Source: a virus
Strand: one strand, 5' to 3'
Virus record (IMG/VR): IMGVR_UViG_3300030102_006261
Span: 1 to 64,000 of that record
Length of the DNA: 64,000 nucleotides
Position 1 is the stretch's first letter. Each line of letters begins with the position of its first letter. The position numbers were made by a program, and so were the translations under genes. Positions 1-64,000 of this stretch are shown piece after piece. A model generated the notes under the pieces. That model ran no database searches. It was not told the DNA's origin and worked only from the letters and a program-made list of their open reading frames with translations.

Positions 1-159
1 GTTGATTTCGTCGTAGCCCTTGGGATTGAGAAGGCCGTGCCCTCTACTCTCGTCGAATCCGGTGCCGACCAGGTAGACTCCCTGATCGTGGTGCGCTTCG
101 AGAATGCGCCATTCGTTTCCTTGCGGGTCGTTGAACCGCCATCCGATTGCTCTGTTCAC
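1..159 (-). CDS. Hypothetical early protein, runs off the left edge
   Basis: Not in ORF track; GTG at 159 overlaps TGA of upstream gene, GGAGG at 171-167; open frame MNRAIGWRFNDPQGNEWRILE... to position 1. Confidence 0.6.
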   Translation of the reverse strand, partial: MNRAIGWRFNDPQGNEWRILEAHHDQGVYLVGTGFDESRGHGLLNPKGYDEIN

Positions 160-416
160 TGGCTTGCCTCCCATGCGGCTTCCTCTTCCGGAGTGAGCTT
201 GCGAAGATATTCGGTCTTCGGTTCCTCGTAACTTGCGGTGGCGGCTTGGTAGAAGCGTTCCCCGTCGAAGTTGTCGTTGGTTCCCACGAGTGCTTGCTGC
301 ATTCGGGAAGCGAGGATGATGTGGTCACCCTCCCACATTTTCGAGTCCTTCGCGTAGTCGTCGATGAACTTTGCGAGGAAGGTGTAGTGAGCGCGTGTCA
401 TTCGTGGTTTCTTCAT
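156..416 (-). CDS. Hypothetical early protein (86 aa), leaderless
   Basis: ATG 6 nt downstream of TAGAAT -10 box. Confidence 0.75.
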   Translation of the reverse strand: MKKPRMTRAHYTFLAKFIDDYAKDSKMWEGDHIILASRMQQALVGTNDNFDGERFYQAATASYEEPKTEYLRKLTPEEEAAWEASQ

Positions 417-422
417 GTGTGT

Positions 423-451
423 ATTCTACTCCGAATCGGCTGGTGTGTCAA
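423..451 (-). promoter_or_regulatory. Sigma70-type early promoter TTGACA-17-TAGAAT
   Basis: -35 at 451-446, -10 at 428-423; shares GTATTCTACTCCGAA (421-435) with 1051-1065. Confidence 0.85.
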
Positions 452-467
452 GTGAAGGGGTGACGAT

Positions 468-487
468 TGTGGACAACTTGTGGATTA
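468..487. promoter_or_regulatory. Two tandem DnaA-box-like 9-mers
   Basis: TGTGGACAA 468-476 and TGTGGATTA 479-487, each one mismatch from TGTGGATAA, 11-bp period. Confidence 0.45.
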
Positions 488-724
488 CTCCCACAGTCCA
501 TAGTCCTCGTCGGTTCCCCACCCTGCGGACGCGAGGGAGTCCGCATCAGTCCACGAATCGTCTTCGAACGAATCGTCTTCGAGTTCCTCGGTGGTCGCGG
601 GATCATCGCTGTAGAAGTCGGGGATGTGGTCCTCGATCGTTTCCCCGTCAGGGAGAATCCATGAGAAGTCGTCGTGGACTTCACCGGGGAGATCGTTGTT
701 GAACTGGTCATCGAAGGTGGTCAT
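485..724 (-). CDS. Extremely acidic small early protein (79 aa), possible DNA mimic
   Basis: 27 D/E and no K/R; own promoter and AAAGG RBS; C-terminal DADSLASAGWGTDEDYG. Confidence 0.75.
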   Translation of the reverse strand: MTTFDDQFNNDLPGEVHDDFSWILPDGETIEDHIPDFYSDDPATTEELEDDSFEDDSWTDADSLASAGWGTDEDYGLWE

Positions 725-754
725 GAGTTGAGCCTTTCTGTTTGAGTTGCTCTG

Positions 755-783
755 ATTGTAGCAGGAATGGGGGACGGTGTCAA
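755..783 (-). promoter_or_regulatory. Sigma70-type early promoter TTGACA-17-TACAAT
   Basis: -35 at 783-778, -10 at 760-755. Confidence 0.85.
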
Positions 784-1046
784 GCGTAGCACATGCAAAG
801 TCTGTGATTTTCGAGATCCCAGTCCTTCCACGTCATGGAGTACGCGAGAGTGTAGAGGGCTTCCGCTTGCTCACGGGTGAGGGGAACCGACTCCTCACGG
901 GAGCAGTCGAACAGGTAATACCCGACCTTTCCCTCGTCCTTCTGATCGATGAACCCCTTGTCGAATGCGACGAGTTCCACGCGGGGGTGATCGTCATCGA
1001 TGGAGAGATCCGTGAAAATTCCGACTGATTGAAGTGTTGCATCCAT
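780..1046 (-). CDS. Hypothetical early protein (88 aa), leaderless
   Basis: ATG 6 nt after TAGAAT. Confidence 0.75.
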   Translation of the reverse strand: MDATLQSVGIFTDLSIDDDHPRVELVAFDKGFIDQKDEGKVGYYLFDCSREESVPLTREQAEALYTLAYSMTWKDWDLENHRLCMCYA

Positions 1047-1052
1047 GGTGGT

Positions 1053-1081
1053 ATTCTACTCCGAAGTGGTCAGGGTGTCAA
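1053..1081 (-). promoter_or_regulatory. Sigma70-type early promoter TTGACA-17-TAGAAT
   Basis: -35 at 1081-1076, -10 at 1058-1053. Confidence 0.85.
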
Positions 1082-1407
1082 GTGGAGGGGGAGAGATTTT
1101 CGGACTTTTCGAGATATTCCCACAGGAGCCCCCGATGCTCATCCCGTCGAGCGAGGTAGAGGTGACTGCTGAAGACCTCAACACCGTAGAAATCGTCCCC
1201 GTTCTCGTCCATCGCACGGAAAACGTACGTTTCACAGAGATGCTGGTCCTCGATGCTCATGACTGCGGACACCACGAAGGTTTCGGTGTTGATCCCGTCA
1301 GGTGAGAAGTTCCATACAGTCTGGAACAGGGACTTCTGATACGTTCCCTCTTCGATGATCTTGCGGTTTCGGGTGCGGATGTACTTGATGTCGTTGAGAT
1401 TTGTCAT
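1078..1407 (-). CDS. Hypothetical early protein (109 aa), leaderless
   Basis: Start moved to ATG 1407 (MTNLNDIK), 6 nt after TATAGT. Confidence 0.7.
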   Translation of the reverse strand: MTNLNDIKYIRTRNRKIIEEGTYQKSLFQTVWNFSPDGINTETFVVSAVMSIEDQHLCETYVFRAMDENGDDFYGVEVFSSHLYLARRDEHRGLLWEYLEKSENLSPST

Positions 1408-1413
1408 GAGGGT

Positions 1414-1442
1414 ACTATACCACAAGGGCAGAGGTACCGCAA
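1414..1442 (-). promoter_or_regulatory. Sigma70-type early promoter TTGCGG-17-TATAGT with extended TG
   Basis: -35 at 1442-1437, TGTGG then -10 at 1419-1414. Confidence 0.7.
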
Positions 1443-1522
1443 CCCCTAGGTCCTGTCCGAACAGTAAAAAATAAAATTTTTTTTAGGGACTCAAATCCGG
1501 CTAGCGATAGCCGGGATATTTT

Positions 1523-1879
1523 TCAGCCCCTACCCCCGGCACCCTCTTCGAGATACACAATACCTTTTCGGAGCATCTCGGGGTCATCACAGAGTTTCCC
1601 CAGCCCATCATTACATCGCGAACAGAGCAATCCCCTGACATCCCCTGTTTCATGACAGTGATCAACTACCAGTGGATCTGGTGGTCTCCCCTTTGCGGGG
1701 GCTCTCTTTACGGCACGGATCACATCCTCGTGTCGCCCACAGAGCATACAGCAATACCCCTGCTCTTCGCGCATACGATTATATTCATCCAGATCAATAC
1801 CATATTTCCTACGCAGATGCCCACTACGGTCATACACCTTACGCTCTTCTGGAGTCATATCTTTATATCGTTTGCTCAT
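1523..1879 (-). CDS. Recombination endonuclease VII-domain (HNH-type) protein
   Basis: KYGI..EY..EQ..CMLC, VDHCH.TG.VRGLLC..CN.GLG; start MSKRYK 6 nt after TATAAT. Confidence 0.85.
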   Translation of the reverse strand: MSKRYKDMTPEERKVYDRSGHLRRKYGIDLDEYNRMREEQGYCCMLCGRHEDVIRAVKRAPAKGRPPDPLVVDHCHETGDVRGLLCSRCNDGLGKLCDDPEMLRKGIVYLEEGAGGRG

Positions 1880-1885
1880 GGGATT

Positions 1886-1913
1886 ATTATACCACAGAAC
1901 GTACATAAAACAA
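1886..1913 (-). promoter_or_regulatory. Extended -10 promoter TGTGGTATAAT (weak -35 TTGTTT at 16 bp)
   Basis: -10 at 1891-1886, ATG 6 nt downstream. Confidence 0.65.
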
Positions 1914-2007
1914 CCCCCCCCCCAAACCTGAAAGCATACTACGGGACTCCAAACCGGAAAAAATTTCTCGGCAAAATTTTTGATATATACCTTTGAGGGA
2001 GAATGCC

Positions 2008-2346
2008 ATGCATGAACAAAAATCTTCTCCTACAGTATGTGAACAGTGCCAAGAGAAAGAACTACAACAGACTAAGCACGAACTACACAAGTGTCAGAGT
2101 GCAAACTCAGCAAAAGATAAAGAACTCAAGAAGAAAGACAAGAAGGTCTTTATACTCATGTGTATCGTCGTAGGTATAGGTGCTATCTTTGGTAAGGAAG
2201 CATTAGACAGTATCTCTGAGTGGCTCGAAACAATCGGCAGTGTCAAGAGTGGTGTTGAGAATCTAACAGCGAGTATCGTACCTGGTCCTGCTACACTCGG
2301 TATGTTTGCTCTTGGTGGTGTAACAGTGAGACCAAGAAAAAGATAA
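2008..2346 (+). CDS. Membrane protein with C-terminal PEP-CTERM-like sorting signal
   Basis: CxxC and coiled coil, TM VFILMCIVVGIGAIFG, tail VPGPATLGMFALGGVTVRPRKR; GGAG RBS before ATG 2008. Confidence 0.65.
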   Translation: MHEQKSSPTVCEQCQEKELQQTKHELHKCQSANSAKDKELKKKDKKVFILMCIVVGIGAIFGKEALDSISEWLETIGSVKSGVENLTASIVPGPATLGMFALGGVTVRPRKR

Positions 2347-2420
2347 ATAGAGTGGACAGAATGACAATACGATGCCTTTCATGAAGTGACGCACACACAC
2401 TCGTTTCGAGGGGGAAACAC

Positions 2421-2648
2421 ATGTCAGGTATTCTTGCAATTACAGATCATCTTATCACAATCGGCATTAGTATTGCTGGACCCATTGTGCTAGCAATTCT
2501 GGGATTCATGCTTAAGCTCTATTCTACAATCAGTCTACACACTAAAATGCTCGAAGCACATGACAGACGAATTCGTGAAAATGTGGCTAAACTGAGTAAG
2601 ATGGAAGACAAGCAGTACTCGATCGTACAGAAGATCCCACCTAAATAA
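2421..2648 (+). CDS. Small membrane protein (N-terminal TM plus coiled coil), possibly holin-like
   Basis: Hydrophobic N-half, charged C-half, GAGGGG RBS, GATAAATA upstream. Confidence 0.55.
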   Translation: MSGILAITDHLITIGISIAGPIVLAILGFMLKLYSTISLHTKMLEAHDRRIRENVAKLSKMEDKQYSIVQKIPPK

Positions 2649-2988
2649 GCCCTGATCTCCAGAGTTCGTCTGTGAGGAACATTTCGAGTTCCCCGCACTC
2701 ACGCTCTCCGTCATGAGTCCATGTATCTTCGATATACTGTCTTACGTGTATCATCTCATGTATAAGGGTGCTGACGAAATCACGAATAGTCATGTTGGTA
2801 TTGAGCCGAATTACGTAAGTGTTCGGCTCTTTATCAGGTAGACATTCTCCGTAGTAGCCGTCCAAAGCCTGAATTAGCAAGCGGAGCGAAAACTTGTGGT
2901 CTTGCAAGCTTAAATTAGAAATCGCCCAGTCTATAGTAATCTGAGCGATTCTTCTTTCGTATTGTTTTCCACCGCGAATGGTGAGCAT
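2641..2988 (-). CDS. SprT-like zinc metallopeptidase
   Basis: TLIHEMIHVRQY HExxH motif; TGATG coupling to upstream gene. Confidence 0.7.
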   Translation of the reverse strand: MLTIRGGKQYERRIAQITIDWAISNLSLQDHKFSLRLLIQALDGYYGECLPDKEPNTYVIRLNTNMTIRDFVSTLIHEMIHVRQYIEDTWTHDGERECGELEMFLTDELWRSGLI

Positions 2989-4061
2989 CAGAATTTTGTA
3001 CCGGGAGATCTTACGAACGATGTGAGGTTGCTCGTGGAGACAGATCTGCTAGGATCTCTTCTTCTACGCTCCATCTCTTCCTTCTCGTATCCGGTGAGTT
3101 TGCTTGCGATTTCCTGTGCGTCTGAATAGACTCCGAGTCCAGCAAGGGGAACACCTACGATTCCGAGAGCCTTACCACCCGCACGAACGAGCGGGTTTCT
3201 CGCGACTAGTCTGGCGATATTGCCAATTCTGGACATTGTGCTGGGTGGTTTTGGCACCGCCTTAAGATCAGCAGCTCTCTTTGCCATGTCCGACTGGAAT
3301 TTACCTGCCTTGTCCTCAATACCACTTCTGATCTTGTCGAGACGGGCTCTTTGCTCCGGAGTGTAATCATCGACACCTGTTGGAGCTTTAGGGGTATCAG
3401 GTTCGAGCTTACTCGTTATCTTCTTGTCATAGTCCGCTCGTGCTTTATCTAAATTCTTCTGAAGCTTTGACTCCACATCGTCAGCGGCAATCTTTTTCTT
3501 TGCGTCCTCTATGTCACCACTAATCTTCTTGAGTTCTGCTTCCTCTTCTGGAGTGAAGAAGTTGAGATCTGCATCGTTTGCAGGTTTCGGTGTCTTGGGA
3601 GTTCCGGGTTCACGATAATCAGGTGACGCACTTCTTTGTGCATCGAGTTGATCCATCGCAGCCTTCATCTGTGGTGAGTCACCAACTTTTGGTGGTTTTT
3701 GCTTTTCGAGGAACTCTTTTTCTATGGGATCCATCTTGGCAGCATCAATATCTTTTTTAGCGGCACCAGGTCCTGATGCATCAGGTACGTCGTATCCGGC
3801 ACTCTTCATTCTTGATTTACGAAGGCGATCTATTTCTTTTGCCGCTCTTTCATCTACTGGTTCGCCGTAGTTTTGACTTGGACGGATAATAGGTTCTTTC
3901 CCAAATGATCCTGCGTCTGGTAGAGCGTCTTCCGGTTTGATTCTGGATTGATCCAGATACCTTGAAATCTTAAATCGATCTGGACCATCATCATCTGGGA
4001 ATGATTGTGAATACTTCGGTCCCTTGTCGATCTCTGTGATGTATGTTAGAAATGATCGCAT
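2988..4061 (-). CDS. Probable internal head protein
   Basis: N-terminus MRSFLTYITE resembles T4 capsid-targeting sequence; charged low-complexity body; hydrophobic segment near C-terminus. Confidence 0.6.
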   Translation of the reverse strand: MRSFLTYITEIDKGPKYSQSFPDDDGPDRFKISRYLDQSRIKPEDALPDAGSFGKEPIIRPSQNYGEPVDERAAKEIDRLRKSRMKSAGYDVPDASGPGAAKKDIDAAKMDPIEKEFLEKQKPPKVGDSPQMKAAMDQLDAQRSASPDYREPGTPKTPKPANDADLNFFTPEEEAELKKISGDIEDAKKKIAADDVESKLQKNLDKARADYDKKITSKLEPDTPKAPTGVDDYTPEQRARLDKIRSGIEDKAGKFQSDMAKRAADLKAVPKPPSTMSRIGNIARLVARNPLVRAGGKALGIVGVPLAGLGVYSDAQEIASKLTGYEKEEMERRRRDPSRSVSTSNLTSFVRSPGTKF

Positions 4062-4987
4062 CAATATCCCATTTTTCGGGGAAGATTACTTTTCATTGCT
4101 CTTGCCATTGCATTTGCAGTGTCCGATGAACGATTCATCATACTTGCTGCTGATGGTGGTCTTCCTGCTTGAGCAGCAGATGAGCGAGCCTGTGATGCTG
4201 TTGATCTAACCGGTTTGGTCAGATCTCTCGGACCACGAGCCAATGAAGCTTGCATCCCTGTTCTACCTCTTATCGATCCGATGGTTGATCGCCCGTCCTT
4301 TGTGATGGTGACTCCACCGGTGTAGTTTCGATTTGCTTGACGAATACCCTCTTCTCTACCCTTTTCAAAATCACTTGGTCCTGTTGGTTGTGGAGCATCG
4401 TCAATGGTTGATTGTGCGAGGTTTGGATCAGGCATCAAACCACCCGCTGGATTCTTCACCATTGGTTTGGTAAAATCAAATGATGGAGTCTGATCTGACA
4501 TCGGATCTGGTTGTGTTGGGGATGCTGAGTCAATTGCAGAGTCAGCGGTCTGGGTTGCTGCTCGTGGCTTCATTGCACCCGATGCCATATCAGTTCTCAT
4601 CTGACCCACACGAGCCTGTCTTCCATCGTCTTCCAATGCACTTATCGCAGCGTCCAGCCCACCTGTGCGCAGCATCGTTGAATATTTACCTGTGGTGGGA
4701 TTACTTTCTCTTGCTTGTTGTCTTCGATCAAGTTCCCTGAGTCGCTCTCTTTGTTCTGGTGTCGCGTTTACGAGTCTGTCATACCGGTCTTGCTCGTTGA
4801 TTTGATCTCGACTGTTACTGAAGTGAAGGTTGTCTCTCATGAACTCATGACCAGGTGTTCTGTCGAGCTTGAGGTGTGCGTCTTGTCGGACACTAAACAT
4901 CGGCTGCGCTGGATTGATGTCATTTGTCATCTTTTTATTTTGTTCTTGTTGTTCGGCAGCCCAATTAAAGAAAAGATTCATGTCCAT
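4061..4987 (-). CDS. Hypothetical low-complexity protein, possibly internal head protein
   Basis: AGGAG RBS, late-like TACATATA upstream, internal QINE site. Confidence 0.6.
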   Translation of the reverse strand: MDMNLFFNWAAEQQEQNKKMTNDINPAQPMFSVRQDAHLKLDRTPGHEFMRDNLHFSNSRDQINEQDRYDRLVNATPEQRERLRELDRRQQARESNPTTGKYSTMLRTGGLDAAISALEDDGRQARVGQMRTDMASGAMKPRAATQTADSAIDSASPTQPDPMSDQTPSFDFTKPMVKNPAGGLMPDPNLAQSTIDDAPQPTGPSDFEKGREEGIRQANRNYTGGVTITKDGRSTIGSIRGRTGMQASLARGPRDLTKPVRSTASQARSSAAQAGRPPSAASMMNRSSDTANAMARAMKSNLPRKMGY

Positions 4988-5014
4988 TTTTAGTTCTCCT
5001 GTGCATATATGTAG

Positions 5015-5995
5015 TCAAACTCCATACTTAACCCTCTCGGTTGTTGACAGAAAAAGAACGTCAGGTCGCCCCTCAATGTAAGTTCTCTGTGGTGCGATGA
5101 CACGAAGCCCCGGATACTTTGCGGTTCTGTTACGGGATCGGTCCTGACGAATGACAAACACCGGTAATTTCATTCTGGGAATATCTGTTACTGTTGTGTA
5201 TATCGCACCACCCTTGATGCGGAGTGTATTGTTCACTTCCTCCCACACAAAGTCCGTGGGAAAAAATCCACTCTCAACAATCGCTCCATTGGATGATGCG
5301 ATGTCTGACCCAAAAACTAAAGCTTGTATTTCGGCGTTTGTTGGTTCCAAAGCGACTCTAGGTGTTATTGCAAATGTCCCCTGCGGTTCTCTAGTAAGAG
5401 TAATCCTACCCTCTTCAGATAGTGCATCCAGTAACTCATCTCGTTTTGTTTTGAACAGAACGTCAGGTGATTCCCAGTATTGTGCGGTTGGATCCTTCAC
5501 TGATATGTGAAAGATACCAGAGTCTGTTTCGAGATCTATGTCAGATTTATTGACAAGCCCTTGCTCATTACGACGAGAGGATGTGGCAACCGATACTGCT
5601 CTTTTGACTCCTGTTCGTTTTATCTTACGATGCCCTGCCTCTAACACAACCGTGATAGGAAGCCCTTCGTTTTCCACTTGAATCGCTTGATTAATTGACT
5701 CAAGTAGTCTTGTCTCCGTTGCAGCACCTGCTGATCCCGCACCCTGTCTCTCCGTGGGTTTGAGAACAACTTTGATTGCACCTACCTGAACACTTTTACC
5801 ATCTGGTGACACCTGCGCGCCCTCAAATAGCTGACCAATTTTTTGTGCTTCCATCGGACGCTGTGCGCCCGGAACAAGCACAGTTACGTTGCGAACACGA
5901 TCCCCAGTCTTGAGATTTTTGAATTTGGTGTAGCCGTGAAAGCGAAGAGCGTTTGCCATCTCTGCTGCTGTTTCTATGACTTTATTGTCAGGCAT
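5015..5995 (-). CDS. Putative PD-(D/E)xK nuclease-fold protein
   Basis: E..L (ATETRL) then KSDIDL...ISVK motif; GGAG RBS before MPDNKV. Confidence 0.5.
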   Translation of the reverse strand: MPDNKVIETAAEMANALRFHGYTKFKNLKTGDRVRNVTVLVPGAQRPMEAQKIGQLFEGAQVSPDGKSVQVGAIKVVLKPTERQGAGSAGAATETRLLESINQAIQVENEGLPITVVLEAGHRKIKRTGVKRAVSVATSSRRNEQGLVNKSDIDLETDSGIFHISVKDPTAQYWESPDVLFKTKRDELLDALSEEGRITLTREPQGTFAITPRVALEPTNAEIQALVFGSDIASSNGAIVESGFFPTDFVWEEVNNTLRIKGGAIYTTVTDIPRMKLPVFVIRQDRSRNRTAKYPGLRVIAPQRTYIEGRPDVLFLSTTERVKYGV

Positions 5996-6033
5996 AAAAA
6001 TCTCCGAAAGTATGTAGCTCAAACCACATAAAA

Positions 6034-6041
6034 TATAAATA
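6034..6041 (+). promoter_or_regulatory. T4-type late promoter TATAAATA
   Basis: Exact gp55 consensus upstream of GAGGAG RBS. Confidence 0.8.
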
Positions 6042-6057
6042 ATACGAGGAGTGTCAA

Positions 6058-6342
6058 ATGAAAGATTTTCTAGAATATCTTGATGAAAACATCGAAGAAG
6101 AAAACATTGAGTTAAATGCCAAGGGTATGATCGGTGATGAAGTAAAAGACGATGAAAAAGATCATGAGGGTGAAATGGCTAAAATTCAACTTAAGAAAAT
6201 CAAAGACTACTCAGGATCTTTGTTTGACATGCTCAAAGATGATGATCAACTAAAAGCGTGGATTCAAAGTAAAATCACTAAAGCTGCCGCAGATATCGGC
6301 TCCGTAAAACACTATATGGCATATAAGAAAGAAGAACAATGA
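6058..6342 (+). CDS. Probable internal head protein
   Basis: MKDFLEYLDE CTS-like start; HEGEMAK..L...AWIQSKITKA domain; late promoter. Confidence 0.7.
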   Translation: MKDFLEYLDENIEEENIELNAKGMIGDEVKDDEKDHEGEMAKIQLKKIKDYSGSLFDMLKDDDQLKAWIQSKITKAAADIGSVKHYMAYKKEEQ

Positions 6343-7190
6343 AAAACTACAAAAGTCCAATTAGCACCATCCGTCATATCATGCTTGAGTATGGTGGTGG
6401 AGTCGTACCAGCAATGAGAAAGCGTGAGGGTGGTGAAGTTAAACCTGTAGATAAAAAGGACAAGAAGAAGAAAGTGGACTCATCCATGCCAGTAGAGACC
6501 ACTGAGTCTCGCGTTGATCACATTCGAGGAATTGTAGAAGACCTTGGAAAAATGGAACGCAGAATACAAGCAGGTGATCGACGTGAGGGTGATGAAGCCA
6601 GAATAAAACAAATGTACGATAAGCAAGTGCGAGTGCAGCGAGAAAAGGGTGACCTTCCAGCAGAACTTCAGAAGGAGAGACCCTCCCGTGATGTTGAGGG
6701 CAGAATGGAAGCAAAGACAAGACTAAAAAACATGAAACCAACTCCAACAGGTGAAACTAGATATTACAGACCAGATGGGACTGACGTAACCTCTGCGGTT
6801 AATTTTAGAAACTCTATTGGCGGAGAACATCATGGTACCGTGGAAAGTCAATTTACTGCCCATCCTGAACACAAGCAAATGGTCCAACGCACTTCCCTCA
6901 GTAGTTCGGTTCCACCCGCGCAAGCACTCCATGGTATTTTTACGAAAACAAGTGATCCACAAGGAAAGGATCCACATATCGCAGTGATGGCCGCATATGG
7001 TGGTCCTTATCACCCCGAAGGTGGTGCGGAAAGAACTGTTGAACCACTTATGATGTCTATTAAGAATTTTAGATCTGCACGAGCAAACCTTCCACGCGGA
7101 GTCTCTCTCACTACTGGTGGAGTTCCACAAGATTTCATCAACCACGCCGTCGGTGACAACGAACATCCCATGAGTCTACAGAGAAAATGA
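6339..7190 (+). CDS. Hypothetical protein, possibly internal head protein
   Basis: ATGA coupling; IMLE and GIVE candidate cleavage sites. Confidence 0.65.
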   Translation: MKNYKSPISTIRHIMLEYGGGVVPAMRKREGGEVKPVDKKDKKKKVDSSMPVETTESRVDHIRGIVEDLGKMERRIQAGDRREGDEARIKQMYDKQVRVQREKGDLPAELQKERPSRDVEGRMEAKTRLKNMKPTPTGETRYYRPDGTDVTSAVNFRNSIGGEHHGTVESQFTAHPEHKQMVQRTSLSSSVPPAQALHGIFTKTSDPQGKDPHIAVMAAYGGPYHPEGGAERTVEPLMMSIKNFRSARANLPRGVSLTTGGVPQDFINHAVGDNEHPMSLQRK

Positions 7191-7594
7191 TCAAATTCAC
7201 TGAATTCATCAGTGAGGCACTTACGGTGCAGCAGAGACAGAAGCGATCTCTTGTTGCCAGACGCACTGCACGTATACGTGCTACGAAAAGAAAGCTAAAA
7301 AGCAGGAAAAGAAAGCCAGAATCTGAGCTTAAGGTGAAAGCTAGACGTGCTGCACGTAAAAAAATCATGCAGAGATATGTTGGAGGGAAAGATTTCTCTA
7401 AATTGCCACCTAGTGCGAAGCAACAACTCGAAAAAATGGTCGATAAAAAGCAAAAATCACTCGAAAAAATCGCACTACGACTTCTTCCAGTGGTGAGAAA
7501 AGACGAAGGTGTGCGTCTTAGCAAAATTTCGAAGAAAAAACCCGCAAAAGTAGGAAAATCATCGATAAGAATTTCTGGTCTTGACGCTTATTGA
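7187..7594 (+). CDS. Highly basic internal/prohead-core-like protein
   Basis: MIKFTEFISE CTS-like start followed by K/R-rich helix (ALTVQQRQKR...LLPVVRKDE). Confidence 0.7.
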   Translation: MIKFTEFISEALTVQQRQKRSLVARRTARIRATKRKLKSRKRKPESELKVKARRAARKKIMQRYVGGKDFSKLPPSAKQQLEKMVDKKQKSLEKIALRLLPVVRKDEGVRLSKISKKKPAKVGKSSIRISGLDAY

Positions 7595-7622
7595 TTGACA
7601 AATTCGTTTTTTCGTGTAAAAT
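7595..7622 (+). promoter_or_regulatory. Sigma70-type promoter TTGACA-16-TAAAAT inside phased A-tract region
   Basis: -35 at 7595-7600, -10 at 7617-7622. Confidence 0.7.
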
Positions 7623-7802
7623 TGAGAAAAATACCTCAACTTTGGACAAAAAATGAACAAAAATAGCAAAATTTACCGTTTTTTGGAAAAGCACCTCCAA
7701 GGAGTGCTCGTTTTTGAATTTATTTCTTGGGTTATTTGCTTTTTTGTGTTATTTTTTATATTACTTGCGGTAATTATCGACTTTTTTGGATGGAAATAGC
7801 AA

Positions 7803-8120
7803 ATGTCTGGATTTAAACTGAGCACGATAACACTCGGTCCGCATGGTCGTGGATTTGCAATACGATTTTCGAATAATTATGTTGTATCTGTGCAATTTGG
7901 TCCTAAAGATAACTGTTCAGTTAAAAACCAATCTCTGGACGACATAGTTTCACTGGACAATCTGGATGATGTGCAGTCTGACGCTGAAGTCATAGTTTAT
8001 GACACGACAGGAAATCCAGTAGTGTTCAATTCATCCGGTGATGAAAGTCATGGATTTACAACACCAGAAAAACTCGTATCAATATTAACTTGGGCAATGA
8101 GGAGAAATCATGATTCCTAG
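7803..8120 (+). CDS. Hypothetical phage protein
   Basis: GF.I.F.N.Y.VSVQFG pattern seen in small phage proteins. Confidence 0.65.
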   Translation: MSGFKLSTITLGPHGRGFAIRFSNNYVVSVQFGPKDNCSVKNQSLDDIVSLDNLDDVQSDAEVIVYDTTGNPVVFNSSGDESHGFTTPEKLVSILTWAMRRNHDS

Positions 8121-8379
8121 AACTAGAGAAGAAGCAATTCAAAGACTTTCAGCTAATGTGTGTGAAGTAATTTTTCGAAAAAAGACCACCGGAGATATGA
8201 GGGAAATGCAATGCACATTGGATCCTCAACATATGCCAATCGGAACTTTTCAGAGTCTTGGTAACTTGGACAGATACGAGCTTGAGTCTGATATAGTTCC
8301 TGTATGGGATATGGGTAAGAGCGCGTGGAGAAGTTTTGATATTAGAACCATCGTAAACTTCAATGAAATTAAAGAATAA
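8110..8379 (+). CDS. WYL_2/DUF2693-like (T4 61.1-type) SH3/Sm-barrel protein
   Basis: F.KK..G..R.M.CTL ... VWD..K.AWRSF motif. Confidence 0.75.
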   Translation: MIPRTREEAIQRLSANVCEVIFRKKTTGDMREMQCTLDPQHMPIGTFQSLGNLDRYELESDIVPVWDMGKSAWRSFDIRTIVNFNEIKE

Positions 8380-8399
8380 ATAGTAATGTAGGAGATATT

Positions 8400-8573
8400 A
8401 TGAGTTCTTATGGTGATCAATATGTAGATGATCTGATCGAAGCAGCAGAGGGTGTTGTTCTTGGTTACGAAAAATATCTATTGGATAAGCTTGACTATAA
8501 TGAATTAGCTGGTATCATGAAAACCCTAAGAGAACTTCTTCCATTTGAAAATTATGATCGAGAAAGTGAATAA
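8400..8573 (+). CDS. Hypothetical 57-aa protein
   Basis: Not in ORF track; AGGAG RBS, AATAAATA upstream; MSSYGDQYVDDLIEAAEG...; TAATG coupling. Confidence 0.65.
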   Translation: MSSYGDQYVDDLIEAAEGVVLGYEKYLLDKLDYNELAGIMKTLRELLPFENYDRESE

Positions 8574-8824
8574 TGCAATTCAGACTACACATTGACATCC
8601 CTCTTGGAACTGATGAAACAGAGGCAACAAAAAAAGCAGAGTATTACATGAACTTTTGTTTCTCTGATGATGATGCGAGGGAGAGGCTTCGGAATAATTT
8701 TAAAATCGAACAAGTTAATTATAGACTTGGACACGACGAAGATCGACAAAAGTCAAATTACTTGAACAAGACAGAAAGCGGTCACGTAACAAACAAAAAA
8801 ATACGCCTACTCCTTTCGGACTGA
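8573..8824 (+). CDS. Hypothetical protein
   Basis: Translationally coupled ORF. Confidence 0.65.
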   Translation: MQFRLHIDIPLGTDETEATKKAEYYMNFCFSDDDARERLRNNFKIEQVNYRLGHDEDRQKSNYLNKTESGHVTNKKIRLLLSD

Positions 8825-8831
8825 TTAATCA

Positions 8832-8904
8832 GGGCCGGACGCGGATGGCATTAGCAGCACCGCTTATAACGGTGTCCTCGTGGGTTCGAGTCCCACCCGG
8901 CTCA
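8832..8904 (+). tRNA. tRNA-Ile(UAU), atypical D-arm, no encoded CCA
   Basis: Acceptor GGGCCGG/CCGGCTC, anticodon arm CACCG-CTTATAA-CGGTG, T arm GTGGG-TTCGAGT-CCCAC. Confidence 0.8.
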
Positions 8905-8906
8905 TT

Positions 8907-9434
8907 ATGATAGAAACTGTAGCAAAACTAATCTTACTAAGTTTCATAATTTTTTATGTTATAGATTTTTCTTTACATGCAGTTTCTGAATACAATAGCT
9001 TCCCATTTAAAAACTTGAGAAAACGTTATCATACCAGCAAGTTTTATTACTTTTATAGAAAAACTGGGATATGGGGTGGTGCAGGAATGTTTTGCCCCGG
9101 AACTAGAGTAAGATATTTTCATTATGTGATTACAAATGAAAACAACAAAACTTTGCTGGATTTCCCGCACTACAAAAAATTACCATACCCCCTACAGATA
9201 TGGTATTTTAGATGGAGAAGACTTGGTTATGTTGGAATACAACACAAGAAATCTTTAATAAGAAATTTTGCCATCCAGAATGGGGTTAGGAACAAATACA
9301 AGTTGTTCGAAACAGTATACCATTCTCAATATATGGATTATGACGGGACCATAGTGCCTGCGAAAGTAAGGAAGTACATTACTCGCTGGCCTTCGGAGAA
9401 AAAGACAAAGGATACCGGTGACTCTGGTGATTGA
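8907..9434 (+). CDS. Membrane-anchored HTTM-partner protein (SdpA/DUF5819-like)
   Basis: N-terminal TM; GIWGGAGMFCP resembles W..F.P motif; overlaps HTTM gene; start moved out of tRNA. Confidence 0.5.
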   Translation: MIETVAKLILLSFIIFYVIDFSLHAVSEYNSFPFKNLRKRYHTSKFYYFYRKTGIWGGAGMFCPGTRVRYFHYVITNENNKTLLDFPHYKKLPYPLQIWYFRWRRLGYVGIQHKKSLIRNFAIQNGVRNKYKLFETVYHSQYMDYDGTIVPAKVRKYITRWPSEKKTKDTGDSGD

Positions 9435-10263
9435 TACAATAGACACATATTTTTTCTCCGAAGTCGATCCTTTTCCTTACGCAGTATTAAGAATTGCAAT
9501 TGGAATTTTGTATTTTCTAACTGCATTAGATTTTATAGTATCTTACGACATATGCGCCCCGACAGAGGAGGGTGGATACTACAACAGTAGGCGTATTTCA
9601 ATTTGGAATGTGCCAAATATATTTAAAACGTTTAACTGTCCATTTTGGTTATACATTCTTCTTTACTTTATTTGTAGTATAGCAATTACCATAGGATTTT
9701 TTTCTACTACATTTTTCATTTTAATTCTTTACTTGGTGATCAGTAAACGAGCTTTCATGAATGAAGTTCACTGTGGTAGTGATCAACTATTGCAATATTT
9801 TTCTCTTTGGATGATATTTGCAAATTCAGATCAAACGTTATCGGTAATGTCACTATTATTTGAAAACCAAGATGGTGTTTGTCTCGCGTACGCGGGTAGA
9901 TGCATGACGATTAATTTTGCCATGTTTTATTCTTTATCTGTTATAGCTAAACTGCAAGGGAGAGACTGGAGAAGTGGTGTTGCGGTGTGGAATGCCATGA
10001 ATTTCCCAGATAGACATTGCTGGAAGTGGCCAGTAAATTTTTTATCTGACAAAATTTTTCTTGCAAAATTCTCAACATACTTTGTATTATTCTTTGAGGG
10101 TACAGCTATTGTTGGATTCGTCTATAAACCACTCATACCCGTATGGGCTACTGCACTCTTTATGATGCACCTTGGAATAGAGATAACTATGTTTGTTGGT
10201 TTATTTGGGTGGATGGCTTGTACTTTTTTAACTTTCCTTTTTTTAACTTACTTGTATTGGTGA
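9418..10263 (+). CDS. HTTM-domain polytopic membrane protein (SdpB / vitamin K-dependent carboxylase-like TM domain)
   Basis: LRIAIG, KLQG.DW.SG.A, FFEG, MHLGI..TM.VG.F motifs; multiple TM helices. Confidence 0.7.
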   Translation: MTLVIDTIDTYFFSEVDPFPYAVLRIAIGILYFLTALDFIVSYDICAPTEEGGYYNSRRISIWNVPNIFKTFNCPFWLYILLYFICSIAITIGFFSTTFFILILYLVISKRAFMNEVHCGSDQLLQYFSLWMIFANSDQTLSVMSLLFENQDGVCLAYAGRCMTINFAMFYSLSVIAKLQGRDWRSGVAVWNAMNFPDRHCWKWPVNFLSDKIFLAKFSTYFVLFFEGTAIVGFVYKPLIPVWATALFMMHLGIEITMFVGLFGWMACTFLTFLFLTYLYW

Positions 10264-10267
10264 ATAT

Positions 10268-11101
10268 ATGAAAAATAAAATTATTGGTGTTGTAGGTAAT
10301 GGCTTTGTTGGTAACGCTGTTGCCATGGGATTTAAGGGTGTTGGTGCGGAGGTTCGCGTGTATGATAAGGATCCAAGTAGATCTCCTAATACGCTAGATG
10401 AAACGATGCAGTCGGATTTTATTTTTGTGTGTCTTCCGACTCCGATGAAGAGTGCTGAAGGTGGAGATGTTGATCTTACAATTCTCACTGAATTTTTTAA
10501 TCAGCCTGATTTGAATAAGGATCCGATCTATATCATCAAGTCAACTGTCCCTGTTGGAACGACTTGGAAGATGGCTCTTAGTAGTGGGGCAAATGTTGTA
10601 CACAACCCAGAGTTTCTGACCGCAGCGAATGCCGAGGAAGATTTCATCAACGCAGAAAGAACTGTGATTGGTGGAAACCATGTGTGGACTTCCCCTGTTG
10701 CTGATTTGTACAAGACTTACTGGCCGGACACTCCAGTCATTACAGTCGCTTCTAACGCATCCGAAATGATTAAGTATACTGCGAATAGTTTTCTTGCACT
10801 TAAAGTGTCATTCTTTAACATGATGTTTGATTATTGCCAACGAATCGGTATTAATTATTCGGATGTATTGTCTGGAGTTTGCACTGACAGCAGAATTGGA
10901 TCTTCACACACTCAGGTGCCTGGACCTGATGGTGATCGTGGATATGGTGGAACGTGTTTCCCGAAAGATATCAACGCAATGAAGGAAATGTTCTTGCAAG
11001 CTGGATTGAACTGTGATATACTCGCTGACTCATGGGACTATAACAAACTTATTAGAGAAAACTGGGATTGGGCTAACAATCCCTCAGCAGTGAGTTCATA
11101 A
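10268..11101 (+). CDS. ugd: UDP-glucose/GDP-mannose 6-dehydrogenase family (short form)
   Basis: GNGFVG, CLPTP, KSTVP.GT, NPEFL, catalytic GYGGTCFPKD. Confidence 0.9.
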   Translation: MKNKIIGVVGNGFVGNAVAMGFKGVGAEVRVYDKDPSRSPNTLDETMQSDFIFVCLPTPMKSAEGGDVDLTILTEFFNQPDLNKDPIYIIKSTVPVGTTWKMALSSGANVVHNPEFLTAANAEEDFINAERTVIGGNHVWTSPVADLYKTYWPDTPVITVASNASEMIKYTANSFLALKVSFFNMMFDYCQRIGINYSDVLSGVCTDSRIGSSHTQVPGPDGDRGYGGTCFPKDINAMKEMFLQAGLNCDILADSWDYNKLIRENWDWANNPSAVSS

Positions 11102-11688
11102 TGAATATTTTCGTACTTGATGAGGATCCTAAAGTCGCTGCTAGAATGCAATGCGACAAGCATGTGGTCAAAATGATCGTGGAGAGTGCTCAGATGCTAT
11201 GCACTACCCACAGGTATCTTGATGGCAAAGAATGGATTGATCGCAGTAAGAACGGAAGAAAGATCACACGATGGGATCACTGGTCCGATTACGCAGATGC
11301 CTGCTATCGTCCAATGTTGTACAAGTCAGTGATGCTCAATCATCCATGTACGATCTGGACATGTAAGAGTTTGGATAATTACGACTGGCATGTAGAACAT
11401 GCTCTGGAACTCTGTGCAGAATATGATCGAAGGTATCGTAAGATCCATGCTACCGAAAAGATTCTTCGGTGGTGTAAAAAGTATTCGCCGAGGAACTCGA
11501 ATAGAAGACAACTCAGCAAGGGTCTGACTCCGTTTGCACAGGCAATGCCTGATCACTACAAAGTCAGTGGTGATGCTGTTCAAGCATATCGTAATTATTA
11601 TATTGGGGACAAGGCTCGGTTCGCAAAATGGAAGGAACCGAGCCTTGTCCCAGAGTGGTTTAATGTTAATGTAGCGGTTTGTGCTTAA
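11101..11688 (+). CDS. Pyrimidine dimer DNA glycosylase / DenV-related protein
   Basis: MNIF.LD.DP..AA...CDKHVVKM..E.AQML, HPC..W, AYR.YY motifs. Confidence 0.8.
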   Translation: MNIFVLDEDPKVAARMQCDKHVVKMIVESAQMLCTTHRYLDGKEWIDRSKNGRKITRWDHWSDYADACYRPMLYKSVMLNHPCTIWTCKSLDNYDWHVEHALELCAEYDRRYRKIHATEKILRWCKKYSPRNSNRRQLSKGLTPFAQAMPDHYKVSGDAVQAYRNYYIGDKARFAKWKEPSLVPEWFNVNVAVCA

Positions 11689-11695
11689 CCACCAC

Positions 11696-12379
11696 CTACG
11701 GTGCCATGTATAACCACATACCACCCTGTTCATGTTTTGTATATTCAGGGTTTATTTCATGTATGATATTATCTATTTCGTGTCCATCCACCTCGTATTT
11801 TCCAAACTTTCCTATGTCATCAATAATTATAATTGATGTCTTTGTTGCATGTTTTTTAATAATGTTCAATTCTTTGATTATAGGAAATTCCGAACCCTCT
11901 TCAGAATATGTATTAATGCCATTATGAGAGTGTATGTGACCATCGAGGAAGAAAAGACAATCTTGATTTTTCATGACATCTATGATTTCATCACTTGCAA
12001 AGAAATCAATAGAAGAACTATGGTATAAGTTTACCGTCTTGTTCCATCCACCACCGCTCTTCTTGTACCACTCACAAGCCCATGCATATCTGGCTCGTCG
12101 CTTTTGCCCCTTGTTCGGAAACTTCTTTTTTGCCGCAATCATTGCTCTAGACCAGAGTTCGGGATTATCTTTATTAAATCTCGTATCACAATGTATCGTA
12201 AAAGTGTCATCTATATCAACACTATAAATCTTATCAAATCCGTGTTCTAATGCCCATTCAATACTATCGCCCAGATATGAACCACTTTCTATGAAGGTGT
12301 CTGGAAATGTTGTTTCTTTTAGTATGGGTAGTCTGTTAAGTACACTTTTATTTTGATATTGCTTCTTGGTATCGCTCAT
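11696..12379 (-). CDS. Class I SAM-dependent methyltransferase-like protein with inserted basic domain
   Basis: FIESGSYLG, IYSVDID, FFLDGH, IIIDD; GGAGGG RBS before MSDTKK. Confidence 0.65.
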   Translation of the reverse strand: MSDTKKQYQNKSVLNRLPILKETTFPDTFIESGSYLGDSIEWALEHGFDKIYSVDIDDTFTIHCDTRFNKDNPELWSRAMIAAKKKFPNKGQKRRARYAWACEWYKKSGGGWNKTVNLYHSSSIDFFASDEIIDVMKNQDCLFFLDGHIHSHNGINTYSEEGSEFPIIKELNIIKKHATKTSIIIIDDIGKFGKYEVDGHEIDNIIHEINPEYTKHEQGGMWLYMAP

Positions 12380-12429
12380 TGACCCTCCACCGAAGACTTG
12401 TGAAATTCCATCCTCACAAGTAGTCAATA

Positions 12430-13560
12430 TTAAGACTTCTTTTTCTTCCATCCACCGCCGCGCTTCTTGTACCACTTAGAAGCCCATGCGTTAGCGTATG
12501 CAGAAGGATAAACATCAAATTTCTTTTTAGCCGCAGCTTTTGCTCGGGACCAAAGTTCTGGGTTGGTTGGAACGTTCTTTGATGCTTCAGTGATGAATTC
12601 AACAAAGCTTGGGATAACACTTTCACTGTGGACTTTTTGAACTTCAAAGTCAGCTTGTAGTGATGCGTCTTTGTGAGCTTTGAATGACTTTGGTGCGTGT
12701 TTCATAAGTTTATACTCATTGGCACCTTTTTTCATCCAGTGAAATCCCTCTGGTGCTTTAACTTTTTTCTTCTCTTCGTGTAAGTAATCTTCATTCATCT
12801 TTTTTGTTTTCCTTTTCATTTTTTCAATGTAAGTTCTGTAAACTTTTGCTGGGGCTGTTTTGTTTGCCGCCTTTGCTCTCTGCTCCATCGCAATGGCAGC
12901 CTGTATTTTATGGGCGTGTTTCTTACCCGATCCCTCGATTTTACTTACCGATTTTCTTGCATCAGTTTCTGTTGCAAATTTTAGCCCGTGAATTGTGCCT
13001 TTGGGATTTTCATCTGTGTAAAGATCCGAGTGCTTTTTAGAATTTGCGGGTTGTCCCTTTTTGCGAGGAATTCTTTTTGCTTCAAGAATAGCCTCTTTTA
13101 GTTTTTTCTTTTTAGCTGCACCAGTCGCAACATTTATCGGCTTCTTACCTTTACCCTTTCGAGTTTCACCTTTTTCGCCTTTACCCTTTTTGGGATCACC
13201 AGCTTTTGACTGTGCTCTTCGTTTTCTCTTTACAAAGGCAGCCCTTCCTGATTTCCCTAATTTGGCTGCTTTCTCGGCAGACAGACAAGCAGCGTAACCT
13301 TCGCCCTCTTTGGCGTCACCACATTTACCAATCTTCTCTCCCTTGGTATTGTATCGATCCCATCCACCTTTAGTTGTCCCACCACCGCCACCTTTACCAA
13401 ACCACTTACCGAGTCCAGAATCTTTGTATACTTCGTTTAGTTTCTTTTTTCTGCCCTGACAGTGTGCCCTTTGACTAAACCCCTTGGGATTGTCACAGTC
13501 TATAGACTTCTTATACTTGTCCGACCATTTTCTCTCTGTGATATATTCAAAAAATAACAT
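12430..13560 (-). CDS. Basic multi-module internal head polyprotein
   Basis: MLFFEYITE start with GGAG RBS and CTAAATA late-like promoter; modules separated by LNE, ILE, LHE, FITE. Confidence 0.7.
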   Translation of the reverse strand: MLFFEYITERKWSDKYKKSIDCDNPKGFSQRAHCQGRKKKLNEVYKDSGLGKWFGKGGGGGTTKGGWDRYNTKGEKIGKCGDAKEGEGYAACLSAEKAAKLGKSGRAAFVKRKRRAQSKAGDPKKGKGEKGETRKGKGKKPINVATGAAKKKKLKEAILEAKRIPRKKGQPANSKKHSDLYTDENPKGTIHGLKFATETDARKSVSKIEGSGKKHAHKIQAAIAMEQRAKAANKTAPAKVYRTYIEKMKRKTKKMNEDYLHEEKKKVKAPEGFHWMKKGANEYKLMKHAPKSFKAHKDASLQADFEVQKVHSESVIPSFVEFITEASKNVPTNPELWSRAKAAAKKKFDVYPSAYANAWASKWYKKRGGGWKKKKS

Positions 13561-13568
13561 GAGAACTA

Positions 13569-13596
13569 TTGACTCCATGGGATATTTAGTTACAAT
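13569..13596 (+). promoter_or_regulatory. Sigma70-type promoter TTGACT-16-TACAAT for tRNA-Lys operon
   Basis: Overlaps divergent late-like CTAAATA (13589-13583). Confidence 0.75.
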
Positions 13597-13612
13597 ATGT
13601 AGGAAATCAAAC

Positions 13613-13685
13613 GCCTCCGTAGCTCAGTTGGTAGAGCAATCGGCTTTTAACCGATTGGTCGTTGGTTCGAGTCCAACCGGGGGTA
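13613..13685 (+). tRNA. tRNA-Lys(UUU)
   Basis: Canonical cloverleaf, ATCGG-CTTTTAA-CCGAT; no CCA. Confidence 0.95.
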
Positions 13686-13691
13686 TTTATT

Positions 13692-13901
13692 ATGAAACAG
13701 TATATGAAAACCACTCACACGGATAATTCACAGAAAGTCTTTTTCAAAGACGGTGTGACTCCCCGATGTCTTGATTTGACATCCTCAGAGCTAACTGATA
13801 TTGTAAACGAAAAGATTAATTTACTCCAAGGAGAAATTGATATGTGGAAAGAATTGTTGACTAATCAAAAGGATTGGATTGATGCCAAAAAGAGTTCTTG
13901 A
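13692..13901 (+). CDS. Hypothetical protein (69 aa)
   Basis: ATG 6 nt after tRNA discriminator. Confidence 0.55.
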   Translation: MKQYMKTTHTDNSQKVFFKDGVTPRCLDLTSSELTDIVNEKINLLQGEIDMWKELLTNQKDWIDAKKSS

Positions 13902-14064
13902 CAAGTTTGATCTGGAGGCAGAACGAGAGGGTTCTGCAATGAAGAAGCATACTGTTCTCCGCGTTGGGTGGGGTAAGGGTATTACAAAGCAACGTAACAT
14001 GCACAAGCGTGGCGATGAAATTCAGACCACTCGTGTGGTGAATCGACTCGGAACATTTAAGTGA
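13882..14064 (+). CDS. Small basic hypothetical protein
   Basis: AGGA RBS; GTGA coupling to next gene. Confidence 0.55.
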   Translation: MPKRVLDKFDLEAEREGSAMKKHTVLRVGWGKGITKQRNMHKRGDEIQTTRVVNRLGTFK

Positions 14065-14528
14065 AAGAATTTGATTACACACTAGATTATGACACACTCA
14101 ACTTCAAGAAAAACCCGGAATTGTACCGCATCGGGCGGGGGGAACAAGGCGTGTTGCTTGTCGAACCCTACAAATCGGAGATCTGCAAACACTGGAGGTT
14201 TCGCACCCCAGAAATCGCCCGAAAGTCTGCTGACAAAATTAGCTCAATGTTCCATAGCTATCTCGCTATGGGGGATTTTGTTGGTGCTGATATGGCACGT
14301 AAGTTCCTGATGATGGGATGGACACGCGCTCGTCGCTATGCCAATCACCGATCAGGAAAAAAGTATGATGACAACGGAAATGTGAAGCCACAAGAGGTAG
14401 ATCATTGGACCTGTGATAAAGCAGAATCTGCTAGAATATTCAAGGAAGCGTATGATTCTGCTAGACAAAACCCAGATTATAAGGTAATGTATAAAGCATG
14501 GAGGAAACAAGAAAATGTTTTGCATTGA
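14061..14528 (+). CDS. DUF4385 family protein
   Basis: YRIGRGEQGVLLVEPYKSEI..HWRF.TP, DMARKFL.MG.TRARRYANH. Confidence 0.85.
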   Translation: MKEFDYTLDYDTLNFKKNPELYRIGRGEQGVLLVEPYKSEICKHWRFRTPEIARKSADKISSMFHSYLAMGDFVGADMARKFLMMGWTRARRYANHRSGKKYDDNGNVKPQEVDHWTCDKAESARIFKEAYDSARQNPDYKVMYKAWRKQENVLH

Positions 14529-14724
14529 CTGTGGTAATGAGATCCCTGAGATTCGTCTTGAGTTTTGCCCTGATACTGACTATTGCATTAGTTGTGTTGA
14601 TAAACACTCAGAACCTGTGGTGGCTCGTATGATCTACAACCATAAAACTGCTGGTGAAGTCTTTATCGCTAAGGGTAAGGAAAATTGTCGAATCCTCGAA
14701 CGAGAATATGTGAGGGGTCGATGA
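14515..14724 (+). CDS. TraR/DksA C4-type zinc finger protein
   Basis: CIDCG.EIPE.RLE..P.T.YCISC; GGAGG RBS. Confidence 0.8.
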   Translation: MFCIDCGNEIPEIRLEFCPDTDYCISCVDKHSEPVVARMIYNHKTAGEVFIAKGKENCRILEREYVRGR

Positions 14725-15044
14725 CAAGCAGGAAGATTGATTGGGGCTATACTAAGCCTATGACAGATGTAGAGAAGAAGTGTGCGAATCAACAACAATA
14801 CGCAGTCACATGCGTTATTGTCATAACTGGATTCAACATCATGTATGGCGCACTTATGGTATATAAAGTTGTTCCCGTTTGGTTGGGGATGATTCTTGCC
14901 TTTCTTACCATGGGAATCGTTGCACTAAAGGCACGAAGAGATCTCTTGGATGAAGGTGAAACCCTAACTGAATCACCTGAACACTTCCGCACACGAATGC
15001 ATCAGAAAAATTTGGAAAAGGGTATTGACAACAACGGAATCTGA
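14721..15044 (+). CDS. Two-TM membrane protein
   Basis: Two hydrophobic helices; ATGA coupling. Confidence 0.6.
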   Translation: MTSRKIDWGYTKPMTDVEKKCANQQQYAVTCVIVITGFNIMYGALMVYKVVPVWLGMILAFLTMGIVALKARRDLLDEGETLTESPEHFRTRMHQKNLEKGIDNNGI

Positions 15045-15052
15045 TGTATAAT
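15025..15052 (+). promoter_or_regulatory. Sigma70-type promoter TTGACA-16-TATAAT
   Basis: Consensus hexamers at 15025-15030 and 15047-15052. Confidence 0.9.
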
Positions 15053-15065
15053 TAACGCATAAGCA

Positions 15066-15123
15066 AATCGGAAGCTGGTTAGATGCAACAGCTACCCCCG
15101 ATTAAATTAATTTTATGCATCTA
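15066..15123 (+). promoter_or_regulatory. Predicted H-type pseudoknot in 5' UTR
   Basis: Stems AATCGG/CCGATT and AGCTG/CAGCT; loop TAGATGCA (15080-87) complementary to TGCATCTA (15116-23). Confidence 0.65.
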
Positions 15124-15142
15124 CTGCAAAGGAGCGTTGGTA

Positions 15143-15412
15143 ATGACCAACACTATGACTAAGAAGCGGCGCGTAATCAACTATCTCGCGTCCGGTAAGG
15201 GCCTCACCGAGGCAGAAGCACGTAGCCGTTTTGGAGTTGCAAACCTCCGTGCTACCATCAGCGACATCCGTGACATGGTTGAAGCTCACGGTAACTGGGA
15301 GATCACCTCGGAGGCTACCTCCACCGGTAAGACCCGTTACTTCATGGAAGACACTCACCCCGGTGAGCGTTCCTACGGTTTCGACAACATGGGTCGTCGA
15401 TTCGCACTCTGA
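15143..15412 (+). CDS. Winged helix-turn-helix protein
   Basis: RVINYL.SGKGLT..EA..RFGV.NL.A.IS.IR; AAGGAG RBS; codon choice like gp23. Confidence 0.75.
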   Translation: MTNTMTKKRRVINYLASGKGLTEAEARSRFGVANLRATISDIRDMVEAHGNWEITSEATSTGKTRYFMEDTHPGERSYGFDNMGRRFAL

Positions 15413-15476
15413 TTCTTTTATAGATACTAGTGCAAAACGGTCTTGGTGAGATGTCAAATGCTCATCAAGCCTTCGA

Positions 15477-15535
15477 GAGAGTGCGGTGAAATATTTCTAG
15501 GAAGCGTCTGCCTAGCCCGCACTTTCTTTTTTTTT
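15477..15535 (+). terminator. Intrinsic terminator with nested hairpin
   Basis: GAGAGTGCGG/CCGCACTTTC enclosing CTAGG/CCTAG, then T9; extra hairpin at 15442-15469. Confidence 0.7.
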
Positions 15536-15546
15536 AAAGGACTATC

Positions 15547-15705
15547 ATGAGTACAGAAGAAGTTTACGAATTTTGTGTGCTTTGTGGACCTGAACAAGAC
15601 GCTCCACCTGATAATGATCAGTGGACAATGGTTATGTGCAGAAAATGTTCATACCAAGAATCACATGGTGTTGATCATTTAGAGCTAATACCAACGATTG
15701 AATAA
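15547..15705 (+). CDS. Small zinc-ribbon protein (52 aa)
   Basis: Not in ORF track; AAGGA RBS; CVLC...CRKC. Confidence 0.6.
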   Translation: MSTEEVYEFCVLCGPEQDAPPDNDQWTMVMCRKCSYQESHGVDHLELIPTIE

Positions 15706-15720
15706 ATTTCAATAAAGGGG

Positions 15721-15753
15721 TTGACAAACCCAACAGATCGAGTATAATACTCG
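15721..15753 (+). promoter_or_regulatory. Sigma70-type promoter TTGACA-16-TATAAT with inverted repeat over -10
   Basis: -35 at 15721-26, -10 at 15743-48; CGAGTA-TAA-TACTCG at 15739-15753. Confidence 0.9.
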
Positions 15754-15775
15754 TATGACAATTGAATAATAGAAT

Positions 15776-15991
15776 GAAGAGAGACTAATTACCTCTCTTC
15801 GGGACTCGCATAATAATCCTCTTGACTGGGGATAGTGCAATCTCTGAATGGTTTAGCGACCTGTTCCTTAGCGATGCAGAAATGCTTGCGGGATGATCCT
15901 TAGCGGGATGTGCAGAGATCTCTTAGTAGGGTACACTTCACTCGTACAGTCACCCGAAAAGTTCTGGTAATTACGACAATCCAGAGTCCCA
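15776..15991 (+). ncRNA. Unrecognised highly structured ncRNA (~200 nt) with repeated UUAG(CG) loops
   Basis: Own promoter and terminator, no ORF; nested stems GGGAC/GTCCC, TGACTG/CAGTCA, AGTG/CACT, ATCTCTG/CAGAGAT, TCTGG/CCAGA. Confidence 0.75.
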
Positions 15992-16000
15992 TTGAACGAA

Positions 16001-16040
16001 GCAGGGGCTGGTAGAAATATCAGCCCCTGTCTTTTTTTTT
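16001..16040 (+). terminator. Intrinsic terminator
   Basis: GCAGGGGCTG/CAGCCCCTGT then T9; followed by TATAAATA at 16046-53. Confidence 0.9.
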
Positions 16041-16119
16041 ACTGATATAAATAATTGGGTAAATAGAAAATAATACACAAATGTCTTGTGTAATACTAAA
16101 GAAGATGATACAATAACAA

Positions 16120-16260
16120 ATGAGCGCAAAACATTCAGCCGGAAAGGGTGATAAATATCGCCCAATAGATTATAAAAAGTATGCAGAAAACTATGAAAAG
16201 ATTTTTTCTAAAAAAGTGAAAGGTAGAAAAAATGGAAACCAAGATCGTAAGACTAAGTAG
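16120..16260 (+). CDS. Small basic protein (46 aa)
   Basis: Not in ORF track; MSAKHSAGKGDKYRPIDYKKYAENYEKIF... Confidence 0.55.
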   Translation: MSAKHSAGKGDKYRPIDYKKYAENYEKIFSKKVKGRKNGNQDRKTK

Positions 16261-16573
16261 TGGTGAAGAAATCATTTGTAAAAGTGAAATGATTGATCGT
16301 GATGGAATTGAGTTTATCAAGATCAAGAACCCAGCAATTCTAGTTCCCGTTGGGGACGGACAGCTTGCGTTTGCACCATGGCTACCATATGGTGAAATCA
16401 GCAGCGGTGTTGAAATCGAAAAGAAGTTTATCGTTTTCACAATTAAGCCCCAGACAGAACTTTCAAATCAGTACAATGAAACCGTGGGTAACGGTATTGT
16501 TGTTCCAAGTCAGGGTCAACTCACTCCGGCTGGTGCTGGATCTCCGAGTTCTCTGAAGATCAGTGGCTCTTAA
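16232..16573 (+). CDS. Conserved T4-like small beta-barrel (Sm/SH3-like) protein
   Basis: KIVRLSSGEEII..., FAPWLPY; N-terminus resembles 58043 protein. Confidence 0.65.
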   Translation: METKIVRLSSGEEIICKSEMIDRDGIEFIKIKNPAILVPVGDGQLAFAPWLPYGEISSGVEIEKKFIVFTIKPQTELSNQYNETVGNGIVVPSQGQLTPAGAGSPSSLKISGS

Positions 16574-16587
16574 TTAAGGATTAGACA

Positions 16588-16725
16588 ATGGCTAAGCAGA
16601 CTGCTCAGTATTCTAAGCACGTAAACAATATGATGAAAGTTGGTAGCCCTCGTTCCTCTAAGAGGAAGAAGGGTAATGCACCAGCAAGAACTTCTAAGTC
16701 CGGAAGCGGAAGGAAGATTCGATAA
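16588..16725 (+). CDS. Small very basic protein (45 aa)
   Basis: Not in ORF track; AAGGA RBS; MAKQTAQYSKHVNNMMKVGSPRSSKRKKG... Confidence 0.55.
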   Translation: MAKQTAQYSKHVNNMMKVGSPRSSKRKKGNAPARTSKSGSGRKIR

Positions 16726-16731
16726 ATTATT

Positions 16732-16805
16732 GCGGGCGTAGCTCAGTTGGATAGAGCAGCGGACTTCTAATCCGCAGGTCGAAAGTTCAAGTCTTTCCGC
16801 CCGTG
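16732..16805 (+). tRNA. tRNA-Arg(UCU)
   Basis: GCGGA-CTTCTAA-TCCGC anticodon arm; canonical cloverleaf; no CCA. Confidence 0.95.
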
Positions 16806-16812
16806 TTATACC

Positions 16813-17181
16813 ATGAATCAACGCAAATTTAAAAAACTCGCTGAGATCGCATTGCCCCATGCGCTCCAGAGCAACAGACAAAAGAAACATGTCTCGTTGA
16901 TCATAGTTCGCAATAGGGTAATTTCAGTTGGAACTAATCAACTAAAGTCTCATCCACAAGCGAAGAAGATTGGTTATAGATATGATGAAGTTCATTCGGA
17001 GTTGGACGCACTGCTTCGTTGCAAAGAGAGAAAGAATCTTGAATTGGTTAACTTTAGGTTTAACAGGTTTGGGGATTTTCGTTTATCTCGCCCTTGTTCT
17101 CTTTGTAGCCCATGGTGTAAGATGATGTTTGACAAAATTTACTACACGACCCGTGAGGGTTATGAAAGGTTGGAATTTTAA
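16813..17181 (+). CDS. Cytidine/dCMP deaminase-like zinc enzyme
   Basis: HSELDAL and SRPCSLC zinc motifs. Confidence 0.8.
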   Translation: MNQRKFKKLAEIALPHALQSNRQKKHVSLIIVRNRVISVGTNQLKSHPQAKKIGYRYDEVHSELDALLRCKERKNLELVNFRFNRFGDFRLSRPCSLCSPWCKMMFDKIYYTTREGYERLEF

Positions 17182-17387
17182 TGAAAACTTTTATGCTATT
17201 ACAAGAAGTAATTCATATCCCAAGCAATAAAAAGGCGACTGTGATCTCAACAAAACTTGATCACTCGGGTAATCAATTGATTGAAGTTAAGTACGAAAAT
17301 GGAACAACTGGATGGTCAACACCAGACAGCCTAACTACTTTTATTCAGGATGCTGTCGAGTACGATGGTGAATTTTTGTCTGATTGA
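17181..17387 (+). CDS. Hypothetical protein
   Basis: TAATG coupling. Confidence 0.6.
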   Translation: MKTFMLLQEVIHIPSNKKATVISTKLDHSGNQLIEVKYENGTTGWSTPDSLTTFIQDAVEYDGEFLSD

Positions 17388-17391
17388 TATA

Positions 17392-17420
17392 TTGACTACA
17401 CGTAGTTAATCTGATATAAT
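17392..17420 (+). promoter_or_regulatory. Sigma70-type promoter TTGACT-17-TATAAT for tRNA-Leu
   Basis: 8 nt upstream of the tRNA. Confidence 0.8.
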
Positions 17421-17428
17421 ATACACAT

Positions 17429-17513
17429 GGCTCTGTGGCGGAATTGGCAGACGCAACGGACTTAAAATCCGTCGAGGGTAAACCTCATGGGGGTTCGAGT
17501 CCCCCCGGAGCTA
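17429..17513 (+). tRNA. tRNA-Leu(UAA)
   Basis: ACGGA-CTTAAAA-TCCGT, long variable arm GAGG-GTAAA-CCTC; no CCA. Confidence 0.95.
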
Positions 17514-17538
17514 TTATAAATATGGTCAAGGAGATCCC

Positions 17539-17889
17539 ATGACCGATAACGAATCATTCATAGAAGATTTTGATTTTGGTATTTCTTTCGCTGATTCCAG
17601 TGAAGTAAATGTCACTGACAATCAAGATGCTGAAATCAGCGCACTAGAAACAAAAATCGAAGACGTTCTGTCTAAAATTGAAAATCTATCCACTGGATCA
17701 GATGTTGATGAGTATAAAGCTTTACTGGATGAACAGTATAAACAAAAGCTTACCAAGCTTGAGTTGATGATCATACCGCTTCTTAACAATCTTAAAAAGA
17801 ATCCAGATAAAGAATATATCTTTTGGCCAAATAGAACATCAGTTATTGATGATCAAATTGAAAAGATAAAAGATGTAACTAGAGGCTAA
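17539..17889 (+). CDS. Conserved T4-like hypothetical protein
   Basis: DFDFGISF...PLLNNLKKNPDKEYIFWPNR; TATAAATA at 17515-22 and AGGAG RBS. Confidence 0.75.
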   Translation: MTDNESFIEDFDFGISFADSSEVNVTDNQDAEISALETKIEDVLSKIENLSTGSDVDEYKALLDEQYKQKLTKLELMIIPLLNNLKKNPDKEYIFWPNRTSVIDDQIEKIKDVTRG

Positions 17890-19265
17890 TAACCACCAGC
17901 GGAGCCGTCTAGTGGATTTCGAGTAGAACGCGATCTTGGATCGTCATTAACATTTGTTGGATTCACTAAAGTGAATTCTTCGTTCATGAAGGACACCTGA
18001 TTTGCCGTAACTATTGCCTGTGCATCATACTCGGGATAACTAACGGTATATTGTGGTGGAATCGAAGAAGGTCCTGCTATTCTTTGATCATAGATTGAAT
18101 ACGTACCATCTATTTTTAGTTCCCCACCCATGTTGCGTTTACTTTCAGAGAAGTAATATATCACAGAATTTTTTATAAATCTGGGCTCAAAGATGAACAT
18201 ATTTGCCTCTGTTCGTGGAAAGCTAACACCATCAAGAATAAACACTGATTGACCTCTTCTACTCCTAGAGGGAGTGAAAAGGCCGTCTCTAATATTAGAC
18301 AACCTAAATGGATAACCTCTATTATTATTGCCCCGATAATTACTTGGATCAGTGCAATCAAAGATGTATGTTATACCTCTTTGCAAGGTTATCTGTGGAT
18401 CGCGAACACCATTTATCATGAAATAGTAATCATCATTTTCTTGTCCCACAGTAATTTTTAAAGTTTGTATATTTACATAAGTGTTGCTACTGGTGTCATT
18501 TCTACTATGACCTTGATCCCTATACAAATTAATTTCTGAGGTTATCCCTATTCGGTTTTCATCACTAGCGGCGGTGTTGCCTAGTATGACAACTTCTGTT
18601 CCGTTGGGGTCAAGATAAAAATCTTCAACTTTAAATGCATTCGAGTTTAATGTGCTGTTAGATATCGTCACATAGTCATCCACTCGTAAATCCATACTAG
18701 TAAAGGATGGTAATGATTCGGTGCCAAGATAGTTTTTTATCGCAAATTGCTCTCTACCATTATTTGCCGTCCCTAGAAGATTTATTTGTGGAACGTCAGC
18801 AAAATATTCAGATGAGTAACGCACCACTCCAGATGGAATATTTGCTAAGGTGTCAAACGTGGCTTTAATCAAAGTATCTCGGAATATACCCTCAAATGTA
18901 TATGTCCCAGATATATCAGCATATTCCTCTGTATTTGGATCATAATATTCACCATTGGTTATGGTGAATGTGTTACCAGAAGTTAAAGTGTCTGATATTG
19001 CCTTTATGTAATTTAAGTCTTTATTTATTTGACTTGAACCAAAGTCTATTACAGCGGTGTTTCCGGTAATGACAACTTCTGGTGTTGATGAGGTTCTTTG
19101 ATCAAAGTCTAAAAAATCTCCGATTGCATCACCAACTTTTAATCCATAAAAATTACCACCTGTGACTAGGGTATATGAGAAAAAATCGGCTGTACCAGTT
19201 CTTTTGAACTGGGTGTTGCTACTTCGTACAAACTTGTTTTTACTTTTTAGACGTTGACGCGCCAT
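17886..19265 (-). CDS. Probable virion structural protein
   Basis: Beta-rich; C-terminal L.RG.TY.FD..D.SN...PFRLS...IYYF...MGG cupredoxin-like pattern. Confidence 0.6.
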   Translation of the reverse strand: MARQRLKSKNKFVRSSNTQFKRTGTADFFSYTLVTGGNFYGLKVGDAIGDFLDFDQRTSSTPEVVITGNTAVIDFGSSQINKDLNYIKAISDTLTSGNTFTITNGEYYDPNTEEYADISGTYTFEGIFRDTLIKATFDTLANIPSGVVRYSSEYFADVPQINLLGTANNGREQFAIKNYLGTESLPSFTSMDLRVDDYVTISNSTLNSNAFKVEDFYLDPNGTEVVILGNTAASDENRIGITSEINLYRDQGHSRNDTSSNTYVNIQTLKITVGQENDDYYFMINGVRDPQITLQRGITYIFDCTDPSNYRGNNNRGYPFRLSNIRDGLFTPSRSRRGQSVFILDGVSFPRTEANMFIFEPRFIKNSVIYYFSESKRNMGGELKIDGTYSIYDQRIAGPSSIPPQYTVSYPEYDAQAIVTANQVSFMNEEFTLVNPTNVNDDPRSRSTRNPLDGSAGGY

Positions 19266-19268
19266 TCA

Positions 19269-20648
19269 TCATGATCCATGGAAAAATACATTTTGAGTAT
19301 TTGTTGAATTAGTGAAAACAAACACCTTGTTGAAATTGTCACATTCAATAAACATTGTTTCAGAGGCTTCCAGTGGATATCCGCTTGCAATGGCATCTGT
19401 TCCACCAGTTGCGGCAACATAGATGTAATCACCGTTGAATGGTGATGCCTTGATGTTGACACCTGTGTGTAGTTGTATTGAATTATTTCCAGTTACACCA
19501 TTTATGTTTGCAGATGCTAGGAAGGTAGCACCATCACCACCGCTTGGCACTATCATTGTACCGAAGTACACATTACTTGGTTTAATTTCTCTGGTTACAG
19601 TTGTGAGGACGACATTCGCTCCAGATGCTCCATGGTTTTCAAACTCAGCGGTTCCTCCGGTTATAGCACTACCCAGACCAGTAAATCCTAGACCTTCACC
19701 ACCAAGCTGGTTTATTAGTGTGTTCAATTTGGTGTCGATGACACTACCACCTGTTAGTGCAGTTACTAAGAGAGTATCATTAATATCCATCCGCTTAGTG
19801 CCAGCTAGTGTGACATTTAGTATGTTACCCGTTCCGGTAACAACTTCCAACGCACCACCTTGCTCACCTTTGATTGTGACACTATCCCCAGATGCACCCT
19901 GAATTCTTAATGGTCCCTGATCTGCGTTTGTGATACCAACTGTAATACCAACCGAAACCGAGAATGTCAGCCCCGCGTTAACAACGTTAACATTCATGGC
20001 ATCCCCGGAGTGACCAATTGTTGATCCATCACCCGCGAATAGTTTAGTAAGAACCTTTCCACCTAAATCCGAACCAAAAACTGCAACAGAATCCGTCGCT
20101 GGTGATAATCTAGCAAATCCAACTGTGCTACCGATGACTTGCACCGAGTCTGTGGTGTAGTCTAACTTACTACCACCTGTTATTTCAATTGGTGTTCCGT
20201 TTGTTATACCCTGAATTCGTGGTGCTCTCTCTAGTGTGTCTGAAATGATCAGAACGTCACCAGTCACAGCGACTGGGTATGCACCAGAAAATCCTTGAAT
20301 AGTTCCTGTAATTCCTACTGGATTTCCTAGTGTATCACCAGCTACTGCCAGATACATTACGGTTGCACCAGAGGCTCCACCACCAATATGGGCATTTGCG
20401 ATATAGAAATTACCTGTGCCGTTAATCTCACCACCAGAGATTCCAACGTTAGATGGAGCACCATAAATGGATACAGGTAGAGGATATGTTCCACTTACTC
20501 TGTAGCCACTATTTTGGTCACCCCAGACAACTTTCATCATTTGTAGGTGAGCAGCACTTGCACCCACCAAGTTAGTTCCATAATCGGTGGCTAAGTCAGC
20601 CGTTGTTCCTACTGTTTGTATAACAATGTTTGATGTAGTATCTGCCAT
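19269..20648 (-). CDS. Probable virion fibre/decoration protein
   Basis: G/T/V-rich with many GxTG motifs; palindromic TATTATATATAATA (20667-80) upstream. Confidence 0.65.
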   Translation of the reverse strand: MADTTSNIVIQTVGTTADLATDYGTNLVGASAAHLQMMKVVWGDQNSGYRVSGTYPLPVSIYGAPSNVGISGGEINGTGNFYIANAHIGGGASGATVMYLAVAGDTLGNPVGITGTIQGFSGAYPVAVTGDVLIISDTLERAPRIQGITNGTPIEITGGSKLDYTTDSVQVIGSTVGFARLSPATDSVAVFGSDLGGKVLTKLFAGDGSTIGHSGDAMNVNVVNAGLTFSVSVGITVGITNADQGPLRIQGASGDSVTIKGEQGGALEVVTGTGNILNVTLAGTKRMDINDTLLVTALTGGSVIDTKLNTLINQLGGEGLGFTGLGSAITGGTAEFENHGASGANVVLTTVTREIKPSNVYFGTMIVPSGGDGATFLASANINGVTGNNSIQLHTGVNIKASPFNGDYIYVAATGGTDAIASGYPLEASETMFIECDNFNKVFVFTNSTNTQNVFFHGS

Positions 20649-20692
20649 TTTTTATCTCCGGATTCCTATTATATATAATAGAAAGATCTATC

Positions 20693-20720
20693 TTGATTTA
20701 TATTGAATTGTTTTTATAAT
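20693..20720 (+). promoter_or_regulatory. Sigma70-type promoter TTGATT-16-TATAAT
   Basis: Upstream of gp33 RBS AAGGAG. Confidence 0.75.
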
Positions 20721-20737
20721 GAGCTAAAGGAGACACA

Positions 20738-20965
20738 ATGATAATCACAGATGAGGCAAAAAGAAAATTTTCCAAGGATGTAGAAAACCATGTTATTTAC
20801 AGAGGCGGAAGATATATTGATGCCGTTTTAAAAAAGTGTGACGATTACGATATAGAACCTCAAGTTGCGGCTAAACTCATCTCCAGACCAATAGTTGAAA
20901 AGCTCCAAATAGAAGGTCAAGATATCAATCTGGTACCAAAGCAAAAAAACAAACTTCCCATTTGA
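20738..20965 (+). CDS. gp33: Late transcription coactivator
   Basis: KFS..VE...YIDAVL..C....IEP..AAKLIS..I.EKL..E...NL. Confidence 0.8.
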   Translation: MIITDEAKRKFSKDVENHVIYRGGRYIDAVLKKCDDYDIEPQVAAKLISRPIVEKLQIEGQDINLVPKQKNKLPI

Positions 20966-20989
20966 CATATGGGATTTTTAAGTTATAAT
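20962..20989 (+). promoter_or_regulatory. Sigma70-type promoter TTGACA-16-TATAAT for gp32
   Basis: Consensus hexamers. Confidence 0.9.
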
Positions 20990-20998
20990 AACACAAGT

Positions 20999-21043
20999 TC
21001 TGGGGAGTTCCCAGAGTTACTCATGTCCGAGGGAGTTCCTCGG
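20999..21043 (+). promoter_or_regulatory. Twin GAGUU-loop hairpins in gp32 leader
   Basis: TCTGGG-GAGTT-CCCAGA and CCGAGG-GAGTT-CCTCGG. Confidence 0.7.
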
Positions 21044-21065
21044 GGAAAAAAGAAAGGTTACGAAT

Positions 21066-21932
21066 ATGAGTTCATTTGATGATTTCAAGAAGAAGTCACG
21101 ATCAAGCATTGATGATCTGACTAAGGCACTAGAAGAAACCAGCGGAGCGACCAAGTCCTACAAGGACGAACGTTTCTGGCGTCCAGAACTGGACAAGGCT
21201 AGTAACGGTTTTGCTGTCATTCGCTTCCTCCCAACACCTCCAAACGAAGAGCTTCCATTCGCGAAGTTGTATTCTCATGGATTCCAAGGTAAGGGTGGTT
21301 GGTATATTGAAAACTCTCGCACCACTCTTGGAGAGAAGGATCCTGTTTCAGAAATGAACAGCGAACTTTGGAACAGTGGTATCGAGTCAGATAAGGATAT
21401 CGCGAGAACTCGCAAGCGTAAGCTTCAGTATATCTCGAACATCCTCGTCATCAGCGATCCCGCAAACCCACAGAATGAGGGTAAGGTTTTCCTTTACAAG
21501 TATGGTAAGAAGATCTTTGATAAGATCCAAGAGGCAGCACAGCCAGAGTTTGCTGATGAAGAAGCAGTCGATGTATTTAACTTCTGGGATGGAGCAAATT
21601 TCAAGTTGAAGGTTCGTCGTGTTGCTGGATTTATCAACTACGATAAGTCTGAGTTTGACTCCGCTGCCCCACTTTTCGAGGGTGATGACAATAAGCTCGA
21701 AGAGCTTTGGAACAAGCAGTACTCCCTTACTGCGTTCACTGATTCATCTAACTTTAAGTCTTATGAAGAACTGAAGATTCGACTTCAGGAAGTAATTGGT
21801 GAAGATATTCGTTCAACTGAGTCCAGAACCTCGACGGTTGAAGATGTCAGCAGTTCTGATGTCAACACTATCGATGACTCAAAGGACGAAACTGACGCTC
21901 TGTCTTACTTTGAAAAGCTCTCTCAGGATTAA
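21066..21932 (+). CDS. gp32: Single-stranded DNA-binding protein
   Basis: DERFWRP..DK..NG.AVIRFLP, WYIENS.TTLG, KYGKKIFDKI, acidic tail. Confidence 0.97.
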   Translation: MSSFDDFKKKSRSSIDDLTKALEETSGATKSYKDERFWRPELDKASNGFAVIRFLPTPPNEELPFAKLYSHGFQGKGGWYIENSRTTLGEKDPVSEMNSELWNSGIESDKDIARTRKRKLQYISNILVISDPANPQNEGKVFLYKYGKKIFDKIQEAAQPEFADEEAVDVFNFWDGANFKLKVRRVAGFINYDKSEFDSAAPLFEGDDNKLEELWNKQYSLTAFTDSSNFKSYEELKIRLQEVIGEDIRSTESRTSTVEDVSSSDVNTIDDSKDETDALSYFEKLSQD

Positions 21933-21948
21933 TTGAAAGGTTTATACT

Positions 21949-22113
21949 ATGTTTGAGAAGATTCTTTATATTGCAGCCCTAGTTTCAATCTTCCTGTCTG
22001 TTTGGATTTATCAGACAGATCAGACACTTGGGACGTTCATTGGGCTTTGGGTACCCACTCTTCTTCTTCTTGGTAAGAATTACCCGTGGGGCAATAACAA
22101 CAGTAACTGGTGA
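21949..22113 (+). CDS. Small two-TM membrane protein (54 aa)
   Basis: Not in ORF track; GAAAGG RBS; MFEKILYIAALVSIFLSVW...GTFIGLWVPT. Confidence 0.6.
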   Translation: MFEKILYIAALVSIFLSVWIYQTDQTLGTFIGLWVPTLLLLGKNYPWGNNNSNW

Positions 22114-22129
22114 TTAATCAGTATATTGT

Positions 22130-22816
22130 TTACCCATGATGCGTCCTCCACTCGGGGGGCGCATTTTTTCTAGTAAGCTTTCTTGATGACGCGGTATTTG
22201 TTGCTAAAGGCTCAGGAACTTCAAAATCAAAACTGTCACTACCAGATGGAGCTATTGACATTGCATTTTCTGTTGCTGTTCCAGGTCTCGGTTGGGATTG
22301 CATGTAATTTGGATTTTTTAAATCAAAAGATAGCTGTTTATTAACTTGAAGATTTTTACTTGTTTCAACTGTAAGTGTTTCATTAGTTGCCATGTTTTCT
22401 AGTGGGTTTACGGGAGCACTCATTTGCCCGGTAGGGTTAGGATCTGAGTTTGAAACCTCCATCTTTTCTGGTAGTGGATTTACTCTACCCTCATTCATAA
22501 AATCAATCGCATCTGGGGTAGGGTTGATGTTACCCTCTTGAACTTCCAAAGGTTGTGGAGATGGATTTACTCTACCTTCGGGTATTGTAACTTCACTTAA
22601 GGTTTTAGTGTTTGTGGTAATTGTCCTATCGACAGATGCTTCATCTGCCGGATCTATATCGGGGACAAAGCTATTTACGTTAATATCACTGAAGGAAGTC
22701 TGATTGGAATCACTTAACATATTTTCCACATTGTACAATGATATCATATTTTCTTTTGATTGTTTTGGATCAAATATATCATCTTCATCTATTTTGTTGA
22801 AACCAAACTCTTCCAT
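22130..22816 (-). CDS. Hypothetical Pro/Asn-rich protein at the tape-measure position
   Basis: Follows gp26/gp51; ~14-15-aa repeats EGRVNP/EGNINP/EGRVNP. Confidence 0.6.
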   Translation of the reverse strand: MEEFGFNKIDEDDIFDPKQSKENMISLYNVENMLSDSNQTSFSDINVNSFVPDIDPADEASVDRTITTNTKTLSEVTIPEGRVNPSPQPLEVQEGNINPTPDAIDFMNEGRVNPLPEKMEVSNSDPNPTGQMSAPVNPLENMATNETLTVETSKNLQVNKQLSFDLKNPNYMQSQPRPGTATENAMSIAPSGSDSFDFEVPEPLATNTASSRKLTRKNAPPEWRTHHG

Positions 22817-22817
22817 C

Positions 22818-23012
22818 TCAATTCCTTTCGGCTAGTTTTTGTTGTATCTTCATGTTTTCTTCGACTATGGTTGCCCTCAATAATGCTAAATAAATTTCTT
22901 TTTCCCAAGGAATCAAATTTTCTAATTCAGTTAAGCTGTAACCGTGAGTGTGTATTAGTTGAAAATTTAATATGAAAAAATCTGTTAAATTTATATGGCT
23001 GAGGGAAAGCAA
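22818..23012 (-). CDS. gp51: Baseplate hub assembly protein gp51-like (probable -1 frameshift extension of gp26)
   Basis: NF.L...H.YSLTELENLIPWEKEIY; only a TTG start lying in the T8 run, no usable ATG. Confidence 0.75.
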   Translation of the reverse strand: MLSLSHINLTDFFILNFQLIHTHGYSLTELENLIPWEKEIYLALLRATIVEENMKIQQKLAERN

Positions 23013-23704
23013 AAAAAATCAAATAGACCTCTCACTAAAAGTGACTTCTGTTCTCCTGATTTTGTAGTGTACTTAAGGTTGTGCTCATATCTTGCCGTTT
23101 TATTATTTTCGCTTATTAGTTTTTTGTATTCTACTGGTAGTAAGTTATCTATGATGTCGGACTTTTGTTTTTTTGTCAAGGACTTGCAGTCGATTACCTG
23201 TGAAGGTGTTTCTATTTTGGAGAGCAAAAAGACTATTTCATCAAACTTACTATTCAACGTGGAAAAGCTCCGTTTGAAGTCACCGAACGTATAGTCTCTG
23301 AATTCAAAGTTCTTTTGTGTGGATAGCTTTATGTTTTTTTTATTAGTATTAGAAGTTGGCTTAATGTCGTCCAAATTCAAACTAACCTTTATATTCTCCC
23401 CAGTCTCGGGGCACTTAAAATTTAAGTCTACCACTTCACCGATTGAATTTTTTCTTAACTCTAAAAATAGGTGCTCAACGTCAACAAGTGGTAGATTATC
23501 TATTTTAGTTAAGCTTGAGCAAGAGAGTATTACGTTCTCTATAGCTCTTAGTTGATCTTCTTTTTTTCCATTTTGCTTTGCGACCAGTAGCACCTTTTCC
23601 TCTTTGACAAGAAAGGGTCTATATTTAACAATCTTTTTTGATTTTGGTAACTTAGTCTCGTGTTCAGGTATTTCAGATCTTATTAGTGATGTATAATCAG
23701 TCAT
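22991..23704 (-). CDS. gp26: Baseplate hub subunit/chaperone
   Basis: KYRPFLVKEEKVLL, DVE.LFL.LR..SIGE.V, C-terminal GLFDFF. Confidence 0.9.
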   Translation of the reverse strand: MTDYTSLIRSEIPEHETKLPKSKKIVKYRPFLVKEEKVLLVAKQNGKKEDQLRAIENVILSCSSLTKIDNLPLVDVEHLFLELRKNSIGEVVDLNFKCPETGENIKVSLNLDDIKPTSNTNKKNIKLSTQKNFEFRDYTFGDFKRSFSTLNSKFDEIVFLLSKIETPSQVIDCKSLTKKQKSDIIDNLLPVEYKKLISENNKTARYEHNLKYTTKSGEQKSLLVRGLFDFFCFPSAI

Positions 23705-23714
23705 TTATTCTCCA

Positions 23715-24263
23715 TTATCCAGGCATTTCAATTGAAGCACCGTTAAGTAAAATTTCATATTTTCTGTAACCAAAGTTTGCACTAAACGTAAACGGTACAA
23801 TTTCTTCCACGGGTTTCAAATCTATCGGATACAAAACTCTTGGATATGCCTCATGAAATACTACCTCTATTTCTGGTCTGCTTGAATCGTACCCGATTCG
23901 TACATGAAGCTTAGATGCCGCAGTTCCTTCCTCATAAAAAAAGTTAGGACCGCTATCAGTTGCAAAATACTCACTCCACCTGTTCACTAACTCATACGGA
24001 CTACCATTTACGTTTTTTGACATGAAAAAGTTTATGAACAAACCTTGAATGTAAGTTTTTCTTTCGGGAATATACTTGATTGGACCGGTAACATCCCTCT
24101 GTTCAATGGTATTCACATCAAATCCGGGTAAGGTAACTGAAAAAACAGGTAACGCTGTGATATTACCAACAGGAGAAAACATATCAACTATAAATTGGTT
24201 TTGCTTTAGATAACCATTGTTGAAAATACCTTGAGCTAGTTCTGTTGTTGGATTTAATGGCAT
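23715..24263 (-). CDS. Tail tube-like protein (gp54/gp19 family)
   Basis: N.F.V, SVTLPG, EAYP..L, F.Y.KY; position next to gp26. Confidence 0.7.
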   Translation of the reverse strand: MPLNPTTELAQGIFNNGYLKQNQFIVDMFSPVGNITALPVFSVTLPGFDVNTIEQRDVTGPIKYIPERKTYIQGLFINFFMSKNVNGSPYELVNRWSEYFATDSGPNFFYEEGTAASKLHVRIGYDSSRPEIEVVFHEAYPRVLYPIDLKPVEEIVPFTFSANFGYRKYEILLNGASIEMPG

Positions 24264-24266
24264 ATG

Positions 24267-24707
24267 CTAGGTTCCTTTGAATAAATCTTTTTCTGTGAGT
24301 ATTTTAAATTTCCATCCTTTATCTTTGCATAGTTTAGTTGCAGATTTCCATTTCTCTGTATTAACTGCGTATGTCATAATTTCGTTCTGATAAGTTTTTG
24401 GTCTTTTCTTGCCCTTTTTAGGTCTTTTAGTTTGTTTTTCTGGTTTGACCTCAATTAAGAACGTATTCACCTCGTTATTTTCATTTTTTATTTCTGCTAT
24501 AAAATCGGGATAATATCGATGAATTTTTTTATCTATCGGAGAGACATATGGTACAACAATTTCTTCACTACCCCAACGTACAACGTTTTCATTTGCATCC
24601 ATGTATTTACACACTTTTCTCTCCCACGTAGATCGGCAAATAATTTTTGTTGGATCCCCGAGGTACTTCTTTGTGTTTTTGGGATTGTATTTTGTTTTGT
24701 ATGGCAT
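24267..24707 (-). CDS. gp4: Head completion protein (TnsA-like nuclease fold)
   Basis: P.N..KY.GDP..I..RS.WE, W.SEE..VPY.SP.D...HRYYPDF, IEVKP..QT; start MPYK at 24707. Confidence 0.92.
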   Translation of the reverse strand: MPYKTKYNPKNTKKYLGDPTKIICRSTWERKVCKYMDANENVVRWGSEEIVVPYVSPIDKKIHRYYPDFIAEIKNENNEVNTFLIEVKPEKQTKRPKKGKKRPKTYQNEIMTYAVNTEKWKSATKLCKDKGWKFKILTEKDLFKGT

Positions 24708-24715
24708 TCTATTCT

Positions 24716-24731
24716 CCAATATATATATTGG
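24716..24731. promoter_or_regulatory. Perfect palindrome, probable bidirectional late promoter
   Basis: CCAATATATATATTGG between divergent gp4 and gp48. Confidence 0.6.
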
Positions 24732-24746
24732 GGTAAGGGGAAATAA

Positions 24747-25562
24747 ATGGCCACAAACGCAATAGCATGGGGAACTCCGGAAACAGTAGAAGCTCCATAC
24801 TGGATGCTTTTTTCTTGTCATAACTACAGTAAATTTTTCCAAGACAGAGCACCACTAAATCAGTTGTTAGGAGAAATATTACTCCCCGGAACCATCGTTT
24901 CTCGCGGAACGATGAACCGTTACAATGATGATAGCCCCATGAAAGAAAGCTTCCAGCATCTGAGGGATAGTCTAGGAAATGCAAAAATTGGTGGTAAATC
25001 GGTAACTGGTACAGGTCTTAGAGATGAACTCGCTCAGATCACCGATGGAGTAGCGTCCAGAGCGTTCAATGACACATTTGGTAACATGCAAAGAAGTGCG
25101 GGTAGAATTGACCTTCTTACTACCGAGTCCGTTTACATGGGTGCATCAAGAAGGAAGTATCAGTTAAACTGGAATCTGAAAACAGTTGCAAGCGTTGCCA
25201 ACAGTGAACTAGCTGCTCTTATAGGGAACACATTCGAGTCTTTATCCATGCCAGCACCTCTTCTCAGCAGTGGGAATCTCATAGACGCAATATCTAGAAT
25301 GAATCACCCACCACTCTGGCAACTTAGCGCATGGGATGCTAGAAACAACTCTAACCAAACTGGATTCTGGTTAGGTCAACCCAAACCATGTGCGTTAGTT
25401 GAGGTAGCTCACGGAATCGATACCTCTAGATTTTACAGAACAGATGACGCATTCTATCCATTCTCATACAACATAGGTTTGACTTTTGTTGAAATAGAGG
25501 GTGTATTTAGAGATCCAAATGGTGGCATCATAAGCAGATCGGAATTGTTTAGCAGACTATGA
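24747..25562 (+). CDS. gp48: Baseplate tail-tube cap
   Basis: Y.G...R.Y..NW.L, PP.W.L, PCAL..V, L.F.E.E; synteny before gp53. Confidence 0.7.
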   Translation: MATNAIAWGTPETVEAPYWMLFSCHNYSKFFQDRAPLNQLLGEILLPGTIVSRGTMNRYNDDSPMKESFQHLRDSLGNAKIGGKSVTGTGLRDELAQITDGVASRAFNDTFGNMQRSAGRIDLLTTESVYMGASRRKYQLNWNLKTVASVANSELAALIGNTFESLSMPAPLLSSGNLIDAISRMNHPPLWQLSAWDARNNSNQTGFWLGQPKPCALVEVAHGIDTSRFYRTDDAFYPFSYNIGLTFVEIEGVFRDPNGGIISRSELFSRL

Positions 25563-26485
25563 GTTACTTCAAATATTTACCAAAAATTAATTATACCTTT
25601 CCAGATGGATCAACAAAAGAAATAGTTGATATTTATTCACGAGGTTATATAAAACCAGATTCATCAATATATGATAAAATTATTTTAAATGGTGGACAAA
25701 AACCAGAACAACTTGCAAACAACATTTATGAAAACCCACATCTCTTTTGGCAGATTTTGTACGCAAATAATGTCATAACAAGAGACGATTGGCCGTTAAC
25801 TGATATAGAAATAAATGATCTTTTTGTGAATTACTATACGGGATTTTCTTTTCATATATTTGCTAAGCCAGAGTTGACACTACGACGGGGTGATATAATA
25901 ACAATCGCGGCAGACGGAATACCGGTTGACCCTTCAAAGTGGGCAATTGTTGATACCTATGATCAAAGAACAAGAAAAATTGACTCGATATATTTCACAG
26001 ATGATTTTTTCACTGGATTAGAATCCCAACAAATTTTCATTTGGAGATTAACAAATCCGAATGTTGACGGCAGTTTCTCTGATACAGTCACCGAAATATT
26101 TTCATCGTCAAATGTTGACACAACATTTATTGCTAAGAAGGTAACTCCAATACAGTCCTCATTGTCTGAATTTACTGATACATCCAAAAAACAAGTTATT
26201 TCACCATATCGAGAAACGGATGATACAACACTACTAGACACTCTGACTATAGAATTTAATAGCACATCAACCTCATTGATAGCGAAATACATAAATGGAA
26301 GTGATCTACCAACTAACATAAAAACCAATAGTGTTAAAGATTTTCTGACTAAAGTAGAAACAAATAAACGTGGTGTTTTTGTTCCGAAGAAAACAATAAC
26401 TTCAAACATAACCGATGCGTTTAGTATTGTAATGAGTTCCCGAAATGCCTTATCATCATATGGTTCGGTAAATTCTACAAACTGA
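25559..26485 (+). CDS. gp53: Baseplate wedge protein
   Basis: MSYFKYLPKINY, G.KPE.LA..IY..P.L.W.IL.AN..I..DWP. Confidence 0.88.
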   Translation: MSYFKYLPKINYTFPDGSTKEIVDIYSRGYIKPDSSIYDKIILNGGQKPEQLANNIYENPHLFWQILYANNVITRDDWPLTDIEINDLFVNYYTGFSFHIFAKPELTLRRGDIITIAADGIPVDPSKWAIVDTYDQRTRKIDSIYFTDDFFTGLESQQIFIWRLTNPNVDGSFSDTVTEIFSSSNVDTTFIAKKVTPIQSSLSEFTDTSKKQVISPYRETDDTTLLDTLTIEFNSTSTSLIAKYINGSDLPTNIKTNSVKDFLTKVETNKRGVFVPKKTITSNITDAFSIVMSSRNALSSYGSVNSTN

Positions 26486-26495
26486 GGATTTAAAA

Positions 26496-29400
26496 GTGGC
26501 TGACAGTAAAAATGATATTCAATGGCATGAACTTTCACTGAGCGTGAAGGGTCCAAATAATAAAGATATTAGCATTGATATTTCAACCGATCCCATGTTC
26601 CCCTTTATATACAATGGAATGAATATCGAACAATCGATGTTTGAGGGTGGTCTAAAGGGGACATTAATGCTTCGTGATGCAGATCCCCAAAACGCATATA
26701 ATAACAAGATCCCCACGATATCTCCTTACCTGAGAACTGGTGGTAAATTAAAAATGGCGTTCTCCACGCCTGGTATTGATGACTCCTTTACTGAGTTGCA
26801 ATTTTATATGACCTCAATATCACTAGTTGCAAACCAAATGCCTGGAATGTATTTACAGATGGGTGAGTCTACAAATAGACTTTATCAAATTGAATTTTCT
26901 TCATATGAAGATGTGCAAGTTTATCCAGAGAATAGAGAATTTGGTGATGACGAATGGGTTGGTCCCATCGATAAATATGTAACCGAACAATTAGCTCCAA
27001 ACTACTTTGATGGTAAACCGTACTCAACACAAAAAAATAGGCAAACCACGTCGAAGGAACCAATGGAGGTTGACAAAACCAGAAACTGGGTTTGGTTGAG
27101 GCCGAGGTATTTCTTATATCCTTGGGGTAAAGTCGTTAAAGAACTAAATGTTGATCAATTGATCAATAACTTCTCAGAGAATGCTATTGATTTACAATAT
27201 AACGCTCCAAATTATTTCTTTTGGCAAGATTTTGATAAGTGGTACTTTAAGAGTATAACATCATTGATCAGTGAAAGGTACATAAATCAAGAGGGCTATT
27301 GGAGATATAGCCTAACTTCGGATGAGGGGGATCTGTATAGATTTGAGTCAATAAAAAGTGTCAAAGCATATGATCTTGATGATTTAACAAACTCTGGTGC
27401 GTTTGCATCCAAGTACAGACTTGTTGAACCAAATTACAACAGTATATACGATGGAATTGGAAGCTCAGAGCTAAAAGAAAGTTTATTGATCAACCACTTA
27501 CCGGTGCCCGAGGGAGTTGAAGATCTTACTAACTTTAACAATCCTGCTTGGACAGATGATTATAGAGCGCAAATAAAAGCTGGCACTCAGTTTCACGATA
27601 CCGATCCGATAGGATTTAGGTTACGAGAAAGAGATATCAATTTTGATTACAGGTGTGATTTCCTCGGTTTACCCATGGGTCCTTGTAAACAACCCGAGGA
27701 GGTGGAAGATCCCACGGACGAAGAAGAGGAAGAAAAATTCAATGAGCAATATTCATTGTTCAAAAGAAATTCAGTTCTTATAGGTACACAGCCAGTTGCG
27801 GATCTAGAAGATGAAACATTATTCACACCAGAAATAAACGAAATATATGACGCTATTTACGGCTGGTTTAACTTTAGTCAATACAATAACCCAAATCCAA
27901 CCTTAAATGATCAGTACTCATACGTTGAAGGTAAAAACCAAGACATACTTTGGCAAACAATGTTTGACATTACACCATTGGATGGTAATCTTTTATATAC
28001 TTTACGTTCAATTAGATCTAGATTGAAGAAAAAACGTTTAGCATACTCTCTACTTTCAACACTTAAGCAACACTGGAATTATTACAGATACTCCATGTGC
28101 TGTTCACAGGTTGCAGATGAAACAGAGAAGGACTCCTTCGCGGTGTTAGTTGGTATAGAAACTCCGGGTACATATGTAAACTCAGAGATAGGCGAGGTTC
28201 CAATTGGTGGTGGTCCAGTTCCATATGAAACTGGAGGAGAAGAGGGACCAGCAGATAATTCGTGGACTCACGATACCCTGTATTGGCCAATCTATAGGTA
28301 TGCTTTTTATCCAGTAGAAATCGTACCAAAATGGGATCCGTCACTAAACTACTATAACACCACTGTAATACCAGAGGGTAGTGATGAGGATGATGAAAGT
28401 GATGACAGTGAAGAAAGTTTGGCTTATGGTAGAGACTTCTTGGGGAGACCATGTGATGCATTCCATCCAGATGGAAAACCAAAAAGAGTTTACGAAAGAT
28501 ATGATCAAACAACTTTGAATATCATTAATGGAAATGCACAACCAAATAATGAAGATAACTTATACACCCTAAATCACGATCACCTAGAGTGGTTCAACAT
28601 AAACCCAAATAAAAACGCTAATTTTTATGCAATACCTCTAGGCATACAATTTGAAGTTGTTCGTGATGAAGATACAGATGAAGTTATTTCCACGAAACCA
28701 TATCACTCAAGTTTCACACTACCAGACGCAGCTAGCACTTACGGTACAGTCGGTGAAGAGCAAGAGTTTGGTGGGAATAGATGTAAGATAAAAGAAAATG
28801 TAGTTGAGGGGTTTTTCCTTCGAGGTAAAAATGTCGCTTGGAACATAAATGAACTTTCTAATTACTGGACATGGGTAAATCCTGGCATCAATATGTACGG
28901 GGAGGATTACCCCAATCATCCAGAGTCATTTTCAATGATGCCTGTTGGAGCTGTTTTTGGTCAAGATCCAACTACTTCTTCACCAGAAGCAGAAATAAAC
29001 GATCCCAATAAAACCATCTCCCCACCAGAAGAAACATATCGAAATGAGGAAACTTTAGAGAGTGAAATACTAGGTAGAATTGTTCGACTCACACCAGTCA
29101 ATAAATCAGAGTATGAAATAAATCTACCCTTTAATGATTTACCTGTTGATTGTAGTGATGTTGATGATGAAGCAGAGGAGGGCACTGGGGAGTCAGAGGG
29201 AGAGTCCAGTGAATCCTCAAATCAAAATTTCCCAGCATCAATTAAAGATGAATCTGGTGTGGACGCAGACAATGGAATTTTTATGATTGTAAACAAAATA
29301 TTTGGAACAGACAATATTCCGAAACCTTTTGGTGGTAAAAAACAAGATCTTGAAGTTGTGGTAAGAGAAGTAGATGAGAATGATGAAACTATTGTGACAA

Positions 29401-29735
29401 CCAGAACCGTAAAATACGATCAAGATTGTACATTCCCCATATCGACATCTGGATTTGGTGCTGACAGTTCCTCCGGCGCCGTTGAGACACCAATATATGT
29501 CTTTGACGTTGAAAATTCACATGATGGCAATTGTGATGGTAATGTTCCATTCGGTCCATACATGAGTAATTTCCAACTCAATGAAGATGAAGAAGAGGAA
29601 GAAGATGAGTCAGATGAGGGTGTCGATGAGGGTGTCCCTGAAGCGTTGGCCGCTATCAGTTTTGATGAAAATCAGTTAGACTCCGGGGAAGAAGCCCTCG
29701 AGGCTCCAACTAGAGAAGATATTGAAGAAGGGTAG
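26496..29735 (+). CDS. Baseplate hub (gp27-like) N-terminal part with very large acidic extension
   Basis: I.QSMF..G.L.L.D and YFFWQD...WYFKSI..L hub motifs; E/D-rich C-half. Confidence 0.6.
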   Translation: MADSKNDIQWHELSLSVKGPNNKDISIDISTDPMFPFIYNGMNIEQSMFEGGLKGTLMLRDADPQNAYNNKIPTISPYLRTGGKLKMAFSTPGIDDSFTELQFYMTSISLVANQMPGMYLQMGESTNRLYQIEFSSYEDVQVYPENREFGDDEWVGPIDKYVTEQLAPNYFDGKPYSTQKNRQTTSKEPMEVDKTRNWVWLRPRYFLYPWGKVVKELNVDQLINNFSENAIDLQYNAPNYFFWQDFDKWYFKSITSLISERYINQEGYWRYSLTSDEGDLYRFESIKSVKAYDLDDLTNSGAFASKYRLVEPNYNSIYDGIGSSELKESLLINHLPVPEGVEDLTNFNNPAWTDDYRAQIKAGTQFHDTDPIGFRLRERDINFDYRCDFLGLPMGPCKQPEEVEDPTDEEEEEKFNEQYSLFKRNSVLIGTQPVADLEDETLFTPEINEIYDAIYGWFNFSQYNNPNPTLNDQYSYVEGKNQDILWQTMFDITPLDGNLLYTLRSIRSRLKKKRLAYSLLSTLKQHWNYYRYSMCCSQVADETEKDSFAVLVGIETPGTYVNSEIGEVPIGGGPVPYETGGEEGPADNSWTHDTLYWPIYRYAFYPVEIVPKWDPSLNYYNTTVIPEGSDEDDESDDSEESLAYGRDFLGRPCDAFHPDGKPKRVYERYDQTTLNIINGNAQPNNEDNLYTLNHDHLEWFNINPNKNANFYAIPLGIQFEVVRDEDTDEVISTKPYHSSFTLPDAASTYGTVGEEQEFGGNRCKIKENVVEGFFLRGKNVAWNINELSNYWTWVNPGINMYGEDYPNHPESFSMMPVGAVFGQDPTTSSPEAEINDPNKTISPPEETYRNEETLESEILGRIVRLTPVNKSEYEINLPFNDLPVDCSDVDDEAEEGTGESEGESSESSNQNFPASIKDESGVDADNGIFMIVNKIFGTDNIPKPFGGKKQDLEVVVREVDENDETIVTTRTVKYDQDCTFPISTSGFGADSSSGAVETPIYVFDVENSHDGNCDGNVPFGPYMSNFQLNEDEEEEEDESDEGVDEGVPEALAAISFDENQLDSGEEALEAPTREDIEEG

Positions 29736-29743
29736 TCATAGCA

Positions 29744-30619
29744 ATGACAAGTAAAAGTAAAATAATATACACCAATACTAAAAAAGAAAAAAAGATAGAT
29801 CAAGAACCGATTATAATTGGTGAACATGAGTATGTTTGTTTAAAGCCAAGTGGACCGACTGATAACTCACCGTGTGAAACTGAAGGTAAATGGGATGAGT
29901 TTATTGGAGAGGATCCAAGAAAAGGTAGCGCGAAAGAGTATCTTCCAGAATACGAAGCTCTGTGTAAATGTCATAAGGCTGAACACTTGGGAGCACCAGA
30001 TGAGGAGAGGGATCCTAACTCACTTCCACCCTTTGCAGATCTAGCCTCAAAGGTCCCTTTGTTTAGGGAACCAATGGATGACGAAATGCATTATGCAGAG
30101 GATGACATTGATGAGTGCAAGGAAATACGTAGTAGTCTTTTTGATGGGGAAAATTACTTAGGTTGTTTACCGCCCATACCAAACAGTCCTCTTAATTGCG
30201 ACTGTGAGAATCCATTCTCAGAGCAAACAGATCAAAGTGGTGATGACAAGTATCTTAGAGACTCTAGATTTGCTGAGTACGTGAGAACTGGTAGAACATA
30301 CTCCACGTTTTGGGATACTCCAAGAAAAACACCACTGTTAAGAAAATCCTTAATGAATCTTTATTCGGCACAAATAGCTGTCGGTACAATGCCGGGAAAC
30401 TTAAAACTTAAGGTTGGTGACTTTGTGGAGATACAAGGAACCCCATCTTCAGATGATACAAATTTACTCACCGGAACTTGGATGGTAGTGAAAATAGTCT
30501 TTTCAATTCCAGCAACAGGATTCCATAAAAATGTGGTAACTCTCATTAGAGATACTAGAGGGACATATGAGGAAAAAACATCCATACAACAGGATGTGGA
30601 AGCAGAGTTAGGTCTTTAA
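29744..30619 (+). CDS. Baseplate hub (gp27-like) C-terminal part
   Basis: PGNL.LKVGD.V.I...G.W.V..I......LIRD terminal motif; Cys-rich N-half. Confidence 0.6.
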   Translation: MTSKSKIIYTNTKKEKKIDQEPIIIGEHEYVCLKPSGPTDNSPCETEGKWDEFIGEDPRKGSAKEYLPEYEALCKCHKAEHLGAPDEERDPNSLPPFADLASKVPLFREPMDDEMHYAEDDIDECKEIRSSLFDGENYLGCLPPIPNSPLNCDCENPFSEQTDQSGDDKYLRDSRFAEYVRTGRTYSTFWDTPRKTPLLRKSLMNLYSAQIAVGTMPGNLKLKVGDFVEIQGTPSSDDTNLLTGTWMVVKIVFSIPATGFHKNVVTLIRDTRGTYEEKTSIQQDVEAELGL

Positions 30620-30640
30620 CTTGGATTATAAATATAACGT

Positions 30641-31069
30641 ATGGCAGTAGAAATAACACATTCTGATTTAGATGTAGATCTCACTAGAAACACGTTCACG
30701 GGAGACGCATCTGTAAAAAACGACTTGAATGCAATACGTCAGTCTGTTCAAAATATATTATTAACTAGACGAGGCGAAAGACCCTTTGATCCTACTTTTG
30801 GCAGTGAAATTGAAAATTTCTTGTTTGAATCACAAGACTCATTTCTAACCACCATCACTTTAAAAAGTAGATTAGAAACAGCCATAAACAAAATAGATCG
30901 TAGGGTTAAATTTATTGATTTTATTGTTTTAGATGATCTGAGTGAGTCGAGTACAGATACCGTTTTCTTTGAATTGCAATATTCGGTAAACACTTTGGGT
31001 CAAGATTTAAATCAGGGTGATTCGACAGAAATTACAGATGCGGTTACAATAACAGTAGAGAGGGCTTAG
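30641..31069 (+). CDS. gp25: Baseplate wedge subunit
   Basis: AIRQSVQNILLT..GERPFDP.FGS; TATAAATA 30627-34 six nt before ATG. Confidence 0.93.
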   Translation: MAVEITHSDLDVDLTRNTFTGDASVKNDLNAIRQSVQNILLTRRGERPFDPTFGSEIENFLFESQDSFLTTITLKSRLETAINKIDRRVKFIDFIVLDDLSESSTDTVFFELQYSVNTLGQDLNQGDSTEITDAVTITVERA

Positions 31070-31070
31070 T

Positions 31071-32867
31071 ATGTCTCAAATACAATTGGGAAGTTTAGAT
31101 TATGATGAAATTAAAAATGAATTAAAATCTTTTCTTTCAAATCAAGAGGAGCTGAGGGATTATAATTTTGATGGATCTATCCTTTCAACAATTGTTGATC
31201 TGATGGCTTATAATACAATGTATTATGCTTTTTATTCGAATATGCAAGCAAATGAAGCCTTCTTGGATACCGCACAAAGAACAGACTCCCTAATATCATT
31301 AGCAAAACCACTAGGATATGTTGTACCGCACAGGAAAAGTGCGACATCCCAAATTACATTAACTGGTGTTGAAGGTAGCGACAACGTAAGCTTTGGTAGG
31401 TATGAACTTAGACTAACTGGATCCGATGCGTCCGGAACAATTAGAACATTTTATAATCTAAATCCAATAACTTTATCCTCTGCTACAGTTCCTAGTGCCA
31501 CTGGAACTTTCTATGAGGCGAATGAAGTGGTATTGGATGCAGTGGTAAATGTGGATCTTGATTCACAGAAGTTTGATATCTTTGACAAGACTGTTGATCC
31601 AATTGGTATAATCGTAAAGGTCAATGGTGTAGAGTGGAGAAAACAAGAGGGTATAGATCCCGATCTAAACTCACTCAGTGAGGTTTACTTTGTCGAACCC
31701 AGTAAAAATGGTTACGTAGTTCGAATGGGAGGGTTAACCGAAACTGAGTCTGGTCAGATAATCGGTAAGGGTGTTGCTCCCGAAGATGTGGTCACAGTTT
31801 CATACTTCTCTTCAAATGGATCATTGGGAAATAACATTACTGGTATCTTTGGAAACGATAGTGTATCCATACAGACAGCAGAAGCGACCACATTGTCCGC
31901 TGGTGGATTCAATTCACCAAATCCAGACGTAATTAAATTCTTTGCTCCTAGATTTTTTGCTACACAGAACAGAGCAGTTACAGCAGAGGACTTTAAAACA
32001 ATTGGGGCTTCGTTGTTGGGTTTAGAGAGTAATGCATCATTTATTAATGTTTTTGGTCACGAAGATATCGGCAATTTACCACACCTAAACTACACCAACG
32101 AAGATGGTGCGAATATTACAGACCAAGAATTCTTTTCTGGATCACCCGGTGAAGTCTACGTATCATACCTAAACTCAAGTGGAGAAGCTCCGAGTTCGTC
32201 AGAGCAAAGTATATTTTTCAATCAACTAAAAACTAAGTCGGTTGCCGGTTTATCGCTTCTTTATTATCCACCAAGAGTTGGTGAGTTGGTTGTCAAAATT
32301 CAAAATCCATCCGAGCAAGAAATAAACACATTCAACACATTATTTCCAGATGGTTTCACCGACGTAAACTCAGAACTATTTGCAAATAGTGGTGGTCGTG
32401 CTTTTAGCACAGCGACTATAACTTTTACTGATAACCCAAATAATGCCAGTGGTGGTAAGTTTTTCTTTAAAAACAAAATGGATCGAAACGTTCCATTCGT
32501 AATGACTCCTGAAACGTTTATTCCACGACCAGATGAATTAGATACGACTGGAGTATGGTATGATTTGAGTTCAATTACAATTGATGAACCTTCTAGTGGA
32601 AATGATGGTTATTTCTCACCTATTTTCGCTGCTGATGCCGAACAATATATTACCCAAGCCGGAGCCTGGTTTACCGCGTCCAAGCAAATAGGAGCCATAT
32701 ATTGGGACACGGGAGAGATACAGATACTTAGTTTACAACAAAGCCCTGTTGATTATGGTAATATTACCTTTAGTGCGAATGTGGACTTCAACGCGGCAAA
32801 TCAAAACCAAACAATTTACGCTCCACACAATTTCTACCTATCCTCTAAACTGGAAAATACCTCGTGA
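31071..32867 (+). CDS. gp6: Baseplate wedge subunit
   Basis: LDYDEIK..LK.FL..Q...DYNFDGS.LS..VDL.AYNT, QNRAVTAEDF. Confidence 0.93.
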   Translation: MSQIQLGSLDYDEIKNELKSFLSNQEELRDYNFDGSILSTIVDLMAYNTMYYAFYSNMQANEAFLDTAQRTDSLISLAKPLGYVVPHRKSATSQITLTGVEGSDNVSFGRYELRLTGSDASGTIRTFYNLNPITLSSATVPSATGTFYEANEVVLDAVVNVDLDSQKFDIFDKTVDPIGIIVKVNGVEWRKQEGIDPDLNSLSEVYFVEPSKNGYVVRMGGLTETESGQIIGKGVAPEDVVTVSYFSSNGSLGNNITGIFGNDSVSIQTAEATTLSAGGFNSPNPDVIKFFAPRFFATQNRAVTAEDFKTIGASLLGLESNASFINVFGHEDIGNLPHLNYTNEDGANITDQEFFSGSPGEVYVSYLNSSGEAPSSSEQSIFFNQLKTKSVAGLSLLYYPPRVGELVVKIQNPSEQEINTFNTLFPDGFTDVNSELFANSGGRAFSTATITFTDNPNNASGGKFFFKNKMDRNVPFVMTPETFIPRPDELDTTGVWYDLSSITIDEPSSGNDGYFSPIFAADAEQYITQAGAWFTASKQIGAIYWDTGEIQILSLQQSPVDYGNITFSANVDFNAANQNQTIYAPHNFYLSSKLENTS

Positions 32868-33727
32868 CACTATCGATTCTAGGACATCCAGATCAGAACC
32901 CATCAGCAGGTGCAAGTGCTTCAGCAAATCTAATCACTCTGCGTGATAGTGTTGTTTCTACGTTTCCAGCGCAAAGATCTACCGCCCTTCTTCCAGAATC
33001 TGAAATAGAACGATCTTGTACGGGAAGACCACCATTCGACGTTCTAAATCAATTTCCCAGATGGATTCAAAAAAGACACAACAGTGGTGATAGCACTCTT
33101 ATTACTTTGATGGAATACTACTATAAATGGCTTTATTGTGAATTCGGAAGTGGATATATTTTAGATGACAGAATGTCATCGATACATGATATTGATGAAA
33201 CAACTGATGAATTTGTTGATCTTATTGCCAGAACATACGCACCAGATTTAGATGTGATTTCAGGTATTGCATCAGTTTCAACAAGCAGAGAATTCATTAA
33301 AAATATAAGAAAAGTTCTGTACTCATCAAAAGGCACAAAACAATCAATATACCATTTCTTCAACACGCTGTTTAAAGATTTTGTTTACGTTGAGATATTG
33401 TATCCAAATGATAATTATGGTGAGGGTGAGTCAATTGGCATTGGGGGTGCGGGTGATCCATTTAGAACAAATTCATCATTATTATCTGACTCAACACATA
33501 GATTAAATGAAGGACAGTCACAAGAGGTAAATCTAGGATCTGCCGGTAGTGGATCAGGTGAAATGTTTACGTATAGTGTAAAGGCGTATTTTACTGATTC
33601 TGGTATACCTCTAACCGAGCAACAAAAAAGAGATATAGAATCTTTGTATAGAAGGTTAATTCATCCGGTAGGAATGAAACTAAATTTTGAAATAAACACA
33701 ACCAACCTATTAAGAAACATAGACTAA
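32864..33727 (+). CDS. gp7: Baseplate wedge initiator gp7-like (short)
   Basis: QFP.W, EYYY.WL, DID.T..EF, IKNI...Y.SKGT..S...FF, HPVGMKL. Confidence 0.75.
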   Translation: MTLSILGHPDQNPSAGASASANLITLRDSVVSTFPAQRSTALLPESEIERSCTGRPPFDVLNQFPRWIQKRHNSGDSTLITLMEYYYKWLYCEFGSGYILDDRMSSIHDIDETTDEFVDLIARTYAPDLDVISGIASVSTSREFIKNIRKVLYSSKGTKQSIYHFFNTLFKDFVYVEILYPNDNYGEGESIGIGGAGDPFRTNSSLLSDSTHRLNEGQSQEVNLGSAGSGSGEMFTYSVKAYFTDSGIPLTEQQKRDIESLYRRLIHPVGMKLNFEINTTNLLRNID

Positions 33728-33728
33728 C

Positions 33729-34259
33729 ATGGTATACGCGGGGGACGGACAATCAAAGTTTACTACAGGTAAAAGTAGTAAAAAAGATAAAGCTAAACGT
33801 AATGCCGGTGAGATAAAAAGTTCTGGTAAAAGTTATGATAAAAGTTTTAGAAATGTGGTTGAAATCATAGAACCCGTTATTGGTAGTCTTTATAGTGTGT
33901 TTGGTGGTGGTGGATATGAATTTACAGCGGACGTTACTGGAACGGGAAACGGGGCAACCGGAGGAACTGGGTTAAATGAAGTTACAATCATACACAATTA
34001 TCTACCTTATGAACTTTCATCAGTTTCTGACCTAGGAATAACGGTTGGTTGCTCTGGATCAGGTTATCGTGGATGGTCTGGTGGTGTCACCGGGGCTACA
34101 TATAATGAAATCACATATGCACATCCTGATTGGTCTAACTCGATTATATCAGGATCCTCTTTTGGTGCTATTTCTTTAGGTGATTTCTTTGTTTTGACCG
34201 GAACATCAGAAAACGATTCAAGGCAGTGTTGCTATTCATGTCCAGCCACTGGATATTAA
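33729..34259 (+). CDS. Structural protein, possibly detached C-terminal part of gp7
   Basis: I.NYLPY motif, GxTG repeats; lies between gp7 and gp8. Confidence 0.5.
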   Translation: MVYAGDGQSKFTTGKSSKKDKAKRNAGEIKSSGKSYDKSFRNVVEIIEPVIGSLYSVFGGGGYEFTADVTGTGNGATGGTGLNEVTIIHNYLPYELSSVSDLGITVGCSGSGYRGWSGGVTGATYNEITYAHPDWSNSIISGSSFGAISLGDFFVLTGTSENDSRQCCYSCPATGY

Positions 34260-34272
34260 AGGGAAATAATTA

Positions 34273-36096
34273 ATGGCTACTAATAGAACAGTTACAAATA
34301 CAATGTCCTCCAGTAACGTGCTGGATGCTTATAATTTAGTAGGAACTGATGGTAGACATCAAGTTTTATTTTTAGGTGGTTTAACAGGTAATTCACCGAA
34401 TACAAATACACCTTTCGATCGAAACCGCATTTCAAACGAAATCAGTATAGTAAAACGAATAAAAAGAAATGACGTTATTCCCGTAGTTCAAAGAGTTGAT
34501 TGGACATCCGGCTCACCATATAATTATTATAACACAAGAGATGGTAACGTTGCGGATGGATCATACGCTTACTATGCCCTCGCGAGCAATGGTGTAGTTT
34601 ACTTGTGTTTAAGTAATAACGACAAAAATAGATCTGATCTTTCTTTACAGATCGCATCCACCGTAGAACCTAGTCATAGGGTGGGAATACAAAAATATTC
34701 TGATGGCTACACTTGGATGGCACTATTTAAAATTGACTACACTCTTAGCAAATTCTTAACATCAAATTGGATTCCTGTTCCTATATTAGAAAATTTATTT
34801 TCTGAGTTAAATACAGGTAACAGTCTAGTTGGACTTGCCACTGATATCTGTGGCTCTAGTGCTGGTGTTCTTGGAGCTTGTTGCTTATATAATAAAACCA
34901 AGGAATTCGATCCGATAACGTCTATCGAAATAACGGGGGGTAATCTTTTTGATTGTTTCTCATCAATACCATGTTACAGATGTAAAGAAATTTCAGATGC
35001 TCTGAATAAAGAGAGAGTTTTTATACAAGGAGCAACTTGTGCATCCTGCCCACCAACGACAGAAATACAAAGTCTAATTGAGAAGATAGACGCTAAAAGG
35101 GACAATTTTGCAAAAAATTCTACTATTATAACTCAGAGAGATATACAGCAAGACTCTGAAATCAATGACGGTAGAATATTGTCAGCGTTCATAGACTTAT
35201 CCGGAATTAGTGCCAGTAATTTGATAACGACAGAACAAAATCCTGTGGTTGATCTGAATAATGGTGGCGCTGACGGAGACGTAAGACTAAGCACATATCC
35301 AATTATAGATCCAAACGAAAGAACTCGCAAATATGTGATTGATGGAATTTTTGTAAACAATCCCGGAAACGGATATCATGTAGTAGATCCATACGTGGAG
35401 CCAGCTGGTAACTCAATCGCAGACATATTATCATCTCGATTGTTCATTAACCTTGACACAAGAGGAAGTCTCAGCAAAGACTTAGTTGAAATTTTAAATG
35501 TTAACAAATTGCTAACCAAAGTATGTCTAACATCAGAGGAAATTCAAACTCTAAATTCAAAGGCACGACACCAGAAGTTTAGTAGATTTGGAATTTTACA
35601 ACAGGTTAAGGATTCAAATGGTAGAATTATTGGTCAAGGTTTAAATACAAATGAAGGTGCAATTAAATCAGCAACTTACTTAATCACTGCCACCACATCA
35701 TCTTCCCAAACAATGCGAATAGGTGAACAGTTATCATCCGAATCGGGTATTATTCTAGCGAACGGGAATGCAAAACCATTCCAGAATAGTGGTAGAATAG
35801 TGGGTGTGGATGCAACTGGAGGCACTAATCATGTTCTAAGGATTATGACAGACAAAAAGTTATCCGTTGGAGAACAATACTATGTCAGCATTGATCCAAT
35901 ACAAGGTGGTATTCCATTCAATCCGAAATTAATTACATTAACAACTGTTAACGAACCCGATGTTGATCTTGATTTAACTGAGACTAAAGTTTTACACACA
36001 GGTAACACAAACATAGATATTCCGTTCCAGACAGAGTTCCTTTCTGGAAGCACACCAAGAAAAGAATATTGTTTCGAATTCGTAAAGGTTTTCTAA
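34273..36096 (+). CDS. gp8: Baseplate wedge subunit
   Basis: KRI...V..RVDW.SG..Y..Y, VYLCLSNN, DGY.W..LF, KFLT.NWIPVP. Confidence 0.85.
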   Translation: MATNRTVTNTMSSSNVLDAYNLVGTDGRHQVLFLGGLTGNSPNTNTPFDRNRISNEISIVKRIKRNDVIPVVQRVDWTSGSPYNYYNTRDGNVADGSYAYYALASNGVVYLCLSNNDKNRSDLSLQIASTVEPSHRVGIQKYSDGYTWMALFKIDYTLSKFLTSNWIPVPILENLFSELNTGNSLVGLATDICGSSAGVLGACCLYNKTKEFDPITSIEITGGNLFDCFSSIPCYRCKEISDALNKERVFIQGATCASCPPTTEIQSLIEKIDAKRDNFAKNSTIITQRDIQQDSEINDGRILSAFIDLSGISASNLITTEQNPVVDLNNGGADGDVRLSTYPIIDPNERTRKYVIDGIFVNNPGNGYHVVDPYVEPAGNSIADILSSRLFINLDTRGSLSKDLVEILNVNKLLTKVCLTSEEIQTLNSKARHQKFSRFGILQQVKDSNGRIIGQGLNTNEGAIKSATYLITATTSSSQTMRIGEQLSSESGIILANGNAKPFQNSGRIVGVDATGGTNHVLRIMTDKKLSVGEQYYVSIDPIQGGIPFNPKLITLTTVNEPDVDLDLTETKVLHTGNTNIDIPFQTEFLSGSTPRKEYCFEFVKVF

Positions 36097-36097
36097 A

Positions 36098-37222
36098 ATG
36101 GCAGATGACGATACTGATTACACAAAATTTCCAATAACAGCTCGGGACACAATCTTTCAGGTTGGTGATAATACTTTTCAAGTAGATAACAAGTTTCCCA
36201 TGACAGACAATCCGTATGGTAGTCGTCTTGCGAGTCAGATTGCTCTACCAATCTCAGAGAGACAGAACACCAAGAATTATTATCTTCTTGGTTTTGCTCC
36301 ACAGAGAGCACTGCAAGCTGAAGATTTAAATGAAGTCCAAGAGAGATTCATGGTCAATAATACGCTGACTCAGCAAATGTGGTCAAATTGGAATTCATTC
36401 AACAACATGCAGACATGTGAATTTGGACCTGGATGGTTTGGCACCACTCCACTATATCCTCATGTTTGGAAATCAAACATTCGTTACTTGGACGAGCTAA
36501 TTTATTCCGAGGGTAATGTAAATGAACTTATATACGAAAAACCCAAAAACTTAATTAGTATTGATCATAAGTCCTTTTCTATTGGACTCGCACAAACATA
36601 TGATATACAGCTAACTCTGAATCCAGGCTGGTATTACATAAACGATACCTACACAACGGCATCGACACACGACAGTTCTGGACTTAAGTATTGGTATTAT
36701 CTTAAAGAAACAATTCACTCAGAGGTGGTTACAGTTATAGTAACTTACAATTTAGCTCCTATAGGGTTTACGATAAGCTCTCCAACGCACCCACAGGAGA
36801 TTATAGTAGAAAATAACGGTACCATGAATGCACATGTAGAACTTCCAATTGGAATTGTTCTGGACGATCTTAACTATGTTTCTGGTGGTGAGTTCCAATC
36901 AGGTGATTCTGACTCTGGAGCTGATCGTGTCGAAGTAAAGATAAAACCAAAGTTAGGATCTGGTACTACAGATGATCTAAGAACACCATCATACATCGGA
37001 TATGTTACCTTCGAAGATATAGGTATACCGTTTATTGGTGCGGGGCAGTCTATTGGATCGATACGAGCCAAATATCTCAACAATGTAAACTTAGACCTGT
37101 CTTCCATGAACAGAGTGGATGAATCAGATGGTGGTACTGATGGTCTTGGATTAGACAGGGGCGGATCTCAGTCAAATTATGATAATACAATTCTCCCTGA
37201 TGAAACTACGGAGTTTATTTGA
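36098..37222 (+). CDS. Virion structural protein (DUF4815-like N-terminus), paralog 1
   Basis: F.P...LQA.DLNE.QE motif; shared blocks with 37222 gene. Confidence 0.65.
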   Translation: MADDDTDYTKFPITARDTIFQVGDNTFQVDNKFPMTDNPYGSRLASQIALPISERQNTKNYYLLGFAPQRALQAEDLNEVQERFMVNNTLTQQMWSNWNSFNNMQTCEFGPGWFGTTPLYPHVWKSNIRYLDELIYSEGNVNELIYEKPKNLISIDHKSFSIGLAQTYDIQLTLNPGWYYINDTYTTASTHDSSGLKYWYYLKETIHSEVVTVIVTYNLAPIGFTISSPTHPQEIIVENNGTMNAHVELPIGIVLDDLNYVSGGEFQSGDSDSGADRVEVKIKPKLGSGTTDDLRTPSYIGYVTFEDIGIPFIGAGQSIGSIRAKYLNNVNLDLSSMNRVDESDGGTDGLGLDRGGSQSNYDNTILPDETTEFI

Positions 37223-38793
37223 TGCCAGTAGATCTCCGAAAATTCCCGCTACTTGCTTCTGAAAATACAAAATTACCTCTGGATAATTTAACATACGGAA
37301 GTAGACTTAAGAACTTCTATGTGGATGATGTAGACACAAAGAATTACATCGCGACTGCATTTCGTAATATTGGGGATGTGATACAAGCAGGTGAGCTAAA
37401 CGAGATATATGAGAGACAAATACTGCACGACACGTTGACTCACCAGATGTGGTCGAATTGGTCTGCATTCATATACCCACCAGATGGGGCTCCACTTGCA
37501 CCAGCACCAACTTTTGGTCCTGGCTGGGCGGGTACTACACCATTATATCCCGGTGCATTTGATGCGAACTCACAAAAAATTACTGATACTCGTCCATATT
37601 CACAAGTTGAAGCAGCTCTTTTCTTTGAAACCGTTAATACTAATGATATTGGATCTGGTTATTTACAAGCAGATCTAAAATTATTATTTAACACTGGTTG
37701 GTATTTAATAACCGAAAACACATTTGTTACACCAAGAAGTATGGGTGAGTCGGCCGCGGCTAATACTTTATATGATAGAGTTGTGCAGGCAAGTGGATTA
37801 AAACATTGGTACTACTTAAAACAACCAATATTATTTGATATACGTTTACTGGGAGTAAATAGCACTGGTTCTGCTGCGGGCGCGGTGCCTAACGTAGAAG
37901 CTGTCATGTTTAATGAAAACACATCTTACCTAATAAATTGGCAAAATTCTACTAAGGTAGCTTTCAGTATGCAAGGTCAAGAACTTTATGATCAAGCACA
38001 TTTCAATCAACATATAAGGGACACACACGACGGTGGATATTTTGCTTTAGATTTTGCAGATAAATCACTATGTCAACATATTGATCCAGTAAATTGCGAA
38101 GAAGATCAAACACATGATTCTAATGATGGTATACCGACTGGTAGTGTGTCTGATTCAAATCCAATTCAAACCACATCGATAGTGGACGATCCACTCTTTG
38201 CAAACCCAATAAATATTAACGCATCGGATGATGGTAACTCAAGAAGAGTACAAGTAAAAGCTGTTCCAAGATTTAGAACGGCAATAAATCATAGAATGGA
38301 TCCACTTTATGCGGCCGAATCAATTACACCATTCGTCGAGGAAGGCTCCGGAACCGTAGAAGCTAGAGCGCGAACCACAAATATTGTTCTCGGTAACATG
38401 AGGTTAAATACAAATCCTGGCGGTGATCAAACGCAAGATCAAGTTCCATCTTATTCTTTATGTGTTCAGGCTGAACACAACACACAAGGCACAGCAAACG
38501 CATTCTTTAACTTGTCCACATACCTTGATACACATGCACCTAATATGGTCATTCAGGACACTTTTGATATAAATGAAGTGATAAATCTTAGAGATCAAGT
38601 GTTCCAACAAATGAAAGAGGGAGTCAAGCCTCGATTTATAAATAATGTAAGAGTGAATACGACGGTATATGATGCGGATAACGAAGGGCAAACTGATGCC
38701 AGAAATGAGTGGAATAGTCATTTTTCAGAGTTAAATGATGCGTTAGTAATAACTAAATTTAATGTAGACTTACGACAGGTAGAACCAATTTGA
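37222..38793 (+). CDS. Virion structural protein (DUF4815-like N-terminus), paralog 2
   Basis: IQAGELNEI.E, MWSNW, FGPGW.GTTPLYP. Confidence 0.65.
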   Translation: MPVDLRKFPLLASENTKLPLDNLTYGSRLKNFYVDDVDTKNYIATAFRNIGDVIQAGELNEIYERQILHDTLTHQMWSNWSAFIYPPDGAPLAPAPTFGPGWAGTTPLYPGAFDANSQKITDTRPYSQVEAALFFETVNTNDIGSGYLQADLKLLFNTGWYLITENTFVTPRSMGESAAANTLYDRVVQASGLKHWYYLKQPILFDIRLLGVNSTGSAAGAVPNVEAVMFNENTSYLINWQNSTKVAFSMQGQELYDQAHFNQHIRDTHDGGYFALDFADKSLCQHIDPVNCEEDQTHDSNDGIPTGSVSDSNPIQTTSIVDDPLFANPININASDDGNSRRVQVKAVPRFRTAINHRMDPLYAAESITPFVEEGSGTVEARARTTNIVLGNMRLNTNPGGDQTQDQVPSYSLCVQAEHNTQGTANAFFNLSTYLDTHAPNMVIQDTFDINEVINLRDQVFQQMKEGVKPRFINNVRVNTTVYDADNEGQTDARNEWNSHFSELNDALVITKFNVDLRQVEPI

Positions 38794-38803
38794 GGGAAAT
38801 TAA

Positions 38804-40957
38804 ATGGGCGTTGAAGACAATCTATTCGAAATAAATGAACTAGAGACTAGCGACACATTTCAAAGTTGGTTCACTAAAACTAACGCAGAAATCATTGCAA
38901 AGTTAAACAAACTAAAGATCTATGATCTAGAACTTTCAAACATTTCTGGTCTGAGTGGTGCAGTAGGGACTACTGCTGCTGGAACTGGTACTGCCGGTAA
39001 ACTAGAACTCAAACTATTACATACGATTCCACACGGTTTAACTCTGCAAGGTAACGCCACCATTACAGGTTCACTAGAAGCTGGTAGTTTTGCTGGTCCA
39101 AATTCATTTATTCTCAGGGGGCAGGTTGTTGACGGTGTAACCACTGCGTTTGATTTTGGTACGTTCGTTAGAATGGACTCCACAGGTCTTACTAAAGCGA
39201 AAGCAGATTCTGATACCAATGCAGAAGTTCTTGGTATGGTTACAGGAACATCTGATAACAGTATCACTGTAGCTCAGAGTGGATCAGTCACTGGTTTATT
39301 CTCACCCACAATGACAACTGGTGGTGTCTTCTTCCTAGATCCAAACGTAGCGGGTGGTTTTACAGCAACGGAACCAAACTTAGCAGGTCAAGTATCAAAA
39401 CCAGTTCTTATTGGAGGATCGGGTGATACAAACGCTGTTCTCCTATCAATGAGAGGTCAGTTACTACAAGACACTGGAACAGGTAACACTGGTGGATTTG
39501 CAACTCACAAAATTTATGTAAACACTGGATCAATTGATCACCACTTAGTTAAAGGTAAAGTGGTTGCATATAGCCCGGATACTTTAACATTCACCGATGG
39601 TAGATCTCAATTCAATGGATTCTTCCTCGCAAAGAATGATAAAAATATTGATGATACAATCGGTATTGTCACAGGTGAACCGGCTGCCGATACAATTGAA
39701 ATTACAACATCTGGACTAGCAGAGGGCATACCATCCGAGTACGGTAGAGGTAAGTTGTATGTTTCCGGTGTTACGGGTGAACTTAGAAATAATCCAGCCA
39801 CAAATCGAAGAAAACTTTTTGCGATAAATTTTGATCAATCAAATAACAACGCAATAGTCGTCAACCAAGCATCTGTCGCAGTAACGGATCTTCTTTCTGG
39901 ATCATCCCCAAACATACTAATTAACGGTGGATTTGATCTTTGGCAGAGATATCCAACTGGTGCAACAATTACAAGTGTCGATAATATCTATTCCACAGAT
40001 AGGTGGGTTCGCAACCTGAGTGCGACTGGTGCGACACTTTCAGCAGCCACATTTATCAGAAGAAAAGAATTTGATGTTGATCAAGTGGATATTAAGGGTA
40101 ACCCAAAATATTACTTAAGAACACATAATGTCATTACGGGGGCTGTAACTGGAGATCACCTACATTTTGAAAATAGGATTGAAGACTCTAGAACATTAGC
40201 AAGCGAAACTGCAACGGTAAGTGGATATGTTAGATCCGGTGCGGGTAAAGTGATTCCAATACGAATTAAACAAGTATGGAATGGTGTAACTGGATCTGAG
40301 TATAGTGGGGGAACTTTAGAATCATCCACAGATTGGGGATTCTTCAGTAGCACGTTCGATGTTCCCGGTATAACTGGAGCGTCTGCTAATCCAGAAATAA
40401 CTGGCGATCACTACTTGGCTCTTGCGTTTGATTTAACAAATGCAACAAATACTTTCCATGACTTTGCCCAGATAAAACTAGAACATGGTGACAAGGCAAC
40501 CGCCTTCTTCCCAGTCAACGCAGACGATGAACTCAGAAAATCTAGTCGATATTACCAGAGGAGTTACCGACTAGAAGAATTTACTGGTCAAGTCACCAAG
40601 GGTGGTGGTGTAGTTGACTCACACATAGTAGAATTTACACACACTCCATACAACGAAACTTCCTTCAAATATCCAGTTCCTATGAGAACTACACCACTGG
40701 TTAAACTCTACTCTCCAGACTCCGGTAATCAAGATGCATTCAACGCAGCGGCGAAAAGAGATCTCAGAAATACATCGGGAACGATAGCATTTGACGGCAC
40801 TGTTCGCATATGTGAGTCTGGTGTGACTGCCATAACTTCATTCCAAACATCCAGAATAGCCACAAGATTCAAAATTCATGCTGGAGCACATAGATTCGAT
40901 ACGATTCAATTGCACTATGTTGCGGATGCAGACTATAACAATAACGTAACAACATAA
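38804..40957 (+). CDS. Tail fibre / receptor-binding protein
   Basis: DTF..W..KTN N-terminus; two A.A...GMV..SG repeats; NILINGGFDLWQR...ELRKSSRYYQ carbohydrate-binding-like domain. Confidence 0.75.
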   Translation: MGVEDNLFEINELETSDTFQSWFTKTNAEIIAKLNKLKIYDLELSNISGLSGAVGTTAAGTGTAGKLELKLLHTIPHGLTLQGNATITGSLEAGSFAGPNSFILRGQVVDGVTTAFDFGTFVRMDSTGLTKAKADSDTNAEVLGMVTGTSDNSITVAQSGSVTGLFSPTMTTGGVFFLDPNVAGGFTATEPNLAGQVSKPVLIGGSGDTNAVLLSMRGQLLQDTGTGNTGGFATHKIYVNTGSIDHHLVKGKVVAYSPDTLTFTDGRSQFNGFFLAKNDKNIDDTIGIVTGEPAADTIEITTSGLAEGIPSEYGRGKLYVSGVTGELRNNPATNRRKLFAINFDQSNNNAIVVNQASVAVTDLLSGSSPNILINGGFDLWQRYPTGATITSVDNIYSTDRWVRNLSATGATLSAATFIRRKEFDVDQVDIKGNPKYYLRTHNVITGAVTGDHLHFENRIEDSRTLASETATVSGYVRSGAGKVIPIRIKQVWNGVTGSEYSGGTLESSTDWGFFSSTFDVPGITGASANPEITGDHYLALAFDLTNATNTFHDFAQIKLEHGDKATAFFPVNADDELRKSSRYYQRSYRLEEFTGQVTKGGGVVDSHIVEFTHTPYNETSFKYPVPMRTTPLVKLYSPDSGNQDAFNAAAKRDLRNTSGTIAFDGTVRICESGVTAITSFQTSRIATRFKIHAGAHRFDTIQLHYVADADYNNNVTT

Positions 40958-40972
40958 GTCTAGGAAAAAACA

Positions 40973-42541
40973 ATGTCATCAAGTTTTAAAAACAACACCA
41001 CAAACGTCATAAAATCTTCTACTATTGGCACCCGCATATTGGCAGAGGTTCCAATTGGAAGTATTGAAGCTGGAACAACTGCTGGTGATGTATTAAGAAA
41101 TGGTTTTTCTGGTGCAACGTCTTTTTACTTTAGAGCTGGTGCAACAAGTGCTGCTGCCGCTCGTGTGTTTGGTGTTGTTGAAACCATTCAAGACAAAACT
41201 GCAAACGTTGTTTTACAGGGGCTAATTCAGTATCCTAGCACATTAATATCTGGTGATCCCACGAGTGAAAATTTCTTCCTGAGCGCAGCAACAGCGGGTA
41301 AAGTGCAAAGCTACGCACCACCACAAGCTAGTCAAATAAATAAAAAAGTTCTCCAACAAGTCACAGTGGGTGAATTTAACGCTGCGGTTATCGGAGCAAG
41401 TGATTTTGAATCCGGAGCAAACGTAGGAGAAATTCAAGCATCAAAAACAAGTGATGCTCCAGTTGGAACAGTTTTACCTTATCTTTCAGCGTCTGGTAGC
41501 ACGGCTGTAATTCCGGAGGGATGGGTTGATGGATCGACAATGCAATATTTGTCGGTGACAGAATTCGATGAATATAACACACAGTTTGGTGATATCTTTG
41601 GATTTGAAGAAACACTAACACTGTCGTTCCCAACTTCTGAATTCGCTTCTGGTTTAGTCGGTAAGCAAGTTGTAACCGATCAGGATCACCTGAATAAACA
41701 TGATCGTAGCACTGGTGGTGCTATTGTGACTAATGTTGACACAGCAAACAATAAGTTGACAATCAGGCAAAACAAGTATGATAGAGCACAATACGCTTCA
41801 GGTGTAACCGCTGGATCAACACCACTTTATTTGTATTTTATTCCGGATGACAATAATGGCTTCTTTGAACGTGGTGAACTAATAGGTTACATCAGCTCCG
41901 GTGTACATGATAAAAATGCTACACCCCATATTAGACATAACACGAACAAAATGTCAGAGCCATTTTCTGTTAACGGAACGTATCCTCTCTATAGCACACC
42001 GGGAGCCGCACACGTAGCAAGTCCAGACACCACAGATCCTAACTTTGCGGGTAGTAATTATCATGTTCACACTGGTGCGTTTTTTGGTAGCACCTACGGA
42101 AGCCAGCAGGATCAGGGTGTAGAATTTGGAGTTCTCGCCACCCATTTCCACAGTTACTATATGCCAAATGGGCTAGTATTGTTGGATAATTTTTCTAATG
42201 ATGGTATTTACAATAAAGAAGAATTGCAATACCATGGATCTTCTGGTGGTCAGCGTCTTTATGATGGAAGTCATAACAATCCTGTAACTGACTATCTGAT
42301 CAGACCAACTGGTAATGGAATACATACACATTACACTATGAAAGTGAAAAATATTGTTGCAGTTGACATACCCACTCAGGTGACAGTGCAGACATTAAAT
42401 GTAACACACGGTTTATCGGCTGGCTCCAGTGCGAATAATGTAGCAACTAGTGACGTTGCGTTAGATGTTCAATGTCTGAAAAATAGAATACGTGATCTAG
42501 AAATTAGAATCATGGGATCTGAGCAAAGCTGTGTGCTGTAA
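40973..42541 (+). CDS. Tail fibre-like structural protein
   Basis: APVGTVLPY...IPEGW collar-like motif; C-terminal coiled coil. Confidence 0.65.
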   Translation: MSSSFKNNTTNVIKSSTIGTRILAEVPIGSIEAGTTAGDVLRNGFSGATSFYFRAGATSAAAARVFGVVETIQDKTANVVLQGLIQYPSTLISGDPTSENFFLSAATAGKVQSYAPPQASQINKKVLQQVTVGEFNAAVIGASDFESGANVGEIQASKTSDAPVGTVLPYLSASGSTAVIPEGWVDGSTMQYLSVTEFDEYNTQFGDIFGFEETLTLSFPTSEFASGLVGKQVVTDQDHLNKHDRSTGGAIVTNVDTANNKLTIRQNKYDRAQYASGVTAGSTPLYLYFIPDDNNGFFERGELIGYISSGVHDKNATPHIRHNTNKMSEPFSVNGTYPLYSTPGAAHVASPDTTDPNFAGSNYHVHTGAFFGSTYGSQQDQGVEFGVLATHFHSYYMPNGLVLLDNFSNDGIYNKEELQYHGSSGGQRLYDGSHNNPVTDYLIRPTGNGIHTHYTMKVKNIVAVDIPTQVTVQTLNVTHGLSAGSSANNVATSDVALDVQCLKNRIRDLEIRIMGSEQSCVL

Positions 42542-42558
42542 ACTAGGAGAGCTTATTA

Positions 42559-43137
42559 ATGGGATGTAACTGTGGTAAAAAGAAAAAACAACAACAGCTC
42601 AAAAAATTCAAAGAAGAAAAAGAAAAAAAATTAAGTATAAGAAAATCTTGGGTTGACTTACGTAAAGAGGTTTCTAGAAATCTTACCCTAGTTCAAAGTT
42701 TTGGTCTTTCAATGGCTTCTAGGGGGATCAGAAATAAAAAAATTGATGGTCCAGTAAAACAATTGAGAGTGTTGAGCTGCTTTGGTAATCAAGGTGTTGG
42801 TGGTGAACTGATACCGTGTGAGGGTCTAAAAGAAAGTAAAACTGAGGGAAGACACTTCTGTGGATTGTGTGGTTGTGGTGATAGATCTGGCACACACCTA
42901 ATCTCAAACGGTGAAAAATATAGTAAGTTAGATTATCCCGTCTTATCGTGTCCACTACAAATGCCTGGATTTAGTAATTACGAACCGAGCGATGAGGAGG
43001 ATAGATTACCACCAATGTCAAGAAAAGCTTATATTGACAATCGTTTAACTCCACAGGACATACAGAAAATAGAAGTTTCTGTTCCAGAAAAAGATGAAAA
43101 ATTAAAAAAAGAAATAGAAGAGCATATCAAGGATTAA
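42559..43137 (+). CDS. Cys-rich hypothetical protein
   Basis: MGCNCGK, SCFG, PC, CGLCGCGD, SCP; AGGAG RBS. Confidence 0.7.
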   Translation: MGCNCGKKKKQQQLKKFKEEKEKKLSIRKSWVDLRKEVSRNLTLVQSFGLSMASRGIRNKKIDGPVKQLRVLSCFGNQGVGGELIPCEGLKESKTEGRHFCGLCGCGDRSGTHLISNGEKYSKLDYPVLSCPLQMPGFSNYEPSDEEDRLPPMSRKAYIDNRLTPQDIQKIEVSVPEKDEKLKKEIEEHIKD

Positions 43138-43176
43138 TCATTTACTCTTATTATAAATATAAAGTAGGAGGTAAAT

Positions 43177-43983
43177 ATGGCAACTCCAGATTCTAAACAG
43201 GGGATTATTGATTATGCTTTTAGGCGACTAGGTGCGCCCGTAATCGAGATAAACGTAGATCAAGAGCAAGCAGAAGAGCGTGTTGATGATGCGTTGCAGT
43301 TTTTCTCTGAGCGACACTTTGATGGTGTTGAGAGAGTTTATTTTGCGTATCAAATAACACAAGATGATCTAGATAATAAATTCATAGACACAAATAGTAT
43401 AGGACCGGCGAACGGTTCTGGTAATGATGGTCCAACCGGAAAAGATATCTTATCAATAGTAAGGGTATTTCCTTTTGGTGACTTTGGTAACATAAACATG
43501 TTTGATGTCAGATATCAAATGGCATTAACAGACTATTTTGGTATAAATCGAGGTCTTGGTGCTAATAGTTCAATGGGTATTGCTCGATATGATTCAACAA
43601 AGCGATATATTAATCTAATTCAACAAATATTTGATCCGGAAAAAGCATTGAGCTTTAGTAAAGTAACAAATAGATTACACCTAGAAATGAATCATAGTGA
43701 GGATATTAAAGAAGGTGAGTTTATTATACTAGAGGCATACGCATCGTTAAATCCAGATGTATTCACTGAGATTTATAATGATCGTCTTTTGAAAGAGTAT
43801 GTTACCGCTCTTATTAAACGTCAATGGGGGCTCAATTTATCTAAGTTCGACGGTGTTCAGTTGCCAGGTGGAGTTACTCTTCGTGGTGGGCAGATATATC
43901 AAGAGGCACTAGCTGAGATCGCTCAATTAGAACAAAGAGTTTACTCAGAGTATGAGCTTCCATCAGACTTTATGGTTGGATAA
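43177..43983 (+). CDS. gp13: Neck protein
   Basis: RRLGAPVIEINVD.EQ...R.DDALQ.F.E.HFDG, KRQWG.NL.KF.GVQLPGG; TATAAATA 43152-59. Confidence 0.96.
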   Translation: MATPDSKQGIIDYAFRRLGAPVIEINVDQEQAEERVDDALQFFSERHFDGVERVYFAYQITQDDLDNKFIDTNSIGPANGSGNDGPTGKDILSIVRVFPFGDFGNINMFDVRYQMALTDYFGINRGLGANSSMGIARYDSTKRYINLIQQIFDPEKALSFSKVTNRLHLEMNHSEDIKEGEFIILEAYASLNPDVFTEIYNDRLLKEYVTALIKRQWGLNLSKFDGVQLPGGVTLRGGQIYQEALAEIAQLEQRVYSEYELPSDFMVG

Positions 43984-43985
43984 TA

Positions 43986-44930
43986 ATGGCAAGAAATCCC
44001 TACATACGCGATGTAAATTCAGAGCAAAAGCTTGTTGAAGACCTAACTATTGAAACAATAAAGTCAATGGGTAGGAACATGGTGTACATTCCCAGAAAAC
44101 TACAGAGTGAGGATGATTTATTTGGTGAAGATGTAAACTCCAAGTTTGACGATGTTTATGACTTGGAAATGTATATTCTCAATGTCAGTGGGTTTGAGGG
44201 TGAGGGTGATATAATTGCAAAGTATGGTTTAGAAATCAAGGATAGAGCAACTTTTGTAGTGGCAAGAAAAAGATTTACAGACGAAGTAACCGAAGCCGAT
44301 GGATCAATTGATCGTCCAAGAGAGGGTGATCTAATATATTTTCCTCTAACTAAGGCACTTCTAGAAATCAATTTCGTGGAGCACGAAAATCCTTTTTATC
44401 AGCTAGGTTCATTATATACTTTTACATTGGTTTGTGAGACATTTACTTACAATAACGAAAAGTTTGATACTGGCATAGAAGATTTAGATGACATATTTAA
44501 AGACAGGAGAAAGAAAACAAGATCTCTTGTGCTTACTGGATCCCCCATCGCAGAGGGCAGCACCGGAAGAACCGCCAGCAATTATTTCCAAGGAGAGGTG
44601 CTTTTCCAAGTCGCAGGTCAACAAGGAGATACATTCTCGAATGCATCTGCAACTGCTGATATTGTTGACTGGGATGCCAATTCTAAGACACTACTCATCA
44701 CGAATATCTCCGGAAATCTTCTGTATACCTCAAACACAGAGAGTGTCAAGGGTGCCTCATCTGGAGCGGAGTACCTGATAACCACAGACGCAACCGCAGA
44801 TATAATAATACAGCACAACATAGAGGACAATGAGTTCTTTGGTGACAATGAATCAATTGAATTGGAAGGAAACATCGATAATATTATTGACTTCAGTGAC
44901 TCTGATCCATTCTCGGAGGGCAATTTCTAG
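43986..44930 (+). CDS. gp14: Neck protein
   Basis: RPREGDLIYFP, FVEHENPFYQLG, DFS..DPF. Confidence 0.95.
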   Translation: MARNPYIRDVNSEQKLVEDLTIETIKSMGRNMVYIPRKLQSEDDLFGEDVNSKFDDVYDLEMYILNVSGFEGEGDIIAKYGLEIKDRATFVVARKRFTDEVTEADGSIDRPREGDLIYFPLTKALLEINFVEHENPFYQLGSLYTFTLVCETFTYNNEKFDTGIEDLDDIFKDRRKKTRSLVLTGSPIAEGSTGRTASNYFQGEVLFQVAGQQGDTFSNASATADIVDWDANSKTLLITNISGNLLYTSNTESVKGASSGAEYLITTDATADIIIQHNIEDNEFFGDNESIELEGNIDNIIDFSDSDPFSEGNF

Positions 44931-45703
44931 TGTTTGAATATTATAACAATGAGGCTTTACGTAAACTGGTAATTGGATTTGGTTCATTATTTGATGATAT
45001 TCTAGTCTCAAAAGATGATAACCAAGGAAACTCTTTAGAAAAAATTAGAGTCCCTCTTTCATATGGACCTAAAGAAAAATTCATACAAAGAATACGACAG
45101 TTAAGCTCGATATCAGACGAGGTTCGTTTACAGACCACAATGCCCAGGCTGGCATTTGAGTTACTGAGTCTAACTTATGATCCAACAAGAAAAGCTAACA
45201 AACTAAGAAAAACTTCAAAAATATATGATACAGGCGCAACTAGCTTTAGTTTTTCAGAAGTTCCTTATATTGCATCTTTCGGTCTTTACACTTTCACTAG
45301 AAATATCAACGAAAACTTGCAAGTTATAGAGCAGATATTACCATACTTTCAACCAGAATTTGTAATATCATTAAATATAAACGAGGTAAACAAAAGAGTT
45401 GACGTTCCTATCATACTAAACGGTCTTAGTATAACCGAAGATTATGAGGGTGGTTATGATACTCGAAGAAGTGTCAACACCGTTTTTCAGTTCACCGCAA
45501 AGACCTACGTTTACGGACCAATCAAAACTAAGCCAATTATTACAGGTGTTACTGCTGAAATATTCAACATTCTAGGTAACACTGGTTTTGGTGGAGATGG
45601 TTTTACATCAGAGTCTATCGGTATTGTTGGTGCTACCGGAGAAATTACTAGTGACGGAACACTCACAAGAAATAAACCTTTTGATACGGATGCGGGAGTA
45701 TAA
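44930..45703 (+). CDS. gp15: Tail sheath stabiliser / terminator
   Basis: FG.LF.DI, VPL.YGPKEKF, QV.EQILPYFQP, F.AKTY.YGP. Confidence 0.95.
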   Translation: MFEYYNNEALRKLVIGFGSLFDDILVSKDDNQGNSLEKIRVPLSYGPKEKFIQRIRQLSSISDEVRLQTTMPRLAFELLSLTYDPTRKANKLRKTSKIYDTGATSFSFSEVPYIASFGLYTFTRNINENLQVIEQILPYFQPEFVISLNINEVNKRVDVPIILNGLSITEDYEGGYDTRRSVNTVFQFTAKTYVYGPIKTKPIITGVTAEIFNILGNTGFGGDGFTSESIGIVGATGEITSDGTLTRNKPFDTDAGV

Positions 45704-46155
45704 TGAGTGAATCTAGTTATGATAAAATTTCTGATGCATTAGAGACAACATTCAAATCGAAAGAAATAGTGAAAAAAGAAGTAAAGGAAATTTCGGTATC
45801 TGATGAGGACCGATTTAAAAAAGACTTCTCTGACGTTAGAACTAATATCAGAGAATTGATCGACACCGGAAAAGATGCGATTGATGGGATACTTAAAGTG
45901 GCTACAGAGGGTGATGCCCCTCGTGCGTATGAGGTGGTATCACAATTGTTAAAAACTGTCTCTGAAATGAACCACGATTTAATCGATCTACATAAGAAAA
46001 CAAAAGATATAACAAAGGAGGAGACAGTAAATAATACACATAATTCAATTTATGTGGGCTCAACCTCCGATTTACAGGACTTAATTAACTCCTCACGGAG
46101 TAGAAAAAAAGTTATACAAAATGAAAATGTAATTGATCATGACGACGAAACGTGA
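45703..46155 (+). CDS. gp16: Terminase small subunit
   Basis: PRAYEV, N.IYVGST.DLQ. Confidence 0.93.
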   Translation: MSESSYDKISDALETTFKSKEIVKKEVKEISVSDEDRFKKDFSDVRTNIRELIDTGKDAIDGILKVATEGDAPRAYEVVSQLLKTVSEMNHDLIDLHKKTKDITKEETVNNTHNSIYVGSTSDLQDLINSSRSRKKVIQNENVIDHDDET

Positions 46156-47788
46156 CGGATATTTAGGAAACCCAAATCTAAAAGCAGCGGGTGTTGAATT
46201 AGACTATACCGAGGAGCAAGTCAAAGAATATATTAAATGCTCTCAGGATCCATCCTACTTCATCAAGAAGTACATCAAGGTAGTCTCTCTAGACGAAGGA
46301 TTGGTACCATTTGGATTATATGACTACCAAGAAGATATAATAGAAACTGTTCACAACAACCGATTTGTGATCGCAAAACTACCTCGTCAGTCAGGTAAGT
46401 CAACAACAATTATTGCCTATATTTTACATTATATTATGTTCAATCAGAGCATGAGTGTTGCAGTTCTTGCAAACAAGCAATCAACCGCACGAGATATTTT
46501 ATCTCGTTTGAAGTTAGCATATGAATATTTACCATTATGGCTTCAGCAGGGTATAGTTGAATGGAACAAAGGTAGTATTCAACTTGAAAACGGCTCTAAG
46601 ATTCTCGCGTCGTCCACATCAGCATCTGCGGTTCGTGGTGGTTCGTATAACATGATCTTCCTTGATGAGTTCGCTCACGTTCCTGTTCACATTGCGGAGG
46701 AGTTTTTTAGTTCAGTATATCCAACAATTACGTCTGGACAAACCACCAAAGTTCTTATGGTATCAACTCCAAACGGATTGAATATGTTTTATCACTTCTG
46801 GCGAGGTGCGACAAAGAAACAGGGTGAGCCGGGTAAAAATGAGTATATCCCAATTGAGGTTCACTGGAGTAATGTTCCACTATACCCAAATGGTCCTATG
46901 CGAGACGAAGAGTGGAAACGAAAACAGATAGCAAATACGAGTGAGCAGCAATTTGAATCTGAATTCGAATGTGACTTTGTTGGTTCAACGAATACTTTAG
47001 TAAATAGCGCAAAACTAAAATGTTTATCTTGGATTTCACCCATAGAAAAAACAAATGATGGATTGATGATTTATGAGCAACCAAAAAAGGATCATACTTA
47101 TGTAATTACCGTAGACACTGCGAGAGGACAGGGGAAGGACTACAGCGCATTTGCGGTTATTGATATTACCGAGCCACCATATAAAGTGGTAGCTAAGTTT
47201 AGAAACAATTTAATATCACCTTTGGTTTATCCCACTGTTATAAAATCAGTGGCTGAGAAATATAATCAAGCTTTTTGTTTAGTTGAAATTAATGATATTG
47301 GTCAGCAAGTGGCTGATATTTTACATCGTGATTTAGAATATGAACATGTATTGATGACGGTATATAAAGGAAGGGCTGGACAACAAATATCTGGTGGCTT
47401 CGGTGGAGGAGGTACATCTCTCGGTGTTCGAACAACCACACCCGTCAAGAAATTGGGTTGCTCTGTTCTAAAAAGTTTAGTGGAAAATGATAAACTAATC
47501 ATAGAAGATGTTGACATGGTGAATGAAATGATAACCTTTGTAGCAAAAGGTCAATCTTTTGAGGCGGACGAGGGTCACAATGACGATTTAGCCATGTGTT
47601 TAGTTTTATTTGGTTGGTTAACTAGACAGGACTATTTTAAAAACTTAACAAACTTAGACATCAGAACCGACATTTACAAAGAGGAAATGGAAAGAATAGA
47701 AGAGGAGATACTCCCATTTGGGTTCATAAGCACTGAGGACAACACAGATACATATATTGACTCTAATGGAGATAGATGGGAAGCATGA
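46139..47788 (+). CDS. gp17: Terminase large subunit
   Basis: YLGNPNLK, PRQSGKST, IFLDEFA, STPNG, DDL.M.LV. Confidence 0.98.
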   Translation: MTTKRDGYLGNPNLKAAGVELDYTEEQVKEYIKCSQDPSYFIKKYIKVVSLDEGLVPFGLYDYQEDIIETVHNNRFVIAKLPRQSGKSTTIIAYILHYIMFNQSMSVAVLANKQSTARDILSRLKLAYEYLPLWLQQGIVEWNKGSIQLENGSKILASSTSASAVRGGSYNMIFLDEFAHVPVHIAEEFFSSVYPTITSGQTTKVLMVSTPNGLNMFYHFWRGATKKQGEPGKNEYIPIEVHWSNVPLYPNGPMRDEEWKRKQIANTSEQQFESEFECDFVGSTNTLVNSAKLKCLSWISPIEKTNDGLMIYEQPKKDHTYVITVDTARGQGKDYSAFAVIDITEPPYKVVAKFRNNLISPLVYPTVIKSVAEKYNQAFCLVEINDIGQQVADILHRDLEYEHVLMTVYKGRAGQQISGGFGGGGTSLGVRTTTPVKKLGCSVLKSLVENDKLIIEDVDMVNEMITFVAKGQSFEADEGHNDDLAMCLVLFGWLTRQDYFKNLTNLDIRTDIYKEEMERIEEEILPFGFISTEDNTDTYIDSNGDRWEA

Positions 47789-47839
47789 ATTCCTAAATGT
47801 ATATTTGTCTAAATACATTAGTATCATTGGAGAAATAAC

Positions 47840-49189
47840 ATGCCCACAGATATTACTGTATCAGTAAATGACGAACGATTTATAGTACCCAGACAAGAGA
47901 CTTCTAGTGATTTTGTCGCTGGTTTTTTAAGTAAAGTACCAGAAAACGAATTAATACGAGCGTTAGGAAGCACCGGAGAGAGACAACAGGGATTCTTAGT
48001 TGTACCTGAACTGTCTGACTGGTTTGCCCGACTTAATAATCCACTTGGTACAGACATGCTTACCGATGGACATGATGCCTATAGTGGCTCTGAGAACGGA
48101 GCAGCGGCAGGAGCTAGATTAAATGGAACCAACCCACGCTGGCCAGACGGACCAACAGGATCTTGGGAAAGAGAATGGTACGCTGTACACAATTACCTTA
48201 AATATGGTGGTTCCGCTGTTGTTGCTGGCACTGGTTCAGTTCAAAATACAGTCTCACCCAAAAATACTTTAGCTGATTATACAGATCAACTTGACATTAT
48301 CTTCGCTGCTACGGGAGGTGTTTTAGCTAACACTGACATCTCCTTCGTTGCCAATACCAGAGAGGATGTTATTGGTATTCTTGGAGCAGGGTTCAGTGGG
48401 GATGTAATTCCAAGTCTTCTTTACAACGGGTTAACTGGATTTTCTGGACCTGGTATTACTCACAGTAAATATACATTCTCTGTTCCCGGAACTAAATTCC
48501 ATCTTAAAACATCTAGAAACATTCAAACAGAGACTGATTTTGATCTACTTCAGGAATCATTCCTAGCCCCAGACATCGCTGGTTGCTTTGCAAGAACCAT
48601 GGTCGAGGGTAGATCATTCAAATCACCTGCTGGAATGGAAAGAGGAAAAATTTTAGACGTTGTTAGAATAGGAAAAGTTATTAGTGACAATGAATATGAT
48701 CTCCTATACAACGCAGGAATAAACCCAGTTAGAACTTTCCCAGAGGGTTCATTCTTATTCGGAGATAAGTCAGGAGAGTCTGTTCCCGGTGGTGTTAATA
48801 CTGAAGGAGGTGACATTGCCACTCCTCCCATGGGTGGGGAAGTCAATAAGACTGGTGTTAAGGTATTCAGTAGAATCAACGTTGTTAGAACATTCCTTTT
48901 CCTCAAAAATGTCCTCGGTGAGTCTGCCAGAAGATTCTTATTCGAGATCAATGATGGTTCAACAAGACAAGCGTTCATAAGCACAATAACACCAATTCTT
49001 AGGTCTGTTGAAGCAGGAAGAGGAATTAGTGAATTCAGTGTGGTTTGTGATGAGAGTAACAATACACAAGCAGTCATAGATGCGAATGAGTTTGTTGCTG
49101 ACGTGTTTATCAAACCAATAAAATCTATTAACTTTATCAGGTTGAGATTCACTAATAAAGATAATAATCAAGAACTGATCACAGAATAG
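47840..49189 (+). CDS. gp18: Tail sheath protein (short, divergent)
   Basis: SPAG..RG, LY..GINPV, FGDK, FSRINV.R.F, LFE.ND..TR, VVCDESNNT, IKP.KSINFI.L.F. Confidence 0.9.
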   Translation: MPTDITVSVNDERFIVPRQETSSDFVAGFLSKVPENELIRALGSTGERQQGFLVVPELSDWFARLNNPLGTDMLTDGHDAYSGSENGAAAGARLNGTNPRWPDGPTGSWEREWYAVHNYLKYGGSAVVAGTGSVQNTVSPKNTLADYTDQLDIIFAATGGVLANTDISFVANTREDVIGILGAGFSGDVIPSLLYNGLTGFSGPGITHSKYTFSVPGTKFHLKTSRNIQTETDFDLLQESFLAPDIAGCFARTMVEGRSFKSPAGMERGKILDVVRIGKVISDNEYDLLYNAGINPVRTFPEGSFLFGDKSGESVPGGVNTEGGDIATPPMGGEVNKTGVKVFSRINVVRTFLFLKNVLGESARRFLFEINDGSTRQAFISTITPILRSVEAGRGISEFSVVCDESNNTQAVIDANEFVADVFIKPIKSINFIRLRFTNKDNNQELITE

Positions 49190-49198
49190 GAGTAAGTA

Positions 49199-49726
49199 AT
49201 GCCAGGACCATCTAGTCTTTCAACTTTTATTAACGAATTTAAGGGTGGTAACCGCGCTCACCGTTATCGAGTTAGCGGAGAAATTGGACCAACAGATCCA
49301 TCTCGTGGTCTAAATAAATTTTTTGTGCGAGCAGTAAGTCTACCACCATCGCAGATTAATGAAATTCGTATTCCATATAGAGGTAGAATTCTAAAGTGGC
49401 CAGGTGACAGAGTGTATCAACCATGGACTATTAGAATTCTAGATGAAAATGGTAATGATAACAACTTGTGGAAAGCATTCCACAAGTGGAGTGATGAAAT
49501 CAATAACCACATTGAAAATGATCAGAAGTTAGATAACTTGGATGATTTTGCAGTTGACTGGGTAATTGAGCAGGTTGATGAAAATGAAGATGTTACAAAA
49601 AGAATTGATCTTATTGGATGTTGGCCAAATCTAGTGGGTCCAATAGACATGGACGCAAACGCCGTTGACACTTTAGTAGAATTTAACGTGGTAGTGAATT
49701 ATCAATATTATGATTTAGTGGATTAA
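49199..49726 (+). CDS. gp19: Tail tube protein
   Basis: GG.R...Y.V, PYRGR.LK.PGDR.Y..WT. Confidence 0.92.
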   Translation: MPGPSSLSTFINEFKGGNRAHRYRVSGEIGPTDPSRGLNKFFVRAVSLPPSQINEIRIPYRGRILKWPGDRVYQPWTIRILDENGNDNNLWKAFHKWSDEINNHIENDQKLDNLDDFAVDWVIEQVDENEDVTKRIDLIGCWPNLVGPIDMDANAVDTLVEFNVVVNYQYYDLVD

Positions 49727-49739
49727 TTAGGAGTATATT

Positions 49740-51284
49740 ATGGCATTAGACCTATTTGGTTTTACAATAGAAAAGAAGTCTAAACGTGAACAACAGGTAG
49801 AGGCTGTTAAGAAAGAAACTTTTGTTTCTCCAGATGAATACGACGGAAGTTATAACTTCGAAACTGGCGGAGTTTTTGGTACATATGTGGATTTTTCTGG
49901 TGCTGTTCGAGACGAAAACGCAGCACTTTCCATGTACAGAACCATGGCTCTATATCCAGAGGTAGATTCTGCGATAGAGGATATCGTAAATGAAGCGATA
50001 GTTCTCGACGAGGATCGAAGACCTATTAAGTTAGATCTTGATCGTGTTGATATATCTGAAACAATTAAAAATAAAATTTATGATGAGTTTAATATAATTC
50101 TAAAACTATTAGATTTTGGTAAAAAATCACATGAAATTTTTAGACGTTGGTATATTGATTCAAAATTATTTTATCACATTGTAATAGACAAAACAGATCC
50201 AAGACGAGGTATTCAAGACTTGCGAGCGATAGATCCTTTAAACATTAAAAAGGTTAAAAAGGTTCTTCGAGACAAAGAAAAATTAGGTCAAGGTGCCGCT
50301 AAAATCCCAATGGTTACTGGTATGGATGAGTTTTTTGTTTACACAAATACAGACAAAAAATCAATGTACCAAACACCTGCGAGTGGTATCAAGATTAGCT
50401 CAGATTCAATCTGCTACTGTCATTCTGGAATCATAGATGCCAATACAAAACGTGTTGTTGGGTATCTCCAGAAAGCAATTCGACCTCTAAACATGCTCAG
50501 ACAAATAGAAGATGCTGTTGTTATCTACAGAATATCTAGAGCACCAGAGAGAAGAATATTCTACATTGATGTGGGTAATTTACCAAAACAAAAAGCAGAG
50601 CAATATCTTAGATCTCTGATGACTAGGTATAGAAGTAAGTTAGTCTATGATCAGGGTACCGGTGAAATTAGAGACGATAGAAGACATATGTCCATGCTTG
50701 AAGACTACTGGTTGCCTCGTAGAGAGGGTGGTAGGGGAACTGAAATTTCAACTCTTCCCGGTGGACAGAACCTTGGAGAAATGACTGATGTTGAATATCT
50801 TTTGAGAAAGGTATACAACGCTCTGAACGTGCCAATCACCAGAATGTTACCACAAGATGGATTCAATCTAGGTAGATCTGCTGAAATCACTCGTGATGAG
50901 GTTACCTTCTATAAATTTATAGAACGATTGAGAATGAAATTTTCCTTGATGTTCCTACAACTCCTAAGAGTTCAGTTAATACTAAAGGGAGTGATGACAG
51001 AAGAGGAATGGAACACTATTCAGAGTGACATATTCTTTGTTTTTGCAAAGGATTCCTACTTCAATGAGATGAAAGAAGCAGAGGTGCTGAGAAATAGAAT
51101 AGACATGGCAGCAGCACTTGAACCTCTAGTTGGTAAATATTATTCTACCAGATATATTCGTAAAAACATCCTCAAGCAAACAGAAGAAGAAATCAGAATT
51201 ATAGATACTGAAAATATGGCAGAATTAGCGTCTCAACCACAGCAAATGCTACCACCAGGTCAAGAATCGGGAATGATTCAATGA
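49740..51284 (+). CDS. gp20: Portal vertex protein
   Basis: YRISRAPERRIFYIDVGNLPK.KAEQYL, EDYWLPRREGGRGTEI.TLPGGQNLG. Confidence 0.98.
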   Translation: MALDLFGFTIEKKSKREQQVEAVKKETFVSPDEYDGSYNFETGGVFGTYVDFSGAVRDENAALSMYRTMALYPEVDSAIEDIVNEAIVLDEDRRPIKLDLDRVDISETIKNKIYDEFNIILKLLDFGKKSHEIFRRWYIDSKLFYHIVIDKTDPRRGIQDLRAIDPLNIKKVKKVLRDKEKLGQGAAKIPMVTGMDEFFVYTNTDKKSMYQTPASGIKISSDSICYCHSGIIDANTKRVVGYLQKAIRPLNMLRQIEDAVVIYRISRAPERRIFYIDVGNLPKQKAEQYLRSLMTRYRSKLVYDQGTGEIRDDRRHMSMLEDYWLPRREGGRGTEISTLPGGQNLGEMTDVEYLLRKVYNALNVPITRMLPQDGFNLGRSAEITRDEVTFYKFIERLRMKFSLMFLQLLRVQLILKGVMTEEEWNTIQSDIFFVFAKDSYFNEMKEAEVLRNRIDMAAALEPLVGKYYSTRYIRKNILKQTEEEIRIIDTENMAELASQPQQMLPPGQESGMIQ

Positions 51285-51715
51285 ATTCACGTCTAGGAAA
51301 AATCATAAACTATGCTCTCGATAAAAATAAAGATGATTTTTCCTCTTTGTTGCGGGAAGAAATAGAGGAGCGAGTAAATCACATTAAAAAGAGTAAGTAT
51401 CCTGAACTCTTAGATCGACTAGTTTTTTCGCCTAAAGATCAACAAACACTAAATATTAGTGAAGAGGAATATGCTGAATCAATCAAAATAATTCCATTAT
51501 TAAATGAATTAGCAAATAAAAAAGGCAATGTTAGCGTAACGTTTTCAGATAATAGCGAAACAGTAGTAACATCAAAGGATATAGATAGTTTGATTAAACT
51601 GCATGATGCATTAAATGAAGAAAATCAAGTAATTTTAAGATCTTCTTTAGTTGAAAGCAAAGAATCATTTAAAAGTAGTGCTAATTTTGCAAAAAAATAC
51701 ACCAGAAAGGGTTAA
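51281..51715 (+). CDS. Hypothetical protein (prohead core region)
   Basis: Synteny between gp20 and gp21. Confidence 0.65.
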   Translation: MNSRLGKIINYALDKNKDDFSSLLREEIEERVNHIKKSKYPELLDRLVFSPKDQQTLNISEEEYAESIKIIPLLNELANKKGNVSVTFSDNSETVVTSKDIDSLIKLHDALNEENQVILRSSLVESKESFKSSANFAKKYTRKG

Positions 51716-51719
51716 ATAA

Positions 51720-52271
51720 ATGTCCAAGTCTTTAAACATAATTCAGAACATCATTGATGAGAATCTTATCGATGCAAAGAGAGAAACTCAGGCATATCTC
51801 AATGATATATTATCTGAGGCACTTAAAGAAAAATTCGAAGAGGTAGCCCCTACCGTCATCGGAGAAAAGTATCACGGTGATAAAAAGAAAAAGAATAAAA
51901 AAGGTAAGAAGCACTCATGTGCAAATAAAGTAGAGCACGTTGATTGGGGTGAGGGCACCTGTATTAGTGAACACCATGCCAACCCAGATGAAAATGGTTT
52001 TGTCTCTTGGTATGATGTTCAATTTGAACATGGTGTAGAGAAGAGAGTTCCCACCGAGGACCTTACAATTCTTGCTGAGTCCATGCACGAACATGCAGAA
52101 AATCCAGAAGACTTAGACGTGATCGAAGAAGAAGAGGGTAATGACAAAGATGGTGATGGTGATGGCGACTTTGCCGATATTATGATGGCTAGAATGATCA
52201 AGTCTGGTATGTCAAAAGAAGAAGCAATGAAAAAGACCAGAAAGCATAACAAAAAAGGTAAGAAGGATTGA
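51720..52271 (+). CDS. Prohead core protein with appended modules
   Basis: Helical core N-terminus, His/Cys module (HSCA..VEH..WGEG...WYDV.FEHG), DKDGDGD module. Confidence 0.65.
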   Translation: MSKSLNIIQNIIDENLIDAKRETQAYLNDILSEALKEKFEEVAPTVIGEKYHGDKKKKNKKGKKHSCANKVEHVDWGEGTCISEHHANPDENGFVSWYDVQFEHGVEKRVPTEDLTILAESMHEHAENPEDLDVIEEEEGNDKDGDGDGDFADIMMARMIKSGMSKEEAMKKTRKHNKKGKKD

Positions 52272-52275
52272 TCCA

Positions 52276-52923
52276 ATGAAATTAATCACGGAAATGAACG
52301 AGGACGTTCAATTAATCACCGAAAAGCGTGACGATGGAACCAAGGAGTTTTATATCCGTGGTAATTTCATGCAAGCGGGTGTAAAAAACAGAAACAATAG
52401 AATTTATGATATTGATGTTTTATCTCCTGCTGTTGACAAGTATATGACTGAATATGTTGAAAAGAATAGGGCTCTGGGTGAACTCAATCACCCTAGTGGT
52501 CCAACAGTTAACTTGGATAGGGTTTCTCATATCATCAAAGAAATGACTGCCGAAGGTAATAACTTTGTTGGTAAAGCCAAAATTCTCAACACTCCCATGG
52601 GAAAAATTGTACAGAACTTAATTGAAGAGGGTGCATGTCTCGGGGTATCATCTCGGGGAATGGGATCTCTGAAAAAGAACAATAGTGGAATAAATGAGGT
52701 ACAAAAAGATTTCATTCTGTCTGCGGTAGATATCGTGGCAGATCCATCTGCACCTGATGCCTTTGTTGACGGTATCATGGAGGGTAGAGAGTGGATATGG
52801 GATAATGGGGTAATCCGTGAAAAACAAATCGCTGAGTATGAAAGAGTAATCAAGGAATCAACCAGAAAAAACTTAGAAGAAAACGCGATTCGAGCATTCA
52901 AAGATTTCATTTCCAAATTGTAA
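52276..52923 (+). CDS. gp21: Prohead core protease
   Basis: MKLITE, NRN.R.Y, ALGEL.HP, GVSSRGMGS, DIVADPSAPDAFV. Confidence 0.98.
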   Translation: MKLITEMNEDVQLITEKRDDGTKEFYIRGNFMQAGVKNRNNRIYDIDVLSPAVDKYMTEYVEKNRALGELNHPSGPTVNLDRVSHIIKEMTAEGNNFVGKAKILNTPMGKIVQNLIEEGACLGVSSRGMGSLKKNNSGINEVQKDFILSAVDIVADPSAPDAFVDGIMEGREWIWDNGVIREKQIAEYERVIKESTRKNLEENAIRAFKDFISKL

Positions 52924-52964
52924 AAAATTATAAATAACAAAGAATAGGCTTTAAGGAGCACCTA

Positions 52965-53921
52965 ATGGAAGACCAAACAAACATGGCCTCAGAAACTGAG
53001 GATAAGAAAAAGAAAAAGAAGGCAACCCAAGGCACCACACAAGTGGTCCAAGATGCTGAGGGTGGTGGTGATCAAGACGCAGAAGGTAAGGGTACCATGC
53101 TACAAACCCTAGAACCAGTTGCGAACGCACAAACTGCTGCCAACATGGCAACAATCGCATGTCCAAAGATGGAGAGTGTGGATGTTGACGAGTGCATGGG
53201 AGCACTTTTTTCAGATGAAAGTTTATCTGAAGAGTTTGCGTCAAAGGTTCGTGTCGTATTTGAAGCCGCAGTAAACACAAAAATTGAGGACTACAGTGCT
53301 CAAATTCAGGAATCATACGATGAGCTAATCAAAGAGCAACTAACTGATGTTGTTGCTGACTTATCAGAAAAGCTTGATGATTACCTCAACTTTGTAGTCA
53401 CTGAGTGGATGCAAGAAAATGAATTAGCTGTAGAACGAGGAATTAAGTCTGATATTGCAGAAAGCTTTATCTCTGGAATCAAGACTCTATTCGAAAATCA
53501 TTACATTGACGTTCCAAATGAACGTTATGATGTTCTTGATGAATTGTTTGAAGCAAATGAACAACTACAGAGTCAACTTAACGAACAAATTGAAAAGAAC
53601 ATTGATCTTTTCAATGAATTAAAGAATGCAAAGGCACAAGAAATTTTTGTTGAGTCAACTTATGATTTAACTGAGACTCAGAAAGAAAAATTCTTTGATC
53701 TTGCGAAGAACGTGGCGTTCGAAGATGAAACATCATTTGCCGATAAGCTTAACGCTCTTAAAGAAAACTACTTCCCCCTACAACCAGAGGGAATTTTAAC
53801 TGAATCCACTGATCCAATGACAGAAGAAGTCCAAGGATTAAAGGATGTTAATGTTGATTCGTCAATGAACGCTTATGTTTCTCATCTACAACATCAAATG
53901 AGACACGCAAAAAAATCTTAA
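52965..53921 (+). CDS. gp22: Prohead scaffold protein
   Basis: LSEEF..K...VFEAAV, DDYL..V..EWM.EN.LAVE.G, LKENYF; TATAAATA 52929-36. Confidence 0.95.
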   Translation: MEDQTNMASETEDKKKKKKATQGTTQVVQDAEGGGDQDAEGKGTMLQTLEPVANAQTAANMATIACPKMESVDVDECMGALFSDESLSEEFASKVRVVFEAAVNTKIEDYSAQIQESYDELIKEQLTDVVADLSEKLDDYLNFVVTEWMQENELAVERGIKSDIAESFISGIKTLFENHYIDVPNERYDVLDELFEANEQLQSQLNEQIEKNIDLFNELKNAKAQEIFVESTYDLTETQKEKFFDLAKNVAFEDETSFADKLNALKENYFPLQPEGILTESTDPMTEEVQGLKDVNVDSSMNAYVSHLQHQMRHAKKS

Positions 53922-53948
53922 ATTAAAACTCTAAGGAGACAAAAAAAA

Positions 53949-55460
53949 ATGTCTAATTTCGATACTACTACACCTTTTGACGCACTATGCGAGAAGTGGG
54001 ATCCCCTACTTGAGCATGACAGCGTTCAGTCCATCGATGACCCCTACAAAAAGAAGGTCACCGCAGCTCTACTTGAGAACCAAGAGAGAGCCATTCTTGA
54101 GCAGAACTTAAACGAGGCTGCTCCCACCAACAGCATGGGTGCTGCCGCTTTTGGCTACACCGATGGTGTTTCACCATCCAGCCGTCAGGGTGCCCTTCAG
54201 GGTTATGATCCCATTCTGATCAGCCTTGTTCGTCGTGCTATGCCAAACTTAATGGCATATGATCTTGCTGGTGTTCAGCCCATGAGCGCACCCACCGGAC
54301 TCATCTTCGCAATGAGATCCCGTTACGGCGCTGCTCGTGGAACAGCCAACAGCACCACCAACGAAGCACTCTTCCAAGAGCCCTTCGCAGTATTCTCTGG
54401 TGGTGGTTCTGGTGCTACTGTTGGTCACGGTTACGGTAAGACTTCTGGTATTGATGGTACTACCGGTACCACGGCCGACGGTGGACCCACTGCTGCGTTC
54501 TCTGCTGCTGATGGTGTTAAGCCAATTAGTGAATCCGGTACCCGTGGTGGAGACTTCAACAAGCAGAACTTTGAAATGTTCAGAGGAATGCTTACTGGTG
54601 CTGGTGAAGCACTCGGCACTGATGGTAACTCCGCATTCGCAGAGATGAACTTCACCATCGAAAGAATCGCTGTTGAAGCAAGAACTCGTGCCCTCAAGGC
54701 AGAGTACACCACTGAACTCGCTCAGGATCTCCGAGCAGTCCATGGTCTCGACGCTGAAACTGAACTTGCTAACATTCTTAGCACCGAGATTCTCACTGAA
54801 ATCAACCGTGAACTCATCCGCACTCTGTACTATAAGGCTAAGATCGGATGTCAGCAGACTGATATCGAGAACAACGGTGTTTACGATCTGACTCTTGATT
54901 CAGACGGTCGTTGGAGTGCTGAAAGATTCCGTGGACTCATGTTCCAAATCGAGCGTGAGTGTAACGTAATCGCAAAGGAAACTCGCCGTGGTAAGGGTAA
55001 CTTCATCGTCGTTTCGTCCGACGTTGCAAGTGCTCTTGCAATGGGTGGCTTCCTTAACCTTTCACCCGCTCTCAACACTCAGCTAGAAGTTGATGACACT
55101 GGTAACACCTTCGCAGGTATTCTTAACGGTAGGATTCGAGTCTACATCGATCCCTACGCTGCAACCGATACCGATACGGATACCGCTCACTCGAACTTCT
55201 GCCTAGTTGGTTACAAGGGAACCAGCCCATATGATGCAGGTATGTTCTACTGCCCATACGTACCCCTCCAGATGGTACGAGCGGTTGACACCGGTAGCTT
55301 CCAGCCCAAGATCGGGTTCAAGACCCGCTACGGCATGGTTAGCAACCCATTCGCGCAGACAGTTGATATCGCGCAGCCCGGTGGTAACCAGTACTACAGA
55401 CTGTTCGCAGTCAAGAACCTTCACGGTAACAACGCTAACCTCCTCGAAGCTAGCTCCTAA
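53949..55460 (+). CDS. gp23: Major capsid protein
   Basis: LISLVRRAMPNL.AYD..GVQPM..PTGLIFAMR, RALKAEYT.ELAQDL.A.HGLDAE, FQPKIGFKTRYG. Confidence 0.99.
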   Translation: MSNFDTTTPFDALCEKWDPLLEHDSVQSIDDPYKKKVTAALLENQERAILEQNLNEAAPTNSMGAAAFGYTDGVSPSSRQGALQGYDPILISLVRRAMPNLMAYDLAGVQPMSAPTGLIFAMRSRYGAARGTANSTTNEALFQEPFAVFSGGGSGATVGHGYGKTSGIDGTTGTTADGGPTAAFSAADGVKPISESGTRGGDFNKQNFEMFRGMLTGAGEALGTDGNSAFAEMNFTIERIAVEARTRALKAEYTTELAQDLRAVHGLDAETELANILSTEILTEINRELIRTLYYKAKIGCQQTDIENNGVYDLTLDSDGRWSAERFRGLMFQIERECNVIAKETRRGKGNFIVVSSDVASALAMGGFLNLSPALNTQLEVDDTGNTFAGILNGRIRVYIDPYAATDTDTDTAHSNFCLVGYKGTSPYDAGMFYCPYVPLQMVRAVDTGSFQPKIGFKTRYGMVSNPFAQTVDIAQPGGNQYYRLFAVKNLHGNNANLLEASS

Positions 55461-55487
55461 TAGCTGCTGGTTAGTCGAAGTCAAAAT

Positions 55488-55522
55488 AGCAGCGAGGGTC
55501 TTCGGACCCTCGCTGTTTTTTT
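55488..55522 (+). terminator. Intrinsic terminator after gp23
   Basis: AGCAGCGAGGGTC-TTCG-GACCCTCGCTGTT plus T run; late promoter TATAAATA at 55524-31. Confidence 0.92.
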
Positions 55523-55546
55523 ATATAAATATTATGGAGGAATAAT

Positions 55547-56107
55547 ATGCCTTTAACAGGACCAGCCGAACTTCTTCATAGCTCTGAAATTAGAAAGCCC
55601 ACAACTAACAATTTTCTGGGCACAAACTACTTCCAATTTGTTTTAAATAGAGCGCCCCTCTTGACATACTTCTGTCAATCTGTTAACCTACCATCATTAA
55701 CTATTGGTTTTGCTGATATTCCAGTGGCTGGAGTTGGTGTTCCATTTAAAAATCCAGTTGGTAGGTACTCGTATGAGCAGTTAACTGTTTCCTTCCTAGT
55801 GGATGAGGAAATGAAAAACTGGCGAGAGATACACGATTGGATGAGAACCCTGAGTACAGCAGAGTCAATGGGTAGTGAAAAAACTTCAGAGGTAATACCA
55901 CATGAAGAAAGATTTGATACCGCAACTCTTATAATTATGAACAGTGCTTACAAACCAAATGTTAGGGTGACACTAAATGAATTATTCCCAGTGGGAATCA
56001 GTGGTATTCAGTTTTCGTCAGTTTCAGTTGATACAGAACCAGTTGTAGCCACTGCAACATTCGCATACACTTCGTACAAGGTAGAAGATATATCTAATGA
56101 ATCTTAA
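55547..56107 (+). CDS. gp3: Tail completion / tube terminator
   Basis: N.L....F.F...R.P...YFCQ.VNLP, FLVDE.M.N..EIHDW, FP..IS. Confidence 0.9.
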   Translation: MPLTGPAELLHSSEIRKPTTNNFLGTNYFQFVLNRAPLLTYFCQSVNLPSLTIGFADIPVAGVGVPFKNPVGRYSYEQLTVSFLVDEEMKNWREIHDWMRTLSTAESMGSEKTSEVIPHEERFDTATLIIMNSAYKPNVRVTLNELFPVGISGIQFSSVSVDTEPVVATATFAYTSYKVEDISNES

Positions 56108-56531
56108 TGAAATACGTGAAATGGTTTCCAAAGATGTAATTATAGATGAAACCAACCTAGATCAAGAGTCAATAAAGACACCACAACTTCATAATAAATA
56201 CCTAATATTTTTTGGTGATGAGAAGCTCATTTTGAAGAAATTAGAAACAGATCTAAGAGGTCTCAAGAAAGTGAAATGGTTATACTATACAGGTAAACTT
56301 TCACAAGAAGAACTTGAGGAGCAGGGTTGGGAACCTTTTGATTATCATGTGCTCAAGACTGACGTTGATCGATTCATCAACGCCGATGACGACATCATCC
56401 TACTTGAAAATAAAGTAGCTCTTCAAAAGGAAAAGGTTGATTATCTAGAGAACGTGATAAAAATTGTGACTGGTAGACAGTGGAATATAAAGACCGCGTT
56501 GGACTGGTTCAAATTCACCAGTGGTGCATGA
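56097..56531 (+). CDS. uvsY: Recombination mediator
   Basis: P.LH.KYL, YYTGK, R.W.IK.A.DW.KF.SG. Confidence 0.92.
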   Translation: MNLNEIREMVSKDVIIDETNLDQESIKTPQLHNKYLIFFGDEKLILKKLETDLRGLKKVKWLYYTGKLSQEELEEQGWEPFDYHVLKTDVDRFINADDDIILLENKVALQKEKVDYLENVIKIVTGRQWNIKTALDWFKFTSGA

Positions 56532-56547
56532 GACATAAATATGGTAT

Positions 56548-58059
56548 ATGAGTGATTTAATTATTAAACCTGTGGATTCTGTTCACATATACATTGAGTG
56601 TGAAGAAAGTTTAGCCCGAGAGTTAAACGAATATTTTACGTTTCTTGTACCAAATTATCAATTCACACCAGCATACAAAAAAAGAAAATGGGATGGTCAA
56701 ATTCGTCTGTTTAATTTGTACAGTCGAAGAATATACACTGGACTATTGAACTATGTAATTAAGTTTGCTATTGATCGAAATTATTCATATGAAAATCAAG
56801 TTCAGTCAGATAATAGTGTGACAAAAGAATCTGTAATAGATTTACTCACAAGTATCAAAGTTAGTGCGAATGGTGAAAATATAACACCACACGATCACCA
56901 AGTAAAAGCCATATATCATGCTCTAAAGAAAAATAGATGCTTACTACTTTCTCCTACTGGAAGCGGTAAATCTCTGATAATTTATTATTTGATGCGTCAC
57001 TATCTGGAAAATATTGACGAGGATAAAAAAATACTCATAGTTGTTCCCACCACAGGGTTAGTGTCGCAAATGTACAATGACTTCAAAGAATATTCCTCGA
57101 ATGATACATGGGATATCACAAAAAATGCACATGTAATATTCTCAGGTCAGGATAAGTTGACTGACAAAAGAATAGTTATTTCTACGTGGCAAAGTATATA
57201 CAAGATGCCCATTGAATATTTTAATGACTTTTCGGTTGTCTTCGGTGACGAGTGTCATTTATTCAAAGCAAAGTCCCTGACTTCTTTGATGTCTAAAACA
57301 AAAGATTGCCCCTATAAGATAGGAACAACCGGAACTCTAGATGGATCCCAAACTCATAAGTTAGTTATCGAGGGATTATTTGGACCTGTTTTTAACGTGG
57401 TAAAAACAAAAGAACTAATGGAGCAGGATCTACTTTCAAACTTATCCATTGATTGTATTACCTTACAATATAATCAGGATTCAATCAACGAGATCAAAAG
57501 AGCAAAGTACATGGATGAAATTAAATGGCTAACACAGAAAAAAGAGAGAAATGATTTCATAACCAATTTATGCTGTAGACTAAAGGGAAATACACTTTTG
57601 CTGTTCAATTATGTCGAGCAACATGGAATCCCTTTATATGAAAAAATTAAAGAGATATGTCCAAATGAAAAGGTTTTTCTGATTCATGGGGGCACAGACA
57701 CAGAGCAAAGAGAAAGGATAAGAAAAATTGTTGATAAGGAATCTAAAGCTATTCTTGTCGCGTCTTATGGAACCTGCTCTACTGGCATTAATATTAGGAA
57801 TATTAACAATATTGTTTTTGCTTCGCCTTCTAAGTCAGTAGTCAGAGTATTGCAGTCTATAGGTAGAGGATTAAGAAAAACAAAGACAAAGGACAAAGTA
57901 AAATTGTATGATATATCTGATGATTTATGTCATAAGAGCTATAGAAACCACACCCTCCGTCACCTCGATGAAAGAATCAAGATATATACTAATGAAGAAT
58001 TTAAGTATGAGAAAACTAATATCCGCATAGAAGGAGATACTCATGAGCAACTCTTATAG
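56548..58059 (+). CDS. uvsW: SF2 DNA helicase
   Basis: WDG.IRLF, SPTGSGKS, GDECH, GTTGT, QSIGR.LR. Confidence 0.96.
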   Translation: MSDLIIKPVDSVHIYIECEESLARELNEYFTFLVPNYQFTPAYKKRKWDGQIRLFNLYSRRIYTGLLNYVIKFAIDRNYSYENQVQSDNSVTKESVIDLLTSIKVSANGENITPHDHQVKAIYHALKKNRCLLLSPTGSGKSLIIYYLMRHYLENIDEDKKILIVVPTTGLVSQMYNDFKEYSSNDTWDITKNAHVIFSGQDKLTDKRIVISTWQSIYKMPIEYFNDFSVVFGDECHLFKAKSLTSLMSKTKDCPYKIGTTGTLDGSQTHKLVIEGLFGPVFNVVKTKELMEQDLLSNLSIDCITLQYNQDSINEIKRAKYMDEIKWLTQKKERNDFITNLCCRLKGNTLLLFNYVEQHGIPLYEKIKEICPNEKVFLIHGGTDTEQRERIRKIVDKESKAILVASYGTCSTGINIRNINNIVFASPSKSVVRVLQSIGRGLRKTKTKDKVKLYDISDDLCHKSYRNHTLRHLDERIKIYTNEEFKYEKTNIRIEGDTHEQLL

Positions 58060-58651
58060 AATTATAAAATTAAAAAGCGGAGAGGATCTAATTACAAAAA
58101 TCAAGGGTAGAGAAAAGGGTAAGTTAATCGTAGAAACGCCCATGATTTTCAAATCAAATATAATCACAGACTTTGGTGGTATTCCAAAGGAAGTCACCAT
58201 ACTTCAAAAATGGTCTAAGTACTCAACAAATAAGGAAGTAAAAATTCCAGAGGATTACATCATTAGTTACTTCACACCAATTGATGAAGCTATTCGTCTT
58301 TATAATCTAGAGAAAAATAAAGAGGAAAAGGAATCAAAAATTAGTAAGCAACTGCCTCCAATGAATAATGATGTTATCAAAAAAATGCTCGATGATTTAG
58401 TTGATTTTAAATCAAATCAAGAGCCGTATGAAGGTGTGTTTAAGTTTATAGGCTCAGAGAAAGACATGGAAGAATTTCTTGATAAGCTAGAAATGAACTT
58501 AGATGACGAGTTTTATAATGAGGAAATGTACATACCATTCGAAGAAATAAACGAGGATATGTACACTGGGGATGATGTACATCATCCGGATTATGGTAAT
58601 AGGTGGACTGATTGGGATTCAGACTTAACTGATTTTCTAGAAGAAGATTAA
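58043..58651 (+). CDS. Conserved T4-like hypothetical protein
   Basis: IIKLKSGEDLI N-terminus; usual position between uvsW and gp55. Confidence 0.75.
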   Translation: MSNSYRIIKLKSGEDLITKIKGREKGKLIVETPMIFKSNIITDFGGIPKEVTILQKWSKYSTNKEVKIPEDYIISYFTPIDEAIRLYNLEKNKEEKESKISKQLPPMNNDVIKKMLDDLVDFKSNQEPYEGVFKFIGSEKDMEEFLDKLEMNLDDEFYNEEMYIPFEEINEDMYTGDDVHHPDYGNRWTDWDSDLTDFLEED

Positions 58652-58682
58652 TACTATTACCCTTTTCCCTCTGACACAGAGG

Positions 58683-58710
58683 ATTTTATAGTGGTTTAGC
58701 TATTTGTCAA
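58683..58710 (-). promoter_or_regulatory. Antisense sigma70-type promoter TTGACA-16-TAAAAT
   Basis: -35 at 58710-58705, -10 at 58688-58683; back-to-back with gp55 promoter. Confidence 0.6.
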
Positions 58711-58718
58711 GTATTTTC

Positions 58719-58746
58719 TTGATTAATTAGAGAAAAGAAGTAGTAT
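58719..58746 (+). promoter_or_regulatory. Sigma70-type promoter TTGATT-16-TAGTAT, leaderless gp55
   Basis: ATG 6 nt after -10; no SD. Confidence 0.65.
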
Positions 58747-58752
58747 ATTCAT

Positions 58753-59262
58753 ATGAGTAAAAAATCTTCACATTACATAGACAACGACGAATTTTTCAAA
58801 GAGATGTCTGATTGGAAAAGTAAAGTCATAGAGGCAGAAAGCGTCGGAGAAAAACGACCACCTGTAAATGAGTATGTTGGTAAGTGTTTTCTAGATATAG
58901 CAGAGCACTTGGCGCAAAAACCTAACTTTACTAATTATCCATATAAAGACGAGATGATAAGTGACGCTGTAGAAAATTGTCTTCTATATGCACACAATTT
59001 CAATCCAGAAAAATCAAAGAATCCATTTTCATACTTCACTCAAATAACATACTATGCATTTTTGCGTAGAATAGAAAAAGAAAAAAAGCAGCAATACATA
59101 AAGTTTAAGATAACAGAGATGAATGATGATGGTTCTTTGTCCTCTTGGTTTAAAAACAATTATTTTGAAAAAGAAACAACGTCGGATGCAATGAAGGAAC
59201 ATTTCAATATTTCTGATAATGACTTAGAGAGATTAGAGCCTAAAAAGAAAAAGAAAAAATGA
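58753..59262 (+). CDS. gp55: Late sigma factor
   Basis: HYIDN.EF, PNF.NY.YKDEMISD..ENC, NF.PEKS.NPFSYFTQI.YYAFLRRI.KEKKQ. Confidence 0.97.
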   Translation: MSKKSSHYIDNDEFFKEMSDWKSKVIEAESVGEKRPPVNEYVGKCFLDIAEHLAQKPNFTNYPYKDEMISDAVENCLLYAHNFNPEKSKNPFSYFTQITYYAFLRRIEKEKKQQYIKFKITEMNDDGSLSSWFKNNYFEKETTSDAMKEHFNISDNDLERLEPKKKKKK

Positions 59263-60314
59263 AAATCGCATTAATAAATGATACTCATTTTGGGGCAAGA
59301 AATGATTCATCTATTTTTCTAAATTACTTCTTAGAATTTTTTGAAGAACAATTTTTCCCCTACTGTATCGAAAATAATATAGATCAAGTATTACATCTAG
59401 GCGATTTGATGGATCGTAGAAAGTTTGTCAACTTCAATACGTTACATGAGGTTCGCACCAGATTTTTTAATAAGTTCAAAGAGAACAGAATTAATTTACA
59501 TTGCACTATTGGTAACCACGATACTTTCTATAGAAATACCAATGAAATAAATTCACTAAAAGAACTATTTGATGATAAGAATGAATATTTTCATTTGTAT
59601 GAAAATCCAACCTCTGTGCATTTTGACAGTCTCTGCGTTGGGCTGATTCCTTGGATTAACAATACAAATCGTCAGGAGTGTGAAGACTTTTTGAAAACAT
59701 GCGCTTGCCCAATTGTAGGTGGTCACTTTGAGCTTAATGGTTACCAAGTTATGCGTGGGGTGAACTTCAGACACGGTATGTCCGATAAATTGTTGCAGCG
59801 ATTTGAGACTGTTTTATCTGGTCATTTTCACAGTAAGAGCACGAAAAATAACGTGTATTATCTGGGCACTCAGTATCAAATAACATTTAGTGATCTAAAT
59901 GACAATAAAGGGTTTCATGTATTAGACACGGAAACAAGAGAACTTCAATTTATAGAGAATAAGAGAAGAAAGTTCTATCATATTGAGTATGATGATACTG
60001 ATCCAAAGTCACTTTCAGACATAGATTACAGTTTCTACAAAGATTGTTATGTTAAGGTTATAGTAAAGAATAAAAACAAAAGAAAAATATTTGACTCATT
60101 CCTCGATACCTTATATAAAAATAAAGTGATTGATATCACTGTTGTGGAGGACATGAGTGATTTTCTCATCGAAGAGGAAACCATTGATATGGCAAAAGAT
60201 ACTTTGACTATAATCAATGATGAAATTGACAGTGATGTTGATATAGAGGAAAAGGGTAAGATAAAGGAAATAATTCGTGATCTTTACATGGAAGGTCTAA
60301 GTTCGTGGGAATAG
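59259..60314 (+). CDS. gp47: Recombination nuclease subunit (Mre11/SbcD-like)
   Basis: DTHFGAR, LGD..DRRK, GNHD, SGHFH. Confidence 0.96.
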   Translation: MKIALINDTHFGARNDSSIFLNYFLEFFEEQFFPYCIENNIDQVLHLGDLMDRRKFVNFNTLHEVRTRFFNKFKENRINLHCTIGNHDTFYRNTNEINSLKELFDDKNEYFHLYENPTSVHFDSLCVGLIPWINNTNRQECEDFLKTCACPIVGGHFELNGYQVMRGVNFRHGMSDKLLQRFETVLSGHFHSKSTKNNVYYLGTQYQITFSDLNDNKGFHVLDTETRELQFIENKRRKFYHIEYDDTDPKSLSDIDYSFYKDCYVKVIVKNKNKRKIFDSFLDTLYKNKVIDITVVEDMSDFLIEEETIDMAKDTLTIINDEIDSDVDIEEKGKIKEIIRDLYMEGLSSWE

Positions 60315-60315
60315 T

Positions 60316-62031
60316 ATGTTAGTATTTAAAAGTGTTAAGTTTAAAAACTTTGGTTCCTTTGGTAATACGTTTACACACATAGACTTAAACAGACATAACA
60401 CCGTGCTAGTGTCTGGTAAAAATGGTCATGGTAAATCGTTTGCTTTGTTGGATTCTATAACATTTGGTTTGTTTGGTAAACCTTTTAGGAAAGTGAATAT
60501 TCCCCAGTTAACCAATAGTGTGAACCAAAAAGATTGTGTTGTGGAGGTGGAATTTGACACACCTAAACACTCTTACAAAGTTATTCGTGGTCTACAACCA
60601 AAAGTCTTTGAGATTTACAAAGACGGTGATCTGCTACCGCAAAATGCAAAGGCAAAAGATTATCAAAAAATTCTAGAGGAACAAATATTACGTATGAACT
60701 ATAAGTCGTTCATGCAGATTGTCATATTGGGTTCGTCATCGTTTGTTCCATTTATGCAACTGTCTAGTAATGACAGAAGAGAAGTTATTGAAGACATTCT
60801 AGATATTAAAATCTTTAGTGTGATGAACTCCTTACTAAAGGTTAAACTTTCACAGTTAAAGGAAAATTTGAATGAAATTGAAAACAAGATCACGATCTCA
60901 AAAGAAAAAATTGATCTACAAAAGAGTCATGTGCAAACCCTTGAAAATAAAAGTCAAGAGAGTCTCGATAAAAACAAAACCAAGTTACAGTCACTCATCG
61001 AAGAGGGTAAGGCTAAACAAGAAAATATTTCCGGGATATCAACTAAGATCGAGGAAATTCGCGAGAAAACTCCTAAAAAGGAGCAGTTCTTATCGAGCAT
61101 AAAGGGCATAGAGAGAACAGAAAATGAAGTCTCTGTTAGTCTTAAAAGGTTAAACAAAGACATCACTTTCTATACGTCGAATACTAATTGTCCATCTTGT
61201 AAGCAAGAAATTGATGAAGAGTTTAGACAAGAGACACTTGATAAAAAATCCAAAGAAAAAGAAAATCTTGAGTCTAGACTAGAGGGAATCGAGCAACTAC
61301 TAAAAGAAACATCTGAAAAAATAGAGTTTATAGACGATAGAGAAAAAGAGATTAGAACACAAGAAAATCTAATCCTAGAGCAGAAAAGCATGATAAAGTC
61401 TTTGTATTCTCAGATTCAATATATTGAACAAGAAATTTCTGATCTAGAGAATAATAGGGATAACATTGATGAAGAAAAAGATAAACTATATGGATTCTGT
61501 GAAACCCAAAGAAAAGCACTAGATGAAAAAGATTCTGTTTTAAACCAGAAGTATAATTATGACGTGGTTCATGATTTACTGAAAGACGCCGGAATCAAAT
61601 CAAAAATTATTAAGTATTATTTGCCTATAATTAATAAACTGATAAACAAGCATCTTTCTTCGATGAACTTTTTTGCTAATTTTACTTTAGATGAAGAGTT
61701 TAACGAAACAATCAAAAGTCGGCACAGAGACACATTTAGTTACATGAGTTTCAGTGAGGGTGAAAAACTTAGGATTGATTTGGCTTTAATTCTGTCTTGG
61801 AGAGAAATTGCAAAGCTCAAGAACAGTGCGAGTTGCAACCTATTGATTCTTGATGAAGTTTTTGACTCGTCACTTGATGCGATGGGAACAGATGATCTTA
61901 TGAAGCTACTTGATGATTTGTCCATAAATACAAATGTGTTTGTGATTAGTCATAAGTCAGATCAATTAGCAGACAAATTTTCTAATTACCTCACATTTGA
62001 AAAGAAAAACAACTTTAGTAGGATAAAGTAA
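60316..62031 (+). CDS. gp46: Recombination ATPase subunit (Rad50/SbcC-like)
   Basis: GKNGHGKS, CPSC hook, FSEGEK.RIDLAL, LILDEVFDSSLD, ISH. Confidence 0.97.
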   Translation: MLVFKSVKFKNFGSFGNTFTHIDLNRHNTVLVSGKNGHGKSFALLDSITFGLFGKPFRKVNIPQLTNSVNQKDCVVEVEFDTPKHSYKVIRGLQPKVFEIYKDGDLLPQNAKAKDYQKILEEQILRMNYKSFMQIVILGSSSFVPFMQLSSNDRREVIEDILDIKIFSVMNSLLKVKLSQLKENLNEIENKITISKEKIDLQKSHVQTLENKSQESLDKNKTKLQSLIEEGKAKQENISGISTKIEEIREKTPKKEQFLSSIKGIERTENEVSVSLKRLNKDITFYTSNTNCPSCKQEIDEEFRQETLDKKSKEKENLESRLEGIEQLLKETSEKIEFIDDREKEIRTQENLILEQKSMIKSLYSQIQYIEQEISDLENNRDNIDEEKDKLYGFCETQRKALDEKDSVLNQKYNYDVVHDLLKDAGIKSKIIKYYLPIINKLINKHLSSMNFFANFTLDEEFNETIKSRHRDTFSYMSFSEGEKLRIDLALILSWREIAKLKNSASCNLLILDEVFDSSLDAMGTDDLMKLLDDLSINTNVFVISHKSDQLADKFSNYLTFEKKNNFSRIK

Positions 62032-62792
62032 TGCCAAGTCTTTTTGATGATGATTTAGTGTCTGAACTTGCTAACTGGGAGGATCCATTTCCTGCTCCGA
62101 TAATTGAAGAGCACGATGGGTTTATGATTGTTCGCGATGATCTACTTAATGGTGGATCGAAAATGCGTTTTGCTGATTACTTAATTAAAAGTCAACCGGA
62201 GATAGAAGAATGGGTATATGGGAGTTCTCCCGCAACTGGGTACGCACAGATTTCACTTTCTTACTTGTGCCGCAAATATGGTAAGAAGTCAGTTATTTTT
62301 ATGGCAAATAGAGCGTGGGATAAATTACACAATTATCAAATAGAAGCATTAGAAGCTGGAGCAGATATGAGATTTGTTCCAAATGGGATGTTGTCAGTAA
62401 CAGAGAAAAGAGCAAGAGATTATGTACAAGAAAGTCCTAACACCCGTAGATTACTTCCTATTGGGTTCGATCATCCTAGTGTTATCGCTTCCGTTACTCG
62501 GGTTGCTCAGACCATGGACATTGCACCCAGAGAGGTTTGGACAGTTGGATCTTCCGGAACTCTCACTAGAGGATTGCAGCAAGCATGGCCAGATGCATCG
62601 TTCCATTGTGTTGCTGTGGGGCACAAAGGTGACTACGGAAGAGCCAAAGTTTACAAATGTGAAATCCCATTCAATAAGGAAACAAAAGTAAAGCCTCCCT
62701 TTCCATCGGCACCAACGTATGATGCAAAGGCTTGGGAGTTCATGAAGCAATACGCTTCTAAGGGTGCTTTGTTTTGGAATGTCGGTGCTTGA
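62031..62792 (+). CDS. PLP-dependent enzyme (fold type II / PALP-like)
   Basis: VRDDLL.GGSK.R PLP-lysine motif, VGSSGTL.RGL phosphate loop, YDAKAW, FWNVG. Confidence 0.8.
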   Translation: MPSLFDDDLVSELANWEDPFPAPIIEEHDGFMIVRDDLLNGGSKMRFADYLIKSQPEIEEWVYGSSPATGYAQISLSYLCRKYGKKSVIFMANRAWDKLHNYQIEALEAGADMRFVPNGMLSVTEKRARDYVQESPNTRRLLPIGFDHPSVIASVTRVAQTMDIAPREVWTVGSSGTLTRGLQQAWPDASFHCVAVGHKGDYGRAKVYKCEIPFNKETKVKPPFPSAPTYDAKAWEFMKQYASKGALFWNVGA

Positions 62793-62816
62793 CAATAAAG
62801 TTTAAGTTGATATAAT
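62789..62816 (+). promoter_or_regulatory. Sigma70-type promoter TTGACA-16-TATAAT
   Basis: Consensus hexamers; ATG 8 nt downstream, no SD. Confidence 0.88.
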
Positions 62817-62824
62817 ACACTGTC

Positions 62825-64000
62825 ATGAAAAAGTTCTACGAAAGAAATGATTATGTAATTAATAGTGACGTGAATGTGTTGTTCGAAGAACTTCTGTCTA
62901 TGACAGTTTCCGAGTTCGAGGAGTGGGTTATCCGTATGCGGAGAGAGATAACGTATGCGTGGGATACATACGGATGCCCTCCTCGAACTGGGAAAAATAA
63001 AAATGACATACTTGATTCCTTTAACAAATTAGCAGAGTATCCAGTTCATCTATTCACTAAAACAGATGAACTTTCTGACATCGATGATGATGTTATCACA
63101 AACAAATCTCGTGCTGGTGTTGAGGTTGATCAATGGTTTTCTAATATGTTTAAAACGAGAATTAATTATAATGAAAAAGATGAAGGATATTCTATTTACG
63201 ATTTGGTTGCTAATCCTGATTATCTCGGGCGTGTTATACGTGGTGCTTCTAGGCACTTACGACGGGATTCATTTTATAGTCACGCGCTATCTGCAATCAA
63301 ACACAGTAAAAAATACTCCATCATTGACGTTTCATCCGGAGAAGAGTGGATAAAGGCTTACTTTAAAAACCCTGATGTGTTTAGAGGGTATGACTTCATG
63401 ATAGAAGAGGTAAAGCTCAGGGATGGGTTGAACACTAGTTACTTTCAGCTTGAGCAGTCTGATATACTACAATTAACAAAAGATCAAATGAATGAGTGGA
63501 AAGATTTACTCTCATACAGACATCACTCTACATTTGATATAGAGGATATGTCTGATGAAAAACTTTATGCCATCAGAATATACAAAAAGGGAAATCGGAT
63601 ATTTCCTTCTGGCTTTAAGTGTTTTAGAATTGGTTATATACAGCCTGCTGTTAACTTTCCTCCTATGACGGCTAAATACCTTTATGAGAGGTTTACCAAT
63701 GACATTAAATCACAGGAAACAATTAAAATCTTTGACCCGAGTTCAGGCTGGGGTGGTAGAATTCTTGGGGCTATGTCTTGTCGTGATGATAGGAATATTC
63801 TTTACATTGGCACTGATCCCAATCCTGACAATTTCTATGCTGATGGCACTTCTAAATATTCTTCTGTTGCCGATTTTTATAATACGGAAACGTATCGCGG
63901 CAATCCCTTCTTCAGTTCAACAAATAATTACGAGCTATACCAGCTAGGATCTGAGGAAATACACAAGGATGAAAGCTTTCAAAAACATCGGGGATCGATT
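62825..64000 (+). CDS. SAM-dependent DNA methyltransferase-like protein, runs off the right edge
   Basis: Not in ORF track (no stop); MKKFYERN..., in-frame NFPP.TAKYLYE, IFDPSSGWGGRILGAM, YIGTDPN. Confidence 0.8.
   Translation, partial: MKKFYERNDYVINSDVNVLFEELLSMTVSEFEEWVIRMRREITYAWDTYGCPPRTGKNKNDILDSFNKLAEYPVHLFTKTDELSDIDDDVITNKSRAGVEVDQWFSNMFKTRINYNEKDEGYSIYDLVANPDYLGRVIRGASRHLRRDSFYSHALSAIKHSKKYSIIDVSSGEEWIKAYFKNPDVFRGYDFMIEEVKLRDGLNTSYFQLEQSDILQLTKDQMNEWKDLLSYRHHSTFDIEDMSDEKLYAIRIYKKGNRIFPSGFKCFRIGYIQPAVNFPPMTAKYLYERFTNDIKSQETIKIFDPSSGWGGRILGAMSCRDDRNILYIGTDPNPDNFYADGTSKYSSVADFYNTETYRGNPFFSSTNNYELYQLGSEEIHKDESFQKHRGSI

Follow-up and report, generated by a model that had tools for sequence, protein, structure and literature searches.

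At the flagged stretch, uncultured marine T4-like phages carry a genuine and strongly conserved gene whose product is a folded RNA. This RNA belongs to a divergent, hitherto unannotated branch of the manA motif class and does not constitute a new family. The window, the whole stretch of 64,000 nucleotides analysed here, is the opening 64 kb of an IMG/VR virus record 142 kb long and encodes T4-type baseplate, sheath, and gp23 proteins; its gp23 is at most ~54% identical to cyanophage gp23, and its sheath protein is ~35% identical to the sheath proteins of phages Melnitz and Mosig. A first-pass annotation, made from the sequence alone, had described a consensus promoter, about 250 nt free of ORFs, and a strong terminator, and all three are borne out: both signals are present (Table 1), and the ~250 nt between them contain no conserved ORF. 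Transcription would start at about position 15755, and the best explanation of the locus is a primary transcript of ~280 nt with a folded core at 15776–15990.

Promoters of the same σ70 type are over-represented in the window, with 6 observed versus 0.8 expected. The leader that follows the promoter is kept even in promoter-less loci (alignments A2 and A3); pairing of this leader with the 3′ tail was considered and rejected, because the alignments, read by eye, show no covariation between them. Searches with ARAGORN and Rfam, tRNA and tmRNA models included, identified 4 tRNAs in the window and nothing in 15750–16040. Two further features of the flanks were observed. Both promoter hexamers lie within short inverted repeats, GGGTTGACAAACCC and CGAGTATAATACTCG (window 15716–15757), that are conserved across many homologous loci (alignment A1). 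Directly past the terminator, 5′ of a 46-aa ORF at 16120, is the sequence TATAAATA (16046–16053, + strand), which we take to be the T4 late-promoter consensus.

Homologues and conserved fold

A blastn search with the window RNA against 50,697 phage records returned no match. Exact-motif scans of IMG/VR identified ~35 loci on viral contigs, and a scan of marine metagenomes, using a pattern from which the UUAGCG loops were left out, identified at least 120 matching contigs. A covariance model built from 26 sequences recovered 94 copies at 177–286 bits, 76 of which are unique (alignment A3). Every one of the homologues (>90) lies on a marine viral or metagenomic contig; when 185,579 prokaryote genomes were scanned for 16-mers, 65 matches came up, none with the RNA, consistent with chance. 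Among loci that are syntenic through a 113-aa neighbour, only L002 and L006 contain the RNA, and five longer related contigs are without it.

The 60 pairs of the proposed fold are paired in 95.4% of the cells of alignment A3, versus 33–50% when the partners are slid, and 28 of the 60 show compensatory change on both sides; the covariation among related sequences that the first-pass annotation had named as a check is thus present. Invariant G-U pairs establish that the RNA reads on the + strand. The minimum-free-energy fold of the region has an energy of −94 kcal/mol (z = −3.9). In the conserved fold, P1 closes over P2, P4, and P6, which are interlocked by two loop-loop pseudoknots (PK1 and PK2), and over a four-way junction domain.

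Table 1. Elements of the RNA gene, in window coordinates
Element	Position	Strand	Description
σ70 consensus promoter	15721–15748	+	−35 TTGACA 15721–26, −10 TATAAT 15743–48, 16-nt spacer; 12/12 positions match
Conserved 5′ leader	15755–15775	+	GACAAYUGAAUAA
P0 hairpin	15776–15800	+	8-bp stem, 9-nt loop ACUAAUUAC; 8/8 pairs covary
P1, 5′ strand	15801–15805	+	GGGAC, pairs with GUCCC 15986–15990; invariant in 76/76
P2a and P2 hairpin	15808–15838	+	P2a GCAU 15808–11/GUGC 15835–38, invariant; encloses P2 AUCCU 15816–20/GGGAU 15829–33
PK1, 5′ strand	15823–15828	+	UGACUG, the P2 loop; partner CAGUCA 15947–52; 5/7 pairs covary
P3, four-way junction domain	15840–15919	+	P3 15840–46/15913–19; 7/7 pairs covary
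P3a	15850–15861	+	GGU-UUAGCG-ACC, invariant
P3b	15865–15893	+	GNRA loop GAAA 15879–82; tetraloop stem C:G to U:A in 5 sequences
P3c	15896–15909	+	AUCC-UUAGCG-GGAU; ACCC/GGGT version (U:A to C:G) in 18/76
P4	15922–15961	+	CUUAGUAGGGU 15922–32 pairs with ACCCGAAAAG 15952–61; AGUA/GAA internal loop in the window's subgroup
P6 hairpin	15963–15985	+	UCUGG 15963–67/CCAGA 15981–85; loop with PK2 3′ strand UACGA 15972–76
P1, 3′ strand	15986–15990	+	GUCCC, invariant, followed by a conserved A-U
Intrinsic terminator	16001–16040	+	13-bp stem, GAAA-containing loop, T-run

The earlier proposal of a structured noncoding RNA with its own promoter and terminator, in which stems vary and the loop motif is kept, is supported. 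In particular, the 5′ hairpin (P0) and the ATCTCTG/CAGAGAT stem (P3) that it had drawn covary at every pair, the GGGAC/GTCCC stem (P1) and the arm GGT-TTAGCG-ACC (P3a) do not vary at all, and the arm ATCC-TTAGCG-GGAT (P3c) occurs in a second, equally paired version. Its TCTGG/CCAGA hairpin (P6) exists in three fully complementary versions, UCAGG/CCUGA (48), UCUGG/CCAGA (25), and UCGGG/CCCGA (2).

Other parts of that fold are revised. TGACTG and CAGTCA do pair, but not as a nested stem: a covarying hairpin, ATCCT/GGGAT (P2), has TGACTG as its loop and a third pair that occurs in C:G, G:C, or U:A versions, and the pairing of TGACTG with CAGTCA is therefore a pseudoknot, PK1. The proposed AGTG/CACT stem is fully paired in just 9/76 sequences. 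The proposed fourth arm, CTC-TTAGTA-GGG, forms a hairpin in 18/76, and its 5′ strand instead pairs over a long range, forming P4. The versions of P4 alternate between GGGU/ACCC and GAGU/ACUC, and in the other subgroup P4 is a Watson-Crick helix of 7–9 bp with at least six covarying versions. The apical loop of P4 contains the 3′ strand of PK1 and, immediately before it, the 5′ strand (UCGUA, 15942–46) of a second pseudoknot, PK2, which the earlier fold lacked. PK2 covaries at three of its five pairs and occurs as UCGUA/UACGA, UUGUA/UACAA, AUGUA/UACAU, and CUUAC/GUAAG. Since the two strands in the P4 loop are contiguous (UCGUA-CAGUCA), one strand ties P2 to P6. Of the tRNA-like closing domain that had been suggested, the abutment of P6 on P1 holds; the likeness to a tRNA does not, as tRNA and tmRNA models give no match and the P6 loop is engaged in a pseudoknot and is not a T-loop.

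The four arms said to display UUAG reduce to two that are conserved, with UUAGCG loops in P3a of 76/76 sequences and in P3c of 74/76; four TTAG motifs occur in 9/76 RNAs and two in 51/76. The P0 loop shows a different pattern. Its core reads AAUU in 46 unique sequences and GAUC in 27, and mixed forms never occur. On the core tree the two forms are exchanged about 10 times, with at least 4 switches forced by well-supported branches, and exchange of the loop by recombination is likely because near-identical RNAs differ in the loop allele. The maintained self-complementarity of the loop suggests that two copies of the RNA may pair. A pairing of the P0 loop to either the P6 loop or the UUAG loops was considered and rejected, being inconsistent across variants read by eye.

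Relationship to the manA motif class

The first-pass annotation did not recognise a family, and manA was among the families that it listed for checking. In the Rfam search that it had called for, the window RNA and its clade have no hit at E ≤ 10, either to the manA model, RF01745, or to any other model. Close homologues from other subgroups match this model over its full length (model positions 1–192) at 43.8–52.5 bits, with E-values of 3e-8 to 7e-13, all of them just below the gathering cut-off of 55.2 bits. The cmscan alignment of one such homologue, L208, places P0, P1, P2, the four-way junction, P4/P5, and P6 in manA register. For comparison, bona fide manA RNAs score 145.6 bits (marine virus AG-345-L05), 141.7 bits (P-TIM40), 123.6 bits (S-SSM7), and 64 bits (Pelagibacter phage Mosig). 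The reciprocal search, with our model R1, recovers the manA RNAs of S-SSM7 (22.6 bits, E = 7e-6) and P-TIM40 (18.8 bits, E = 8.5e-5), each at full length, in register, and at its annotated place. Because the window's own clade is without an Rfam hit, its membership in the class rests on these intermediates and on shared architecture. We hold with high confidence that it is a real RNA of the manA class, and the earlier note had said that a strong hit to a characterised Rfam family would take away the novelty, which largely applies.

The shared architecture is extensive. The order of elements is the same, with a 5′ hairpin, P1, the P2 arm, a four-way junction with a GNRA-capped middle arm, P4/P5, and P6; the P6 loop reads GGUAUACA..AAUCC in both; and both have a promoter directly upstream and are carried by marine T4-like phages. 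Both also have a loop-loop contact between P5 and P6: in 53 canonical manA sequences from IMG/VR, this contact is CUGU/ACAG in 46/46 and AUGU/ACAU in 7/7, and it matches PK2 of the RNA described here. The two pseudoknots common to the manA class are supported by covariation.

The differences are equally specific. P1 is GGGAC/GUCCC here and GGGAG/CUCCC in the Rfam model; the junction is UCGCAUAAUAA here and UGACUGAAUAA in canonical RNAs, with AAUAA alone in common; the 5′ leader is longer here; and the P0 loop has 9 nt here, whereas canonical P0 loops are mostly GACG or contain GAUC. The branch described here is usually followed by a terminator and located within tRNA arrays, not before metabolic genes. 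The strings GGUUUAGCGACC and GGGACUCGCAUAA do not occur in the manA alignment of Weinberg 2010, which is weak evidence, the file being gapped and partial.

The most distinctive difference concerns the loops of P3a and P3c. In canonical RNAs these loops are GUGGUG and ..ACCA, invariant and mutually complementary (GGU/ACC), whereas both are UUAGCG here. Most likely, the twin UUAGCG loops replace the canonical pair as an internal contact, and their positions make a tertiary contact no less likely than display to a protein. Two UUAGCG loops could form only two G-C pairs, flanked by A-G, and their kissing on these two pairs is putative. In a retrovirus, GACG loops form a kissing complex that has two G-C pairs.

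Rated a riboswitch candidate in 2010, the manA motif has stayed an orphan, and the present work adds to it a large marine branch, with at least 120 metagenome contigs and ~35 viral contigs, that Rfam-based annotation had missed. The branch also supplies natural variants for experiments, such as the swapped loop pair and the AAUU and GAUC forms of the P0 loop.

Genomic setting and possible modes of action

At most loci, the RNA lies inside a tRNA array on the same strand. The upstream neighbour, ~50 nt away, is tRNA-Lys, tRNA-Gly, or tRNA-Gln, and the downstream neighbour, 40–180 nt away, is tRNA-Glu, tRNA-Gln, or tRNA-Gly; small ORFs also occur downstream. A promoter with at most two mismatches is present in 48/76 unique homologous contexts, ending 47–56 nt before P1 in 40 of them, and a terminator is detected in 57/76, its stem beginning 9–15 nt past P1 in 37/49. 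Canonical manA RNAs have a near-consensus promoter in 58/60 cases and mostly lie 20–60 nt before an ORF, such as talC in P-TIM40 and the rubrerythrin gene in Mosig; some abut a tRNA, e.g. tRNA-Gly in S-SSM7.

Several side observations concern these regions. In L142, a full-length tmRNA gene (L142:1370–1712, − strand; RF00023, 150 bits) immediately precedes the manA-like RNA, and short partial tmRNA matches of 32–62 bits occur at L151:417–499, L156:677–760, L164:344–427, and L166:562–645, indicating that these phages carry tmRNA-type genes in the same stable-RNA island. In S-SSM7, the annotated CDS SSSM7_180 (L266:1579–1710; GU071098.1 151441–151572) overlaps the manA RNA and the start of tRNA-Gly, and was probably called as a gene in error. 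Many canonical manA RNAs are followed, at a distance of 30–90 nt (L280, L282, L284, L291, and L294), by a further conserved hairpin, AGACCUAAGAUGCAACU...GGGCAGAUGGUCUUUUUU, possibly the abiF-like element that has been reported downstream of manA in phage S-CREM1.

The reading that we favour, tentatively and somewhat short of even confidence once function is included, is that this manA-class RNA works as a free-standing molecule and not in cis. Host RNA polymerase would make the RNA early, and a discrete, stable RNA would accumulate; its folded shape would act on a partner, either a small ligand or a factor of the host or the phage, and not as a switch of one downstream gene; and the P0 loop may let two copies of the RNA pair. 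Consistent with a free-standing unit are the frequent promoter and terminator, the variable downstream features, the neighbouring stable-RNA genes, and syntenic relatives that are without the RNA and retain the adjacent proteins. The terminator also gives no antiterminator signal: the duplex of its 5′ arm and the final 45 nt of the RNA is energetically no more favourable than the duplexes of shuffled arms (median z 0.1; 2/49 below −2; n = 49). This lack of excess complementarity argues against a classical riboswitch platform, as does the spacer of 9–15 nt, which leaves the terminator neither overlapping nor competing with the closing helix. A separate small gene in phage tRNA arrays with a non-overlapping terminator is hard to square with a simple leader riboswitch. 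Two facts stand against a free-standing unit: the canonical relatives are 5′ leaders, and at no fewer than 20 loci a tRNA gene abuts the terminator-like hairpin.

The latter loci bear directly on a cis-acting role. In at least 20 cases the tRNA gene begins directly after the hairpin, with no space for a promoter, so read-through from the promoter of the RNA must occur, which fits a promoter-proximal element that controls its own early transcript, through termination resistance or through ligand sensing as in the proposed manA riboswitch, and that sets passage past the hairpin into the tRNA genes. The near-consensus promoter just upstream of members of both branches points the same way, as do the very diverse genes that canonical members precede (talC, rubrerythrin, tRNA-Gly, and tRNA-Asn). 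HK022 put and EAR RNAs are precedents, making RNA polymerase resistant to termination. In addition, manA was rated a riboswitch candidate by Weinberg et al. 2010 (PMC2864571). However, the separate terminator without excess pairing leaves no classical expression platform, the terminators have long stems (in the window, 13 bp followed by a T-run), and no function, ligand, or polymerase contact has been reported for any manA RNA (PMC2864571, PMC9964418). Control in cis is the chief alternative to a free-standing RNA, and we regard it as possible, though rather unlikely. A broader proposal is that the manA class as a whole consists not of riboswitches but of phage RNAs located close to promoters, which act by put-like processive antitermination on the transcription machinery or their own transcript, or of self-pairing stable RNAs; this is speculative, and we consider it unlikely. 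If it were true, the core function of the class would be laid bare by the tRNA-array branch, which has no downstream coding gene and whose P0 loop has switched repeatedly between AAUU and GAUC yet stayed self-complementary.

In the first-pass annotation the RNA had been cast as a multivalent sponge or scaffold whose UUAG(CG) loops would titrate an RNA-binding protein, or else as a decoy aimed at host defence. In favour of this view, tRNA regions of phages have a link to counter-defence, the two UUAGCG loops do sit on covarying or invariant stems, and dimerisation through the P0 loop, if it occurs, would present four of them. Two conserved loops are nevertheless far from the many repeats of CsrB/RsmZ-type RNAs, and they occupy the sites of loops that in canonical RNAs are complementary to each other. 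No co-occurring RNA-binding protein was found, and searches of the neighbouring proteins with Pfam and PHROGs identified no RNA-binding domain. The loops also have no consistent complementarity to phage tRNAs: CGCUAA occurs in none of the tRNAs, and there is no consistent wobble match. Titration or decoy activity is accordingly very doubtful.

A protein partner encoded next to the RNA was likewise sought and rejected, because the winged-helix, 46-aa, 113-aa, basic 45-aa, and deaminase-like neighbours all occur in loci without the RNA. Specifically, the 46-aa protein with the motif HSAGKGDKYRP (16120–16260, + strand) and the 109-aa winged-helix protein HTH_39 (15083–15412, + strand) are found in >60 RNA-bearing loci and in RNA-less relatives too. 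A 122-aa ORF between tRNA-Arg(UCU) and tRNA-Leu(UAA) (window 16813–17181, + strand), with HSE...PCSLC motifs, recurs in many related loci and weakly matches the fold of cytidine/dCMP deaminases (Pfam E = 0.003; PHROG 174 E = 2e-5).

Another explanation treats the RNA as a substrate or mimic of tRNA metabolism, in which the P1/P6 stack imitates an acceptor/T-arm helix and the RNA is excised by tRNA-processing enzymes or occupies a tRNA-binding enzyme or nuclease. The location in a same-strand tRNA array suits it, and the 10-bp stack of P6 on P1, followed by the conserved A-U, resembles the discriminator and trailer of the phage's CCA-less tRNA genes. The stack is nonetheless 10 bp, not 12, and the P6 loop has 10–12 nt that are engaged in PK2; with no match by ARAGORN or the Rfam tRNA and tmRNA models, this explanation appears highly improbable. 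A small protein gene or a DNA-level element in place of an RNA gene can be all but dismissed: a 36–50 codon ORF (MGIVQ...) lies inside the element in about half of the homologues (group 2, e.g. L037:2164–2319, oriented context) and is probably an artefact of RNA conservation, as neither the window nor any other member of its subgroup has it, substitutions in the helices are compensatory rather than synonymous, G-U pairs are strand-specific, and stems vary while loops are fixed.

Other stable RNAs of phages

Besides canonical manA RNAs, two groups of phage RNAs invite comparison. The first comprises T4 rnaC and rnaD (species 1 and 2), which, like the RNA described here, are stable-RNA genes in the tRNA cluster of a T4-type phage and whose function is unknown (PMC3014915, PMC9697503). 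The similar location of rnaC, together with its true T-arm, could be taken to favour a tRNA-like role for the present RNA. However, the canonical T-arm of rnaC, GGUUCGAAUCC, has no counterpart here, and homology is rejected: a filter-free cmsearch of the T4 tRNA region with our covariance model gives at most 7.5 bits, with nothing at rnaC or rnaD. The T4 RNAs and the RNA described here are analogous in location only.

The second group comprises GOLLD, ROOL, and OLE. These RNAs are 3–4 times larger and have unrelated folds, with no Rfam match in the window. Like the present RNA, they are phage-borne, often near tRNA islands, and of unknown function, and kissing loops build their structure, in some cases by self-pairing between copies (Kretsch et al., 10.1101/2024.12.08.627333). 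The self-complementary core of the P0 loop extends this likeness to the RNA described here, for which self-assembly is putative.
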